Assembly (NCBI GenBank): GCA_965112155.1 | Contig: OZ218100.1 | Length of the DNA: 64,000 bases | DNA from: Podarcis liolepis | Lineage: Eukaryota | Strand: one strand, 5' to 3' | Part shown: piece by piece, positions 1 through 64,000 of the stretch | Layout: the number at the start of each line of letters is the position of its first letter | Numbering within the stretch: the stretch's first letter is position 1 | Translations under genes and position numbers: made by a program | Notes under the pieces: generated by a model | What the model was told of the DNA's origin: nothing | Databases searched by the model: none | What the model saw: the letters and a program-made list of their open reading frames with translations, nothing else

Positions 1-301
1 TTTGGATGGCATGTCTGCATTTTGTGTGTGTACTACATATGGGATTTCCCATCTCTCTTGCATACTGTCCCTGCATTGGCCCTAATTCATTCATGTGTGT
101 GGCAGAGATGTGGAAGAACAGGAAGTGTAGGTTGCTTGTGTTTCCTGTTTCTCCCTTGACATCACCCTCTCAGGTGTGAGTGATGAAATCTTGAATGATG
201 TATGTAAATCAGCCCAACTCGTCATGCCTGGTGTGAGTCCTTAAAACAGTAGACTCCTGATTCATATGGCAGTTAAGAACACTTTGCCACTTGGCATGGA
301 A

Positions 302-439
302 CAGCCTTTCTCAACCTGTGGGTCCCCAGATGTTGTTGAACTACAACTCCCATCACTCCTAGTTAGCAAGGCCAGAGCTCAGGGATGATGGGAGTTGTAG
401 TCCAACAACATCTGGGGACCCACAGGCTGAGAACCGCTG
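302..439. mobile_element. Palindromic hAT-like MITE related to 53180
   Basis: Inverted arms sharing the core CCAGATGTT..ACTACAACTCCCATCA / TGATGGGAGTTGTAGT..AACATCTGG; TSD not clear. Confidence 0.75.
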
Positions 440-1029
440 GATTAGAGGAAGGGAGGCTGCTATTGAAAAGGAATGCCAAAAGCACTGTTGGGTAGGCATC
501 AAAGGAGAGTTCTGTTGGGGCCACAGAGACCTAGAATCTCTAAATATTTTCCTTCTCTGATGGCAGCTTTGTGGTTACTGGGTATTGCTCATCATTGTAC
601 AGCACCCAACTGTTTTAGATGCTTTATAAACAATATTATCTAATATGTGTTCCTATAGTGGCCAGTTTAAATGCAGATGCCCCTCCCTCTGTACTTCCTG
701 AATAGGGGAGCAGTAAGGAGCATTGTGTCAAGAAGATTTATCTGTTTAAAAAATTACAGAAAGCTTTTCAATCAAACAGTTTATACCAACAAACCATTAA
801 TATAATTTTAAACCTTCCCCTCACCTTGATTTGCAAATCCACATTTCCTGGAAGAACTAGGATAAGGCAGGGTGCGTCAGGGGAAGGAGGAGTCCAGATA
901 CACTTCCTTACTTGGAATTCTTCCAGGGAAGCTGAGAGGAAGGGGGAAACCAGAATGTCTGTGAGGGGGCAATTCTTCTTCCTTGCACAGCCAGTCTCCT
1001 ACTCTAGTTCAACATACACTTAGGAAAAG

Positions 1030-1441
1030 GAAGGACAGATGGAAGGAGTTTTTCTCCCTCTCTCGTAACACTACAACGCACGGACGTCCAACAAAGCTGA
1101 ATGTTGGAAGATTCAGAACAGACAAAAGAAAGCGCTTGTTCACACAGCACATTGTTGAACTGCAGGATTTGCTAACAACAGAGGCAGTGCTGCCCAACAA
1201 CTTGGGTGGCTTTGAAAGAGGATTAGACGAATTCGTGGAGGAAAAGGCTCTCAATGGTGCCTCTACCTTCACTGTCAGAGGCCAGTGTGCCTCTGAATAC
1301 TAGTGGCTGGGAACTGTAGGAGAGAAGGATGCTGTTATGCTCAGGTCTTGCAGGCTTCCCATAGGCATCTGGCTGGCCAATGTGAGAACAGGATGCTGGT
1401 CTAGATGAGCCACTGGCTTGATCCGGCAGGCTGTTCTTATG
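1030..1441 (+). mobile_element. CR1 LINE 3' fragment
   Basis: Translates FSLSRNTTTHGRPTKLNVGRFRTDKRKRLFTQHIV (CR1 ORF2 C-terminus-like); 3' tail ends GTTCTTATG. Confidence 0.75.
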
Positions 1442-1959
1442 GGCAAGCTGTTGGCAGCTGCGGACCAGGCAACTCTCTCAAGAAACCATAGTCAACCTGT
1501 GAGCTCCCAGTTGCCAATCTGATCTACCATCTTTGCCTTTAATCTTGTTTAGATGTAACCTACTTGACAGCTGAGGTCATTGGCCCTCTTCTAAGTAAGA
1601 TAGGCCTAGATTTTCAACATCAAAGAAGACAAATCCTACAGTGTGTCCTACTTGCTTACCTAATAAGGTTTTTTGTGACATACATCTGTTTGTCTAACAG
1701 GTGTGTTTCAGATGCTTTGTCTAAATCATAAAATCTGTAACATTTTATAGATGTCAGTGCAATGAGCGGTCCTCGGATAGACCGTTTGAGTGTGGTATTT
1801 CAGCTAATCAAAATTTTAAGCTTTTGAGAACTGCTGGATTTGAGATGGCTAAAGGGAAACCACTACAAGGGTGATGTCTGTTTTTAGAATGAAATATCCA
1901 TAGTGTGTTTAGATATCTGGAGATAGCAAAGCAAAAGGAGCTGTGTAAGTGGGCACAAA

Positions 1960-2320
1960 GGGGACGTGGGTGGCGCTGTGGTCTAAACCACAGAGCCTAG
2001 GGCTTGCCAATCAGAAGGTTGGTGGTTCGAATCCCTGTGGCAGGATGAGCTCCCGTTGCTCAGTCCCAGCTTCTGCCCACCTAGCAGTTCGAAAGCATGT
2101 CAAAGTGCAAGTAGATAAATACGTACCACTCCAGCGGGAAGGTAAACAGCGTTTCCGTGTGCTGCTCTGGTTCACCAGAAGCGGCTTAGTCATGCTGGCC
2201 ACATGACCCAGAAGCTGTCTGCGGACAAACGCCGGCTCCCTCAGCCTATAGAGTGAGATGAGCATGAAACCCCAGAGTCGTCCGTGACTGGACCTAATGG
2301 TCAGGGGTACCTTTACCTTT
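1960..2320 (+). mobile_element. Sauria SINE, full length
   Basis: tRNA-like head (TGGCGCTGTGG, GGTTCGAATCC), ACCTTT tail, imperfect TSD TAAGTGGRCACA; three homologous copies in the window. Confidence 0.88.
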
Positions 2321-4444
2321 AAGTGGACACATAATTTGCTGCATGTCCTGATCCTTTTGCACAGAAGGCGGTAGGTAGATTGTGCAGTGTGATCATCTTG
2401 GGAGGATCGGTGTTCAAAACACCCATTGTTCTAGGTGCATTTTGTAACACGGAATTTCATTAGTGCAAGCAGTTTCTGAGCTCTGGCCACAGTACTGCGC
2501 CTAAGATTTCAGATTTAAACTGCAGAGTGGAAGGAGGGGAGGACCTTTTTCTGCCGCCCCACTTCCAGCTATTCTCTGAAGACTGGAGAAGAGACCCTCT
2601 TAAGTATATTAGAGGGGGTAGGCAGGGGACAGACTGGACCCTGTGTAAAATGAACATAATATTTTAGCTGCAGTTCATTCATTTTCAGCTTTTATTCTGG
2701 TTATAAAAAGGATGCCTAGACATTCTGTTGTTGCACCCATTATCTAGGTTTAAGGTGCCATTTAGCTCCTAGTTTTCATATCTCTGTTTCCAACACTGGT
2801 GAGGATATCTGTGTGTTGGGCCATAAGGACAGCCACATGGGTATAGGGCTGTGCTGCTAAGAAACTGCATGCTAAGGAACAAAAACCTGTCTGTGAAGGA
2901 AGAATGTGTTCAGTATTTCAAGTAATAAAACACAATGACAATTTTCAGAGTAGGATACAGTGAAATCCAGGAAAAAGAAATTATGGAGTAGGACGTCCAT
3001 GGGCAGCTTTGAAGCTTAAAAGAAAACCAAGTTTTTAAAGACTTCTACAATATATATTAGATAATTTACAGATCTCTGAGGGCAGGACCAAATACAGGCA
3101 ACTTCTGTATTTTTTCTGTATGTTTTGATTGATGTGCAGTCGCACACATGCGTACACTGCAGAACCTGGAAGTGATCCTAAAACGTCACAAAAAGGGCAG
3201 GGTGGAATATTTTATGCAGGCCCCGCTGATGCGTGTGGAGGTCTAATATGTAACCTCCATGCAAAATGAGGATTGTCTTTATACAAATTCAATCTCCCAT
3301 TTCTGGTATCTTCTAATTGCCTCCCGACCTCCCACCACCATTGCTTGCCTTTGTATTGGTCATCAGCTATGATAAATTCCCTCAAAGTGCTTTTCTTATA
3401 TTTACCCCCAGATGTTTTGAGATCATCAGAGTAGGTGTGCTTGGAATGCACCTGTATTCTGAAATGAGGATGGCAGCCATATCCAGGGACAGGGTGCTGG
3501 TTCTTGCCTCATTGTAGAATTTATTTCCAAGAGAAGCCCAACAAGCTAATTTTCCACTCCATTCCAGAAATAGCTGGGGATGTGACTCCAGAGGCAGGGT
3601 TTTCTAGTTAGTATACTGTCTTTTTTAAAAAAAAGATAATGGTCTTTAACATAAAGCATATGATTCTGTGTTAATTGTATTTTTGGTTGTTTAGTTACAA
3701 TGCTTACCTGTAAGTTGCTTTTGAGAGCTTCAGGTATAACGTGAGATATAAATGTTTAGATATTCAGTCAAAAATATCTAAGAGTTTTGCATAACTTACT
3801 CTTCTTCTTGTGTCCATTCAAGAAATTATGTTTAATTCCCCCCCCCCTAAAGTTAAAAGAAGTTGGATGGGTTAGATACTGTGCTTTTCTCTTGCTTACT
3901 GTATACACTGTATAAAGCATGCTTGTGGGCTTCAAAGGAGTAATGCTCCATAATAATTCTTCACAAAGTAATGCTTGAATCCCTTGGAACTGGTCATTTT
4001 GATAACCAAGCCTTTTTATTTGTCAGGGTGTTTTCTTACTAGGAAGATGGGACCAAAATATGTTTCCTCTCTCCTGTAATCAAATAGTTATTAGCCCATA
4101 GAATCCTGCTGTTGTTGTGTTTGGCAGTCAATGAAGGCAGTATCTTAGGTCAAAAGCTAGCTTGGTTTTCAGCTAGTTCACTCTTAGATCTCCTGGGGTT
4201 GGGGACTTCCTGTTTATGAACATAACAAAAGCATTTTTCCTATGTGCACACAGAGGAAGTTGGTCTTATGCTGACCGAGTAATCATGTCACTGACAGCTA
4301 CTTACAAATATTGTAGCAAAGGTACTCCTTGTTTTAGAGAAACAGTAACAATAATTACCCCAACAAATACTGTATTGGTTGAAGTTGCATAAAAATAACA
4401 CAAATGCTAGTGAATAGATAAATTGGATACATCCTATGCCTCTA

Positions 4445-4670
4445 CAGTGGTACCTCGGGTTAAGTACATAATTCGTTCCGGAGGTCCGTACTTAACCTGA
4501 AACTGTTCTTAACCTGAAGCACCACTTTAGCTAATGGGGCCTCCTGCTGCTGCCGTGCCGCCGGAGCACAATTTCTGTTCTCATCCTGAAGCAAAGTTCT
4601 TAACCTGAAGCACTATTTCTGGGTTAGCGGAGGCTGTAACCTGAAGCGTATGTAACCCGAGGTACCACTG
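4445..4670. mobile_element. Tc1/mariner (Tigger-like) MITE
   Basis: 18-bp TIR CAGTGGTACCTCGGGTTA, TA target duplication. Confidence 0.85.
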
Positions 4671-7023
4671 TACTATAATAGATTACTGACAGAATAATTC
4701 AGATTTGGCCCTTAGATAACGGCTTCACATATCTGTTCCTCCATATGTTGTACCACAGATTGTGGATATATTTTTGAGAGCTATACCTATAACAGAAGAT
4801 CTGTGAAAACTTGCAAATAAGTGCATATGTTTCAGGTCTAATTTCGGCTCAGAATCTGCCTTGGTCTTCCTGTAGGAAGAAAAACACAGAGTGTGTGATC
4901 CTGTTGATTCTTTTGGACTTTCCAGTAATTTTTGATAGAGCATGCAATCTTTCTGTCAGAGCTTGCTATCCTTTCAGAGACACTGGATGTGAATTTTGAA
5001 CTGACAAGTAGCTGGTAAAAAAAAAAGGAAAAGTGTGTATCTGTGCACCTGCTTGTGTGTGATTATGTGGGCCTATCCCCACCCACTTTTTGAATTTGCC
5101 TCCCAAAAGTTTTCCATGGGGAAAATATGGCTCTCAGTCTCAGCTCATAAGAGGTATTCTAGCCCTGGATAAATAGGTCCCTTTCCCTCACTGGTGCTCT
5201 GCTCAAGATTTCACATATTTTTCTTAGTGGAGTTGTTGAGAAATAGCCATTGAGAAAAATAGGTGTTCAGTTACCCTGACCCTCAGTGCATGTTAAGAAT
5301 CAGAAAGAACTACCAAATGGTGAAAGCATCTATGTTGTGTTTTCTGATGAGGCCTTAGAGAAGAAAGTTTAGAGGAAAACAAATGGCTCTTGCCAGTGCC
5401 TTTGCTTGAGCTCCTTGAGATGCTTTTGTGATCTGTTTTGATCTTTGGCATCACTATGCAGTGGATCAAGATTTCCTAGCATTGTAAGATAACATAAGCA
5501 CCCATCATGAAAATCATTGATGTCCTGACTAAATTGGGATTGATGGAGAGCAAGGAAGAATTGACTATGGTATTGCACCATCTACTTTTTGTACTCTATT
5601 GGATTTATCAATGGGTTTCAGGTATTTTTCTGTGTATGGAATAGGGGTGGGGATACTGTAGCTCTCCAGATTTTTGTGGATTACAAACTACCATTTGCCA
5701 TGCTGATGAAGGCTGCTGGGAGTTGTAGTCAGCTACATCTGGAGAACCCCACTGGTCAGCCACTGCTAGTATAGAATATACCAACTGAGAATAATTGTTG
5801 CCAGAGTTCAGTTGCCTTGTACTGGCACTTTGACACAAGAGTATGAGCACACACCTCATAAGTGTTTGGCTGAAGCAGCACATTATACAGTAAAAAAACT
5901 ATTACAAGAAAAAGATCCCTGTAGCACACACACAAAAACTCCTGTTTCTCTGTATTTGGGATTTTTGATGAGCTCCTTTCTGCGTCAGCTTGTGATTTCT
6001 GATGTTATTTGACCTGTTCTTTAAGGAAAATCAGCACTTCTACAACACTGTCTTTCCCTTGGTCATAAATAAAGCTCGTAATAATTCAAAAGTACAGTAA
6101 ACAACTTTTCATTTGTCACAGTCATAAAGCCAATAGGTATACTATCACAAGAGTAATGTTGGGAAAGAGAATGAAGCTACTTTGAGCTTGTTTATTGATG
6201 CAATCTAAGATATCAGTATGGGCAGGACAGGGACAGCAAAGGTCAGGAGCACATTTACTCCCTCATGTTTGCCCCCGACATGATTGTTTTTTGGCTAAGA
6301 ATGCAAAAAGACGAATAAGGGATGTTCCCAACTTTCCCCTGATGAGGCTCAATCTCATGTCTTTGCTTGCTGCCTCCCTACTATATGCATTAAGTCACTG
6401 GAGCCTGCTCCTGGCGGTGTGTTTATTGTGTGTTGTGGCCCCTTCCTGTGTGTTCTCTCCACCCTTATATTGGGCCTTAATGCCTTGTGTGTGTGTGCTC
6501 TCTCTCTGTGTGTGTACACTCTCATTTCTTGCCTATGTGTGCTGTGCTCCAAAATGGTGGTTGTGAGCAGTGCAAGGAGATTCAAACCTGTGTTTGTAGA
6601 ACTCGGAAGTAAGGCAGTCATTGTTTGCTGTGACACTGGGAGTGCTGTGTCATCATTTTAAGTACTGTGTGTGTAGTGATCCTGGGATAAGTTGCCATCT
6701 TGAGTTCATTGTCTCCCTTTGTGTGTGTGGGCATCATGGTTGGCACAGACTCCGATTGGTAGGCTTTGGTGATGCTGGTGGGTGGTGTCTGCTATTTTAA
6801 TGCCACTTTCTGATTGTCTTTGTTCCTGCTTGCCAGCCGCCTCCTCGGCTGAGTGAGTGTAGGATACGGTGATGCCCCACTGGCACAGAAGCAACAGCTT
6901 TCCTCCCTCATATATCACTGCTACATAGGATTGCTCTGCCAGCATTTTTGAAACTTTTCGTTGATGAGTTTTACTCTACCTTTGAAATCTATGGGATTTC
7001 AGAGGACTTCACTCAGGCAGTGT

Positions 7024-7380
7024 AAAGGTAAAGGTAAAGGGACCCCTGAGCATTGGTCCAGTTGTGGCCGACTCTGGGGTTGCGGCGCTCATCTCGCTTT
7101 ATTGGCTGAGGGAGCTGGCGTACAGCTTCCAGGTCATGTGGCCAGCATGGCTAAGCCACTTCTGGCGAACCAGAACAGCACACGGAAACGCTGTTTACCT
7201 TCCTGCCGGAGCGGTACCAATTTATCTACTTGCACTTTGACGTGCTTTCGAACTGTTAGGTTGGCAGGAGCAGGGACCGAGCAACGGGAGCTCACCCTGT
7301 TGCGGGGATTCGAACCGCCGACCTTCTGATCGGCAAGTCCTAGGCTCTGTGGTTTAACTCACAGCACCACCCGCGTCCCC
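7024..7380 (-). mobile_element. Sauria SINE, full length
   Basis: Reverse complement of the 1960 copy; (AAAGGT)n tail; TSD AGGCAGKGTAAAG. Confidence 0.88.
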
Positions 7381-9816
7381 AGGCAGGGTAAAGCAGTGTT
7401 ATTATTACAGCTTGAAATGTGGTCTTACAGCTCAGGTAGCGAGATATAAATAGAAGTCTGTATTCCAGGGTGGAGAACATCAGGCCTAGGGGCCAGGCAC
7501 AGCCCTCTAGGCTTCTCTGTCTGGCCCGCAGGACTCTCCCTAGGCCATGACCCCCACCTTTCCCCCTTCCTTTGTTCTGGTGTTTTTCCTTTCAAGATTT
7601 CACCAAATTAAGCTCACACTGTTGCACCCCATATTTATATGGTTGAAGGCAGGACTACTGAAGTGTTAGTATGGAACAGTGGCATGCATGCACACATCCC
7701 TTCTCAAATTGGAGACATTTCTGGTACATAAATTCAGAGGAGTGTTAATGAATGGTAATCTGCCTTTGGATTCTGTTTTGACTGTGATGTCATAGAAAAT
7801 GAGTGCAATATTCCCTTGCTGCTCCACTCTGCAAAGTGCTGCTAGCAGAATACATTTGTATGTGTAATGTAGGGTTATGGATTTGGCAAAGGGGATATTT
7901 ATTTGGTAGGCTGCTGTTGTAGTCTTAGAGTATAAATTGCCAGAGTTTCCAGGCTACTTACTTAAAGTACTAACCCCCGCCGCCCAAAAAACCCTGTAAA
8001 CTTAAAAGGAAAGATATAGTTGACAGTGTGCAGAAACAGGAATAGAATCAGATAAAGAATGTTTTGCAAAATACTGGTGACTAACCTTTTGTTAGGCCTT
8101 GATGGGTTTAAAAATGTCACCAACCACTCCTTTTTAAATGCATGAGAAAGATAAACTTACTTGTTCGGAAGCAATTTAAAACTGTATAGTATAAAAATAA
8201 CTACCGTACTTCTGGCTCCTGATTTTTTAAACACGTGTTTCTGTGAAGCAGAATACATTGTATTAACTTGGGAGTTATTTTATTTTATTTTACTTATATG
8301 CTATAAGCTACTTAAAAATGAGAATATGCTGAAACATTGCGGGAGAAAAGATTAAAAAAAACAAAAACCTCATAGATTCAACAGCTTGATCTTTCCTTCC
8401 ATACCAGCTTCTTCGTTACTGGCAAGACACAGAGAAGGTATTTGCAATGAAATTAAAATCACATCTCTGTTGTCTGCTTAACTTACTTTCTTGGATCAAA
8501 TGTCTATTGGATGGTGAGGGGAATGTGCAAGGTTCCAATTCAGTATGGACCAGTTTGGTTCACATCAGCAAACCAAACATTTCCTCAACCTAACTGATGC
8601 ATACCTGGCCTCCATTGTTCTGGTCAAAATAAAATAAAATAAAATAAATTTAAATATATTATATGACCTAGCATCTGGGTTTTGGTTTATTGTGGCCACC
8701 ACCTTCTGCCAGTGTACTTCCCCCAAATTAATCAATTAATCAATTAATTACAATTGTATACTGCCCTTCATCCGTGGATCTTAGGATGGGTTACAGCATA
8801 AAAATACATAATAAAAACAAAAACTCCCTCCCCTCTCTCCTCCCAAAAACACATTTAATAGGGCATAAGAAGTTAATCAGCCCAAGGCCTGTTTAAGGAG
8901 GACCGTTTTCACCTGGCGGCTAAAGGTGTATAATGAAGGCACCAGCCGAACCACCCAGGGGAGAGCATTCCACAGCCCTACATATAAATGCACTGCAGTA
9001 ATTCCTTAATGCTTTAAATATTCCTCAGTATGAGATTTCTCTTATGATCATTTAAGTATGAGGGCATCTGTTTATGATCTACCATTGTCATAGCCCATGC
9101 ATGACTTACTTGCATGTAGGGCAAAGCCATGTCGAATCAGGAGTGGGGTTGTGTTTTTAGCCTCGCTGTTGACATCCCATCTGCTTTTCTCTTGTCGACC
9201 ACACATTGCACATGGTTGTCTGTCCTAGTGTCTCAATTGCGCAGAGGGCGCACATGTGATCAAGAGCTCGCTCACACGCTTAAGTTTCTTTACAGCCAGC
9301 TGCATTGTCAGAGAAATCAGATGAGATGTTGGAGACAGGGTAAAAAAGCCTAGCCTTGCTCCTGATTCAGCATGTTGCCCTACACATGACTAACATATGC
9401 ATAGGCTATGCCTAGTTTGGTGCCTAGAGAAAACAAATGCCAGATGGAACATTTATATTAGGAAGAATTCAAGCGTTGATAAGATGAGTTCACACATTCA
9501 AACTGCAAGCATGAATCACAATGTAGTGATCCAGCCCAGATTGTTCCTTCTTGTCATCCCCCAGCTTGACTTCTGTTTTAGCAACTGGTAATACACACAC
9601 TTTCTCTTTGAGGTATGAAAATGTAAGATCTGCACTTTACCTTTGGATTACTTGACAGTAAATTAGGTTCACCTGTAGTTCTTTTGCTTTTCCACATAAA
9701 ACAGGTCTAAATGGATTTTCCACAAGATAAGAAGTTTATTCTTACCAAAATAAAATTTGGCTTTCCATCCCCATTCCTAGCATTCATATGAAACTAGTTT
9801 TCACATTTGTTGTGAG

Positions 9817-9960
9817 CAGTGCTTTTTTATGGAGGGATGCAGGGGTACACATACCCCAAACATTTTGTGAATCTATGTTTGGCCTCATTGAGGGGCAGTA
9901 TTTCAATATGAGTAGGAATATGAGAGTACCCCTAAACATTTCTTTGAGAAAAAAAGGCTG
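9817..9960. mobile_element. Short hAT-like MITE
   Basis: CAGTGCTTTTTT...AAAAAAGGCTG ends; 8-bp TSD RTTGTGAG. Confidence 0.65.
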
Positions 9961-12330
9961 ATTGTGAGACTAAAACAGGCAAAAATAAATTAATGAAGAA
10001 GCTGTTAACTGAGCCCTCCCTGATAAAACTGGTTTCCAGTGATTAGTTAATCAAAGCTTTAATTGAATAACTTTACACAGACCATTAAAGGGTTTCCCAT
10101 TTTGCATTGAAGCTACCACGCCTACAATACCAGCCGTAAATATTAACGCATAAAACTTTAGTGTCTTTCTTGGGGTAGCAGTGGGAGTAAAATACATTTT
10201 TGAAGACTTGCCCTGAAATCAGGAAACATTAGTATATGACCTAGAAATGGAGGAAGAGATGTGTGACAGCAGAGGCCCTTGTCTTATGTTGAGAGTATTG
10301 GCTGTTTACATGTGCATTAAAGATTCTACCTTAAAAACAAACAACCCATACTCAGAGTAGAGTATGCATTGGTTAGATACCATTCTTTATCCTTGGGTAA
10401 GGTATACCCAAAATTTCGGTGCCTTGAACTCTGAGAATTTTAAATGTGCTGAAATTTAACCATCATTAGAATTATATGCCACTATCTAACCATTAATTAG
10501 AATGAAAATTCTTGATGCTGTTGAATGTACCAAGAATGAAGAACTAGGTATATGAACCAGAAGCCTATATTTAATAGAGTCAAAGACAAGAAGAGGCCAT
10601 ATCAATAATCTGTTTCAGAATTCTCCTGGTGAATGTGGTGGTTTTTCCTATGGAGTTTTTCCAGCTTCACGGTGTTAATACTCTTCCTGCTCCAGGCACC
10701 AAATATAAAAACAAATGCTACTAGTAATGAGGGAATACAGTGGTTTTTCCTAATTTAGTCATGCATAAACATCCAGAGGAATAAATTAGGTGTGTTATGA
10801 CTCTACTACACAGTAAGTAGAGTCCTGTTACTGGTATTCCAGTAAAAAGCATAGATAGCGACTGTGGGCACGTTCCTTGCTGCAGTGCTTTTTTGAGGTA
10901 AAACAATGGTGTGCTGGTACTCATATATGGATAAAAACGCTATAGGTGCCAGCACAAAATGGCTGCCATGGGCAACAGAAAAAGAGGTGACAGTACACAC
11001 TGAGTACTATGACAAAAATCCATTGCCTTGCTGTTATACGCAGCTGAGAAGAAGTGGGATGGTTATATGCCTGCCTGAAAACAACTGTGGACAGAAGAGC
11101 TCACTCTCTCTGTGTGTGTTTGTGGTTTCCATCTGTCACAAGTGGTGTGTGGCCATTGTTTGCCATATAAACATTTCTTCAATGAACTGCTCTGTTTTTA
11201 TAGTTATGGCTAAGAGGTGATGTCAGCAGTGCATTCCAGACAGGAGTAACAATGCTAATGATACATTTTCAGTGTTGTAACAGAAATGATGGTACATAGG
11301 AGGCCATCAGAGAGCCATCATACCACTTTGGCTGTTTCTGTAGTGAGAAAGAATGGGACTGAGATGTGCCGACAGCTGGCGTAGGGGGAGGGGAGGGAGA
11401 GAAGGGGACTTGCGTTGTTTTTGCTTGCCTACAATCCATAAAAAATTAAAAAGCTAAATCACATAAAATTATGTTTTTTAAATCTCTGTAAATTAAACCT
11501 TTTTATAATCTTGATATTTGCGATTACAGTTTATGATGTTAAATGCAGAAATGATTGCATATAGCTATAGTCCTTCATTGTTAAGCCCTTTAATTTCCAG
11601 GGATGGCTTTTCAATGTGATACCTCTGCATTAATTTGGTAAAGAAGTTGGATGGGAGAGACTACTCCGAGTGTGTTTTTGTCTTCCCCGCCCCTCGCCAT
11701 CCCCCTTTCCTTAGTAGAGAACTTGAAACATTAAATGAAACAGCTGTTTGCCATGAGTGAAATGTGATGCCTGATAAAATGGGTCTCTGACTGGCTCAGC
11801 TTCCTCTGTTCTCTTGGAAAGGAACCATCATTGGCTTTGACAGGATCCCTGTTCTTCTTCAAAGAGAAAAAAAGATTCATTCAAAACAGAAACTATATAC
11901 CTTTGCACATGACCAAATGTGATATAAAATTTAAAGTTAGCAAACTGAATTGTTTGGACAGGTTGCTGTCATAATTCCTCTGATACTTTTATGTCAACCT
12001 TTGAGTTGTATCCGTTGGTGATTTTGTACTAGCAGAAAGTGCTCCTTCTTGCTCTCCACAGTTCTGGGTGGTGATCCCAAGCCTAGGGAGCATTTTTTGG
12101 GGGAGTGCTATGTGTGTGCTAGGTGGAGGGGGGAATTTGGGTGGCCATGCCTTCCTTGAGCAGAAGCATCTTTCACTAGTCCAAACTGACCATATAACAC
12201 TACCCCTTGTTGTTGATGAGTTGGCAGAGAGTATGAAATTGACTCGCTGGTGCTAGTGCAGACACAGCTGCTGCAGCAGCCATCTTTTATGACAAAACAG
12301 GATTAGACTACGTATTATAGATTAAAGTTA

Positions 12331-12714
12331 GGGATGTGGGTGGCACTGTGGTCTAAACCACAGAGCCTCTTGGGCTAGCCGATCAGAAGGTCAGCAGTTT
12401 GAATCCCCGCAACAGGGTAAGCTCCTGTTGCTCGGTCCCTGCTCCTGCCAACCTAGCAGTTCGAAAGCACGCCAGACAGTGCCAGTAGATAAATAGGTAC
12501 CGCTCCGGCGGGAAGGTAAACAGCGTTTCCGTGCGCTGCTCTGGTTTTGGTGTTCCGTTGCGCCAGAAGCGGCTTAGTCATGCTGGCCACATGACCCGGA
12601 AAAATGGTCTGCGGACAAACACCGGCTCCCTCGGCCTGTAAAGCGAGATGAGTGCCGCAACCCAGAGTCATCTGTGACTGGACTTAACTGTCAGGGGTCC
12701 TTTATCTTTACTTT
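12331..12714 (+). mobile_element. Sauria SINE, full length
   Basis: Homologous to the other copies; flanking GATTAAAGT repeat. Confidence 0.86.
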
Positions 12715-12879
12715 ATTGATTAAAGTACAGTAGGTTTGGAAATTATGAATTATGAAAGCCCCATAGTCAATTGTCAACCATTAAATTGATGTTTATAATA
12801 TTTTGTTTATTATAATCCACATTTTCATAAAAATATATCAAGGCACATTTACAACATAGAAGAATAAAATCGGCAAAAA

Positions 12880-13070
12880 AGCATCCAATCCACTGATTGA
12901 TTAAAAAGAGAACATTTTATATTTCAAAGGCCTCAAACAATATAGTTCTCAGAAAGCATCTGAAAGAAGGAAGGGATGGTTCCTGCTGAAGCGCTTCTGG
13001 TAGGGAGTTCCACAAGGCAGCGCCTGCTGTACTAAAGGCTTGGCCCCTAGTGAAGGTCAACTGATGCTTG
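12880..13070 (-). mobile_element. L2/CR1-clade LINE 3' fragment
   Basis: RGQAFSTAGAALWNSLPEALQQEPSLPSFRCFLRTILF resembles the L2 ORF2 C-terminus. Confidence 0.6.
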
Positions 13071-15212
13071 GGGATGCGGGGAACCACCAGAAGTGGTGTA
13101 ATACATTTTTGGGCTTCAATCTTGCTTCCATAGGCATGAGAGTTTACATGGAAATTGTGGCTGAGTGGGTTCTCATGAGAACTTTTAAGCTTAGTTCTTT
13201 TAGAGAACACTTGCAGCCCTGTCCTAGACTTTTTTTAATGAAAAAAGCAGAACAAGCCTTCATGGCTGAAAGCACCACGTTACATCTAATATTCCACCTC
13301 TATATGCTGTGCTCCTGATTTGGAATGTCACGTGGCAAATACGTCAAGATCCAACCAAGGTACCAGATTTTTAACATTGGATACATTTTTGAAGATACCT
13401 AACCATATTTTGGATCTTTTGTCCATCATCAGTTGATTTGTTTTAACAAAAATCTGCTGTCCACATCTCTTTAACATCATTTTACCTAATAAATGTGAAT
13501 CAGATTTAGAATTACTTTAGCTGTGATTGCTATTAAAGAGTAACCAGCAGTAGGCTAGCAACAAGATTGATTATCCCATTTAATCTGAATAATGTGTTAA
13601 GCTGATTTGTGGGAGGGAACTCTGTTGGGCAATTAATTTCGTACTGTGAACAGTGGTTTTAAGGAATGAAACAATTATTTTAATAACTGGACTTGTGATT
13701 TGAACTGTTGCGGCTTTCCCTCCTTGGATATGAACACTTTGGCTGGTTGGGACATCTTTAGAGTGCTAGTACTCAGTTCTGGGTACTAAATTTTAAGAAG
13801 TACCTGGACAAACTAGAATAAGTCCCTATGGGAATGCTCAGAATAATGTGGGGTCTGGAAGCTATGTCTTAGTTGAAAGAGTTTAATATGTTGATCCTGG
13901 AGAAGAGAATCATAGAACTTCAGAATTGTAAAGTTGGAAAGAATCCCAAGGGTCATCTAGTCCAGCCCCCTGCAGTGCAGGAATCACAGCTAAAGAATCC
14001 CTGGCAGATGCCTCCCCCCTCTGCTTAAAAACCTCCAAGGAAGATTAAGGAGAGACATTACAGTGGTCTTCAAATACCTAAAGCGCTGTCATGTGTAAGA
14101 TGAAGCTGACTTGCTTCTGGTGCACCAGATGGCAGGACTTAAACCACTGGCTGGAAATTGCAGGGATGCAAATACAAGACACATGCAGGATTGATGTGAG
14201 CAGACTAATTCACCTGTTGCTAGTGACTGGAACAGAGCCATTTCTAGCTTCCTGTACATTCTCGGAACTATAGAATTAAGAATTTATAAGGAGAGGGACA
14301 AATTGATGTTAAGCTGCAGGAAACAAATGATAAAAGCCTCAGCTTCTGGTAGACACTGCATTCCTGTAATGCAAAGAAAACGTGTGGTGTTCCTCTAGGT
14401 CCTCTCCTGAAAGTCCAAAAAAACCCAAAACACTTTAAACTCTCCTGAACCATTACAGTGCTTCCTACGAGTTACTGGTCAGAGTCTGTCCTTAGTTCAA
14501 TTGAGGGGGAGCATCCAGAATCTTTCCTTCTGCACAACTGTTGCTGGCTTTAACTTTCCTGGGATGTCAGCCAGTTCAGGAAGAGACCAAGTGATCCTGG
14601 CTAAACACAGAACCACTGTGAGTTGAACTGACGGGAGGAGAAGATGTCATCTATGTCCTGCCAAATCAAGATACATAAACACTGTGCTTTGCTCTCTTAG
14701 TTTCTCCTTTTATTGGTAAAAGACCGAAAATGCTGGTTTTTACATTCTGCTTTTCAAACAAGAGTATTTTTCTGTATCGTTTTTGGGTTCATTTCTTTAT
14801 ATCTAGTCTTCATTATTAGTGTTGTACTGCTGAAAGATGTATATAAAAAAACATGATGCTGTTGTGGTTTATTACAAATACCTATTGATTCGGCACTATT
14901 TAGGGTTCTTTTTAGACCTAAGCAGGTTAAAAGGTTGGCAGGTTAAAAATGATGTGGTGGGAGGGGGGAAACTCTTAAAGGAATTAGGCAGAAGGCTAGT
15001 TCACGTGGTCAGGACCTTTCTCCATATCCCAACAAACCCTGGGGATACAAATGCGTGAAGAATGTGATGCATGACTTTGCAGATATTTTGGCTTCAGTTT
15101 CCATTTTGACTGCAATTCTATTCCAGTTACATCCAGCCTACAAAAGCTTAATTAGGGTTGCCGTACATCTGGGATTTCCTGGACATATCCAGAATACTGC
15201 ATTTTGCAAAAA

Positions 15213-15264
15213 AAGAAGAAGAAGAAGAAGAAGAAGAAGAAGAAGAAGAAGAAGAAGAAGAAAA

Positions 15265-15296
<32 letters not shown>

Positions 15297-15300
15297 AAAA
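15213..15300 (+). repeat. Compound (GAA)n/(GAAA)n microsatellite
   Basis: Direct reading. Confidence 0.95.
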
Positions 15301-15874
15301 GAGTTCAATTAAGAAAAGCTCAACAACTTTTCTGTACGGATTTTCACTGCTTGAAATATTGCAACCCTAGCTTAATCCAGAATATATTTATTAGGGTTGG
15401 ACTTAAGTGGGATTTAAGTTCTATTGAGAAAACCCTTAATCTTTAAGGGTTGCCCAAGGTGGCACAAGACTCGTTATTATTGTTAGAACAGACATGGCCG
15501 CCTCTCTGGGCATCAAGCCATAGTTGTGTCCATGGATCACATGTTACATTATTCATGTGAATGTGTCTCCTGGAACAGTCAGGAGGGCATGTTGCATACA
15601 GAAGGGTTTATCTTGGCAGTTAAGCAACTTTTCCAGGTTTCACGAGGAATATTGTGGGGGAGGGGTGGGCAAGTAGGAGAGCAAATCAGCAAGGGAGGGA
15701 ATATATATATATTTAAGAGAAGAAAAAAATTAATCCATGTGTACTGAAGATATAAAGCTGAGTAAATTAATCCTGTGAAATCATTTCTGAACTCTGGAAG
15801 AGCAAACACTGCTATGGTAAAATGTGTTGGTTTTTTCAGTGAACTATTTCAGGGTTAAAAATCATAATATTTAA

Positions 15875-15876
<2 letters not shown>

Positions 15877-15916
<40 letters not shown>
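15877..15916 (+). repeat. (TG)n microsatellite
   Basis: Direct reading. Confidence 0.95.
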
Positions 15917-15917
<1 letters not shown>

Positions 15918-16651
15918 GAGACCCCATCTTTATATCATAAACCCAAGAAATATGAGAGGATCTTCTCTACCCGCCTTCTCAATATTACAGCAGAAATCAG
16001 GGTTCATTTGCAAGCACTGCTACCTACATTTTTAATCTCTTCTCTAGCAGGAGGCCTAATTAACATTTTGCAGCATTGGCAGCCCCATCTGGAAACTACT
16101 ATTCAACCACCCACATTAATACTCAACCTTTTCCCTTTCCTTTAATTAAAATGCTGTCAGAACACTTAGCTCAAAGAACTTCCTGAAGTTAACAGTTGTA
16201 TAGCGAGGTGAAGAAAAATGCATGGAAGCCAGTAGTGCTGATCTGCTCTTGAAGTACAGTACAGCCTTATCTTTTGTATAACTCTACCCATTACAAGTTA
16301 GCTATATTTCTTTTTCCTCTTCAGTCCCGGAAAACAAAATGGGCAAGGGGGTTCTCTGCAACTTGTATATAGCAATGCTTTCTCTAATAAAACTCTGTAG
16401 AGGTTTGTTCTGGAGATAGGAACAAAAATATAATTTAAACTGGGATGCTCTGTGAGAAACTATGTGGCTGTGTTCGCACATAATGGTAAGTGACTCTTGA
16501 GCTTTTGCTCTCCCCACTATCTCTTCCATAACTCCAAGGAAGAGTTTAGAAGCTTTCACTTCTATGTTAGACTATTTTGAGTCATTTACGGCCCTTCATC
16601 CAAGGATCACAGGGTGGTTTACAATATTGCAGTTTGTCATAATGTCTCAAC

Positions 16652-17255
16652 CATAGCTGTCAACTTACAGATTTGAAAATAAGGGACCAGCAGCCTTGGA
16701 AATAAGGGACCAGCAGCCAAAATAAGGGACCTGCAGCCTCACCTGTTCCAGGCACTCCAGTCTTCCTGTCCTCCTGCAGTCTGGTCAAACTCATGCTGGT
16801 AGCTTCGAGAACACTGTCCAACCAACTTTGTAACCAGAGGTTCAACTGAATAGAATCTGAATCACATGCACCACAAGGCCTATGCAGCCTCAACTTAAGA
16901 TGGCTCCTCGGCCTGGCTTTGCACTGCAAAGTTTGCAGCAGCACGTGCAACAAAATGGCGTCCAGCATTCAAAAAACCCCTCAGCTTGCATTAACTAGCC
17001 ACACACAAGGCATGCAAACTCCACCCCCAGTCGTCTTAGACTTCTTATTGGGTGAGCAACACAGCCAAGCAACACAGTTGGAGCCTCCCTCCTCCCTGGC
17101 CGGCAGGGAGGGAGGGAGAGGACCTGCTTCCTTTGAAATTTAAGTGACATCATTTAAGGGACATTTAAGGGACATCCATCAATAAGGGACAGCAGCGGGA
17201 CATGTCACTAGAATAAGGGACTGTCCCTTCAGATAAGGAACACTTGACAGCTATG
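16652..17255. mobile_element. Non-autonomous hAT element (604 bp)
   Basis: 12-bp TIR CATAGCTGTCAA; perfect 8-bp TSD GTCTCAAC; repeated subterminal TAAGGGAC motifs. Confidence 0.88.
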
Positions 17256-17506
17256 GTCTCAACCTGGATGTCTCAGCAATAGTTAATTGAAACTGAGTCA
17301 ACTTCAAAACCTAAGTTTATGAAGCTGTTTTGTTTCCAAAGCTAAATCACCTCCATTGACCATTAATCAAAAATGGAAGCAGAAGCTTCCAGTCTCCTTG
17401 TAGCCACACCAGAGGTGGAGTTAGGCTGGGAGGCACATGAGCCTGAGGCTCACTTCAGCTTATCCTTGCATCCCTGGCTTAGTGACTAAACCATAGTTTA
17501 GCGCTA

Positions 17507-17738
17507 CAGTGGTACCTCTGGTTAAGAACTTAATTCGTTCTGAAGGTCCATTCTTAACCTGAAACTGTTCTTAACCTGAGGTACCACTTTAGCTAATGGG
17601 GCCTCCCACTACTGCCGCGCAATTTCTGTTCTCATCCTGAGGTAAAGTTCTCAACCCAAGGTACTACTTCTGAGTTAGGGGGGGTCTGTAACCCGAAGCG
17701 TTTGTAACCCGAAGCGTTTGTAACCTGAGGTACCATTG
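17507..17738. mobile_element. Tc1/mariner MITE, same family and orientation as 4445
   Basis: CAGTGGTACCTC...GAGGTACCATTG ends; internal similarity. Confidence 0.82.
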
Positions 17739-19648
17739 TGTATGCAAACTAAGACTATGAGTTGTTCTTGTTGCTGAACTGGAACAGTATGAAGTTCTGT
17801 GAATATGTTGATTAAGCTGCATTAGGGTTGCACATTCCTGACTTCATTACTATAAATCAAGTGATGAATTGCATTTGTGAACGAGCCACCACAGAGAGAA
17901 CTTTCATATTTTATCACAGAGGTTGATCCAGCCCACTGCCAGTGCAGTTGCCTGCATGTGGAATGATCCATATAGGCATAACAGAACCCTGTGTTTCGCT
18001 GCTTTTCCTGAGGTGCATGGGCATTCCATGGACCAGGCCATGACAAGGAATAGGAGGACAGGGATATGGGATGGGAAGACTGCATTGAGACATAGGTATA
18101 TGTTAAGGTAAGTGTAGAGAAATCAGGTGAAATGAATATATGAACCAGGCCTTGGGCACCATGAATTAATATTTGTTAGGGCCTGGTGAGACTGCCTGTG
18201 AAATAACAGCATAATAAAACAAAATGATCTGAAGGTTTAACAAACTTGTGACCCTCTGATACTAGTTGGAGAGATGTGTGTAGATAGGTGGAGAGCAAAT
18301 GTGGCTGATAACAGGTTCAGTTCCAATGTACCTATGTAGGAAGTTGCTAAACAATGTGTAGTCCTTCCTGCATTGCTCTTGTGACTGTCTCTTAGCTGCT
18401 GCTCCTTCTGGCCTCTGCTGCTGTGTTGTGCCCCTGCTATTCTCCCTTCTCTGTTCTCAGCTGGACATTCTGTGCTCTATCCTGTTTGTCAAGTGTGGTG
18501 TATATTAGAAGTGCTATATAAAAAAATGATAAAATAATAACTATAGATATTCCTGGCCTCTGCAGCTTGTCACTGACCTATGCCTGTCATTCCTTCATCA
18601 AAACTGTTATCTGCATACATAGCTATTAGACTGCTTTTGTGAGAAGCTGAATAGCATTGTCTGGTGAAAAATAATGACAATATGCACAGGATGGATTGCC
18701 TAAAAATATCCTGTGTAACAGTACAGCAGTAAAGAGGATGTCTGAGTCATGAGGGTTCTAGAGAAGGAAGGAGAGAGGTTTTTTAAAACGATGAGGTCTA
18801 AAGAGCAAAAGGGCTTGTGCTCTTTACATTACCTAAGTGTACTGATCACAGACAATAAAAATGATAGCATTCCTTAGTCACTTGTAGTCCATGTAATAAA
18901 TGTTAATTGTAGATTCAGTAGGTACAACTCAGAGAAAATCAAGCACTCTTAAGTGCTTAAGAATGATGTGTTTTAACTTTCCTGGATTGCTTTTAGGGAA
19001 CAACTGAAATCTGGAAAATGTTAAATTATGCTAAACTTGGAAATAGATATTTTTCGTAGGATCTACAAGTGCCTTTAATGACATCCATGTTACTTTGAAC
19101 TTGTATCTACATTTTGTAGTTATATTGTCCATCCTCCATGTTTGACATTTCTTTGTGTGCCTCACAAGTCATATTTGTTTGTTGCTTTTTAATGGGCACA
19201 CCATAAAAGTGGGACAGTGGACAATGTGGCACTTGTGGCACTTTGGAGCAGCATGTGGTACCTGGAGTACTAAGAATAGCAGCTTTGATTTGAATATTAA
19301 TTATGTTAGACCTTGCTGTTTACAACGTAATGCTGAAAGTTTGATGTTAGCATATCCGGAAGGCTGCTTGAATTCTGGATTTATTCAGAGTGCTGGTTCA
19401 GCGTTTGCTGTTATCTTTTATGGTTCTGAACTAGAATGTACTTACACATATTTTGTGATACTTAATCACATTTTCATTGTTAGGTATGTCTGAAGTTATT
19501 TAGAATGTGTTAAAGGTATATTGCCACATACTGTGAAGTGGCTGTTATTTTTCTCCTCATTATTTTGCATGTTTTAAAAAATGACTTTTCTACAGGTTTT
19601 GGTGACCTAACATGCTGCTTGCTGGTTTGTTTGTTTTTATATATATAG

Positions 19649-19816
19649 TTGATGGGATAGACAAGACATCAATTGCAAACTCAGATGGGCCAAACCCAGG
19701 ATCCCGAAGTCCTTCTTTCAAGAGGAAAGGCAAACTTTCTACTATTGGCAAAATCTTCAAACCATGGAAGTGGCGGAAGAAGAAGACCAGTGAAAAATTT
19801 AAAGAAACATCAGCAG
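19649..19816 (+). CDS. PHACTR2: PHACTR2 coding exon (168 bp), basic NLS region
   Basis: AG at 19647-48, GT at 19817-18; [55 protein letters not shown]. Confidence 0.95.
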
Positions 19817-22800
19817 GTATCACTTTGGGCAGTGGCAGAGGTTACTTGGTGGTGACTGGAAAAGGTTATGGTTGTTTGGTTGCTTATTTTATTTATTTAT
19901 TTGCTGCATTTATATCCCGCCTTTCCTCCAAAGAGCCTAAGGTGGTATACATGGTTTCCCACCTTTCACTTGAGTCCTCGCAGCAACCCCATGATGTAGG
20001 TTAGAGCTAAGAGACAGTGACTGGTCCAACGTCACCAAGTGAGCTTCATGGCCAAGTAGGGATTTGCACGCTGGTCTCTGTTAGATGTACTGACCCCAAA
20101 AGAAAGAACTGCTTCATTAGCTCTATATGCCACATGTCTCAAATATTTCTCTGATCACAGTTCCTTATGGAACAGCTAGTAATCTCCCTTCTCCATCCCC
20201 ACAGTGCTTCAACTCTGCCACCCTGTTCCTCATTTCAAGGTCTTTTGACTCTAATTGTTTCTGGTTTCATACCTTTACTCCTTTCAGAAGCTAGATCTGA
20301 AAAAGATGCTGCACATTAAAAAGAGAAGAGAGACTGCACCAGACATTTTTAGATATGGCACCGTCTCTGTAGAATGACCTCTTGGCACCAGGCAGAACTC
20401 TCTTTCCCCCCACAAGCATTTAATTTTCAGGCATTTTATCTTCGGCCAGTTTATCCTATGTAATTTTATTGTTTTGGTATTTTAAGTGGCCTGTGCCCCA
20501 CCAAAGATTGATCAGATATATCTTCTGCAGCCTATGCATTATTCCATACCAATTCAAAATAAGATTGTGTGACTGATTGTTCTGTGCATATTATGTAACT
20601 TTTTTCTGCTTGCTGTCAGTCCCAGCCTATGGTCTCTTTAAGACAAATTGTTCTAGTCCCTTGCCTATTTCTGTCTGTCACCATTGTCTTAATAACCTGT
20701 TAACCTTCCATTCCTCTTCTTGGCCTCTTCCACCTTACCCATCTTTCTCCCTCATGGACTAAATTCCTTCTCAGACACACTGAACCAGTTAAGAATTGTT
20801 CTGATGTCTAATAGATTTGGACAAAAAAGAGAGAAAAGATCAGACAGTGTGGTGATATGACAAAGGAGGCATAATTAAAATGTACCTGACCACAGTGGTA
20901 TTTTTTTACAACATGGGAATTTTTAATAGTAAAACAACTAATGTTTTGTAGTTCTTGCCAAACTGTAAATCACATTAAAAGCATCTTGCAGTACCTGGAA
21001 ACACCTCTGTAAGGTACGCAGGCATTAATTCTCTCATTTTACAGTTATATGGAATGCGGACATCCAATCTGTTCTTCCAAATGTCACCTTCAAAAAGTAC
21101 TTTTCATTTTTCTGGTCCATTAGAGCAGAACTAGATTCAGAAAGCTCTGCTTACAATAGGTGGTTTCTGTGCCTGGTGTGATATATTTAAGTCTTGGAAC
21201 ATAAACATGTAAGCAGGAACATTCCCAAGAAAACATTTGCAGACTTATTTTCCTGGAACCTGTTGTTTACTTTTGTAGGATTTCTTAAAAGCGAGCTTAT
21301 ATATATGTAGTTGGATATGGAAAGCCCAGTTGAAATAAAAGCATACTGAGCATAGCACCCTTAGAGACAAAGGGTAGGATCCTGATACTGTGCAGTACCT
21401 TACCTCTGTGGCTAGACTGGCATTCATTTGCATTTAGTTATGCTTTGTACTTGGACAAGGGAGATGATATTTGTAGTGTGCTTGTGCCATATTATTTTAC
21501 CATGCATGTAACATTGCTCTAATAGGGTCCCCCTTTGGGAGCAGTTTTGAGAGGAAAACTTTTAAGCACTCTTTCCCATTGTTCTTTCACTTCAGATAGG
21601 GGACTGCCAAAGCTTATTTTGCTTATTAGTTTGTTTTGCTTTTTTAAAATAACAATAAGGGGGGGGGGCGCTCAGGGGAATGCAACATTCAGCTACGTGT
21701 AGTAGTCTGGCCCTCGGCCAGAGAACTTGGGCAGGGGCAGGAATCTGATTGTTTTGTATTAGGCCTGTGAAAAACAGCATGTATTGAAAGGTGCAGTCTT
21801 GGATGTAAGGCTCAGTTTTCTTACAAAAATATAATGGAAGGTGATCATACTGTGCCAGCAGCTGAATAAATCTATGTAAACAGCACATGATACGAGCAGT
21901 TAAGATTATGGAGGATTCCTTATGGAAATAACTTGTACTGATGTGGGAATGATGAACGAATTCCCCCCCCCCCTTTGGTAACATGTTTTCCATGTAGATC
22001 TTGGAATCTGTGCTGCCAAGCCGCTGGCTTTGCAAAGCTGAGCAAACACAGTTTCGTCATCCTAAAAAACAAACTTTATCAGTTTCTGCTTTCGGAAGAG
22101 GAAGAGATTTCAGTAGTTTATCAGTAGTTTATCTGCTGGAGTGAAAAAGATGCTCCTTTGAATATCCATAGGGAAAGTGGAGGGGGTGGAGCAGAAGCCA
22201 CGTCTGGCTCTGATTGCATCAAATGCTATAATCCCAGAGGAGAAGCTCGAAGCTAAATGAAGATACTGCAGGTCTACCTTTGCGAAGCAAAAATATCTGG
22301 ATGCATTTCAGAATGTTGGATTAGTGTTTTTTAAAAAATAAGAACGGCATAATTAAAAGAGCCTGAGGATTTAACAGCTGCTGAATAACACGGTTGGGGA
22401 CTCTTAAAGTAAAAGTGAAGAATTAATAATAAATTTATATATTTATTTATATCCACATTTTACTCCAAGGAGCTCACAGTGGTTCTTCCTCTCTCCCCTC
22501 CCAATTAATCCCAACAACAACTTGTGAAGCAGGTTAGTCCGAGAGGCAGGGACTGGCCCAACGTCACCGAGTGAGTTTCATGGCCAAGTGGGGATTTGAA
22601 CCCAGGTCCCATGGGTCCCAGTCCAGCACTCTAAGCACCACACCACGCTGGCTCTCTGTTGAGCACATAGGGCAAATGTTTACTTGAGCAGACATATAAA
22701 TGCCAGTCAGAGCTGTCAGATAGAAAGAAGGGGCCTTCTTGAACTGTGGGATTGTAGGAGAACTGAAATGTTCTGATGAAAGAGACCACCTTTTTTAAAA

Positions 22801-25800
22801 TGGTGTATATGTTCATTGTAAAGGGATGCTTATCCTTAGGAAAGGCCCATGTAGTGTGTTATATTTATACGGTTGTGCATCCAAGTCCCCCCCATCCCGT
22901 TTTTTTAAAAGGCTTCCCATCTTTAACAACATCTTCTATGTGAGCTGAGCTACCACCTTGACACATCCACACTCCAGCTTCCCAACCCTGTGAACACAGG
23001 TATATTTCACAAAGATACAATCCCAGTTGTGTACAAATACTTTGGTCATAGTAACTTCACATACAAATAACAAGGCTTGCCTTCTGTATTCAGTTCCATC
23101 ACTTTCCCAGAAGTAATTCCATTTCCCCCCAGTGCTTTTTAAACAGATTAACTCAGATGAAAAATCTTGAAGAACTCTGAACTTCTAAAATGACATTTAT
23201 TTAAAATGCAACAGAATGATAATCTGTAGCTGTCTTGATTCTGAAATAAAGCAGATGGTCTCAGTGTGTGTTGTTGAAGCGTTTGATTTTATGTTTCTTA
23301 ATTTAAGTTTTAATAGCAAAACAGTAAATCACTGTATGTGTCTGCATAACTTTTAAAAAGATAAGATGGAACACTTTGGCAAATTATCAAGCACTAAATC
23401 TCTCCAATATTTAGTGACCTTTGCCTACGCTGTCTCATTTACTCTCCTTCAGATTCCATCTATTTTATATAATCAAAATACAATTATGCCTTAATAAATG
23501 CAAAGTGCCTGGTATTTAGACAGCTTCCTTGCTGTACTTTTTGTTCCTTGTGCATAGCTCAGATTTGGTTCCATACCATTAATAAATCTAATGCTTCTGC
23601 TCTTGTTCATGGAGAATTTAAATTGATGGGTGGCTGCTGCTGTGATACAGTGGGAAGGAGGAAATGAACACAGTTCAGTTCTGGTGTTTTGACTATAACA
23701 CTGCCAGCAAGAGACATTAATTAGCTGAAGCAAAATATTCTATTAATAATATAAAAAACCCAAGTATAATTACAGCAGCATCATCTTTATTCATCTTCAT
23801 TAATCTTATGTGGAAAACCTTCAAACAGAAAAACCAGGCTCCTTACTTCCCCCTAGAATCTTCTCCTCAAAGTGACATTTCACATCATTTCAGGATAAAG
23901 TGAGCTCTTCTGCGTCCCTCACAGAATCCATCGAAAGTTTTTTGCTACAAAGGTCACCTAAGGCAGATGGACTTTGTGGCTCTCTTTCTGCCAGCTGTCT
24001 AGACCACCCATCTTATGTAGGGCACTCTCTCTCATCTTTCAGAGCCCATCTTTTCCCTGAGACACGTGGATTAATCCCATAATCCTTACTGTAATCAAGT
24101 TTCAGGTGTAAGTAAATCTACATTCTCACATTTCCTTCCTACATTTTCTCTTCCTTCTGTGGTAGGCCATACATTTCTTGAGAGCAAATACCTGTCTTTT
24201 TGTTTATGGAATAATCTTGAGTGCTATGCATGCTAATGGGGGTGAATTATAATGTGTGAGACAAGACAAGACTGTCTTGTCTGTGAGGTGTAATTCAGAT
24301 GTTTAAATTACCACATCTATCCCCTGTAACATTTTGCTTTAAAGAAACCACAATTAGACTGGAGCATGAGGTGTATAAATGTTTTAAGTCATCAGAAACT
24401 GAGGAAGTAGAATTTCAGGTTTTTGAGCATCTAAATTAGATGCCCCAAAGTAACATTTTTGAGCTTGAGAACAATTTGTGCTGAGAGTATTTTGCGGGAA
24501 CTTGTGGCAAGTGGCCATAGGTCAGTGGAAGAGCATGTGGTTTGAAGCAGACATTCCCAGGTTCAGTCCATTGGGACTACACAACTGAAGGGAAGCACAC
24601 TTTGATCTCTGCCATCACCATCTGAACAAGGGCCACTGGGAGACCGCACCCTCTGTAGTATCACCCTTTGTAGTATCAACTTTCTAACTATACAAAGACT
24701 AAAGTTTCTCTATCCATTAGCTAGAGAAGAAGCAGTTGCAAAGAGCTTGCTCTCCCCCCCCCCCCGCATTTGCTAGAAAGATCACACTGTTCCAACTTCC
24801 TGAATTCGCTTGCTTTCCCTCTTCACTCTCCATTCCATTTTCTTTTTTGCATCATGTCTGTTAGTCCCTGCTTGCCGGCTACAAGCTGTCTTATCTTTTT
24901 TTTGTAATATCTGTACAGCGTTTAGAAAAATGTTAGGCACTCTATAAGTGTTAAAATAAAAATAGCAGCAGAGTTGGGAATATTTCTGCTGAGAGAAACA
25001 TTAGAGAGCTATCATTCTTCAAACTAGACAAACTCAGAGCTCAGAGCAGCCAATGGTCTGACTCAGAATAATGTCTTAAGATGCCGATAAATACATATTA
25101 GTTGCCCTACACATTTCAGTAAATCTCCTTTAGGGTCTTTCTGTAACAGGCAGACGACTGACATATGTACAGTACCTTTGTAACAAACACTACAAAACTA
25201 TAGTGTTCCTATCGATACATACAAATATATTTATAAATATCCCAAACATTTTTGTGGGCGAATATATATAACCAAAATACAAGTTACAAAAATGTGCACA
25301 AAAATATTATTTATTAACTTAGTCATAAAAACATGCAACACTTTAGAAACTTCAGCACATGAATGCCTACAGCTGTTTAAAAGCACACACAGTTGCACGG
25401 ATATCTGGACAATATATTCTTCCATAATTCAAATGCAGTAACATGCATTTCACAAATTACATAGTCTTTTGGCAAACATAACAGAAAGATCTAGGGCATC
25501 AGAAAGTTTTCCAATGCAAATTCAGTCCCGTCCCCATCCCCAATGTGAATTACCCTAATTTCCAGGAAATTTTTGAACTCAGGATTTTCTGGCAAACTCA
25601 TTTCCCTCCCCCACCAAATAGAGAGGGTTGTCAGCAATGGGGTGTCCCGGGCTGGCAGTGGTCCTTATTAAGACACAACCTTCCAAGTGCATGATTAGCC
25701 CTGCCAGATTAGAGCAGCATTATCAGAGCAGCATGAAGGTGGTTCAAGCCCTGGTGTTCAGAAAAAGCGGGTGAGGAGGGTTGCTTAGAAACCCAATGAA

Positions 25801-28800
25801 TATAGGACAATAAAGCACCCCAAACTGATGATTAAGGAATTCAACACCTTTTATCTAGCAGCTTAAGAAAATACAGTTGCATATGGAGGTGCTGCAATAT
25901 GTTATCTGACTACGTATATTCATGAATAAGTTTCTCTACAAAGTAGGAAAACTGACTTGTCTCTCACTGACTTCCTGAGATCAAACATGATCATAAACAT
26001 TCTGCATTTATTTCTTTTGTTATATATGTATATTTCTATAAAGAAGTATGTGATTGGAAAAGAGGATATGAAAACAAAACCTAGGGTGCATCCATATATT
26101 AGAAGAGAATGTCCCCTATAAAGCTGAAGTACATAGTATCTGTTGAACTGCAATATTTTCCGTGATTTTTTAAAGTAATATTTTTTATTGATTTTTGCAA
26201 AACAAGCCATATTTTGTGAATGCAATAATAAAGAAAAGGCTATTTTGTGCTTTTAAAGTATTGTCTGTGACTTAATACATTTATAACTGAAAACATCTGC
26301 AACTGAATATATTTATACATTTATTTTTGAGGGGGTTTCTTTTTTCCAAAGAGGCAGGCGGCATCATGCAAGTGACCTGCTGCTTTCCACAAAGTTCTTT
26401 GGATCAAGGCCATTGTGTTTAAAGGTGGGATGGGGAAGCTTTGGCCCTCCAGATTTTGTTTGAACATCTGGACAGTCACAGGTTCTCCATTCCTGATTTA
26501 AAGAATATTTAATACTTTGCAAAAACTAAAAACAGCAGGTCTCTATCCAATTGGCTCACACTGAAACCAAGCAGAGGCAAAGGAAGAGAACATGTTGGTG
26601 GTGAACAATATGTGACTGTGCAGAAGGAGTTGTAATTTGCTTAAGGCAGTGTGGAACGTTCTTAAATCTGCATGCTGCTAAAGTTGGTAATTACTACTTT
26701 GCCTTTAAAATAATGAAGCAAAATATAGAAGGTAAAAATTAAGGAGGCAAAGCAAACAGGATTGGTTTTTACAGGCTTTTTGAAATAAGAAAGGAGGCAT
26801 CTAGGATTTTAGCAGGAGGAACATTCCATGCATACAAAGAAGCTAAAGAAAAGGGAAGATGAAGAGAAACAGACCAAGCAAGAGACATGAAAAAATGATG
26901 ACTTGTAGCAATAAGCAGGACAGATAGGATAGCTGTAGCTCCACAAGCCAAGTGTGCCTGCTCGGGGCCTGATACGGAAATATTCTGCTTGTTTAATCGC
27001 TTAATGTCTGTCTGGTTCACTGGTGTCCTGTTCTGAGTAAGGAGGAGATAGTGGCTTAAGGGAGCAGATAAATCTGAGCCATAGTTAAATCCCAAAAATG
27101 CTGCATTGTGAGGCAGATGATGAATACACAGAGATTGGAAGTGTGGATGGCAGGACTGATGATAGAAATGGCAAGAGGAAGGGACTCCACCTGACTTAGC
27201 TTATAGATAACCCTTGAGGAAAGTAAAATGCTTAATTCTCTCCCAGCAATGGGAGATGAAAGGGGGGAAGGATTAAACGAGTGGAAGAAGCAAACATTTT
27301 AAGGGTCACATTCAGAAGATAGACTTAACAATTACCGTATTTTTTGCTCTATAAGACTCACTTTTTCCCTCCTAAAAAGTAAGGGGAAATGTGTGTGTGT
27401 CTTATGGAGCGAATGCAGGCTGCGCAGCTATCCCAAAAGCCAGAACAGCAAGAGGGATTGCTGCTTTCACTGCTCAGCGATCCCTCTTGCTGTTCTGGCT
27501 TCTGGGATTCAGAATATATTTTTTCTTGTTTTCCTCCTCCAAAAACTAGGTGCATCTTGTGGTCTAGTGCGTCTTATAGAGCGAAAAATATGGTATGTTT
27601 TTCAAGGACAGGGTATTAGCAAATGCTTCAGAAAGTCAGTATGAACAATTGGCAAGCCAGGGATGATATGCTGCACTTAAATCCACTGGGTATTCTAGTC
27701 TCAAAGAATGAATTGTGGTTCTTTGGGATTCCATTATTGTGGTCTTAGATAGATGTGGTCTGTGAAGCATGAATGCAGATCTGCCTTGGTTGACAATCAG
27801 GGACCTCTGATATTCTGCATCTTAGGGATCTCTTGGATAATGTGCCCTTTTCCTGTCCAAGTATTGCACCCTCTCCACTGGAGCCACAGATGCTCAGAAG
27901 TACCAGTTTACCTTCAAGGATTATTTATTTGTGTTTCTGCATCTTTCTGTCAGCAGAAATAAGTTTTATAAGCAAACAAAGCAGCTTATGGTATACTTCC
28001 TGGAAACTGCAAAATATGCGTGCACAGAAAGTTACATAGTTTACAGCCTGATGCATCACAGCATCCAAGAAGTTATGGAAAGTCCCCTTGTACAGAAGCC
28101 AGTAAGACCTGGCCGAAACTGGAAGTCTTCAGACTGAAGGAAGCTGACACTAAGTAGGACTATTGGTCCATCTTGCTCAGTATTATGTATTCTGACAGAG
28201 CCAGTGGCCCTCTGGGGTTTCAGACATGGTTCTCTCTGAGCCCTACCTGGAGATGCCTGGGATTGCACCTGGGGCCTAGAAACTTTTCCACTGAGCTATG
28301 GCTCTTCCCCAACCTGAACCCCGTAAGGGAAGCTGAAAGGCAGCCATTATGTACAGGCTGGAGACCCCACTTTGAAGGTCACTCTTTGTATTCATCATAG
28401 CATGTGCTCTCAGATGACTAGCCAGTGCTTTCTGTACAAGGGGATTTCCTGATATATCAGGCTGTGAGTTATGCAACATTTTGTGCACTCATGTTTCCAG
28501 GAACTATGACATGCATAGCTTTATATAAGAAGAGATACATTTTCCCACTTCCAGGGTGGTGTTTTACAAAGAATTCCTGTCAGCACTGGGATTTCCACTT
28601 GGGCAGCAGGGCTTTCTCTATCTCTCCTGCCCCTGCTCTTTTATAGAGGCCTGGGGAAACCTGAGGGGCAGGAGAGGAGGGAAACATTCCATTACACAAG
28701 AAGAAATCCTTGCACTAACAGAACACTCGCCTTAGGGCTACATTGTATTTCATCCAAAACTTGGATGGGAAGAATGATTGCCTGTCATACAAAACAATGC

Positions 28801-31800
28801 CTTAACAGAGTATGTGAGTGTGACTCCGCTATTACAAATTTGCATAATATATTTCTGTTCTGGAGGTTCATTCTATTCTTGTTACTAATAAAAAAAAAAG
28901 TAGCTGCACTTGTTAACAAAAGATCAAACAGCGTCGCCGACTTGTACAGTGCTCCTTTTCTGTCTAACAACAATATTTTGAAAAGCTATTGCTGAAGACA
29001 AAGGCTAAGGTCTTTGCTTTTGTTCTTTTTAATCTTTTTCTGGCTTTAAAAATATATATATATAATTGCTATAATTGAATTTCAGTGAATTAATGTCTAC
29101 ATTTTGTCTGTTTCTTTTTTGAAGTGCTGGAAAGAAAGATATCAACAAGGCAAAGCAGAGAGGAGTTGATAAGAAGGGGTGTCCTGAAGGAAATAACTGA
29201 ACAAGGTGATGGCAAGTAATATAGGCAGCTGCTAATAACTTTTGTATGCCATTTAAATGATTAGCATTATTTTTCTGTTGCTACTATCATTGTTTTGAAA
29301 CTCTGTGACATGACTGATAAAGCAGGCAGGGACACATCCTTTCAAGCCAGACTCATAACCCGCTTGTGATAAAACCCCTGGGTCTTCTGTTATAAGCACA
29401 AACCATAATTCAGTCTAAATAAAAAAATTCCTTCCAGTAGCACCTTAAAGACCAACTAAGTTAGTTCTTGGTATGAGCTTTCGTGTGCATGCACACTAAT
29501 TCAGTCTGTCATTTGTGTCTCATTGTTTGGGAAAGTGAACTGAATAGCAAGGTATATTCAGGAGAGAACATGGGAGCATACTTGAATCCAAGTATTCGTG
29601 TCAGGTGGCTGGGGTGGGGGGAACCTGCCATGCATCTAAGTGTTGTGCTGTTGAGTCTAGATGTCAAGGGAAGGAAGACATGCTTCAAAGACTGCTTGGA
29701 ATGCCCTAAAGAGGGTGTCAAGTACTCCCAGCAAAACTGTTGATACCATAATAATTCTGCTACAGAAATCTATGGGGCGGCCACACTTGAAATGCTGTGT
29801 ATAGTTCTGGTCGCCACACCTCTCAAAAGATATAGAGCTGGAAGAGGTGCAGGAAAGAGCAACCAAAATGATCAAAGGGATGAAGCAACTCCTCTATGAG
29901 GCAATGTTACAACGTGTTGGGGCCTTTTATTTTGGGGAAAGGTGTTGTGTGCACATTGGCTTGCTCAGGTTGACTAGGAAGGGCTAAATATTAGGTGACA
30001 ATTAGTGTTCTGGTAATGTAAGTACAGTGGTACCTCGGGTTACAGACACTTCAGATTACAGACTCTCCTAACCCAGAAATAGTACCTCAGGTTAAGAAAT
30101 TTACCTCAGGATGAGAACAGAAATCACGCAGCGGCAGCGGGAGGCTCCATTAGCGAAAGTGGTACCTCAGGTTAAGAACAGTTTCAGATTAAGAACGGAC
30201 CTCCGGAATGAATTAAGTTCTTAACCCGAGGTATCACTGTATTCTAGGCATTCAAGTGCTTGTTAATGTAGATTCCTTCCTCCCTTCCTCCCTTTCCAAT
30301 ATAGCTTCATCACATTTTATGTACATCAAGCGTGCGGCTCCTTGCTGTATGCTGCAACCCTGTAAATGGGAAGCGCTTACATACATTGTCAGCGTAAGGC
30401 AATAACTTTGTTATCATTTATTTCAGATGGAGAGATAACAGTAAATTATGAAACCTCAAACGGCCACACGATAGTAATCACTGAAGAAGCCATACAGGGA
30501 GAAAATGTCACGAAGACCGCAGAAGAGAATAGCTCCACATCAGCAAAAGCTCCACCAGCTACAGAAGAGAGAAAAGATGGCAAAAAGGGTAATTTAAAAT
30601 GCAACTCATCTGGATTGATTTCTCATTTTAAAAACATGAGTAGATAATTTATGTAAACGGTTATACTGAAAATGACTCTGCCTCTAGTGACAAGGAAGCC
30701 AATGTAGAGATAGGCTTTGCAGAAACAAGACAGCAGTTAATATTTTTAAGTGGCATCTTTTCAATCAGAAATACAAATTTAAAATGGAACATAAAGTTGG
30801 TCTCGTTGGAAGTGGAGGAAAAGGTGGTAGGTCTGGAAGAGGAGCAGATTTTTATTTGTTTTAACAGACATGAATGGAACCTTGTCTGTGGCTTAATGAG
30901 AGGCAATTAGAATTGCACGAGAAGGCCATTCACTGAATCTTAGCTTAACCTCCATCCCAAAGTTGTGAGGCTAACATTAGAGCAGGTGTGGTGTGGGGGG
31001 CTTGTGTACCACCCTGAGCTCCTTCAAAGAAGGGCAGGATGTACATCATACAAAAGCATTTATATAACTTTTTCTGCTTGTTTATAACTAAACTTCCTGC
31101 GTGTGTAGAATGGAACAGTTACAGACTACAAGATGATGGTGAACAAATATTAGTTCTATTTTAACAGAAGCTCACCACCACCACCAAAAGTTGATTTATG
31201 AACTTTTTCTACAAAGGAAAATACACAATACACTAATGGAAACATCTTTTTTTTAAGTGGGTGCCCTGCTGTTCTATAGCTGGCACTACAAGTACTGTGC
31301 ATGCCACCAGGTTGCTATTTGCTTTCTATGTGAGAAAATCAGTAAGAACATAAGAACAGCTGTTCAGGATCAGGCAAAAAAGTCCATCCTTACTGGCACT
31401 CTGATTTTCCTCAGTGGTGGACCAGAAGTCCACAAGCAGAAAGTGAAGATGCTAGCCATCTTGTGATGTTTGCCTCTATCAACTGGTATTCAGAGAAATA
31501 CTGCTGCTGGACATGAAGGCTGTATTTAGCTTACGATTTATTACAATTAGTGGAACTTCGCTTCATGTAGTCTTGGGGCCAAATGACAAAGAAACATCAA
31601 AAACTCCTGACATTTCTGATTGTAGTCTGACAGAAGACAGGAGGCTTCAATTTTGATTGGAGCAATGGGTTACCTGTATATTTTTCACAACAAGGCAAAC
31701 TGAAGATTCTGGAATGCTGTTACTCTGATCAAAATTAGAGCCTCCCTTCTGCCAGTCATTTAACTCAATACAGAGAAACCAGGAGATCCAACCATGATGG

Positions 31801-34800
31801 CTTTCCATGGGCAAATGTTCTGCATTTTTGAGGGATAACTCCAGATACTTGAGAGATCCATCAGACAAGTAATACTCATGCAAAGAATTCCTAAATCTTG
31901 CAGAGGGAAAGAAGGCAGTGATTGCTTATTTACATGCATTGCTGCATCTAACAGTTTACCATGACTGGTGTATTTCATAGCTTCAAGCACTCCATAGCAG
32001 AAATAGAATATTTCTGGTAATCACAACATTGCTTTCTCAAATATAATAGTTATGAATAGTCAGTACCCATTTTCCATAAAAGCTAACTCAAACTGCTGTG
32101 ATAAAGATGGTTCACTTCTGAATACCAAATCCTGGTAAAAAATCTAGGGGAGAAAGTCATTGCTTCCATGCCCTGCTTGTAGCCCTCCCAGAGAAAGTTG
32201 CTTGTTGCCATAGGTAACAGTGCTGGACTGTACTGAACTTTAGGTCTGACCCCTCAAGGCAGTTTTAAACATTTTTAACCATACATTTCCATGGATGAAG
32301 AAACATGACAGATTTCTCTTTGACGGTGCATATTCAAGATAACTACAGACAACACTGTATCACCTCCCTGTTGTACCTGCAGTCAGGGTAACAAAAGGGG
32401 TGATTAATTTTTTTTCTATGCATGCTAATAGGTGCATCCTAATAAACATTGGTGATTTATGAATAAAGGGGGGAAGTTTGGTGGCAATTCCAGGTTAATT
32501 GATAAAGTATGTGATCGCGTACATATGTGCCTTTATGAGGTCTTGTTGCTCATTTGTATCTTATCGTTATGAAGGAGCTCCTTGCAGTCTCACTGAAATG
32601 AATGAAGGCTGTGCCTGAAATCTTAAAAGGCAAATGCTGTGTGTTTGTCAAACAAACCTAGCAGCCTAATCCAGGATTCTTTCTAGCCATGTGAAATAAG
32701 AAACAAGTGCATTTCCTGCAAAAAAAGTTGCTAGCTACAAATAGAGCATATTCTCCTGAGAATACATTAAAAGACAAGTGACCTTTCACATGATATATGC
32801 ATGGAGATGGGTGGTTTTTTTCACTTGGTCTATGTTGTAGCAAATAGGTTTATGTGCCCTTTGCCTGCTTGAGGTTTTTCAGTTTGTTTGTTTTAACCTT
32901 TTCTCTATAAATACAAAGTATTAAAACTACTCCTACGAAACCCGGGTCTGCAATACTGCCCATGGTTCTTCTGTGCTCACGATTATATTGATCTCGGCTC
33001 ATATTCATCTCAGTAGGACTTATGTATACATAACTAGTGGTGGGATTGTATATATTATTTCTTTTCATGTTCAGGAATGGGACTTTTAACAAGAGCAGAA
33101 AATGAGCAGAACTGTAATAATGAAATGCTGAATGCCTTGATGATTAGGCCATGGTAGACTGGTACTCTGAGCACAGAAAGAGTTAAGAGTGTTTTTGGAA
33201 GCAAAGCTGTTCCTGATAAACAATTTTAGGAATGTTAAATGCTTCCGAAGTTTGTCGCCTTGCAGATGCTTTCTACATTTTGAGTATTGCTATTAGTAAT
33301 AATGATGGGGTGTCAACTCTACAAGAGGCATGTTTAGAAGGAGGTACTTCTCTTGTACCAAATTAATAAGAACATGCTGACAGGTTTTCATCTGCTTGTA
33401 TTTTGGGTAAATGATTATTGAGTGCATGCTGTATAAGTGATCTTGCCCTAAATCTTTTATAAATCTGTCATCTGCTTTAAGAAATACCATGTTCTCAAAA
33501 GAAGAAGAAATAAACACTAAAATTACCCAGCATGTATCAAGCAACACTGAGTATAAATGATTTCTGTCCTACACAGATGTTGTAATAGCTGAGCACATAC
33601 CATTTTAGAATTGTAATTTGGCTTAGAACTGGTAGCAGAAGAGCTAGTTAATTTAGGGGGTTACCAGTGATAATGTGAGAGGGGAACTTGAGTCAAAAAG
33701 TAACAAAATTGACATGATTCCATACCATGCTTACATACTACTAACTAGGTGAGCCAGCAGGGTTTTCTGGGTCCAGTCCACTGTATGTGGACTGGGGCCT
33801 CTGACCCACATGCAGAAAGGACACAGATTTGCATCAAATTTTCATATGCTTTGTCTAATATGTAAATTTTACAAGTAAAGCAGAGTCCAAAAATAAATCA
33901 GCGGCCACACATATAAAAAAATATCTGACAGACAGAATGTGAACAAGTGAAGGTTTCCCCGTAAATGTATTTCTATACCACAAGAGGATTAACTTGTTTA
34001 ATTTCTGCCTTCCACACAGCTGTTAAATGCACAAGACACCTGCTTTCCTCAATGCTATCCCTAAACCAAATCCTAGACTGCAATCCTATACCCACTTACC
34101 TGGGAGTACTCCCCATTAAACACAAACTTACTTCTGAGTAGACATTCCTCATCTCTCAGGTTAATCAACAACCCATGGCCTTGAAACTAGGGGGACTGTT
34201 GCTTTTGTTTGTTAATATGGTATATATTTTTGTAGTTCTGCATTGCAAACTGCTCTGTGAGCCTGAGGTTGGCTAGCTGAGTCAGTAGAGCATGAGAGTC
34301 TTAATCCCAGGGTTGTGGGTTTGAGCCCCACTTTGAGTAAAAGATTCCTGCATCCCAGGGGGTTAGACTAGATGATCCTCTTACTCCCTTCCAACTCTAC
34401 AATTTTATGATTCTGTGATCCTCAGAAGAAGGGCAGTATAGAAATCAAATTAATATTAATAAGTGAACTATACAGTGAATTATTAATGAGTGCCAGGACT
34501 TTAGCGCATGCAGGGGAAACTACCTAAGCCTCAACATCCACCTATACTTACTGTGTGTTGGTATTTGCAGAAAAGAGCTGCTAGGAGCTACCTGATCTCA
34601 GACAGACTCATCACAAGAATGAGGCATCCTGGTTGCTAGGGGGAAAGGAAGGGCAAACTATGGAGATTCCAAGGACTAGTAAATGAGACAGAAGCTGGGA
34701 AAAGTGTACTAAAGAGGAGGGGAGAACAACAGCTCCTTAGGATCCTAGAGATTCCTGTTGCCCAGTGTCAGTTACAGCTGTTACTTCACTGATTGGCTAT

Positions 34801-37800
34801 GAACATTGAAAGGCAGGAGCAGCAAGGCTGCCTCATCTCAAAGAAGTCACTTAGAAGGGTACCTGCATATTTACTTCATAACTTACTTTCTAGGAGAGCT
34901 AGAGACCCTTGCTTTAAAAAAAAAATGAAAACTCAGAGTCTGGGGTTCCTGCTAGCTGTGATCTTGTTATTTCAGTAACCCCTGTACCTGTCTCTTGGCA
35001 GCCCTGGTCACATGTGACACGCACAACTGTATTTACTTGTCTCACATACTGTTGGTTTTTACATACTAATTATTTCTAATAATAACGCTGTTTATCTCTT
35101 GAGAATGGGGTAGAGATCCAAATATGGTCTGGTGAATTGGAATAAATTGAGCTTTGGTTGCTTGAGAAGCATCTCTGAAATGATTGTAATGACACTATCC
35201 TCCTTCAGTGGGAACTGAATTATTTTTTAAAAGCTGTTCCCTTGTTTCTGCATTTTGAGAGCCTCTCTGGGCCGCACGACGGACCTCGGAGATGTACTAG
35301 ACAGACTTGATATAATTTGGCTGCAATTCCTTTCTTTAAATAAATAAATAAATCAGAAATATTCCTGATTCTCAAGAGGTGGAGCAGTTTGGAGAGATGT
35401 GTTTGTTTGTTTGTTTGTTTGTCATCCTGCCAGTTGTCGTCTGTTTGTCAGTTGCTTTCTGTTCACTTTCTCATCCATAGAGAAACCTCTTCCTAAAGGT
35501 TCAGAAACATCGGCACCCCGTGCCCCACCACCGCCACCTCCTAAATCTAAGCCTAAAGCTAAAAAAGCAACCATACCTCCAAAAAATGCTACTGCTGCTG
35601 CCACTAGCCATAAGACTAACGAAGTGCCACATGCTAAAAAAAAGGGCAAGGCCCCTGCCAAGCAGGCCTCTGCACCGCCTACCAAGCCAACAAGCCGCGG
35701 TGCAAACCGAGAAGCTGGTGAGTAACACACGGGTTGGTCGTTCCGTAATGCATGCTGTGGGTATTAACATATGGGTGCCCAGCTTTGGATTTGTGGAGCT
35801 TACTGCTTGCTTTCGATGTCAGAAATACTAATACAGTGTGTGTCTTGTCAGTAGCTAACTCTTCACTGACTTTGTTTTCTAATGCACTCTACTGCTGAAT
35901 AAATGCCACTGGCTATGCTTCCTTGCCACAGCCACTGGCATTAAAAGTACAGGGAGCAGCAACTTCCAGACATTAGCGTGCATTCAGCTGAACAAGCGCT
36001 ACAGCATCATGGAAACAGGCAGATGACAGTTGCTGGCTTTGCATCTGACGATAATAAGACTTGGGTGTTGTAATGTGTGGCTGGGCAACACACAGCCCAG
36101 TGTAGAGCAAACTTCGTGGTTATCATGCTCTGTTATTAAAATTTTGAAAATTGTTGGTTAGAATAAATGTACATTGCTAGCCCTCCTGGATAGCGAGGCT
36201 GATTTGAAAACAAAAGAACAAAAAACCAAAAGAAAACCCCCCAAAGGATTGGTCAGTATTGACAGCTAAACTAAGAATATATGATGAAGCTAAGGGTTGT
36301 GGGGTTAATGACTGCATATCGCCTTTATAATGACCACTACCCAAATGCCGTTGGTGGATATAGCTGTGTACACACGTAGCCTTTAAAATGCCCAGCGGTT
36401 GTTTTTCCAAAGTGTGCTTTTGTAAATAGCGACTTGTAATTGTTTAGCATCTGAAAGTCTTTATACAAGGACTTGGAAATCATGCAGCTTAAGACACAGT
36501 GAAGGCTGGATTCTCTTTACTTGCTTCTATTCTGATTTCCTCCCTCTCCCAATATTTCAAAAATACCTTAGCAATAATGAGTTTGTGAAACCTTTTCTAA
36601 CATTAAGTTTCCAAGGATGGCAGATAACATTGAAAAAGCCTGTGAAATGCAGAGGCAAATTGCCCACGCCTGATCTTAGAGGCACAGTAACAGGCAGCAT
36701 GTGATTAGCATTTTGTTTCAGCAGTGGCAGGGATTTGAGCTGCTCGTGGCACCCCAGGAATGCAGCACTTTACATCAGATCTGAAAGTGTTGGGTGGTGT
36801 GCTTAGGGAGTTTATTGGTTTTGTAAAAAGAAAGAAAGGGGACTTCTAAAAACAAGCAAAAAGAAGTCCAACTTTTTCTTACCAGAGAATGTGTGAGATG
36901 AAATTTTCCCACTGTTCTTTGGACTCCTCCTTCCGTCTTCCAGTGGGCTGATGATTGATCCCAATCCTTTTTTTATGGCTAAGCAACAGGGAGTAAGCTG
37001 TGTAACCTTTCACAAATTCATACCCCTGGCCTTTTATGCTGCGAACTGCCCTGAGATCTTCGGATGAAGGGCAGTACACAAATTTAATAAATAAAAATAA
37101 TAACTACATCTAAGTATTCCAACATTATCAGTGTTAGCAGACATCAACCCATTGTTTCATATTAAGCAAGAATTCTCATTAGCCTTGGCCACAGCTAATT
37201 TTGGTACCCGTGGAAGTGCTTGGCAAGCCTTAAAACAGGACTTGCTGTGCATGAGACAGTTACATCCACTTTGCCCCTCCCTGCTTGTGCTGGGGAGAAC
37301 AAAATCAGTGTTGCTTCTGAACCAAGGATTGTGGTTTGGTTTGCTCCAAGCCATGGAGCATGATTGATGACAAGCCATGATTGATGACTAGCCAAGGTTT
37401 CCTTTTGGCTTACTAATCATTACTCACCTTTTGGGAAAGGTTCATAGCTCGATAGTAGAGCATCTGCTTTGCATGTAGAAGGTCCCAGGGAAGAGTCTTG
37501 CCTGAACCCCTGGAGTGCTTCTGCCTGTCAGTATAGACAATACTGAACTAGATGGACCAACAATATGAATCAGTGAAAGGCACCTTCCTACGTTTATATC
37601 CCTAGTTTGGATGTAACACTAAGCCAAGGATCTGGTGTTTTTTAACCTCCATGCCCTCATGGGGAAAAGCAAAACATTCATGCAAGGCGTAATCATGGTA
37701 AATAATCAACTATAGTTTACTATGGTGTGCAAACTGGGCTAATATAATGTTTAAAGCTGGTACAAGCTGGGCAGGGGAAGGAAGAAAGGACATGAACCAG

Positions 37801-39356
37801 CAGTCAGATCTCTTGTTTAACTACTGTCAAATGTGTCCCCTAGCTCTGTAAATAATTATGTACTTATTACACTTTAGAGTTGCCAATACTGCTTGTTTAG
37901 CTTCAGATTTTCCAGTAATAGGGTGGAACCCCATTGCAGAAACATAACGTATGTTGACCGCAAAAAAAAAAGTGTTTAGGAAACCATTTCTGCAATGATG
38001 ACATGTATGTTCTCTCCCATTTCAGCTAGTTCCTCGCACGTAAAAAAAGTGCACACTTCCAAGGCACCGTCGTCATCTCCTTCATCCACATCATCTCGCC
38101 CTAAAACCTCTAAAGAGCCGACGTCAAGCAAAACAGGCACAGGGACACCCAGAGACAAGAAGAAGCATGGAAAGCAGGTGGCGGTGCGAACATCTGCTGA
38201 TGGGGACATTTCTTCCACCTCAAACACAGCAGTGGGCAACTCAGAAGCAAAGGTGGAAAACTCTAAACCAGAAGAGCCTCTCTCTGTTATTTCTGAAGCT
38301 AGAGACACAACGCAGCCAAGCACAGCTACTGTTCCTCCCCCTCCTGCTGTTCCGCCACCACCCCCTCCTCCCTTCATCCCATCTCTGTATCCAGGCTCTC
38401 AGCCCCCTGGTTTCTCAGACACACAAGATGTGCCAGTTAGCACTGAAATAGCTCCGTCTGTCCCTGGCACAGATTCTAACGATCTTCACATGAAAACTGA
38501 AGCAGATAGTGAAAGCTCTTCAAGCAGTGCTGTCCTAGACAATAGCCTGGATACTGAGGGAGAAGACACAGAATGGTAAGACCACATGCTCTCAGGTAGC
38601 TCATGATAACTTGGAGCAACATTGCAGTAGTATTTAGGGAGATGGTGGAGTGATTTAGATAGGCTTTCCTATACCTAAAGTTTGAACTATGCTTTGAAAC
38701 TCGGAAAGGTTTTGCTAATTTTCTCTCTCTTTCTTTAATTATATTTTCATAACCTCAAGCAGAAGTGAAAGAGAGGGAGCCAGGATTTTATGCAATTCAT
38801 TTATTTAAAAAAATACACAAGAAACTTTCAAAATAAAAGCTTTAGCAAAATTGCCAAGCATATAAAATAACTTGGTTAGACTGCTTTGAGTTTCAAATAT
38901 ATATTTGAAAGTCTGCAAATAGGGCTCCAAAATTACAGCTCACCATTTATTTGGAGATATGCTATTCATATTCTTTGTTCATTCCTAAGAGTTGTTAAAA
39001 AAAAAATCCATGGTTCTGGTTGAGTGAATATATCATGAGGCTCAGAGTTCTGTTTTAGAATGACTTCAATGTTCCAACATGGTGTAGTATGGTAGACATG
39101 GCCCCATTTCTGAGGCTGACTGCATTCTTAGGACAATTTCAGAAGGAGCTGTCCTTGGTAATGCTTCTATCCAGTAGCAAGCTGTGCTTCTTGAAAACAG
39201 CTTTGCTTCACCTTGTTTACTGAAACCTGGTATTGGGATCTTGCATTTTGCCTGGTGCTCTGCTGTGCAACAATGAAAGAAATGAATATTCCTTTAGAAA
39301 AGGGCTAAGCTGTGCCATGTTCCTTTCTAATCTAAAGCTCTTTCTATTTATCTGTG

Positions 39357-39397
<41 letters not shown>

Positions 39398-42300
39398 CAG
39401 ATCTTGCATAAATAAAACTCTCATTATGTACTTAAAATCAATTCCGCAGCATAAGGCCAGGATGCCATTTAGAAACTAGAAACTAATCAGGTATTTCACC
39501 CAGAAAAATACTGTCAGAGCTGCTTGAAGATCCTAGCTCACAGAGGATCACGCTAGTCAGCGGTCATTAAGTAAAAGTCTTTATTGAATTACAGTTTCCA
39601 TTCTCACGCTGCTGCGCGCAACTCTACGCCTAGTGGCTAGGTCGGCGAAGCTCCGTCTGAGTCTCCGCCCTGTGTGCACCAACTTAATATCCTAGCCTTG
39701 CTCCACCTTTTCCTCCTGACTGTCCTCCTCTGGGTCCCTCTACCCCCCGGGGCTTCTTCCTTCCGGGATTCTTCTGACGCTGACCCAGACCCTCCTGCCT
39801 CCTTGCGCCGGGCTTTAGGACCTGGTTCCCTTTCGGGGCTGCTTACTGCGCCGCCTTCCTCTGCATTTGAACTTGGCGCGCGCGCCCAACCTTCCACTTT
39901 CCTCTCAACCGTTTCTTCACTCCCCGATGGAGGTGTGGCCACTCCCGACTCATGTCCTCCCTCCTGTGGAGGTGTGGCCACTCCTGACTCATGTCCTCCC
40001 TCCTGTGGTGAGCTGCCAGCGCTTCCCCCCTGGCTCCCTTCCTCTTCCCTGCTTCCTGGCGGTGACGCTGGTCCCGATTTCCAGCTGCTCCCCCCTGAGT
40101 CCTCTCTGGCTCTGTCTTCCTGGGGTGCCCCCCTAGACTCCCCCCTTGCCCTCGCCACTGGTGCTCCTTTCTGTGAATCCTCTGATTCACTGGAAAGACT
40201 AGGAGATCTCGGGTCGTCGTCATCACTCATCTTTTCTTCTGCCTCCTCCCCTTCACTCTCTGTTTCCTCCCTTGCCCGTGCTTCTGCTCCTAAACCCCTG
40301 ACATCCATCCCCCCCTCGAAGCCCCCCATTCCCCCCTCCCCTCCTTCCGGTGCTGGAGCTGGGGGCTGCTGTTGCAAAGGGACGAACGTCGGATATCGGT
40401 CGCTTCCCGTGTCAGGTCTCCATCTGAAGTCTCCCGGGTCTTCCTCCCTGCTCTCGTCGACGACAGTCACCTCCGCTTCCATCTCTGTGCCGCCGTGCTC
40501 GAAACCAGGGTCGTCCCCGAAAACGTCCATGTCCGTCTCTCCCTCACTCCCTCCTGTCGGTGTTGCTCGTCCTGGGCCTTCCAGCCATCGTCTGCGCCAC
40601 TGCTCCTCTGGTCTATCGTCCCACCAATACGAGGGTTCTGATGCAGATCCCGAGGGTGACCCCTCCGGGGAACGGACGTCTCGTGTCGGTTCCTCGTCCG
40701 AGTCGAACCCCCGGAACGTGCTGGCCGAAAGCGTGGGCGTGAAAAGCCAGTCGTCGAAAAAGTCTGCTGGCATAGGTCTATGTGGGAAGAGGGCATGAAA
40801 CTCGTCTTTGAGCAGAGGTTCGTCTAAGGCGTAGCCCGGCACCCAGCTGTTCGCACTGGCCGGGGTGCCCTCCTTGGCGAGAAAGTATTCTACCCCCTCT
40901 TCCCCCCATCTGGAGTCCAAAATCTCAGTGACTTCGTTGATGCGCTCCTTCTGTGCCACTCCCGCGTGCCCTGTTCTGTCTCTGGCCGGACTCGGCACCG
41001 TTCCGGGTTCCTGGAACCTGTGCGGTGCCTTATAGGGAGTGAGCACCGATCTGTGGAATACCGGATGCATTCTGGAACCCTCCGGAAGCGCCAGTCTGAA
41101 AGCTACCGGGTTGACCTGCTCTTCGACTTGGTAGGGCCCCAGTTGTTTATGCCCTAGTTTCTTCTTGGCCAACGACCTGGCCGGCACTGCGTGGGCTGCT
41201 AACCAAACCCAGTCTCCCACGTGGAGCTCTTCTCCAACCCTCCTGTGCTTGTCTGCTTGTACCTTGTATGCGTGCTTGGCCAGCTCCAGGTGGCGCCTCA
41301 GCTGATCGTGGACTTCCTGCAGCTCCGACGCGAACGCATCTGCTGTCTGCGGCTCCCCCTCCCCCATTCTTTCCAGTCCCGGGAAGGTTCTGGGGTGCCT
41401 CCCGTTGTTGGCGAAGAACGGCGTGACCCCCGTGGACACGTGCTTCGTGTTGTTGTAGGCGAACTCGGCAAGCGGCAGGTAATCCACCCACGTCGCAGGC
41501 TGTTGATTTGCATAACATCTCAGGTACTGCTGCATGATGGCATTGACCCGCTCTGCCTGCCCGTTGGTCTGCGGGTGTCTCGCCGACGCCAGGTTGATCT
41601 TGACGTTCAGGAAGCCCATCAGCTTCTGCCAGAAATTCGAGATGAACTGCCGCCCCCGGTCGGACAGAATAGACCGTGGCAGACCGTGAACCTTGAACAC
41701 GTGGTCTATGAACAGTTTGGCGGTTTGCTCCGCCGTGGCCACCTTAGCACACGGAATGAAATGCGCCATCTTGGAAAACAGGTCCACCACCACCAGCACT
41801 GCCGTCTTGCCCCTTGAGCTGGGCAGATCCGTGACAAAGTCCAGGGCCACCCTTTCCCAAGGTTCGACCGGAGTTTGCAGCGGTTCCAACAGTCCGGCCG
41901 GCGGTTTGTGCACTGGTTTGGCCCTCTGGCAGGTGTCACACCTCGCCACGTAGTCTGCGACCTCCCCTCTCATTCCAGGCCACCAGAAATCCCTGGCTAC
42001 TAATTCCACCGTCTTCTCCTTGCCAAAGTGCCCGGCCGTGGGCGCGTCGTGCAGCTGCTGCAGCACCTTGGCTCGAAGTTCGTCTCCCGGCACGTAGATG
42101 GCCCCTTTACGGATGAGCAATCCATCTCTTAGCTGGAAACCGTCGGCCGCTGCCTTGCCCCTTTGCACCTCTGCCATCTTTGCTTGTGCGAAGGAGTCCC
42201 CCTGCAACGCTCGTCGCACCGCCTCTAGGTCCACGGTCGCCGCGGCGCACGCCCACACTGTTGGTGCGAAGATGTGCATGGCGGCCGCTGGTGTTGCGTC

Positions 42301-45300
42301 CTCCAGATACTGTGGCTTACGGGAGAGAGCGTCTGCCATGATGTTGGTGTCCCCCGGGACATACTCTATTCGGAAGTCGAAGTTTGCAAAGAACTCAGCC
42401 CAACGTATCTGCCTCTGGTTCAGGAACTGTGCCGTGCGCCAGTGCTCTAGATTCTTGTGGTCCGTGCAAACCTGCACCGTGTGCTTGGCGCCGATCAGAA
42501 AGTGCCTCCACGCCTTGAACGCTGCGTGAATGGCCAGCAACTCCCTGTCCCAGATGGTGTAGTTCTGTTCGGACTTGCTGAGCTTCCTGGAGTAAAACGC
42601 TCCCGGTCGCCACACCCCCTGCGGGTCTTTCTGCAGCAGGACCGCCCCCACGGCTCTGTCCGAGGCGTCTGTCTCCACCCTCATCGGCTTGCTGGGGTTG
42701 ACATGAAGCAGCTGCTCTTCCGACGCGAAGAGACGCTTGAGTGCCTGAAAGGACTGCTCCGCCTGCTCTGTCCAAACGAACTTCTTTTTCTTGGAGCTAA
42801 GCGTGTCAGTGATGGCCGCTGTCTGCATAGCGAAGCCCTTGATAAACTTGCGATAGAAGTTCGCAAAGCCGACAAACCGTTGGACCTCCTTCCGGTTGCG
42901 CGGACTCTTCCAATCCAACACCGCTCGAACCTTGGCGCTGTCCATGGCGAGCCCCTTGTCAGACAGCTTGTAGCCCAGAAAATCCACCTCCGGCACGTCA
43001 AATTGGCACTTCTCCAGCTTGGCGTAGAGCCTATGTTGCTTTAGCCTGCTCAGCACTTCCTTGACGTGTCCGTCATGCTCCTGCCGCGACTCCGAAAAGA
43101 TCAGGATGTCATCTAAGAAACAGACGCACGTCTTGTAGAGAAGCCCTGCCAACACGTGATGCATAAACGCTTGAAAAACGTGGGAGCCATTTTGCAATCC
43201 AAAAGGCATAACTCTATATTCGTAGGTCCCCAGTGGCGTGAACATGGCTGTCTTCCACTCATCTCCTTCCCGCATGCGAATGAGGTTGTACGCCCCCCGC
43301 AGGTCCAGCTTGGTGAACACTCTGCCCTTCCGTACCTTTGCGAGGAGGTCGTCAATACGGGGCATGGGGAAGTCCGATGGCCTAGTCAGACTGTTCAAAA
43401 TCCTGTAATCCACTACCAGTCTTTTTTGGGGCGTGTTCCGCTTCTTAACAAAGAATACGGGACTGCCCCCCACTGCCCTGGACTCCCGGATGAAGCCGCG
43501 TTGCAAATTATGATCAATGAACGCCTTGAGTTCTTGCAGTTCGTCCTCTGACATGGAATACAGTTTCCCTTTAGGCAGCGCCGCCCCCGGCAGCAGGTCA
43601 ATTTTGCAGTCATATGGTCTGTGAGGGGGTAGCCTGTCTGCCTCCTTCTCGCAGAAAACTTCCAAAAATTCAGCGTACTTGTGGGGAATCGCTTGCAGCG
43701 TGCCTAGCAGCAGCTGTGACTCCTCTTCTTCTCCTTCCTGCCTGGGCACGATGCAGTGTTCAGCACAAAAGGAAGAGCCGAAGGTCAGCTGCCTCTGGTA
43801 CCAAGCCATCGCTGGGCTGTGCTTGTCCAGCCAACTCATGCCCAATACAATGGGCGTGTCAGATAGTTGAGTGACGTTGAAGCTGATGATTTCTCTGTGA
43901 TTCCCAAGTCGCATCACCATTGGTGGCGTCTGCTTCACCACTTGCCCCCCGAGCAGCTCCCTGCCATCCACCGTGACAACCTGCAGGGGCAGTGTGGCCG
44001 GCAGCAACTGCACAGCGTGCCTGTCGACAAAGTCCTGCCCTATAAAGTCCGCATTGCTGCCTGAGTCAATGGTGATTGGTACGTCCATGGTGATTCCATT
44101 GGGCAGCTGGAGAGACGCTGTGAGCCTCACTACTGGTTTGGGCGGGAGGGGGTTCACGGGCTGTAAAATCTCTGGGGACTGCGTCACTAACACGTCTGGC
44201 TGGGCCCCAGTGCCTCTTCCTCCAGCCAGACAGCCTCGTTTCCCTGCTGTGGTCCTCCTTGCTGTGTTGCTGCAGTCACCATTGCTGAGGCTGCAGTGAG
44301 CTTGTGGGGCCTCTGGGGACACTCTTTCGCCATATGCCCTGGCTCCTCACAGACGTAACACTTCCTGTTCCCTCTAGGAGGCTTCGCTTTCACTGCTGCC
44401 GGTGCTAGGGCTCTGGCTGCTGACTGAGCCCTTGCACCTCCCACCTCCATAGGTTCGGTTCCTCCTCCTGGCGGAGGCGTGGATTGCGCCCGCGCTGCTT
44501 CCCTGGGAAAGAAGGAGGGGCCCCCGGCTGGTTCGCGCCCTCCACGCCCTTCGTCCCTGTTCCACGGACGTCCTTCCAGCCTCACCCCCACTGCCAGTGC
44601 CCTCTGCACGACCTCCTGGGTGGTTCGGGGTCTCTCCCCCCTCGCTATCTCATCTTTAATCGAGTTGTGCAGCCCCTCCCAAAAGAGGTCTCTTACAGGA
44701 GCCGAATCTCTGCCCCATTCCAGGGCACTGACCAAGGCGAAAAAGCGGGCATGATACTGCCTGACGCTGGCCCTCCCTTGTCTCAGCCCATGCACCTCCT
44801 TCCGTGCAAGATCCACGTCAATACTTGATAAAAAACACCCATCCATTGCTTTAATAAAGGCATCTGCATTCTGTAGCACCGGATCCTTATCTCTCCATAA
44901 ATTGCGTAGCCATGCTCTCGCATCCCCATGCAGATGGGACATGATGAACCCCACTCTCTCTTGTTCATCTCTAAAGTCTTTATGCAGCAGTTGCAGTGCG
45001 CACAGTACGTCGGCTCTAAAGTTGGGATACTGTTGCAGGTTCCCATCGAAGTGAGAGACCAGCCCGCCTGTCCGTCTCGCCAACCCAATTCCCTCCTGCC
45101 GGGGTGTCTGCTTTGTCAGCACGTCTAACCTGACCTGGAGATCCCTGCAGGCTGCGGCTGCCTCCTCCTCTCTCTTCCTGGATGCGAGAGCCTCGGCGTT
45201 CAGTTGTGCCACCGCGTTTCTGAGTTCCTCTATCTGCTGCTCAGCCGTCATGTCGTCTGCCGTTCGTGAGCTCGCTAGTAGGCACCTGTGTCTCTCCCCT

Positions 45301-48300
45301 CCTCGAGGCTGTAGATGCCCACAAGTGGAGACGGAGCTTACTGTCAGAGCTGCTTGAAGATCCTAGCTCACAGAGGATCACGCTAGTCAGCGGTCATTAA
45401 GTAAAAGTCTTTATTGAATTACAGTTTCCATTCTCACGCTGCTGCGCGCAACTCTACGCCTAGTGGCTAGGTCGGCGAAGCTCCGTCTGAGTCTCCGCCC
45501 TGTGTGCACCAACTTAATATCCTAGCCTTGCTCCACCTTTTCCTCCTGACTGTCCTCCTCTGGGTCCCTCTACCCCCCGGGGCTTCTTCCTTCCGGGATT
45601 CTTCTGACGCTGACCCAGACCCTCCTGCCTCCTTGCGCCGGGCTTTAGGACCTGGTTCCCTTTCGGGGCTGCTTACTGCGCCGCCTTCCTCTGCATTTGA
45701 ACTTGGCGCGCGCGCCCAACCTTCCACTTTCCTCTCAACCGTTTCTTCACTCCCCGATGGAGGTGTGGCCACTCCCGACTCATGTCCTCCCTCCTGTGGA
45801 GGTGTGGCCACTCCTGACTCATGTCCTCCCTCCTGTGGTGAGCTGCCAGCGCTTCCCCCCTGGCTCCCTTCCTCTTCCCTGCTTCCTGGCGGTGACGCTG
45901 GTCCCGATTTCCAGCTGCTCCCCCCTGAGTCCTCTCTGGCTCTGTCTTCCTGGGGTGCCCCCCTAGACTCCCCCCTTGCCCTCGCCACTGGTGCTCCTTT
46001 CTGTGAATCCTCTGATTCACTGGAAAGACTAGGAGATCTCGGGTCGTCGTCATCACTCATCTTTTCTTCTGCCTCCTCCCCTTCACTCTCTGTTTCCTCC
46101 CTTGCCCGTGCTTCTGCTCCTAAACCCCTGACAAATACTTTCCCCTGGAGTGATGATAGAATCATAGAATTGCAGAATTGGAAGGAGACCCGGGGGTTAT
46201 CTAGTCCAGCCTCGTGCAGTGCAAGAATCTCAGCTAAAGCATCCATGCTAGATGGCCACCCAAAGTCTGCTTAAAAACTTCCAATGAAAGAAAGTCCACC
46301 AAAACATGGAGCTCACAAGCTCTCTCTTTTCCTTCAGTTTTCTCACTGACTGCCAGGTTTGCAGCAAACCATAGTTTGCTATTGTATCCAAACCAGACAA
46401 ACTGGGAACACACTACAGTTTGCCTTTAAACCAGAATTGGAAGCCACATTCAAACCAGGGGTGGCTTGCATGGCCCAAAGGATGGAGAAACCATTATTTG
46501 GCATTACATTATTTTGCCCACGATCTGCATATTTTAAAATTTGTCTGCATAGTTTGTCTGAGCTACAAATTTGCAATCCGTTTATAAATAGCTGACCTTT
46601 TAAGGAATCCAAAGCTCTGTACAAGTGGAGTTCTAAATATATTAATCAAGCTACCTATACTTCCCATAATGTCTGCATAGGTAGGTACATGTTGGATATG
46701 TGCTATGTTACACTTATCCTCAACTGTTCTAGTATCCTCCTTTCTCCATTTGTAACACCAAGCAGAAGTCTTGGTTCATGATAGATTCTAGCCTAATCTA
46801 CATAGCGTTGTTTTATTATCTCCCCCTTCTGTGTGCTTTGTAAACACAACTCATTTTTAGGTTTAAGTTCTGGTTACTGTTTTCTAAAAGTCTGCTGGCT
46901 TGACATAGTGTCCTGGCTTGTGCCATGGTCTGTATAGATTAATTGTGATTTATTTGTATGTTTGAACCCACATCAGCCAATGGTTTGTGGCCAGCAAAGC
47001 AGAATGTGAAACCATGGCTTGAAATTGGTTTAATGAATCTCTGCTTGCATCAACCATGGTTTTTTGTTATGTCCAAACCCAATGTCCTGTTTAATTCTTA
47101 CATAGTTCCAGAAATGCAAAGCAAAAGCAGCTAGAAAATTAAACTAACATGATGCAAAACAAGGCACAGTTACTCTGCTGGTCAACATACCACAGTTAAA
47201 ACAAGCTGTGGCTTAGCGTTATGTCTGAACACAGCCTTTTCCTAAGGTTTGCACGCATGTAAACAGCCTCACTGTCATGTTTCTGTAGTGTTTATGTCAA
47301 GTACTACAGGTTTTTTCCCCCTCCCCTGTGGATCTACAGTTCTGTTACCAAAGAAGATCAGGAAAAAGAGAGCCCTGACCAACCAAGTCCTGCCCCAACA
47401 GATGAACCTTCTGAAGCCCTAAACACTCCAGAAAGTGAGAGCTACAAAGAGAATCACACCAGTGACTCTGATTCAGATGGGCCAATACTCTACACAGATG
47501 ATGATGATGAAGATGATGATGATGGTAGTGAAAGTAAGCCATTAAGCCATGTTTACAAGGGGGAGGGAAACATACTTGTTGAGCAGAGAATTATACCGCC
47601 TTGTCAGAAGAGTCAAGTTCCACTTTATTTGGGATCCTCCATCAAGTCAGACCGTTACCCAGGCAAACGTCTACGTAGTTAAGGAATACCACCTTGCTTA
47701 CTTCAGTTGTTGGAACTGCAGAGGTGATGGCACAGTACCAGTTGCAGCAGGATGTATGTGCAGGCGCATAAACCTTATAGTGTAGCACGCTATTATACCG
47801 TTATCGCAGGTTGAGGGACTGTGCTGATAGAGAGTGACTTGCAGCAGTCTTGCATTGTAGCATACTGCTAATGTTGAAGGTCAGAGATGTGGGGTGGGGA
47901 AGCTGGTTTATATTCCCAGACAAAAGTCCTCCAGATCTCTCTCAGGTTTCAGCAAAGATGTGTCTGCTGAAATTGCTCCTTTGGACCTCTTCCCAGGTCA
48001 AATCAGGTACTCCATTTCACACAGAAGCCTCATGCTCTGTGAACTTTCATTTAATCTAATTGCAATTTTACACATTTTTTAAAAATATTTTTTTTAATGA
48101 GCATGAAGAAAGACATGCCTGTGTGAGGCAGCTGCAGCCATCACCAACTTCATTTCCCCCAAATGTATCTGGGGGATACATATTCCCCCAAATATGTGGG
48201 CCAGAGGCATTTGGGGAAAGTTAACATTGTGGTGGCTGCAACTGCTTGGCCTAACACTTCTCCAGTACCAGGGTGCTTGGCAGCCCTTGCTTTTGCTGCC

Positions 48301-50822
48301 CTCCTGCAAGTTCATGGGCAGAAGCAACAAGGTGGTCAGGAGGTTGGAGCAGAGGACACTCGAACCAGGTGCTGGCCCAGAATAGGCACTCAAATTATAG
48401 TTTTTTCCACATATAGGTCATTTTGATACCAGGTTAATATGCCTGGGCCTTTACTGGCTCTTAGTGGTATCTGAGAATCCTATTAATTGCCTTTTCCTAA
48501 TGCTTTATTGGGGGACGCAGGTGGGGGTGGGGGTTAAACCACAGAGCCTAGGTCTTGCCGATCAGAAGGTCGGTGGTTCGAATCCCCACGACGGGATGAG
48601 CTCCTGTTGCTCGGTCCCTGCTCCTGCCAACCTAGCAGTTCGAAAGCACGTCAAAGTGCAAGTAGATAAATAGGTACCGCTCCAGTGGGAAGGTAAACGG
48701 CATTTCTGTGCGCTGCTCTGGTTCGCCAGAAGAGGCTTAGTCATGCTGGCCACATGATCCGGAAGCTGTACGCCAGCTCCCTCAGCCAGTAAAGCAAGAT
48801 GAGCGCCACAACCCCAGAGTCAGCCAGAACTGGACCTAATGGTCAGGGGTCCCTTTAATGCTTTATTGAGGGCTTTACTTGCTGATGTCCTGTCTATTTT
48901 ACAGTGTTATTTGTGTATTGTATCTTGTCTTTTAGTATTATCCTAGAAGACTATTTTGGCAAATGATGGGCATAAATATATCTTAAATAATAAATTAAGT
49001 ATACATGCCACTTAAATAAATCAATGTATGTAGGGGTCAAAGGGTTTTGATTTGTTCCATTTGTTTTTTGAGTACATATTATCATCATCCAGAAACTTGT
49101 TGTTCTGGATTTGTCTGAGACCACTGAAATAACTTTTTTTAAAAAAACAGTGTGATAAATACATAATAATAAATGCATGCTATATATTTGTTTAGAAATA
49201 ATTGCTTGTTGATTATTGTTGAGGACAATCTTTTTAAAAAATATGCAAATGTGTTAATGAGAGAACTGAAACTGTATTCTTACTATGCAGCAAGTTGCTA
49301 AAGCTGAGATTTTATATCAAGTTATTTCATAGGCACTGGGGAAAGTTTGTGAACTTTCTGACTGCGCCCTAGCAGGCAGGTTGTTATTTTCTAAGTTATT
49401 CAAATTCTTGTGGGCATGAAGTAAGTCAAAAGTCTTACTTTTGTCAGTAAGTCTTACTTGCTTCAGATGCTAATTAAAATTCCTCCATTGAAAGAATGCA
49501 AAGATAGAAGGTGTTCATGGGTTGCATTAAAAAGCTTTTTGCTGGGATTTGGAATGTTTAAGCCCAAATATGAATGAATCAATGAACCTCTCCCTCCCTT
49601 TATCCTCTTCTTCCATTCCATCCCAGGCTCTTTAGCAAGCAAAATACGCCGTAGGGATACTCTTGCAATCAAACTTGGCAACAGGCCATCGAAGAAAGAA
49701 CTGGAAGACAAAAACATCTTGCCAAGAACATCTGAAGAGGAGAGGCAGGAAATCAGACATCAGATTGGCACAAAGCTTGTGAGGTATCAGTTGTCATCTG
49801 AGCACATTTTGGGAGGTGGGAAGAGAGAATAGAGGCAGGTCTGGGGTCTGACCCAGATGTTTTCCTGTTCTGTGAGCTGAGGCATGTCCTAACATTATAA
49901 AATAAATCACACTTCATAATTATGAACCCACTACAGCTATGACACTTGATCTGACTTTATTTGTTTTCAGTAGAAGGAATTTGCTATTGTTCAACACTTC
50001 CCCACACAAAGCCGCAACAAAAATAATACAGCTGTTAATCACTGATATCTTGGTCGCATTCCCATCCTGCTTACTCATGTGTTTTGGATAGAAGCTAGGC
50101 CAAATACATAAAGCAAAACAAACAAATAGCATTTCAGGTATGAATCATTTTAACTGCAGGTGGTTGCTGCTTCGTTTTGTTATATGACAAGTACTTAGCT
50201 GGCTTGAAAAATCTGAACTTCAGACATCTTGTTGGGTAATTTTTCTGATCAACTCACATCTTACATTGATACAACTTTTATGTACTACTTCTGAAGTTAC
50301 TTGACATAAAAAGCATTTTGCTTTAACTGAGCATGTTTCTCTAAGCCTTTTGCCTGAAATCTAGCCTTTTATTTTCTTCTTGCATCATCTGAGCAGATTC
50401 CCTCATGCATTGCCAGAGGATGGTGAAAAAAATGAGTGTCTCCCACTATTACTTAATGGATTATTTGCTTTATGATATTGAGGATTGTTTTTGAACAATC
50501 AAGCAGTTATATACATTTTATGAAATAAAAAAATTCAGATACATAGCTGATCTTGTGAAAGGTTAAATGTGACTTGATAAGCATTTATTTCCAAACCCAT
50601 GTTAACCCCATTCAGCAACACATTTGATACAGCCACCATTAGTATAAACTGGCATTTGAAATTTTTGGTTTGAAAATAAATGTAGCTGTTGCATTTCAGT
50701 TCTCTGTCTTAGTGACTGAAAATCTGCATTATTTTCCTTTTTTTCCCTTTTTTGCAGGAGGCTTAGCCAGAGGCCTACTTCAGAAGAACTAGAACAGAGA
50801 AACATCCTAAGACGTAAGCAAA

Positions 50823-50867
<45 letters not shown>

Positions 50868-53800
50868 TGTATAAATAATTTCTTTTTCTTGGAGACTAAG
50901 ATAGTGCATGATCATATCAGATGCCAACCTGAAATCTGGGTCAAATGAATTTAGAGACATTCCCAGAATTTTGAGCCATGACAGGTGAATGAAGATAGCT
51001 TATAACATTGTAGAGCTGCTTGAATCAAACATCTTGTTTTGTGACCATGGCATATTGCCTATGCAACTAGTTTGCAGTTTGCATGACAGCAAGAAGGTTA
51101 AATATCTTCTTAGCACCGAGTTTCATTAATACCCATTGTATATCTAGCAAATTGCAGATCTGGAGCCTTAATGTCTGTAGGCTTTGCCATCTTGCCAAAA
51201 CGAGCTTTCTAGAAACATGTCATAGCTCTATGTGCCAGCTGAAGAATATTAATGATTACCACTACATGTAAAACCAGCAGACAGAATCTGCTTTCTGTAG
51301 CATTCCAGTATCCCAGAGCTCTGTTTGTCTTTTCTTTTTCATTTCCTTAGCAAGCCTACAAAGTTATATAAACATAACTAATCCCCAGAGGACATGATGG
51401 AAAATTCAGTTTTATGCTGTTGGGTTACATTAGAGCACAAAACTGAACTGTGTGCGACCAACAGTCAGTCAGGTGGACAAAAATCCTGTGAAATTAAATA
51501 AACAGGAAGGTAGCATGGTACTATATAAAAAGGGGTGCTGGCAGATCAAGACGAAGGTCTATGAGCATACCTTACAGGATTGGTGCTTCCAGATTGTTGG
51601 TAAATTCAGGTGGAATTCATTCACATGCCAGCAAATTCAGGGCTCCCAATTATAGTGGGTTGGGAGGTCTTGTGCAAAAACCTGCTTCCCCCGAAGACTG
51701 GACTTTTTTCAATAAGGAAAGTGATGGGGAGATATACTAGAAAATGTGGAATAACACTGACTCTGATACAACATCAGCTCCCCTCAAACAAATCAGGATG
51801 GGTGCTTGTTACTCAGGATGTCCGAAAGCAACCACTTTGCCTAAGGTTATTCATGGCACATTCAGTTTGACCATTGCTTCTTTGGGTTTCTTGCTCTCTC
51901 TCTACTTTGATTGGTAATAATGAAGGCTTCCCATCTACTGTTCCTCATCTGGGACAGTGACTGTAACATGCTGAGAAGTAAAAAGGGGAGGAAACCAGAA
52001 TGAGTTAGGAATAAAGTTGAAAGCATTGGTACTCAAACCAGCCTAGTGCTATACAGTAGTTAACATTCCTTTTAAATATTCCTACCTTTTCTCTCTTTCA
52101 TCTAAAAACAGAAAAGAATGAAGAAGAGGAACAAGAAGCTAAAAGAGAATTGAAGCGCAGTCTCAGCAGAAAGGTACGCAAAATGTCTTCTGTAACCCAG
52201 AGATTTCCAAACCGTGTGTCATGCTTGACACGTTGGTGTGTCGACTGCTGTGTGTAGGTGTGCTGTGCGAACGCTCCCCATGCTCCTCCCGGGGCTGGAA
52301 CGGGAGCTGGTAGTCCACTGGTTTTCTAGGAAAACTGAATTACTGTGTCGTGGAATGATGCATGTCTAAATAATGTGTCACCAACATGAAAAGTTGGGTA
52401 CCCTGATAGCAAATTGGGTGCTGCTTATCTGCAGGGTGTGTCTTTTCCAACATTAGTCCTTGCTCTGCTTTCCTTTGGTTTGTTCACCTAGCCTTCTTTT
52501 ACAGCTCAGTCTGAGACCAACAGTGGCTGAGCTGCAAGCAAGAAGAATCCTGCGTTTTAATGAGTATGTGGAAGTAACAGATTCTCCAGATTATGATCGT
52601 CGTGCTGACAAGCCCTGGGCAAGGTTAACCCCTGCAGACAAGGCAAGAGACAAATATGGATTATAAATGCAACTTTGTTTCTGTATCTCAGAAATTTTCT
52701 TTGTCCTTATATTTTCCGGCAGAAACTTCTGCTAATTCCTGCAGCAGAGGTTGCTTCCAAATATATGTATGTACCCATGGATAGCGCACATCCATCTAGA
52801 AGGAAAAATACGCCGACCAGATGTAGTGGTCCAGTTTTCTCCTTTGGCCCAGGGACTCTCCCTGTCAGGCGCTGGGAGTTCTCTTCAAGCCATATCCTCT
52901 CATCCTAGTCCCCAGCCCCAGCCTTATTTCACACCCTTCTTAGTGGAATGTTATCTTTGAGCTCCCTCAACTATTTTTTTTCTAGTTGGAGAATAAAGAG
53001 GAATGATTCAATGTGTGCAGAAATTAGTCTACTGTACAAAGGTAAACGTTGCTATCATTGCTCTGTCCACTTTTTCTTCTGGCCCTACACATCACTGGTG
53101 GGGAATGTACCCCCAGAATGTTGCCTAGAAGGGAATGCAGCCCTGCAGCTGAAAAATATTCCCTACTATTGCTTTAAAGCAGGCATAGGCAAACTCGGCC
53201 CTCCAGATGTTTTGGGACTACAATTCCCATCATCCCTGACCACTGGTCCTGTTAGCTAGGGATGATGGGAGTTGTAGTCCCAAAACATCTGGAGGGCCGA
53301 GTTTGCCTATGCCTGCTTTAAACCATAGCTCAAGGTGCCTGCAGCCTTCATTCCTCTCCCGCATCTTCCAGCATTCCAGGGAGGAAATTCATGCTACTAA
53401 GTTTGGAACTAGGCAGCCTGGCATCTCTACCTCCACTTCCTCTCCCCACACCTAATGTTCAGTAACATAAAACTCATGGTGTGACGTCGCCATGTTGCAA
53501 GTTTCCAGTGCCTTGCTCCACTTCATTCTCTGACAGTTTCGCATTACTGAACATCACCGTCAGAAAAGGGAGAATGTAAATTCTATTTAGGTGCTGATAC
53601 CTAAACCCCACAGCTTTTAATCACCATGTTGCACCCACTTGGCCCCACTAGGTATTGGGTTGTGAGTAAGGTCTTTTACCTTTAACATATGCAACTCTAT
53701 ACATGTAAGGCCTGTATATGTGGTTAGAAACCCTGGTCGGGTCAAGGTTCCCAATCACACATGACTGTATTGAGGGGAATATGAGAAGAGGTCTCTAATT

Positions 53801-55187
53801 CTGGCCTAATATTTCTAAAGTAGGAGATATCTCTTCTGGTACTTAACACTTCATTCGCTATTGCATAACTCTTATGCTTCAACATCACTATGAGAATTAA
53901 GCAAGATAATCCTCTTCTGAAACAGGAGACTGCGGTTAGAGATATATCATTGTGGTGACACAGCATAATAATTGTTTCATGCTGCAATTCTGTCCTGCAT
54001 TGAAAGATTTCTACTTCTAATGAGATGCCTTTTATAAAGGATTATTGAGAGATATTAATGGTGTTTTCAAAAAACAAAATGCAAGCATAGAGTAGCTATG
54101 ACCTTCATGGAGCGATGGGGGTGAAAGGCAGTGATTATCATAAAAGTATTTGTGGTAATAGCTGTACGCAGATAGCTAGCCTTTTTAGAAAATTACTATG
54201 GAATAAATGAAGAGATAGCAAAGTGATTAGTCTTTCTTTTTATATGTCAACTCTCATTACCAATGTAAAGTACACTGAATGGCTACTTTGCTTTTTAATA
54301 ATCTGCCACATGAAAACAAAGGCCTAGAATGTCCAAATATTTCACCTGATGTTACAGAAAACTGAAATAGAAGCTAATTTCTAGACAGGAAGCATTAGTC
54401 ATCTTACATGCCTCATATCTTGTCCTCCGTCAAGAAAGGCAGGAATCCTGCAGTTCTTTGCAATTGCTATGCATGAAGTCTAGTCATCCACTAGACTAGA
54501 ACTGTATTCTGCTATAATCACTTTGTGGATGCCCATTAAACAGGTGGTTGGTTCCCTTTCTGTCTCTACCGCTGCAAGACCTCTATTCCCAGCACTCTTT
54601 GTAGCTAGAGCCATTTTCTATTGGAATTATCTTATGAACCATAAATACTGTTTTAGATAAAGAAGATGGGAAGAAAAAAAATTGACTTTGAGCTGAGACA
54701 ACATAGCAGGGCCTTGTATGTCATTTCCTGTGTCTTGTGAAACACACCTAAGAATGTAGGTGTGCTGAGGTTGTGAGAGCAGTATTTGTGTATTGTAAAA
54801 GAACTGACATAAGAGCAAGATCATCAAACACTACCATGTAAGTGGAACGTGTGAAGTAGCCCTGAATTGCAGCTATTCAGCAACAAGTCCATAGATGTAA
54901 AATCTAAAGTGGGGTTTGGGGGTCTCTTTCTGGATTAGGTCTTGGATTTCACCTGTCGGTTTGGGGGTGGGTCTGTCTTTTTAGTTACACTTAAAACATC
55001 ATGGTGTACAATTTTACATGGTACAATATTCATACTGACTAAATATGGGGTTGCACTGAGATATGAAGAGAACAGAAGTTTAACTGTATATGTTATGACA
55101 TAAAAATGGGCTAGACACAAAATAATATTTTGCTCTTTCCAGAATGGTGAATACATTACATAAAATATATATTCATTACATTATTAC

Positions 55188-55228
<41 letters not shown>

Positions 55229-57440
55229 TCTTATCTCATACTTTGTTTTTTAAACTAGGCAGCAATAAGGAAAGAATTAAATGAATTTAAAAGCACCGAA
55301 ATGGAAGTACATGAAGAGAGTCGGCAGTTTACAAGGTAAGGAAACTTGGGGGTTCAACCCCAGATTGAAATACAAACCCCCAGATTGTATTTCAATTTTC
55401 AGAAGCAATATTTTCTGATACCTTACAAGGTTCCTTATATACCAGGTTTACAACCTGTGGTTCACCTTGTTGAACACAGGCTATTAGCAATATGTTATAG
55501 CCTGCCTGGTGCTTGAACACACACACCCTTGTGAAGTCTCAGGTAGGCATGAAAAGCAGCTTATTGAGTCCCTCACACCCTGCCACATATGGCTGCCAGG
55601 TGACATTTGTTTTAAAAGGTCATCATGCAAGTATGTCATTTGCCATTGTTTGAAAATAATGATCTTTTAAGTGTGGAAGGATTTCTAGATCTGGCCCTGA
55701 TGCAGCAAAAACCCACACCTCAGCCTAGTCCTTGATTTCTTGGTACAAAGATTGTGGCAATGGGGCTTGAGGTAAGGGCTACCTGCACAGTGTCCTCCTT
55801 GTCTTGGCAGAAATTATTACACACAACCAGGAACATGGATAACTTTTTTATGATTTTATGAGCTATCAGCATCCTGGCAAAGTTCACCTGCTTTGTTTCA
55901 CTTCTTTTCCTGACAAATAAAAGCCAGCTTTATAGCTTTGCCTTTATCTACAGTTTTTTGTCCCTGCCTCTGCTTTCACTGATGTAACACATACAAACTT
56001 CACTTAAAGCTGGGGCAGGGGAGGGCTTGTGTTGGGTTGGGGAGAACCCTTCAGAAATTTCTGGCTGTAGTTATCTTTTCGGAATGAATAGCTTATTTGA
56101 ATATAGCAACAGCAGAGCCCATTATGAAGAGGGAAGTTGATCATGTCTGGCCTGCCATACTGCCTTGTCCAACTGTGCTCTGTGCACCATTACAGTCATA
56201 CCATGGTTCTCAAACTTAATTCATTCCGGGAGTCCGTTCGACTCCCCAAACCGCTCAAAAACTAAGGTGCAGCTTCCGGTTGGCTGCAGGAGCTTCCTGC
56301 ACTCAATCGGAAGCCACGTTGGATGTTTGGCTTCCAAAAAACGTTCACAAACTGGAACACACACTTCTGGGTTTGTGGCGTTTGGGAGCCAAAACGTATG
56401 AGCACCAAGGCGTTCGAGAACCAAGGTACGGCCGTACTTAGCACATAGGGCTGCAGCATTAACTCTGTACCAGTAGTAGGCAAGTTGCATTTTGGAATGC
56501 TAGCTTCATTCTGCTGCTTTTCAGCATATTTCTTTGGCACATGAACAATTTTGCACATTGCTGTAACTTTCAGTGGTGGCTGATACTGGCATACCACCCG
56601 TTCAGTTTGTTTTTCCAGTGGGGCATGCCGAGTCACTATGTGCTAAATGTCTCAAATAAATGCATAAAATATACTAAAGACAGGAGAAGATTCTAAATAC
56701 CTTACAAAGTGGTTCCTCTGATGGACTGCTTTAAATGTAGGCATTACAGAAGCCCATGTTGTCTGTGTTTCTGAGAGTGGCTTCTGACATGATCAAAGCA
56801 CAAGGTTTTTGCACCTCCTGTTCCCTAAACATTGCTTTTCTTTCCAACTCATGCAGCAAGGCAAAAAGCTCTATTTCTAGTATGTAAGAGACAGGAAATG
56901 CAAAGTACTTTCTCCCCCATCTCCAAAGCAATTGCCAATCCCCTAATTTAAAGTAATAGGCAAAGTGGGAAGGCATCCTGCTGTTAAATTAAAAAGGATT
57001 ACCAAACCATTCTAAATGTAATCTAAATAAAGGATTGTCATCAACATCTCTTCCCCTGAGTTTTAAGAGGTCAAAATTAATCACAAGTTTTAAGCCTTCT
57101 GTCTTCCACAAATGTCCATTCAACTTTCATCCTTTCAATCTCTGTAATTATTAGAACGTTATTCCAGATCCAGCAGCTCCCAGAGAGCCAAGAAGCAAGC
57201 GTTTACATTGTCAGTCATGGAGATTTAAACATTTAGCAGGCATTTTATATCCATGTTGCTCAGTTCAGTCTTAAACAAGCTTGAAATGCAGATTCAAGTC
57301 ATATACAAAGAAAACAGAATTTGAATGTTTTGGCTTTTACAGATATTTGGACCCATGCTAAATCTCCAGGAACAGGGAGAGAGATTTTGAAAAAAAGGCT
57401 TATTTTTCTTTTTATCTACTGCAGGTTTCACCGTCCATAA
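19649..57440 (+). CDS. PHACTR2: Phosphatase and actin regulator 2; 12 coding exons in the window, first (ATG) exon not located
   Basis: Spliced exons translate as (V)[13 protein letters not shown]...[22 protein letters not shown]...[20 protein letters not shown] (RPEL1)...three C-terminal RPELs...[11 protein letters not shown]...RQFTRFHRP*, matching recalled human PHACTR2. Exon lengths sum to 1898 nt with consistent phases. LTV1 lies downstream as in mammals. Confidence 0.96.
22440..22655 (-). mobile_element. Old tRNA-derived SINE (related copy near 19890-20080)
   Basis: Shared GGCCAAGT.GGGATTTG.AC.C.GGTC B-box-like core and AT-rich tail in both copies. Confidence 0.55.
27335..27593. mobile_element. 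Tc1/mariner-type MITE with internal long hairpin
   Basis: TIR CCGTATTTTTTGCTCTATAAGAC / GTCTTATAGAGCGAAAAATATGG; TA flanks. Confidence 0.8.
29125..29205 (+). CDS. PHACTR2: PHACTR2 coding exon (81 bp), N-terminal RPEL motif
   Basis: Polypyrimidine tract plus AG; [26 protein letters not shown]; GT donor at 29206. Confidence 0.95.
29417..29496 (-). mobile_element. 80-bp 5'-truncated retroposon insertion, probably Penelope-like
   Basis: 11-bp direct repeat TAATTCAGTCT at 29406-29416 and 29497-29507; internal palindrome GTGTGCATGCACAC followed by GAAAGCTC. Confidence 0.55.
29730..29930 (+). mobile_element. Degenerate CR1 ORF2 fragment
   Basis: [14 protein letters not shown]...[22 protein letters not shown], a typical CR1 motif. 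Confidence 0.7.
30025..30239. mobile_element. Tc1/mariner MITE, same family, opposite orientation
   Basis: Same TIR and TA flanks; internal sequence is the reverse complement of the 17507 copy. Confidence 0.82.
30427..30588 (+). CDS. PHACTR2: PHACTR2 coding exon (162 bp)
   Basis: tttcag acceptor; [14 protein letters not shown]...DGKK; gtaatt donor. Confidence 0.92.
34268..34418 (+). mobile_element. tRNA-Lys(CTT)-derived SINE with CR1-type 3' tail
   Basis: Degenerate match to tRNA-Lys (GGCTAGCT.AGTC.GTAGAGCATGAGA.TCTTAATC.CAGGGT.GTGGGTT.GAGCCCCAC), then GACTAGATGA...CCTTCCAAC...ATGATTCT. Confidence 0.75.
35481..35717 (+). CDS. PHACTR2: PHACTR2 coding exon (237 bp), Pro/Lys-rich
   Basis: catag acceptor; KPLPKGSE...[14 protein letters not shown]...NREA; gtgagt donor. 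Confidence 0.9.
38026..38575 (+). CDS. PHACTR2: PHACTR2 coding exon (550 bp), Ser/Pro-rich
   Basis: tttcag acceptor; SSSHVKK...[12 protein letters not shown]...; gtaaga donor; phase fits the next exon. Confidence 0.9.
39360..39394 (+). repeat. (TA)n microsatellite
   Basis: Direct reading. Confidence 0.95.
39512..40303 (-). repeat. 3' LTR (792 bp)
   Basis: Direct repeat of 45342-46133, preceded by the PPT; minus-strand AATAAA at 39580-39585. Confidence 0.96.
39637..44322 (-). CDS. pol: Pol polyprotein (aspartic protease, RT, RNase H, integrase, chromodomain, long acidic tail), predicted to be made as Gag-Pol by -1 frameshift near 44238
   Basis: IDSGS protease motif; [15 protein letters not shown] and FLDD in RT; TDASD, RELLA, TDHKNL and ADALSR in RNase H; [23 protein letters not shown] and GPY in integrase; no internal stops. 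Confidence 0.95.
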   Translation of the reverse strand: MSPEAPQAHCSLSNGDCSNTARRTTAGKRGCLAGGRGTGAQPDVLVTQSPEILQPVNPLPPKPVVRLTASLQLPNGITMDVPITIDSGSNADFIGQDFVDRHAVQLLPATLPLQVVTVDGRELLGGQVVKQTPPMVMRLGNHREIISFNVTQLSDTPIVLGMSWLDKHSPAMAWYQRQLTFGSSFCAEHCIVPRQEGEEEESQLLLGTLQAIPHKYAEFLEVFCEKEADRLPPHRPYDCKIDLLPGAALPKGKLYSMSEDELQELKAFIDHNLQRGFIRESRAVGGSPVFFVKKRNTPQKRLVVDYRILNSLTRPSDFPMPRIDDLLAKVRKGRVFTKLDLRGAYNLIRMREGDEWKTAMFTPLGTYEYRVMPFGLQNGSHVFQAFMHHVLAGLLYKTCVCFLDDILIFSESRQEHDGHVKEVLSRLKQHRLYAKLEKCQFDVPEVDFLGYKLSDKGLAMDSAKVRAVLDWKSPRNRKEVQRFVGFANFYRKFIKGFAMQTAAITDTLSSKKKKFVWTEQAEQSFQALKRLFASEEQLLHVNPSKPMRVETDASDRAVGAVLLQKDPQGVWRPGAFYSRKLSKSEQNYTIWDRELLAIHAAFKAWRHFLIGAKHTVQVCTDHKNLEHWRTAQFLNQRQIRWAEFFANFDFRIEYVPGDTNIMADALSRKPQYLEDATPAAAMHIFAPTVWACAAATVDLEAVRRALQGDSFAQAKMAEVQRGKAAADGFQLRDGLLIRKGAIYVPGDELRAKVLQQLHDAPTAGHFGKEKTVELVARDFWWPGMRGEVADYVARCDTCQRAKPVHKPPAGLLEPLQTPVEPWERVALDFVTDLPSSRGKTAVLVVVDLFSKMAHFIPCAKVATAEQTAKLFIDHVFKVHGLPRSILSDRGRQFISNFWQKLMGFLNVKINLASARHPQTNGQAERVNAIMQQYLRCYANQQPATWVDYLPLAEFAYNNTKHVSTGVTPFFANNGRHPRTFPGLERMGEGEPQTADAFASELQEVHDQLRRHLELAKHAYKVQADKHRRVGEELHVGDWVWLAAHAVPARSLAKKKLGHKQLGPYQVEEQVNPVAFRLALPEGSRMHPVFHRSVLTPYKAPHRFQEPGTVPSPARDRTGHAGVAQKERINEVTEILDSRWGEEGVEYFLAKEGTPASANSWVPGYALDEPLLKDEFHALFPHRPMPADFFDDWLFTPTLSASTFRGFDSDEEPTRDVRSPEGSPSGSASEPSYWWDDRPEEQWRRRWLEGPGRATPTGGSEGETDMDVFGDDPGFEHGGTEMEAEVTVVDESREEDPGDFRWRPDTGSDRYPTFVPLQQQPPAPAPEGGEGGMGGFEGGMDVRGLGAEARAREETESEGEEAEEKMSDDDDPRSPSLSSESEDSQKGAPVARARGESRGAPQEDRAREDSGGSSWKSGPASPPGSREEEGSQGGSAGSSPQEGGHESGVATPPQEGGHESGVATPPSGSEETVERKVEGWARAPSSNAEEGGAVSSPEREPGPKARRKEAGGSGSASEESRKEEAPGGRGTQRRTVRRKRWSKARILSWCTQGGDSDGASPT
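39928..40008. repeat. 39-bp tandem duplication in U3 (also at 45758-45838)
   Basis: TGGAGGTGTGGCCACTCCYGACTCATGTCCTCCCTCCTG twice; encodes [13 protein letters not shown] twice in the Pol frame. Confidence 0.9.
40304..40318 (-). promoter_or_regulatory. Polypurine tract
   Basis: Minus strand GAGGGGGGGATGGA directly abuts the TGTCA start of the 3' LTR. Confidence 0.85.
44172..44244 (-). promoter_or_regulatory. -1 ribosomal frameshift signal (G GGA AAC plus pseudoknot)
   Basis: Heptamer at 44244-44238 in the correct gag phase; 6-nt spacer; 10-bp stem 44231-44222/44203-44194; second stem CTGGGG/CCCCAG. Confidence 0.85.
44187..45251 (-). CDS. gag: Gag (coiled coil, capsid, CCHC zinc knuckle), 354 aa
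   Basis: ATG-initiated ORF; MHR-like [15 protein letters not shown]; [14 protein letters not shown] = CX2CX4HX4C. Confidence 0.93.
   Translation of the reverse strand: MTAEQQIEELRNAVAQLNAEALASRKREEEAAAACRDLQVRLDVLTKQTPRQEGIGLARRTGGLVSHFDGNLQQYPNFRADVLCALQLLHKDFRDEQERVGFIMSHLHGDARAWLRNLWRDKDPVLQNADAFIKAMDGCFLSSIDVDLARKEVHGLRQGRASVRQYHARFFALVSALEWGRDSAPVRDLFWEGLHNSIKDEIARGERPRTTQEVVQRALAVGVRLEGRPWNRDEGRGGREPAGGPSFFPREAARAQSTPPPGGGTEPMEVGGARAQSAARALAPAAVKAKPPRGNRKCYVCEEPGHMAKECPQRPHKLTAASAMVTAATQQGGPQQGNEAVWLEEEALGPSQTC
45329..45339 (-). promoter_or_regulatory. Self-priming primer-binding site (AAGCTCCGTCT)
   Basis: 2 nt inside the 5' LTR end; lacks the TGG start of a tRNA PBS; perfectly complementary to LTR 45488-45478. 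Confidence 0.82.
45342..46133 (-). repeat. 5' LTR (792 bp)
   Basis: Direct repeat of 39512-40303; TATA-like ATATTAA near 45514-45520 and AATAAA at 45410-45415, both on the minus strand. Confidence 0.96.
47340..47533 (+). CDS. PHACTR2: PHACTR2 coding exon (194 bp), acidic tract
   Basis: ctacag acceptor; SVTKEDQE...[24 protein letters not shown]; gtaagc donor. Confidence 0.92.
48511..48855 (+). mobile_element. Sauria SINE, full length
   Basis: Perfect 13-bp TSD TAATGCTTTATTG at 48498-48510 and 48856-48868. Confidence 0.9.
49627..49783 (+). CDS. PHACTR2: PHACTR2 coding exon (157 bp), RPEL2
   Basis: cccag acceptor; [31 protein letters not shown]...GTKLV; GT donor. Confidence 0.95.
50758..50813 (+). 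CDS. PHACTR2: PHACTR2 coding exon (56 bp), RPEL3
   Basis: ttgcag acceptor; [18 protein letters not shown]; gtaagc donor. Confidence 0.95.
50826..50866 (+). repeat. (TG)n microsatellite
   Basis: Direct reading. Confidence 0.95.
52112..52173 (+). CDS. PHACTR2: PHACTR2 coding exon (62 bp)
   Basis: aacag acceptor; [20 protein letters not shown]; gtacgc donor. Confidence 0.93.
52505..52642 (+). CDS. PHACTR2: PHACTR2 coding exon (138 bp), RPEL4 and PP1-binding region; GC donor
   Basis: ttacag acceptor; [46 protein letters not shown]; donor AAG|GCAAG. Confidence 0.93.
53180..53315. mobile_element. Palindromic hAT MITE (136 bp)
   Basis: Near-perfect ~57-bp inverted arms CAGGCATAGGCAAAC...; TSD CTTTAAAG/CTTTAAAC. 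Confidence 0.85.
55190..55226 (+). repeat. (TG)n microsatellite
   Basis: Direct reading. Confidence 0.95.
55259..55335 (+). CDS. PHACTR2: PHACTR2 coding exon (77 bp)
   Basis: ctag acceptor; [25 protein letters not shown]; gtaagg donor. Confidence 0.95.
56193..56434. mobile_element. Tc1/mariner-type MITE (related family)
   Basis: Imperfect ~23-bp TIR CAGTCATACCATGGTTCTCAAAC / GTTCGAGAACCAAGGTACGGCCG; TA flanks. Confidence 0.65.
57425..57440 (+). CDS. PHACTR2: PHACTR2 last coding exon (FHRP*)
   Basis: tgcag acceptor; g TTT CAC CGT CCA TAA, the conserved PHACTR C-terminus. Confidence 0.93.
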
Positions 57441-58859
57441 GTGTTTGAAAATATCCTGCAATCCAGACACAAACTTCCAACATGGGGAGAGCACAGCATC
57501 TCAAGAGTGCACTGCAACTGAAATGTCTGCAGCCGTTTAACCTGAAGTCATTGAACAATGTGGCCTCCACATTTGACAAAAGTGATGAATCTAAGAGAGA
57601 TCCTGGAAGGAATGTGAAAGCAGTTGCATAATAAGAGAGGAAATGGTATTGAGGTCATCTTATTCAGAGTAAATTATACCTTTTTTTGGCTAGGGAAAAA
57701 AAAGAACTGAGGCTAATTGTTGCCAGGAAGTAGTAAGAATCCACTTTCATGTAGGCTAGAAACAGACAGAAGAGAGTCCCTACCTGTCAGCCAATAGAAT
57801 AATGTTAGGGTGAAATTAACCTAATGCTATATGGGGGTATTGGATAACTTCTTAAAAGTGCAAATCCAAGAATGTGAGCAATTCTGTGTGTACCGTTCCA
57901 GAATCCTCAACTTTTCATAACCAAGTGGAGAATATAAAGTTCTCTCTTCATAAACAGGGCTTACAATAAAGTGCAGTGCCAGTGAATTTGCCAGTAATTA
58001 GTCCTAGCTGGATTCATAGGCTTTTAAATAATAATAATAATAAAATATGACTGTCATGCTTTTTAAAAGTGCATTGAGGCTACAATCTTGAGCAGAGCTG
58101 GGCAGTAGAAGGAGGTCAGAACTTTTGAGCGTGCAACTATGTCCAGGATTGCAACATAGTTTTGTTTTGTTTTAAGGAAAATCATGGTCCTCCATAATCA
58201 TGTACTAATTTGAGAAACATGTAGAGGAAGGACAATATGTGAAATTGTAATGAAAAGATGCAGATAGAAATGCCTTTTGAAAAATCTGGTTTTTGAAGTC
58301 GGGGCTGAATTGCTGACTTCTAGCCTTGCTTAGGCTGCGAGTCTTGACAATCAAATTCTGAAGCCAAACAGAAATGAAAGTGAACAATAAAGCAGTTTAG
58401 CAAGTAGTTTGGGTCTATTTTTTATCTTTATAGCTTCAGCTACATTAACAGATTCTTGGATCAGAGTACATAGTATAAGACCTAGAAGCTGTTCATCACT
58501 TGCCAAGACTTTCCCTCTAAACTGCACAGCCTCATGCTACTGCCGTGTGCCAGCACTCTCGTAGTTGGCCATTCCAGGGCAGAAAGAGCAGACATTTTTT
58601 GATAGACAACATCATTTGCTGGCCACAGAATATATGGGTATTACATTGCCTTTGTGTTTGGGACTATGGGCAGAGAATATTAGTATGGGCATGGCCCTTC
58701 CCTATGTGACCACTGTGTCCTCAAATGGGGGGTGGGGAGAACCTATTCCACATAACAGAGCCTTGTTTCTCCTCTTTTAACATTGTGTCAGGACAGTCTG
58801 AGGAATGAGGCTGCCTGTGCACATTTCTTACATCTTTGTCCAGCCTGCTTGATCGAGTT

Positions 58860-59002
58860 GAGGGGAAAGGGCTGGACAGTGAAGACAGATCTCAGGTCCT
58901 GCTTGTGGACTTGCCATAAGCATCTGGTTGGCCACTGTAGGAACAGGATGTTGTACTTGAGGGGCCATTGTTGTGATGCAGCCGGCTCGTCTTATGTTCT
59001 TA
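58860..59002 (+). mobile_element. CR1 3'-tail fragment within the presumed PHACTR2 3' UTR
   Basis: GCATCTGGTTGGCCACTGT..GAACAGGATG...CTTATGTTCTTA, similar to 1340-1441. Confidence 0.6.
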
Positions 59003-59468
59003 TCTCCCATTCCCTAAAAGGTATATCCATGTACCAAACGGGTGAAACCAGAGCTCTGTCATGCCCTTCAGGGATCTCTCAGCCAGTGGACTCTGTGCCT
59101 GTGTGGGGAAGGGTCGTTCCGTAGGTGTCCCTACAGCATCCCCATAAAGGACCTTGTGAAAATTATAGAAAGGCCTTGGAACCTACAGCCTGTATTTGTT
59201 GTGTGTTAATAATGCGAAGCAAATTGTCTACTTTTATACTATCTTGTAATTGTATTTGTGAATACATGTTTAGTTAAGGTTAAATAGTATACGGTGGTGA
59301 GAGAGGCAATATGTGCTTTATTATGTTGGCCCTGAGTATGTTGGCTTATTGTAAGCCTATGACATTGTTTACACTAAAAATTGTCTTATATTAGCACTTA
59401 TTTATCCTTTTAATGTGCACGGTGAAACTTCTGGGCCTGAAATACACAACGGCATGTATTGCAGTATT

Positions 59469-59471
<3 letters not shown>

Positions 59472-59513
<42 letters not shown>
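59472..59513 (+). repeat. (TA)n microsatellite
   Basis: Direct reading. Confidence 0.95.
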
Positions 59514-59515
<2 letters not shown>

Positions 59516-59612
59516 TATTTATCCTTTTTAATGTATGTACATACTACAATTTATTTTTGTCTATGTGCCCTGTTTAGTTCTTAATTATAAAAGATATGTA
59601 TTTTTTTCAGGC

Positions 59613-59618
59613 AATAAA
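59613..59618 (+). terminator. Candidate PHACTR2 polyadenylation signal (alternative AATAAA near 57965 and 58386)
   Basis: AATAAA after an AU-rich 3' UTR-like region, followed by T/GT-rich sequence; no transcript data. Confidence 0.4.
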
Positions 59619-60417
59619 TGGTCTCTGTCACTTAATTATTATTTTTTACCTCAACACTTGTATTGTATTCTTCTGGGTTAGCTTTAGTTATAAAAGTTAA
59701 GAACGTCCGACAGAGCAGTCCAGTATGTGTGTACTCTGACTTAAGCCCCACTGAGCTCAAAGGCACTTACAAGTAAGTTTATGTGGGATTGCAGCCAGAA
59801 ATCTTTAAAAAGTAGACACACAGTTAAGCTGGTAATATTGTATCATGTTCATTACTAATACATTTACATTTGCATTAAGTGCAGTGGGCTGTATTCCCCA
59901 CATCTCCAAAATAAAAAATAATTGTATTTCCAAGTCTTATCATATTGAGATACACATAGTTTCTAAATGTTGGGTAGGTGCACAGGGATATTGCTAACAA
60001 CTACTAATAACCTAATGAAACATCTGAATACCTTACATAGCAAAGAAAAATAATCAATATTGTTCTGTACCCTCATTGCCATCAGTTAAATGGGTTCAGA
60101 AATAAAGTGAAACTGTTCTGTCATGCTGCTGTATTATAACATATTATAATGAATAGGAGAAGTAAATTCAGCACTCCTATCTCTGTTACTGGTTGGAGAA
60201 CATGGTCTAAAGCTTGCTCCTCAGCTATGTGAGAGAAAAATGGTGATACCCTAATGGTTGTCATACTCTGAGTAGACGCACTGAAATCAAGTTAGTATTC
60301 TCTTGAGTATGGTTTAGTTGGATATTGCCCAGAGAAATTGGCACTGAAACTTCATACTGAAATCAGTTTTTGACCTCCCTACTTCTCTCTCCAAAATGCT
60401 TAGGTCACAACCTGGAG

Positions 60418-60424
60418 TCCGTCC

Positions 60425-60461
<37 letters not shown>

Positions 60462-60471
60462 ACACACACAC
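60418..60471 (+). repeat. (TCTG)n/(CA)n microsatellite
   Basis: Direct reading. Confidence 0.9.
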
Positions 60472-62379
60472 AGCCACAAAAGATGGTGCCACTGTTCTTT
60501 TCCTGCCCTGATCCCATTTCTCACAGGGCTCTCATTTGTTTTCCCACAGCAAGCAAGCAAGAGCTGAGCAATGGGACAAGGAAGGCAGGGCAGGAATGCT
60601 TGAAGCTGCATCTCCTTTATGTAGGAGATATGCAGTCAGCTCTAATGATGCTAGTTAACATGTGAAGGGGTTAGGAACACAGCTGTATTGCTGATAGGCA
60701 AACTCAGACCCCAGATATGTAATTGGTGGAGAGGGCCATGGGTGTGGGCAGGGGGGCAGCTGCCCCCTCACGATCAAGTTAAACAATAGAAATAACTAAC
60801 TGACCAATCATGTTGATTCTGCCCCCCCCCCCAAAAAAAATCCTTGCTACTGCACGGCTGAGGAAATGTTTTTCTGTCATTGACTAGAAGTGGAACTAAA
60901 ACAGTGGTTTAATTAAGGACTTAATATTGAGCTATATAACCTAGCAATGCCTGTTCCCTTACCCAAGATCTTTTATGTTTACTGAGAAGTTCCACTTAAC
61001 AGAGGTCATCTGCACCTTTAATTAGAACCTTCCTCTTGGCAGCTTCTGCCCCAGTTGTTTCTTATGAAGTGAGGTAGGGATGATGGGAGTTTTAGTCCAA
61101 CATCAGCTGGAGGCTCATGTTTGAGGAACAATGTGAGCACCTTAATTACAGTACTTTGTTCCACTCATCAACTTTAATATCATGAAAGGTTGCTTTGAGA
61201 AAACTACCACAAATTACCTTGCTTGGGGGATAGGCTCTTATTGCCAATTTGCTACTAGACCAAGTTTGATGTGTTGGTACTAACAATTAAAGCTCTATAC
61301 AGCTCAGGATCAGGTTATTTGACAGACCCTACTCCTTAAATGCCCAGTAGAATAATAGATCACTGTATTCTGAAGGAGTTTCTTCTGCAAGTTCCAAAGA
61401 TCTCAGAAGCCTGCCCCACAGTAATCTGGAGCACTGCTTTCAGTGTGGCTGCCCCTGTTCTGTAGAATAGCTTTCCTGTCAAAAAATAACAGGTAAGGTT
61501 TTTGTTCACACAGGCTTTCCCAGCTGGATAAATGGGTCTTTGCCAGGAGTGTCTATTTTGCATTGTTTTAGGGTTGTTTTTTTTAAAAAAATGTATCGAT
61601 GGATTTGTGTGTATGTGTGCCCATGTTCCTGTTTTTATTATACATTGCCTTGACATGATTGTGCATAAAGCATTTATTTACAGAATTTACATGCATACAT
61701 CAATAAACAAAGCTCCTGACACAGCAATAAAAGCAAAACAGACAATTCCTGAGCTATCACTTTAATTTAAGCAAACAAGAAGGAAAGGCAGAAATAAATA
61801 TATCCTAATTTCTGCAATGGTGGGGTGGGGGGCTAAAATGTGTCACCCTGTCCCTGAATTCTCTCTATGGTAAAAGAAAGGTTCATATCGCCCCTAAGAT
61901 AAAATAGATTGTAGCACACGAAAGATGATGCCGCAAAAATGAAGTCACACGGCATTGCAGTACACATTGGTGCTTTCCGTATACTGTACATGCAACCACT
62001 GTATACATTCATTTGCCCCTATTACTTCAGGCACACAGATCTCCCAATAAGCTGAGGTTTCACCACTGAGATGCCGTGGGATAGAGTGACATCACTTTGA
62101 TACCATAGAGACTCACGGCCAAGAGCGGGGCATTTCATTTGTACCAGAGCTCCAGTGCCGCTCCGTTTCCCACCAGCACTTCCGCCTGGCAAATAGGGTC
62201 AACACCATTGAACTCTTTTGCCGGGGGTGGTTTTTTGTTTTTTTTACTCCGTGTAACTTCGTACAATAGCAGACACGGCAACTTTTTCTCTTAACGATAA
62301 GTATTTCTACATCAGTGCTATTCAAATGAAGTAGAAGTAGAGTGGGTTCTCCCACTGCCCCCCTCTTTCTGAGCAGCCT

Positions 62380-62730
62380 AGTATGAATTGGTACGTTCTA
62401 ACGATGGCGGATGAACGGACGCCATAGAGAGGGGAAACCAGAGCGACGCCGGAGCCGGAAGCACGTGAAGCAGAGTGGGCACGGGCAGCTGCTGTGCTGG
62501 TTTTTAAAAAGTCGCGTGCTGAGGGGTCTTGGAACGTTCGGTGGGTGACGACGGCGACGTCCGTGTCCTCGCGCCATGGTAGGTGGCTGGGCAGGTGAAG
62601 GCGGCTTGAGGAGGAGGAGCCTGCGTGCGCGCTCTGAGCATGACGCGCCTCCTCGCGGGGTCGCGCTGGCAGCCTCGGGAGAAGTTCTCCTGTTGTTCCT
62701 CCGGCCTCTTCCCTGCCGGGACGGGGCTGG
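62380..62730 (+). promoter_or_regulatory. LTV1 CpG-island promoter and exon 1 with YY1-like, ETS and E-box motifs
   Basis: CpG-dense against a CpG-poor background; CGATGGCGG 62402-62410, CCGGAAG 62455-62461 abutting CACGTG 62462-62467; NRF1-like TGCGTGCGC near 62622. Confidence 0.75.
62576..62578 (+). CDS. LTV1: LTV1 exon 1 coding part (ATG only)
   Basis: Kozak-like GCGCCATG directly followed by donor GTAGGT; splices in phase 0 to PHRRKK. Confidence 0.8.
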
Positions 62731-63887
62731 AGACCTAAGGCCACAGTGGCCTTTTCTTAGCAGTTGTGGGGGGATTGAGTAGGCATAACAGTGGGGCAGA
62801 AATGGAGGCAGATGGCACGGGCTACATACGCGCCATACATGTGAAGTGCATTTCCCCTCATCTCTGGGAGCTGTAGCTGACCCTCAACACGCTACAATTC
62901 CCAGCAAAACTACACTTCACAAAATTCCTGGGGAGATGTGCTTTAAATGTATGCCGTGTACGCAGTCAAGGTCTCTCAAATATCACTTTTATAATCTTGA
63001 TATTTGTTTGCACAACAAACGAAGAAACGTATTTGTTTTGCTTTCCTCATGGGTGTCCCAAGGCGTTAAGGCACCTGAGGTGAAATGCGTCACTGCCACC
63101 CTTCAATGGAGTGTAAGAGCTCTGTAAGAGCTTCTCCTTGCGGAGGCTCACCCGCCAAGCAGCAGGGCGAGATTCCAGATCCCCTGCTCCTACCCAGCAA
63201 AGAGGCTTTGCACCGGCTTCTCCTGCCACACCACCAGGATGGGAGATCCAACCCTCCCTGGTGGCAGTGCTGGGTGGCAGAACGCCTCCCCTTTTGTTGA
63301 CCCAGCGGAGAGACCAGCAACAAAGCTGGTTGGCAGAACCGGCATGCTGCCCCTTGGGGGGTGCCACCTGAGGCAGCCACCTCACCCTGCCTCATGGTTG
63401 GGCCTGCTCTGGCTTTCTTACCCACCAGGCAAAAGGTATTTGGAACAATCAGGATCTCTCCTACAAGAAGCTGAGATCTGTAAGCCCATGTCAGAGACAT
63501 AAAACAAGTGCATAAATGTTGGCTGCTGCAAGTGTGTGTTTGTTAACCTAGGGATTGCCTGTTTTGAAAGCCAGCAAAACTTTCCTGGGTACCACACACA
63601 TACTCCATGCAGCCAAGTACACGCCACAGCCTAATCTCTTGACAACAGCAGAATGCTTATTTCAAGCCAGCAAGGAAATGATATCATGAGGGTGCCGAGT
63701 GCATGTGTGTCTACAGACACCAGATCAGTTGGTAAGCCTATAAACCAAACAACTTTTGACTAATTTGCTTTGCTTTTCAATTTCTTGTAAAAGTTATTGG
63801 AAGTTTCAGTCAAATGCAGTCCATATCGTTAGGCAGAAAAATTGTCAATTATGGATCATTCTTAAGTATCTTTACTTTGTTTTGCAG

Positions 63888-64000
63888 CCTCACAGGCGGA
63901 AGAAACCCTTCATAGAAAAGAAAAAAGCTGTAACCTTTCATCTAGTACACAGAAGTCAGAGGGACCCCTTGGCAGCAGATGACACTGCACCCCAAAGAGT
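63888..64000 (+). CDS. LTV1: LTV1 ribosome biogenesis factor, exon 2 (runs off the window)
   Basis: tttgcag acceptor; PHRRKKPFIEKKKAVTFHLVHRSQRDPLAADDTAPQR matches the LTV1 N-terminus. Confidence 0.93.

Follow-up and report, generated by a model that had tools for sequence, protein, structure and literature searches.

A complete Ty3/gypsy chromovirus-like LTR retrotransposon lies on the minus strand of the 64,000-nt stretch of Podarcis liolepis DNA analysed here (contig OZ218100.1, assembly GCA_965112155.1; hereafter the window), and its pol frame appears to have been extended over the 3' internal end of the element, the PPT, the whole of U3 and the first 21 nt of R. Our analysis indicates that this is quite probably a very young, complete, self-priming retrotransposon of the Tf1/sushi type, in which a selected tail of Pol is overprinted on U3, a case of dual coding. 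As related copies keep this frame open, the LTR is expected to serve as both promoter and protein-coding sequence.

The two LTRs (5' LTR, 45342..46133; 3' LTR, 39512..40303; here and below, features are on the minus strand unless stated otherwise) are 792 bp long and 100% identical, have the form TGTCAG...CTGACA, and are flanked by a 5-bp target duplication, GTATT (39507-39511 and 46134-46138). No second copy of the element or of the LTR was found within the 64-kb window. The gag gene (45251..44187) encodes 354 aa with Retrotrans_gag and Ty3_capsid matches and a zf-CCHC knuckle, and its frame overlaps that of pol, gag ending at 44187 and pol starting at 44322. The pol ORF (39637..44322) consists of 1561 codons and a TAG stop, and encodes PR, RT, RNase H, the IN zinc finger, the IN core, a Tf2-type SH3, a chromodomain-like fold and a tail of 378 codons; its domain matches are, in order, RVP_2, RVT_1, RT_RNaseH, Integrase_H2C2, rve and SH3_Tf2-1. 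The order PR-RT-RNase H-IN, a Gag with capsid and CCHC knuckle, and direct TG...CA repeats with a short target-site duplication are those of Ty3/gypsy elements (Metaviridae). The PBS starts 2 nt past the 5' LTR, and its positions 45339-45329 are exactly complementary to the 11 nt AGACGGAGCTT at 39658-39648, as in the self-priming elements of the Tf1/sushi group. We infer that transcription, and with it R, starts at 39658.

After the chromodomain-like segment (...FHALFPHRP, aa 1183) Pol continues for 378 more codons (nt 40773..39640), and 221 of these are inside the 3' LTR (codons 1340-1561, the first one split by the LTR edge, with the first whole LTR codon, GTC for V1341, beginning at LTR nt 2). 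The initial annotation of this DNA had described a run-on of about 380 codons, some 221 of them in the LTR, closing at the TAG at 39639-39637, and both the ORF listing and the LTR alignment bear this out. The PPT GAGGGGGGGATGGA (40317-40304), the TATA-like box ATATTAAG (39690-39683, read as codons R-I-L-S) and the 11-nt self-primer (39658-39648, read as S-D-G-A-S) are all protein-coding and located where that annotation had placed them, and the coding span of the tail covers the entire U3 and the first 21 nt of R. The stop occupies nt 19-21 of R, past the inferred start at 39658, and the AATAAA (39585-39580) lies 52 nt farther on, in agreement with the earlier estimate of about 50 nt. The description of the tail as D/E/S/G/P-rich with a basic patch at its end was also accurate, with 80 D+E vs 44 K+R and abundant S, G and P.

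Could such a frame be open simply by chance? It might be a neutral run-on, kept open only by a T-poor sense strand and the youth of the copy, and translated into a functionless, unselected extension. The sense strand of the tail contains 12% T, and therefore stops are scarce in every frame: over the 378 codons, the pol frame contains none, the two remaining sense frames contain 5 and 16, and the counts on the antisense strand are 14, 0 and 8, so that one other sense frame has as few as five and one antisense frame is itself open. Moreover, since the two LTRs are identical, the window copy had no time to decay. In a dinucleotide-matched, first-order Markov simulation a stop-free frame had a probability of 0.0006 over the full tail and of 0.012 over the 221 LTR codons, the latter value being one that a neutral run-on could accommodate; judged on the window copy alone, the openness of the LTR part is only moderately unexpected. 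A frame no more open than composition predicts, which the initial annotation had taken as an argument against a coding LTR, is thus not what the whole tail presents, and the LTR part also departs from this prediction, at P = 0.012. The LTR part shows codon periodicity as well, with G at 0.49 in position 1 vs 0.35 in positions 2 and 3, and T at 0.06 in position 2.

The relatives of the element bear more directly on this question, and they were compared as protein sequences only. A protein search of the tail region matched five 90% clusters, which all bear the name 'Gypsy retrotransposon integrase-like protein 1' (Podarcis muralis) and together contain proteins of P. muralis and P. lilfordi; in all, protein sequences of 20 further tails were obtained. 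The ORFs P0047, P0048 and P0052, and P0049-51 (P. lilfordi), were added by a tail-only search and by scanning 1.84 billion representatives without a profile; the tail-only protein search gave two further Logan fragments and no more. The full tail, in the pol frame and with the same stop, is present in ten cluster-1 proteins (P0001, 09, 11-15, 17-19), in P0033 (cluster 2), in P0039 and P0035 (cluster 4), and in P0047, where an ORF of 415 aa takes up a whole contig of 1384 nt. Frame and stop are the same in the LTR-only ORFs P0048, P0049 and P0052, and the alignment of the relatives ends at this common stop, e.g. in ...GTDSEGTSAV; P0003 is in frame throughout, but has a different ending. Whether the frame stays open in family members had been proposed at the outset as a check, and it is indeed open to the same stop in four diverged subfamilies, with tail identity down to about 50%. 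This sample of annotated proteins is a biased one of element copies, and most tails of the relatives come from gene models in databases, which could in principle conceal small frame corrections, the plain contig ORFs being only those of the window, P0047, P0048 and P0052. Of the copies that extend into the tail, about half are truncated there.

The indels that separate the subfamilies are all in-frame, with lengths of 18, 13, 10, about 21, 6, 3, 2 and 1 aa. P0039 has GASRG where GGFEG is found elsewhere, which corresponds to the +2 frame for 3 codons between the PPT G-runs, that is, a compensated frameshift. Frame-breaking changes are confined to single copies or small groups: P0016 and P0045 shift to frame 2, and P0005, P0004/37/43 and P0051/50 leave the pol frame, with P0005, P0004/43 and P0051/50 passing to frame 1. 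The presence of these frameshifts in individual copies indicates that the mutation process is not biased to multiples of three, and that the lineages founding new subfamilies did not retain such changes. Indels in multiples of three, which had been put forward at the outset as a check, are thus found between subfamilies in the protein alignment, but not in all individual decayed copies. As far as protein sequences can tell, this is the pattern expected if propagation requires an open frame.

Simulated drift leads to the same conclusion. When the window tail was allowed to drift neutrally to 53% aa identity (random substitutions at matched composition, with a transition bias of 2 and without indels), it acquired 8.5 in-frame stops and 0/400 runs were stop-free; the LTR part acquired 5.0 stops at 54% identity (P = 0.0025), with P = 0.0175 at 68%. 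A neutral run-on would therefore predict 5-8.5 stops, whereas subfamilies with 45-68% identity in the LTR-coded part retain both the frame and the stop, their shared indels are all in-frame and one frameshift is compensated. We consider it improbable for these reasons. That the family keeps the frame open argues for selection of the tail as protein, and the same DNA would meanwhile act as PPT, LTR end and promoter. Accordingly, the idea with which the initial annotation had concluded, namely that an extension of integrase is encoded within the LTR, gains support from the frame, stop position and basic C-terminus kept in diverged subfamilies.

The tail is not conserved evenly. Tail A (aa 1184-1250; 40573..40773) contains conserved aromatic-acidic motifs, an acidic run and the motif SYWWD..PEE.WRR.W; it is nearly invariant across relatives in the protein alignment, with 66-96% identity to other subfamilies. 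Tail B (aa 1251-1339; 40304..40572) is variable, acidic and G/P-rich, and is the fastest-evolving part; its last 14 residues are the translation of the G-runs (40322-40345), the PPT and the LTR edge. Tail C (aa 1340-1561; 39640..40303), encoded by U3 and the first 21 nt of R, is S/E/G/P-rich with a net charge of -18 up to aa 1520. It includes a near-invariant block of 14 residues (40159-40200, from the alignment with relatives), two 39-bp tandem units of 13 codons each, in frame (39928..40005), the second of which is private to the window copy, and a basic patch of 13 residues (39691..39729). In other subfamilies the sequence of this C-terminal patch varies while its basic character is kept, as in RQKEKRRRWSKAR and RKRKDRKRWTSRS.

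These differences matter for a second alternative, in which the frame is open for a reason at the level of RNA or translation, such as the placing of the pol stop near the poly(A) site, and only the length of the tail and the position of its stop are important. The position of the stop in R is conserved, as this predicts, and most of tails B and C evolve about like an unconstrained linker, with 44-54% vs 41% identity. Between P0039 and the window copy, identity is 83% in RT, 83% in IN, 41% in the SH3-chromo linker and 96% in the chromodomain-like segment, followed by 70%, 44% and 54% in tails A, B and C, and the corresponding values for the tail of P0033 are 72%, 54% and 68%. A requirement for length alone, however, does not account for a nearly invariant tail A, or for a basic C-terminus and an SSESEDS block that are kept while their neighbours change. 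Moreover, Gag-Pol expression is frameshift-dependent, and most ribosomes already end at the gag stop, far upstream. This explanation is, in our opinion, quite improbable. Conservation in tail C exceeds that in tail B and in the SH3-chromo linker (54% vs 44% and 41% in P0039), which fits joint constraint on promoter and protein, two contributions that the protein comparison does not separate. The conserved blocks in the LTR part could also be due to promoter function rather than to the protein.

A third possibility is that the LTR frame is expressed alone, as an accessory protein resembling nef or sag, or that the long antisense ORF is the real gene. Gene callers began an LTR-only protein at an internal Met in ...EEKMSDDDD (P0048), and the LTR-only ORFs P0048, P0049 and P0052 do exist, as does an open antisense frame of 374 codons (39674..40798, plus strand). 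Nevertheless, pol runs without a break into the sense frame of the LTR, both in the window and in at least 14 related copies, and among the family matches there was no protein fitting the antisense frame. The openness of that frame is a by-product of sense codon content: when the sense codons were shuffled, 2.3 stops were expected in it, with P(0) = 0.08, and 14 and 7.8 stops in the other two antisense frames. We thus rejected the antisense ORF as a real gene, since the sense codons predict its openness, and we regard expression of a separate gene as highly improbable.

A selected continuation of Pol leads to the question of what it might do. Since U3 is present at the 3' end of the full-length RNA, all Gag-Pol translations that reach integrase would make the 378-residue tail, and every Gag-Pol molecule would carry it on its integrase. 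The chromodomain-like segment that precedes it (aa 1130-1180; 40783..40935) is only a weak match, with E=0.0059 and 16.9 bits against Pfam Chromo, under the curated cut-off of 25.1, and E=0.007 for the CBX5/HP1 chromodomains. In the HMMER alignment all three aromatic-cage residues are replaced, the positions being occupied by N, K and T, and this part has no confident fold in the AlphaFold model of aa 1100-1561 (14-row alignment, mean pLDDT 43.6), which contains short helices only, including near the C-terminus. With the aromatic cage lost, targeting of the integrase would seem to be independent of methyl-lysine reading, and the tail may have taken over targeting from this fold.

According to this proposal, the tail would be an integrase appendage made of four parts: a conserved aromatic-acidic segment comprising a helix, an S/T linker, FxGF and an acidic run; a fast-evolving acidic spacer, probably disordered; a phospho-acidic block; and, at the C-terminus, a conserved basic stretch. 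Disorder fits the composition of the tail and the low-confidence AlphaFold model, which is poor throughout and so says little on this point. The basic patch is a putative NLS, as the initial annotation proposed, but it might just as well bind chromatin or, given its location just upstream of the TATA-like box, owe its constraint to the promoter. We think that the tail probably acts in nuclear entry and/or in tethering the integrase to host chromatin.

A more specific candidate function is suggested by the first part of tail A. Residues 1186-1211 have the layout of a helix, an 8-residue S/T linker and FxGF, and this layout is invariant in the relatives. The TND-interacting motifs read by LEDGF/HRP2 consist of a short helix, an acidic/phospho linker of 8-16 residues and FxGF (PMC9987994); the lizard version shares the helix, the linker length and FxGF, but its linker is S/T-rich rather than acidic, a resemblance at the level of the motif. 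By analogy, the tail might be a de novo targeting module whose helix-linker-FxGF docks on TND proteins of the LEDGF/HRP2 type and whose basic end docks on nucleosomes or importins, a tentative idea that we consider rather doubtful. If it were true, a vertebrate retrotransposon would have converged on the lentiviral tethering of integration to transcribed chromatin, and U3 would be evolving under simultaneous promoter and protein constraint. Our literature search found no report of FxGF motifs in retrotransposon integrases.

Regarding the origin of the tail, no homologue outside the Podarcis family was found among the 1.84 billion representatives; the tail had no match in Pfam and no usable match in the ESM Atlas, and a megablast search of phage records, a collection irrelevant to the tail, gave no match. 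In the more distant chromoviruses recovered, 5-54 aa follow the chromodomain. These two observations suggest that the tail originated when an earlier stop was lost and U3 was overprinted. An origin from a captured host gene was rejected, given the lack of a homologue outside the family among these representatives.

U3 is usually treated as non-coding and fast-evolving, and here the whole of it is also read as protein, in a frame kept across subfamilies. The element would thus be a natural case of dual coding, with protein sequence born from regulatory DNA. This affects the annotation of transposable elements, as LTR ORFs are called 'uncharacterized proteins' in Podarcis gene sets, and it affects dating by LTR divergence, since the LTR sites would not be neutral. 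A further question is how integration sites are selected by vertebrate chromoviruses after loss of the chromodomain cage.

The initial annotation had stated that Pol of a typical chromovirus ends at or near the PPT, which is not general. In plant elements of the CRM clade (CRM group A, Beetle) and in several Bingo elements of Beta vulgaris the gag-pol ORF enters the 3' LTR, and in CRM-clade elements the CR motif is encoded in the LTR-overlapping part (PMC3605345, PMC3059260). The lizard element resembles them in that its ORF passes the PPT into the 3' LTR, in this case for 221 codons, and in that a C-terminal part of integrase is coded by LTR DNA. However, the CR motif of CRM is derived from a chromodomain and lies downstream of the PPT, whereas the chromodomain-like fold of the lizard element lies upstream. 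The sequence added here, an unrelated and much longer tail of 378 aa, runs across the entire U3 and stops within R. The element also has a vertebrate host, a lizard, and primes itself instead of using tRNA-Met. No sequence similarity to CRM was found, and the LTR-coded part is not a CR motif, has no Pfam match and has no relatives outside the Podarcis family, so that the element does not belong to this clade. As overlap of pol and LTR is known from CRM, the novelty lies not in the principle but in how far the overlap reaches, through the whole U3 into R, and in the group of hosts. The literature search found no report of a vertebrate chromovirus with pol running through U3.

The element is of the type of the Tf1/sushi group, i.e. 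Tf1 of S. pombe and the vertebrate sushi-ichi, with which it shares the PR-RT-RH-IN order, the Tf2-type SH3, the chromodomain-like C-terminus and the self-complementary PBS, self-priming being described for this group (PMC6317226). It differs in the tail itself, since none of the more distant chromoviruses recovered carries it.

Outside the chromoviruses, the lizard U3 can be compared with those of HIV and MMTV, where U3 is promoter and coding sequence at once, nef and sag being separate genes with their own mRNAs. The likeness lies in the double use of U3 DNA, and the difference in that the lizard frame is not a separate ORF but a continuation of pol. With respect to the protein, integrase tails that function in import or targeting are known from Ty1, whose IN has a bipartite NLS and an AC40-binding region, from Ty5, whose IN has a targeting domain, and from MLV, whose IN tail engages BET proteins. 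The lizard tail is likewise a C-terminal appendage, probably disordered, with short conserved motifs, but in these three integrases the appendage is not encoded by the LTR.

In U3, a 39-bp unit (13 codons) occurs twice, at 39928-40005 in the 3' LTR and at 45758-45835 in the 5' LTR. The duplication keeps the pol frame and is private to the window copy, a single unit being present in all the other tails compared (20/20). As the unit is doubled in both LTRs, the duplication is older than, or concurrent with, the insertion in the window.

Length variation also affects the two G-runs around the polypurine tract, which differ between the window (40304-40345) and the related proteins or ORFs P0039, P0004, P0037 and P0043. 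In P0039 the frameshift is compensated over three codons, changing GGFEG to GASRG. An uncompensated shift is common to P0004, P0037 and P0043, which stop about 10 codons inside the LTR; these three may form a minor lineage in which the tail is cut short.

An antisense ORF of 374 codons with a hydrophobic N-terminus spans the tail (39674-40798, + strand), and codon shuffling showed that the sense codons predict it (P(0) = 0.08). In the 5' LTR, the LTR frame that is open in the 3' LTR tail is open as well, within a 259-aa ORF that begins in flanking DNA (45467-46246, - strand). In Podarcis gene sets, LTR-only ORFs are labelled as "uncharacterized" or "hypothetical" proteins (P0048, P0049 and P0052). 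About 930 bp past the 3' LTR, on the strand opposite to the element, lies a 194-aa S/P/T-rich ORF (37995-38579, + strand) that looks like a candidate host exon; if so, the element would be antisense, within or adjoining a gene.

Upstream in the element, gag and pol share about 135 nt, each reading them in its own frame (44187-44322, - strand), which is consistent with frameshift-dependent Gag-Pol expression. The chromodomain-like segment (40783-40935, - strand) scored under the Pfam cut-off, and in the alignment to HP1/CBX5 the three positions of the aromatic cage are occupied by N, K and T, making methyl-lysine reading doubtful. The tail has an invariant ADFFDDWLF helix, followed by an 8-residue linker and DSDEE (40690-40773, - strand), a segment whose layout matches that of the TND-interacting motifs read by LEDGF/HRP2 (PMC9987994).

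What the first reader, a model, noticed from the sequence alone, without database searches (positions are those of the whole stretch)
40690..40764. FxGF acidic motif after the chromodomain resembles LEDGF/TND-interacting motifs: possible host-tethered integration targeting
Seen: the Pol tail begins [26 protein letters not shown] (FRGF at 40716-40705), with a weaker echo [13 protein letters not shown] further on. Known: host ligands of the LEDGF/p75 IBD and other TFIIS N-terminal domains (JPO2/CDCA7L, PogZ, MLL1, IWS1, ASK/DBF4) use a short acidic-hydrophobic helix, an acidic or phosphorylatable linker and FxGF. Inference: this integrase may mimic that motif to dock on elongating chromatin. The intronic insertion in a transcribed gene is compatible with this but is a single event. 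I know of no such description for a gypsy element, but I could not search.
Basis: partly seen in the sequence, partly recalled or inferred. Interest (0 to 1): 0.8.

Follow-up and report, generated by a model that had tools for sequence, protein, structure and literature searches.

The report
LEDGF-type docking motif in lizard retrotransposon integrase
A young, intact lizard gypsy-type retrotransposon carries a short, selectively conserved helix-linker-FxGF motif just after its integrase chromodomain. The motif matches the peptides that cellular proteins use to dock on the chromatin readers LEDGF/HRP2, so the element may steer its insertions into transcribed chromatin, but no binding has been tested.

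Summary
**Observation: confirmed.** FRGF lies at 40716-40705 (Pol residues 1203-1206, minus strand), inside [26 protein letters not shown]. It follows a chromodomain whose model matches HP1 (rmsd 1.0 Å). The element is an intact Ty3/gypsy copy with identical 792-bp LTRs and a 5-bp target duplication.

- All 13 relatives that have a post-chromodomain tail keep [S/T/E/D]xFxGF. Shuffles give 0.4-3% per tail.
- Close lacertid relatives keep F, G and F while x varies (R/H/Q).
- Relatives at about 30-40% identity replace the S/T linker with a canonical acidic one (for example RFWEEQF-ATTDEEEED-FVGF). They often carry a second tandem copy.
- Outgroups with an intact aromatic cage have short basic tails and no FxGF.

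**Selection.** Between copies, chromodomain plus motif show 13 synonymous to 2 replacement changes. The flanks show 10 to 15 (p=0.007).

**Match to a known ligand.** The motif fits the published (S/E)xFxGF consensus. One relative shares STFHGFD with the validated DPF3a peptide.

**Not tested.** Binding to LEDGF/HRP2, an insertion bias, and the claimed intronic context.

**Elsewhere.** I found no description in the searchable literature. First readers of this scan noted the same motif on other pieces of this genome; no follow-up was shown for any of them.

The parts
45342..46133 (-). 5' LTR (792 bp, TGTCAG...CTGACA)
   Evidence: It is 100% identical to the 3' LTR. The target-site duplication AATAC lies at 46134-46138 and 39507-39511.
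44187..45251 (-). gag ORF (354 aa)
   Evidence: Pfam hits to Retrotrans_gag, Ty3_capsid and zf-CCHC.
39637..44322 (-). pol ORF (1561 aa): PR-RT-RNaseH-IN(H2C2, rve, SH3)-chromodomain-long tail
   Evidence: Pfam hits to RVP_2, RVT_1, RT_RNaseH, Integrase_H2C2, rve and SH3_Tf2-1. Translation.
40783..40938 (-). Chromodomain (Pol residues about 1129-1180) without the aromatic cage
   Evidence: AlphaFold pLDDT 84-89. Foldseek top hits are HP1/CBX chromodomains. The cage positions read N/K/T here, against Y/W/Y(F) in outgroups P0006 and P0031.
40741..40767 (-). Acidic-hydrophobic helix ADFFDDWLF (residues 1186-1194)
   Evidence: Predicted helix at model residues 62-69, pLDDT about 64, outside the chromodomain fold. 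The F...F pattern is conserved in relatives.
40717..40740 (-). Linker TPTLSAST (8 aa, S/T-rich, residues 1195-1202)
   Evidence: Invariant in close relatives. Replaced by acidic linkers (TTDDEEED type) in distant relatives. pLDDT below 50.
40705..40716 (-). FRGF core (residues 1203-1206), with S at -2
   Evidence: F, G and F are fixed and x is R/H/Q/V/E across relatives.
40690..40704 (-). Acidic flank DSDEE
   Evidence: Contigs of sub-families diverge from the window exactly at 40705, just after the last F codon (table 7).
40495..40632 (-). W-rich block [17 protein letters not shown] plus a degenerate second motif [15 protein letters not shown]
   Evidence: It aligns with the canonical second helix-acidic-FxGF motif of P0011, P0013, P0029 and P0030. 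It is not an FxGF in this family.
40304..40335 (-). Polypurine tract, read through by the pol frame
   Evidence: G-rich purine run immediately 5' of the 3' LTR.
39512..40303 (-). 3' LTR. Its U3 side (down to 39637) encodes the last ~222 codons of the pol ORF, ending in a basic motif at 39676-39729
   Evidence: The basic motif plus LL.W[CK] end is conserved in P0008, P0011 and P0013.

Best explanation
The stretch is a real, selectively maintained short linear motif in the disordered C-terminal tail of the integrase. The element is a young chromovirus-type Ty3/gypsy retrotransposon of lacertid lizards.

**Architecture.** A short amphipathic helix, then an 8-10-residue acidic or phosphorylatable linker, then (S/E)xFxGF. 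This is the architecture of the TND-interacting / IBD-binding motifs that cellular proteins use to dock on the TFIIS-N-type domain of the H3K36me readers LEDGF/p75 and HRP2.

**Most likely mechanism (inferred, not shown).** The tail docks the intasome on LEDGF/HRP2, or a related TND protein, and so tethers integration to transcribed chromatin. This would replace the methyl-lysine reading that the cage-less chromodomain has lost. In this family, binding would probably depend on phosphorylation of the S/T linker.
For: **Shown**
1. The motif and its coordinates.
2. All 13 tailed relatives keep [STED]xFxGF at one or both of two motif positions, 21-22 and/or 59-68 residues after the chromodomain. 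Shuffles give 0.4-3% per tail.
3. F, G and F are fixed while x varies. Relatives at 31-34% identity have acidic linkers (net -4 to -7 over the 12 residues before the first F of FxGF), and P0011 and P0030 have two tandem motifs.
4. In contigs of four runs, listed variants in chromodomain plus motif are 13 synonymous to 2 replacement, against 10 to 15 in the flanks (Fisher p=0.007). Sub-families diverge right after the last F codon.
5. AlphaFold gives a confident chromodomain, then a helix over ADFFDDWL, then pLDDT below 50 over the linker and FRGF.
6. Outgroups with an intact aromatic cage (P0006, Labeo rohita P0031) have short basic tails without FxGF. Cage residues are lost where the motif exists.

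**From papers**
- A TIM is an obligate helix, an acidic linker of 8-16 aa rich in E/D/G/S/T, and FxGF. FxGF is essential for LEDGF/HRP2 (PMC9987994).
- The IBM consensus is (S/E)xFxGF. A 20-aa DPF3a peptide containing STFHGFD binds the HRP2 IBD, more strongly when S at -2 is phosphorylated (PMC7337902). P0001 carries the same STFHGFD, and the window has STFRGFD.
- JIL-1 uses DFxGFDE on the fly LEDGF orthologue (PMC6877644).
Against: - No binding, co-localisation or insertion-site data exist.
- The window's linker has almost no acidic residues (net -1 over the 12 residues before FRGF). It is invariant in its family, which is unusual for a 'variable' linker.
- The predicted helix has only moderate confidence.
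- Every relative whose organism is named is a Podarcis; two come from unnamed samples. Conservation could partly reflect shared ancestry over a limited depth.
- The second motif is degenerate in this family.
- FxGF-type peptides might serve another partner.
- The host LEDGF/HRP2 sequences were not examined.
- Only 40 of 64 variant sites were listed by the read tool.
Confidence: 0.5

Rival explanations
1. The motif is a TND-interacting motif, but its partner is another TND protein of the elongation machinery (TFIIS, IWS1, Elongin A, PNUTS, MED26) rather than LEDGF/HRP2. The integrase would dock on elongating RNA polymerase II complexes directly.
For: The helix plus acidic linker is the obligate part of all TIMs, and individual TIMs are selective for different TNDs (PMC9987994). 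Tandem motifs, as in IWS1, occur in P0011 and P0030.
Against: FxGF is optional for these TNDs but essential for every known LEDGF/HRP2 ligand. Here FxGF is the most strictly conserved part.
Confidence: 0.15
2. It is a conserved short linear motif with a different job: another partner or another step. Examples are an acidic-hydrophobic activation-type peptide, a regulator of integrase activity or stability, particle assembly, nuclear entry, or protection of the element from silencing. It would not be integration targeting through a TND.
For: Conservation and purifying selection show function but not partner. The invariant non-acidic linker TPTLSAST in the window's family is not typical of TIMs.
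Against: The full three-part architecture, the S/E at -2, the 9-10-residue spacing from the last helix F to the first F of FxGF, and the 7-residue identity with the DPF3a IBM all point specifically to the IBM class.
Confidence: 0.2
3. The helix and FxGF are a folded C-terminal extension of the chromodomain (intramolecular packing), conserved for structural reasons.
For: The conserved block runs without a break from the chromodomain to FxGF. The helix has pLDDT about 64.
Against: The linker and FRGF have pLDDT below 50. The Foldseek match covers only the ~50-residue chromodomain. Distant relatives change the linker completely. A second copy of the motif sits ~45 residues further on, far from the domain.
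Confidence: 0.08
4. The match is a chance FxGF in a Phe/Gly/acid-rich tail.
For: A lone FxGF is expected in about 8% of tails of this composition, and FVGF also occurs in the RT.
Against: It is conserved at matching positions in all 13 tailed relatives, with synonymous-only variation around it.
Confidence: 0.03

Closest known systems
Cellular IBD-binding / TND-interacting motifs (DPF3a, JPO2, PogZ, IWS1, MLL1/KMT2A, ASK, MED1; fly JIL-1)
   Same: The helix, acidic or phosphorylatable linker and (S/E)xFxGF sit in a disordered region. Some proteins carry tandem copies. S at -2 occurs as in DPF3a and ASK. One relative shares STFHGFD with DPF3a.
   Different: The motif sits in a retrotransposon integrase tail, not in a host transcription regulator. 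The window's linker is S/T-rich and nearly uncharged. Binding is untested.
Lentiviral integrase-LEDGF/p75 tethering (HIV-1)
   Same: The proposed host factor and outcome are the same: integration into transcribed, H3K36me-marked gene bodies (PMC9987994 'Viral mimicry').
   Different: By established knowledge, HIV-1 integrase binds the IBD through its folded catalytic-core dimer interface, not through an FxGF peptide. Here the mode would be true mimicry of the cellular linear motif.
Short C-terminal integrase targeting peptides of other retroelements (Ty1 IN-AC40/Pol III; by established knowledge also MLV IN-BET ET domain and Ty5 IN-Sir4)
   Same: A short segment of a disordered integrase C-terminus tethers the intasome to a host chromatin or transcription protein (Ty1: PMC7459421, PMC10050235, abstracts).
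   Different: The partner and motif class differ. No TND/IBD ligand has been reported for any of these.
Chromoviruses with methyl-lysine-reading chromodomains (Tf1/MAGGY type; P0006 and Labeo rohita P0031 here)
   Same: The Pol architecture and a chromodomain at the integrase C-terminus are shared.
   Different: The aromatic cage is lost here, fully in the window's family and two of three residues in the acidic-linker families. A long acidic tail with FxGF motifs has been added.

Membership tests
TND-interacting / IBD-binding motif (TIM/IBM) | FxGF core with two phenylalanines | tested here: met
   FRGF at residues 1203-1206. F, G and F are fixed across relatives.
TND-interacting / IBD-binding motif (TIM/IBM) | S or E two residues before the first F: (S/E)xFxGF (PMC7337902) | tested here: met
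   STFRGF in the window. Relatives have E, S or T at -2.
TND-interacting / IBD-binding motif (TIM/IBM) | Acidic linker of 8-16 residues rich in E/D/G/S/T (PMC9987994) | tested here: inconclusive
   The window's linker TPTLSAST has the right length and five S/T but no acidic residue. Relatives P0010-P0013, P0029 and P0030 have clearly acidic linkers, net -4 to -7.
TND-interacting / IBD-binding motif (TIM/IBM) | Short N-terminal helix presenting F/L/V/I | tested here: inconclusive
   AlphaFold predicts a helix over ADFFDDWL at pLDDT about 64. This is a prediction only.
TND-interacting / IBD-binding motif (TIM/IBM) | Lies in an intrinsically disordered region | tested here: met
   pLDDT is below 50 from the linker onward. 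The tail is rich in G/E/S/P, with net charge -34 over 355 residues.
TND-interacting / IBD-binding motif (TIM/IBM) | Direct binding to a TND/IBD that is lost on F-to-A mutation | not testable with these tools
   Complex modelling with a host IBD sequence is not accepted by the structure tool. This needs ITC, NMR or pull-down.
Chromovirus (Ty3/gypsy with integrase chromodomain) | PR-RT-RNaseH-IN order with LTRs and a target-site duplication | tested here: met
Chromovirus (Ty3/gypsy with integrase chromodomain) | Chromodomain fold at the integrase C-terminus | tested here: met
   The model matches HP1 1kna_A at rmsd 1.0 Å. Pfam alone did not call it.
Chromovirus (Ty3/gypsy with integrase chromodomain) | Three-residue aromatic cage for methyl-lysine (classical group) | tested here: not met
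   N/K/T at the positions that are Y/W/Y(F) in P0006 and P0031. It is therefore a cage-less variant.
Host-tethered integration targeting | Non-random insertion into the chromatin bound by the tether | not tested
   Only one copy lies in the window.

The most novel reading that the evidence does not exclude
A family group of lizard chromoviruses has given up methyl-lysine reading by its chromodomain. It instead mimics the cellular helix-acidic-FxGF ligand of LEDGF/HRP2, in one or two tandem copies and phospho-regulated in the window's family, to tether integration to H3K36me-marked transcribed chromatin. This would be convergent with lentiviruses in the host factor used, but through a different, linear-motif interface. 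The LTR-encoded basic C-terminus may add a second, nucleosome-level contact.
Probability: 0.45. Interest if true: 0.85.

Novelty: new variant of a known kind. Interest (0 to 1): 0.72.

Why it matters
**For the field.** Integrase-host tethers explain where retroelements land, but only a handful are known. None of those I know of, or found in the searchable literature, uses the cellular TIM/IBM linear motif.
- A 2023 study of fly LTR elements raised LEDGF as a possible tether and stated that no supporting data exist (PMC10018349).
- If this motif binds LEDGF/HRP2, it would be a natural case of retroelement mimicry of a transcription-elongation docking peptide. It would also be a second, independent route to the LEDGF pathway besides lentiviruses.
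- It would give an example of a chromodomain targeting module being replaced.

**For testing.** The family is young, very abundant and present in many related lizards. Insertion-site predictions can therefore be tested on population data.

**For tools.** The peptides would be new natural ligands for TND/IBD studies.

Tried and rejected
1. **Chance motif:** rejected by conservation and shuffles.
2. **Folded extension of the chromodomain:** disfavoured.
3. **First AlphaFold run:** 266 residues with 7 close sequences gave pLDDT 36 and was uninformative. A shorter target with 15 sequences worked.
4. **PDB sequence search with the 42-residue motif stretch:** only chance hits with E above 0.8, to citrate synthase and myosin. 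This is expected for a linear motif.
5. **JGI metagenome scan with the chromodomain-tail alignment:** 157 pattern matches, none confirmed.
6. **The look-up of encoding contigs:** No DNA of the homologues could be fetched, so no formal dN/dS was possible. Contig variants from read laying were used instead.
7. **Pfam on ten flanking ORFs to find a host gene:** nothing.
8. **Tesina et al. 2015:** not held in the paper library. The consensus was taken from papers that cite it.
9. **Printed consensus lines:** align_proteins printed majority-consensus lines by itself. I did not use, save or reproduce them.
10. **All three word-based protein searches:** besides the query itself they returned only Podarcis proteins, three proteins from unnamed ENA samples (P0006, P0007, P0013) and one fish protein. 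Breadth beyond lacertids stays open.
Full report
**What is at the site**

The window holds one copy of a Ty3/gypsy LTR retrotransposon on the minus strand.
- Its LTRs, 39512-40303 and 45342-46133, are 792 bp and 100% identical. They start TGTCAG and end CTGACA, and are flanked by a 5-bp target duplication, AATAC.
- gag (45251-44187) has capsid and zinc-knuckle domains.
- The pol ORF (44322-39637, 1561 aa) has protease, RT, RNase H, the integrase zinc and core domains, and the Tf2-type SH3 domain.
- The element is therefore intact and very young.
- FRGF is Pol residues 1203-1206, at 40716-40705, exactly as reported. It is embedded in [26 protein letters not shown].

**The domain before the motif**

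Pfam did not call a chromodomain at E<0.01.
- An AlphaFold model of residues 1125-1221, built on a 15-sequence alignment, folds residues about 1131-1180 at pLDDT 84-89 into three strands and a helix.
- Foldseek's best matches are all HP1/CBX chromodomains. The top hit is 1kna_A, with TM 0.85 on the target, rmsd 1.0 Å and 35% identity.
- A homologue's domain hits HP1 by sequence at E=2.6e-8.
- The three aromatic-cage positions are Y/W/Y(F) in outgroups P0006 and P0031. They are N/K/T in the window's family, and only the W survives in the more distant tailed families. The domain is therefore unlikely to read methyl-lysine. That last point is an inference from established knowledge of the HP1 cage.
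- After the domain the model gives a helix over ADFFDDWL (pLDDT about 64), then pLDDT below 50 across the linker, FRGF and beyond.

**Relatives**

Two word-based searches with the Pol tail found five Podarcis muralis Pol proteins, 62-92% identical over the regions searched, and two distant chromovirus Pols. An exhaustive phmmer of chromodomain plus tail against 1.84 billion representatives found only eight proteins. A third word search with P0011 added P0029, P0030 and a fish protein.

The named sources are Podarcis muralis and P. lilfordi. P0011 (Logan) and P0013 (ENA) come from unnamed samples.

| Group | Members | Motif 1 (21-22 residues after the chromodomain) | Motif 2 (59-68 residues after) |
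|---|---|---|---|
| Window's family | window, P0001-P0005, P0008 | PMPA[DE][FY]FDDWLFTPT[LC]S[AG]STFxGF, with x = R, H or Q, then [DAS]S[DA]EE | degenerate, not FxGF |
| Acidic-linker families, 31-34% identical to the window over chromodomain plus tail | P0010, P0011, P0012, P0029, P0030 | RFWEE[EQ]F-[GA]TTD..E..-FxGF (VRSLQEVF-ETTEDGEE-FEGF in P0012; FEEF in P0029) | W..[VG]F-acidic/Ser-FRGF in P0011, P0029, P0030 |
| P0013 | P0013 | lost | QWKTVF-ESDENEDTD-FLGF |
| Outgroups with intact cage | P0006 cluster, Labeo rohita P0031 | none: short basic tail | none |

P0007, the other distant Pol, ends right after its chromodomain and has no FxGF. P0009 is frameshifted just before the motif.

**Is it more than chance?**
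- A bare FxGF is not rare. About 8% is expected in this tail, and FVGF occurs in the RT.
- [STED]xFxGF arises in only 0.4-3% of composition-matched shuffles of each tail. All 13 tailed sequences have it, at one or both of two motif positions.
- The pattern is the one expected for a selected linear motif: fixed F, G and F, a free x, a linker that keeps its length but changes its letters completely between groups, and duplication.

**Selection at DNA level**

Sequence near-identical to this stretch occurs in runs labelled with at least ten coded organisms, from 12 studies. Contigs of four runs were laid at 85% or more likeness. They show hundreds to thousands of pieces, so the family is very abundant.
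- Of the 40 listed common variants, 13 are synonymous and 2 are replacements (F>L, D>E) in chromodomain plus helix-linker-FxGF (residues 1130-1206).
- The two flanking stretches (1097-1129 and 1207-1305) have 10 synonymous and 15 replacement variants. Fisher p=0.007.
- All eight variants in residues 1181-1206 are at third codon positions.
- Contigs of sister sub-families lose similarity exactly at 40705, the last base of the FxGF. They continue into the SSAEE-type flank seen in P0004, P0005 and P0008 (table 7).
- Caveats: 24 further variant sites were not listed, and contigs drop rare variants.

**Comparison with what is known**
- The TND review defines TIMs as an obligate short helix presenting F/V/L/I, then an acidic linker of 8-16 residues enriched in E/D/G and phosphorylatable S/T, then an FxGF. 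The FxGF is optional in general but present and essential in all known LEDGF and HRP2 ligands (PMC9987994).
- The IBM consensus is given as (S/E)xFxGF.
- A 20-residue DPF3a peptide, LFGSTSESDTSTFHGFDEDD, binds the HRP2 IBD, and binds better with phosphoserine at -2. F-to-A changes abolish the interaction (PMC7337902).
- Fly JIL-1 uses DFxGFDE on the LEDGF orthologue JASPer (PMC6877644).
- The window's [20 protein letters not shown] has the same order of parts and S at -2. The last helix F lies 9 residues before the first F of FxGF, against 11 in DPF3a. P0001 shares STFHGFD with DPF3a.
- The acidic-linker relatives fit the canonical acidic form without needing phosphorylation.
- The window's own linker is the weak point. 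It is S/T-rich, nearly uncharged and invariant within its family.

**Mechanism proposed**

Shown: a conserved, purified, disordered helix-linker-FxGF module directly after a cage-less chromodomain in the integrase tail.

Inferred: it docks on the TND/IBD of LEDGF/HRP2-type H3K36me readers and tethers the intasome to transcribed chromatin.
- The logic is the same as for the Ty1 integrase C-terminal segment and Pol III (PMC7459421, PMC10050235).
- By established knowledge, the same logic applies to MLV integrase with BET proteins and Ty5 with Sir4.
- It would converge with lentiviruses on the host factor, but through mimicry of the cellular linear ligand rather than through the catalytic-core interface.

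I put this at about 0.5. Another TND partner is about 0.15, another function for the motif about 0.2, a structural role about 0.08 and chance about 0.03.

**Novelty**

Searches of the open literature found no paper describing a TIM/IBM in a retrotransposon integrase. The searches combined retrotransposon or integrase with TND-interacting motif, FxGF, LEDGF, chromovirus or IBD-binding motif. A 2023 paper on fly LTR elements raises LEDGF as a possibility and states that no data support it (PMC10018349).

First readers of this scan flagged the same kind of motif on other pieces of this genome, including tandem versions and the cage-less chromodomain. These are unchecked notes. My results on relatives agree with them.

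**Limits**
- Breadth outside lacertids, host IBD conservation, binding and insertion bias remain open.
The consensus lines printed automatically by the alignment tool were not used.

Noticed in passing
window 39637-40335 (minus strand): The pol frame stays open through the polypurine tract and about 222 codons into the 3' LTR (U3). It ends in an Arg/Lys-rich stretch followed by ILSWC (39676-39729). P0008, P0011 and P0013 from diverged families also read into their LTRs and end in a basic run plus LL.W[CK], so this LTR-encoded end looks like real coding sequence. It could be a nuclear-localisation or nucleosome-contact element. The same ORF is present in the 5' LTR (45470-46150).
   Followed up: partly
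window 40783-40938: The chromodomain has lost all three aromatic-cage residues (N/K/T in place of Y/W/Y). The related acidic-linker families keep only the Trp. Outgroups with a full cage lack the FxGF tail. The sample is small, but loss of the cage and presence of the motif go together.
   Followed up: partly
window 40582-40632: A Trp-rich block, SYWWDD.PEE.WRR.W, is conserved in the window's family between the first motif and the degenerate second one. It aligns with the helix of the second motif in other families. Its own role is unknown.
   Followed up: no
window 39889-40043 and 45719-45873: A 39-bp unit is repeated twice in full, plus partial copies, inside each LTR. In the pol frame it repeats a [13 protein letters not shown] peptide.
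   Followed up: no
window 40310-41100 (runs X3, X6, X12, X13): The family is extremely abundant. Hundreds to thousands of short contigs were laid per run. Near-identical sequence occurs in runs labelled with at least ten coded organisms, from 12 studies. One small run guessed to be RNA (X6) holds contigs at 99% or more identity, but transcription is not shown.
   Followed up: partly
window 45320-45341 and 44172-44244: Other first-reader notes on this element concern a self-priming primer-binding site and a PEG10-type frameshift site. gag and pol do overlap by 135 nt in different frames. I did not examine either note.
   Followed up: no

What the first reader, a model, noticed from the sequence alone, without database searches (positions are those of the whole stretch)
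45329..45520. tRNA-independent self-priming: the PBS is complementary to the element's own predicted 5' end
Seen: after the 5' LTR the minus strand reads GT-AAGCTCCGTCT, with no TGG, so it cannot pair with a tRNA CCA end. The exact 11-nt complement AGACGGAGCTT lies in the LTR at 45488-45478, about 30 nt downstream of a TATA-like ATATTAA, where a TSS is expected. The enclosed R-U5 loop can form extra stems (AGAGTTGC/GCAGCTCT, CCTAG/CTAGG, GATCCT/AGGATC). Known: S. pombe Tf1 primes reverse transcription with the first 11 nt of its own mRNA, and this has been proposed for vertebrate Tf1/sushi elements. Inference: this is an intact lizard element suited to testing that mechanism.
Basis: partly seen in the sequence, partly recalled or inferred. 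Interest (0 to 1): 0.75.

Follow-up and report, generated by a model that had tools for sequence, protein, structure and literature searches.

The report
Self-priming signature in lizard retrotransposon
This intact, recently inserted lizard jumping gene has no tRNA landing site; that site instead pairs with 11 letters of its own terminal repeat, exactly where RNA of this family starts, so it likely primes its own copying like fission-yeast Tf1, a mechanism already proposed for its whole group.

Summary
Observation confirmed. A complete Ty3/gypsy element (46133-39512, minus strand; identical 792-nt LTRs, 5-bp target duplication, open gag and pol) has an 11-nt PBS at 45339-45329 with no TGG and its exact complement at 45488-45478 (expected 2.6e-4). 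New evidence: in one single-cell RNA run, 46 of 879 laid reads carry the template-switch adaptor joined exactly at 45488, so RNA 5' ends of the family fall on the first base of the predicted primer. These reads are family-wide, from another species label, and are not linked to PBS-containing RNA. The RT-RNase H tree puts the element among squamate elements inside the fungi+vertebrate chromoviruses, the Tf1/sushi group, for which self-priming is already described as common. Nine of 13 distant relatives show own-LTR pairing with different letters. Not shown: cleavage, priming, primer/PBS covariation within the family, the third 'pretzel' helix; host tRNAs could not be searched. Verdict: new member of a known kind, with transcript-level support that my paper searches did not find for a vertebrate. 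The scan noted similar signatures in diatom Copia and BEL/Pao elements, none for this sequence.

The parts
45342..46133 (-). 5' LTR, 792 nt, TG...CA ends
   Evidence: identical to the 3' LTR over 795 nt including 3 shared flanking bases
39512..40303 (-). 3' LTR, identical copy
46134..46138 (-). 5-bp target-site duplication GTATT (other copy at 39511-39507)
   Evidence: flank contexts
45514..45520 (-). TATA-like box, 32-26 nt upstream of the RNA start
   Evidence: function inferred
45478..45488 (-). first 11 nt of the RNA, predicted self-primer; 45488 is the RNA 5' end seen in family reads and sits in a pyrimidine-C-A context like an initiator (motif recalled)
45459..45471 (-). small hairpin next to the primer (45471-45467 with 45463-45459); its outer pair is C-G here and U-A in other copies
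   Evidence: fold; variant rows scored
45345..45456 (-). predicted 9-bp helix joining R (45456-45448) to the U5 end (45353-45345), just 5' of the PBS; equivalent of one flanking duplex of the Tf1 structure; encloses two further predicted stems
   Evidence: mean pair probability 0.97; predicted only
45410..45415 (-). AATAAA, candidate poly(A) signal; its use is not shown
   Evidence: no poly(A) end among the rows shown
45329..45339 (-). primer-binding site, 2 nt after the LTR end, no TGG, exact complement of 45488-45478
45273..45327 (-). predicted leader hairpin directly 3' of the PBS
   Evidence: mean pair probability 0.92; predicted only
44187..45251 (-). gag, 354 aa, capsid and CCHC knuckle
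44172..44244 (-). predicted -1 frameshift signal: in-frame GGGAAAC (44244-44238), 11-bp stem (44232-44222 with 44203-44193) and a crossing 6-bp stem (44210-44205 with 44177-44172)
   Evidence: same heptamer as PEG10 (PMC2800197)
39637..44346 (-). pol frame, 1569 aa without a stop: protease, RT (FLDD), RNase H, integrase, SH3, degenerate chromodomain, long tail running through U3 of the 3' LTR
40795..40935 (-). degenerate chromodomain
   Evidence: Pfam Chromo E 0.0014, 18.9 bits, under the cut-off of 25.1
40304..40345 (-). purine-rich tract before the 3' LTR (PPT)

Best explanation
[quoted passage not shown] Shown: the element's anatomy, the exact 11-nt complementarity, the lack of TGG, and RNA 5' ends of the family at 45488. 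Predicted: the 5' end folds back on the PBS about 150 nt downstream, helped by an R-U5 helix that closes the loop. Inferred from Tf1: RNase H cuts after base 11, and the freed 3'-OH is extended through the 2-nt spacer into U5 to make minus-strand strong-stop DNA.
For: Exact 11-mer, expected 2.6e-4. 46 of 879 laid reads of RNA run X24 have the template-switch adaptor joined at 45488; LTR reads lie mostly on the element's sense strand (about 235 against 8 in that bin). The three genomic bases upstream of 45488 hold no G, so the site fails the guanosine criterion for strand-invasion artefacts (bioRxiv 2021.04.04.438388). A TATA-like box lies 32 nt upstream. Primer:PBS pairs have probability 0.73-1.0 in the fold. 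One compensatory pair (45471/45459, C-G to U-A; 194 of 195 and 180 of 180 reads in X24) supports the adjacent hairpin; of 9 listed variable places in 45488-45329, 1 breaks a predicted pair (permutation P 0.078; together with a compensatory pair 0.024). Tree: squamate clade (SH-aLRT 98) within vertebrates plus fungi (100), plants apart. Relatives: 9 of 13 loci with a usable LTR end have 9 or more Watson-Crick pairs to their own LTR, against 18 of 182 cross-comparisons, and 0 of 13 have TGG. Group-wide self-priming and the Tf1 steps are stated in PMC6317226, bioRxiv 2022.12.06.519325, PMC4600332 and PMC7175516.
Against: No priming or cleavage product was seen; no adaptor end at 45477 among the 24 of 113 loose-end rows shown. 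The reads are 90 nt, cover the family at 80% likeness or more, come from organism D (DNA share 0.39-0.52), are not de-duplicated, and cannot be tied to a 5' LTR or to RNA that reaches the PBS; the leader has low depth on both strands (about 9-16), and most LTR depth includes U3. The tool's own table of start/end pile-ups listed none (threshold: a fifth of the depth). A second adaptor site at 45500 (20 reads) exists, judged an artefact by inference. No primer/PBS covariation inside the family was seen; the absence of variants in those 22 nt among the 40 of 131 places shown is not significant (P 0.24). The third Tf1 duplex (PBS-adjacent leader with LTR) was not found. The inner region is not unusually stable (z -0.31). 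Host tRNAs could not be searched.
Confidence: 0.85

Rival explanations
1. The primer comes in trans: short capped transcripts started at 45488 from solo or 3' LTRs, or a second packaged genome, donate the 11-mer to the PBS of another RNA.
For: Adaptor-tagged reads in this kind of library are expected to come from short cDNAs (inference); LTR depth exceeds leader depth more than tenfold and 31 reads run off the LTR end into mixed flanks, so LTR-only RNA is plentiful.
Against: The fold closes the primer on the PBS within one molecule with probability near 1, and the R-U5 helix makes sense as an intramolecular clamp; Tf1 is described as folding its own 5' UTR.
Confidence: 0.07
2. A host tRNA fragment or other small RNA primes at the PBS, and the LTR 11-mer is a regulatory cover or a relic.
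For: Half-tRNA priming exists in Ty1/copia lineages. The host tRNA set could not be searched.
Against: No TGG here or in 13 of 13 relatives; PBS letters differ between families and follow each family's own LTR; the RNA starts at the first paired base; PMC6317226 found half-tRNA priming only in Ty1/copia among plant elements.
Confidence: 0.05
3. The complementarity is structural only (packaging, translation control or RNA stability) or chance, and priming happens elsewhere.
For: The inner region is no more stable than shuffles; no priming product was seen.
Against: Chance expectation 2.6e-4; the paired stretch starts 2 nt after the LTR end, where a PBS must lie, and ends at the RNA 5' end; no other PBS candidate.
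Confidence: 0.03

Closest known systems
[quoted passage not shown] 2001, known here only through citations
   Same: Vertebrate chromovirus by tree; non-tRNA PBS complementary to own LTR; CCHC gag; gag-pol joined by a predicted -1 frameshift; chromodomain position.
   Different: Chromodomain is degenerate; pol runs through the whole U3 of the 3' LTR; RT motif is FLDD. No named V-clade reference was in my tree, so placement rests on host-labelled proteins.
Tf1/Tf2 of Schizosaccharomyces pombe and Tj1 of S. japonicus
   Same: First 11 nt of the RNA complementary to a PBS just after the 5' LTR; a flanking R-U5 duplex.
   Different: Tf1/Tf2 have one ORF and no CCHC; the third duplex of the 'pretzel' was not found here; cleavage and priming are proven for Tf1, not here.
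Podarcis muralis Gypsy polyproteins in UniRef (P0002, P0004-P0006, P0009)
   Same: 81-93% identity over RT-RNase H; P0002 shares the U3-spanning tail and ends at the same residue.
   Different: Database entries carry only an automatic name; no priming analysis found for them.
Plant CRM group A centromeric chromoviruses
   Same: Polyprotein frame extends into the 3' LTR (PMC3059260).
   Different: Plant clade, tRNA-primed, LTR encodes the CR motif; no CR motif or centromere targeting was tested here.

Membership tests
Ty3/gypsy LTR retrotransposon | LTRs, target duplication, gag and PR-RT-RH-IN order, PPT | tested here: met
Chromovirus | chromodomain after the integrase | tested here: inconclusive
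   remnant at E 0.0014, 18.9 bits against a cut-off of 25.1; the sister subfamily P0013 has it at E 1.5e-11
Tf1/sushi group | RT-based placement in the fungi+vertebrate cluster, apart from plant chromoviruses | tested here: met
   quick IQ-TREE tree of 49 rows, none left out: support 100 for fungi+vertebrates, 98 for squamates; no bootstrap and no named reference element
Tf1/sushi group | PBS not complementary to a tRNA 3' end (no TGG) | tested here: met
Tf1/sushi group | 10 nt or more complementary to own 5' LTR, starting 0-5 nt after the LTR (criterion of PMC6317226) | tested here: met
   11 nt, offset 2
Tf1-type self-priming | RNA 5' end at the first base of the primer | tested here: met
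   46 of 879 reads with adaptor at 45488, family-wide and not linked to PBS-containing RNA
Tf1-type self-priming | duplex between the sequence 5' of the PBS and the LTR downstream of the primer | tested here: met
   predicted 9-bp helix, probability 0.97; prediction only
Tf1-type self-priming | third duplex between the sequence 3' of the PBS and the LTR ('pretzel') | tested here: not met
   no strong ungapped helix from the PBS-adjacent leader; best crossing helix is 8 bp, 57 nt away, about chance level; the leader folds locally. Bulged helices were not excluded.
Tf1-type self-priming | RNase H cleavage after the primer and extension into cDNA | not testable with these tools
   RNase H catalytic motifs intact; no product data
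Tf1/sushi group (non-fission-yeast members) | -1 frameshift between gag and pol | tested here: met
   overlap, in-frame GGGAAAC and predicted pseudoknot; group trait
tRNA-half-primed elements | PBS complementary to an internal tRNA segment | not testable with these tools
   no genome held, no tRNA in the window, no tRNA list in the supplements reached; Rfam gave no tRNA match to 45200-45600

The most novel reading that the evidence does not exclude
This lizard lineage self-primes, with RNA starts mapped to the primer's first base in a vertebrate, and has also replaced its chromodomain by an integrase tail encoded through the whole U3 of the 3' LTR that steers integration, converging on plant centromeric CRM elements; the same 11 bases then serve as RNA start, primer and integrase-tail codons.
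Probability: 0.2. Interest if true: 0.65.

Novelty: new member of a known kind. Interest (0 to 1): 0.4.

Why it matters
Self-priming is proven for Tf1 and, in the papers I could see, implied for vertebrates from sequence. Here RNA 5' ends of a lizard family fall on the first base of the predicted primer, which turns a sequence guess into a transcript-supported prediction, in a young, intact, expressed family. It is not a new mechanism. The U3-encoded integrase tail beside a decayed chromodomain is the less expected feature and may be worth more than the priming.

Tried and rejected
Host genome: none held, so no copy census, no within-genome covariation, no host tRNA search. tRNA lists: supplement of PMC11417395 unreadable; PMC5605243, PMC11574265 and PMC12716993 gave no hit even for the positive-control motif, and some files were not searched, so these blanks say nothing. 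No RNA holder was listed on record; X2 is RNA only by guess and its contigs cannot show starts. Adaptor site at 45500 (20 reads): rejected as a start because the adaptor's G run lies on genomic GGG and two of three upstream bases are G; edit distance not computed. RT stalling as the cause of the 45488 ends: rejected by reasoning, since a stall is expected at the 3' side of a helix, not its 5' edge. Related loci: 97 fetched; none close (47% or less); only 15 had an LTR pair with both 3' ends inside the contig, 2 of these lacked a shared CA end, leaving 13; 4 of the 13 (L027, L041, L065, L085) fell under 9 Watson-Crick pairs, and five of the 13 belong to one fungal-type family, so they are not independent. 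The careful tree did not finish; the quick tree was used. The 8-bp loop-to-leader helix (45372-45365 with 45272-45265) is about chance level. Rfam: one chance-level hit. Paper searches that found no 5'-end or priming experiment for a vertebrate member, judged from listings; subscription papers, including Butler 2001, are not in the library.

Full report
Observation. The finding lies at the 5' end of a complete LTR retrotransposon on the minus strand. The LTRs (46133-45342 and 40303-39512, 792 nt, TG...CA) are identical and are flanked by a 5-bp duplication, so the insertion is recent. Two bases after the 5' LTR comes the 11-mer at 45339-45329; its exact complement lies at 45488-45478. The match is exactly 11 nt, occurs nowhere else in the window apart from the second LTR, and is expected 2.6e-4 times in an LTR of this composition. 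There is no TGG. The single ATATTAA of the LTR starts 32 nt upstream of 45488.

What the element is. gag (354 aa) has capsid and CCHC matches; the pol frame (1569 aa, no stop) has protease, RT, RNase H, integrase and a Tf2-type SH3, with catalytic motifs in place. gag and pol overlap at an in-frame GGGAAAC followed by a predicted pseudoknot, the heptamer that PEG10 uses (PMC2800197, passages). The closest single-domain relatives are Podarcis muralis entries at 81-93% identity, then other Podarcis (66-67%) and Anolis (54-56%); the host is therefore probably a lacertid lizard (inference). A quick tree of 49 RT-RNase H rows places it in a squamate clade (98) inside a fungi+vertebrate clade (100), with plant elements apart. 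That matches the Tf1/sushi group as described in bioRxiv 2022.12.06.519325 and PMC6317226 (passages). No named member such as sushi-ichi was in the tree, and the careful search did not finish. The chromodomain is only a remnant.

The start site. I laid four runs on 45060-45710 at 80% likeness. In X24, a single-cell RNA run read to about 12%, 879 reads were laid, mostly in the element's sense over the LTR. Forty-six of them have a non-genomic tail joined at 45488; the tail is the 10x template-switch oligo as printed in PMC10110464 (passages), with its G run outside the genomic match. This marks RNA 5' ends at the first base of the predicted primer. The three bases upstream contain no G, so the site fails the guanosine criterion for strand invasion given in bioRxiv 2021.04.04.438388 (passages). 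A second site at 45500 (20 reads) sits on a genomic G run and is likely such an artefact. Limits: the run is labelled organism D, whose DNA runs hold 39-52% of the sampled words; reads are family-wide, 90 nt long and not de-duplicated; they cannot say whether the RNA came from a 5' LTR and went on to the PBS; the tool's pile-up table listed no site; only 24 of 113 loose-end rows were shown.

Structure. Without the primer helix the enclosed region is not more stable than shuffles (z -0.31). Of the 40 variable places shown (of 131), nine fall in 45488-45329: five are unpaired, two form one compensatory change (45471/45459), one keeps its pair, one breaks a terminal pair (P 0.078 for so few breaks; 0.024 together with a compensatory pair). 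None falls in the primer or PBS, which is not significant (P 0.24) and gives no covariation. Tf1 needs three duplexes; the one from the leader 3' of the PBS to the LTR was not found.

Relatives. Of 97 loci, 13 had a usable LTR end. Nine have 9 or more Watson-Crick pairs between the stretch after the LTR and their own LTR, against 18 of 182 cross-comparisons, many of those between kin; none has TGG. The two that group with fish elements (L021, L025) have 9 and 11 nt with letters unlike the lizard's. Four fall short, and five are one family. This agrees with the published view and shows that the pairing, not the letters, is kept.

Mechanism. Shown: anatomy, complementarity, family RNA starts at 45488. 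Predicted: fold-back on the PBS. Inferred from Tf1 (PMC7175516, passages): RNase H cuts between bases 11 and 12 and RT extends the freed primer. I give this 0.85. Priming in trans (0.07), by a tRNA fragment (0.05) or a merely structural role (0.03) remain; the tRNA test could not be run, and unseen supplements or the host tRNA set may bear on it.

Novelty. Self-priming is called a common feature of the group in bioRxiv 2022.12.06.519325 and likely common in PMC6317226, and 'implicated' from fungi to vertebrates in PMC4600332 (passages); Butler 2001 and the Levin papers were seen only as citations. PMC3601003 and PMC5341516 (passages) add context only. Five searches (listings only) showed no 5'-end mapping or priming test for a vertebrate member, but the library lacks subscription papers. 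So this is a new member of a known kind, with one useful piece of transcript evidence. The scan's earlier notes describe like signatures in diatom Copia and BEL/Pao elements (unchecked, no effect on my reading) and nothing like this sequence.

The side finding. The pol frame runs through the whole U3 of the 3' LTR without a stop (P 0.0007 by base shuffles, which ignore the simple-repeat make-up), and a P. muralis relative ends at the same residue. Plant CRM group A elements also extend pol into the 3' LTR, where a targeting motif is encoded (PMC3059260, passages). Whether this tail has taken over from the decayed chromodomain is untested; I give the combined bold reading 0.2. Overall interest 0.4.

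Noticed in passing
window 40795-39637, minus strand: The pol frame continues about 385 codons past a degenerate chromodomain and through all of U3 (0 stops in 214 codons; 13 and 4 in the other frames; shuffles P 0.0007), over the TATA-like box and the primer, and stops inside the hairpin next to the primer. P0002 ends at the same residue; P0013 and P0015 end in a similar basic stretch plus Trp; P0030 and P0041 end near an RRS.R motif. A likeness to nucleosome-binding motifs is recalled, untested.
   Followed up: partly
window 44244-44172, minus strand: Predicted -1 frameshift signal with the same heptamer as PEG10 and a predicted H-type pseudoknot.
   Followed up: partly
window about 43116-43105, minus strand (pol aa 410-413): RT motif is FLDD rather than YLDD, shared by all eight close Podarcis relatives checked (P0002, P0004-P0006, P0009, P0013-P0015), while YLDD or YIDD dominates the other hits.
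   Followed up: partly
window 45758-45834 and 39928-40004: 39-nt tandem duplication inside U3, in frame with pol.
   Followed up: no
window 45342 in run X24: 31 reads run through U5 off the LTR end into mixed flanks, and no poly(A) end after AATAAA is among the rows shown, so termination in the LTR may be weak.
   Followed up: no
window 1960-2313, 7055-7380, 12369-12703, 48511-48836: Four copies of an about 330-nt interspersed repeat, 80-93% alike; resembles Sauria SINE by recall.
   Followed up: no
window 53170-53325: 68-nt inverted repeat, 97% complementary, 20 nt apart.
   Followed up: no
L049, L052, L059, L065, L079, L085: Fungal-side relatives show a TATAA box about 30 nt upstream of their own predicted primers (upstream sequences), the same layout as here.
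   Followed up: partly
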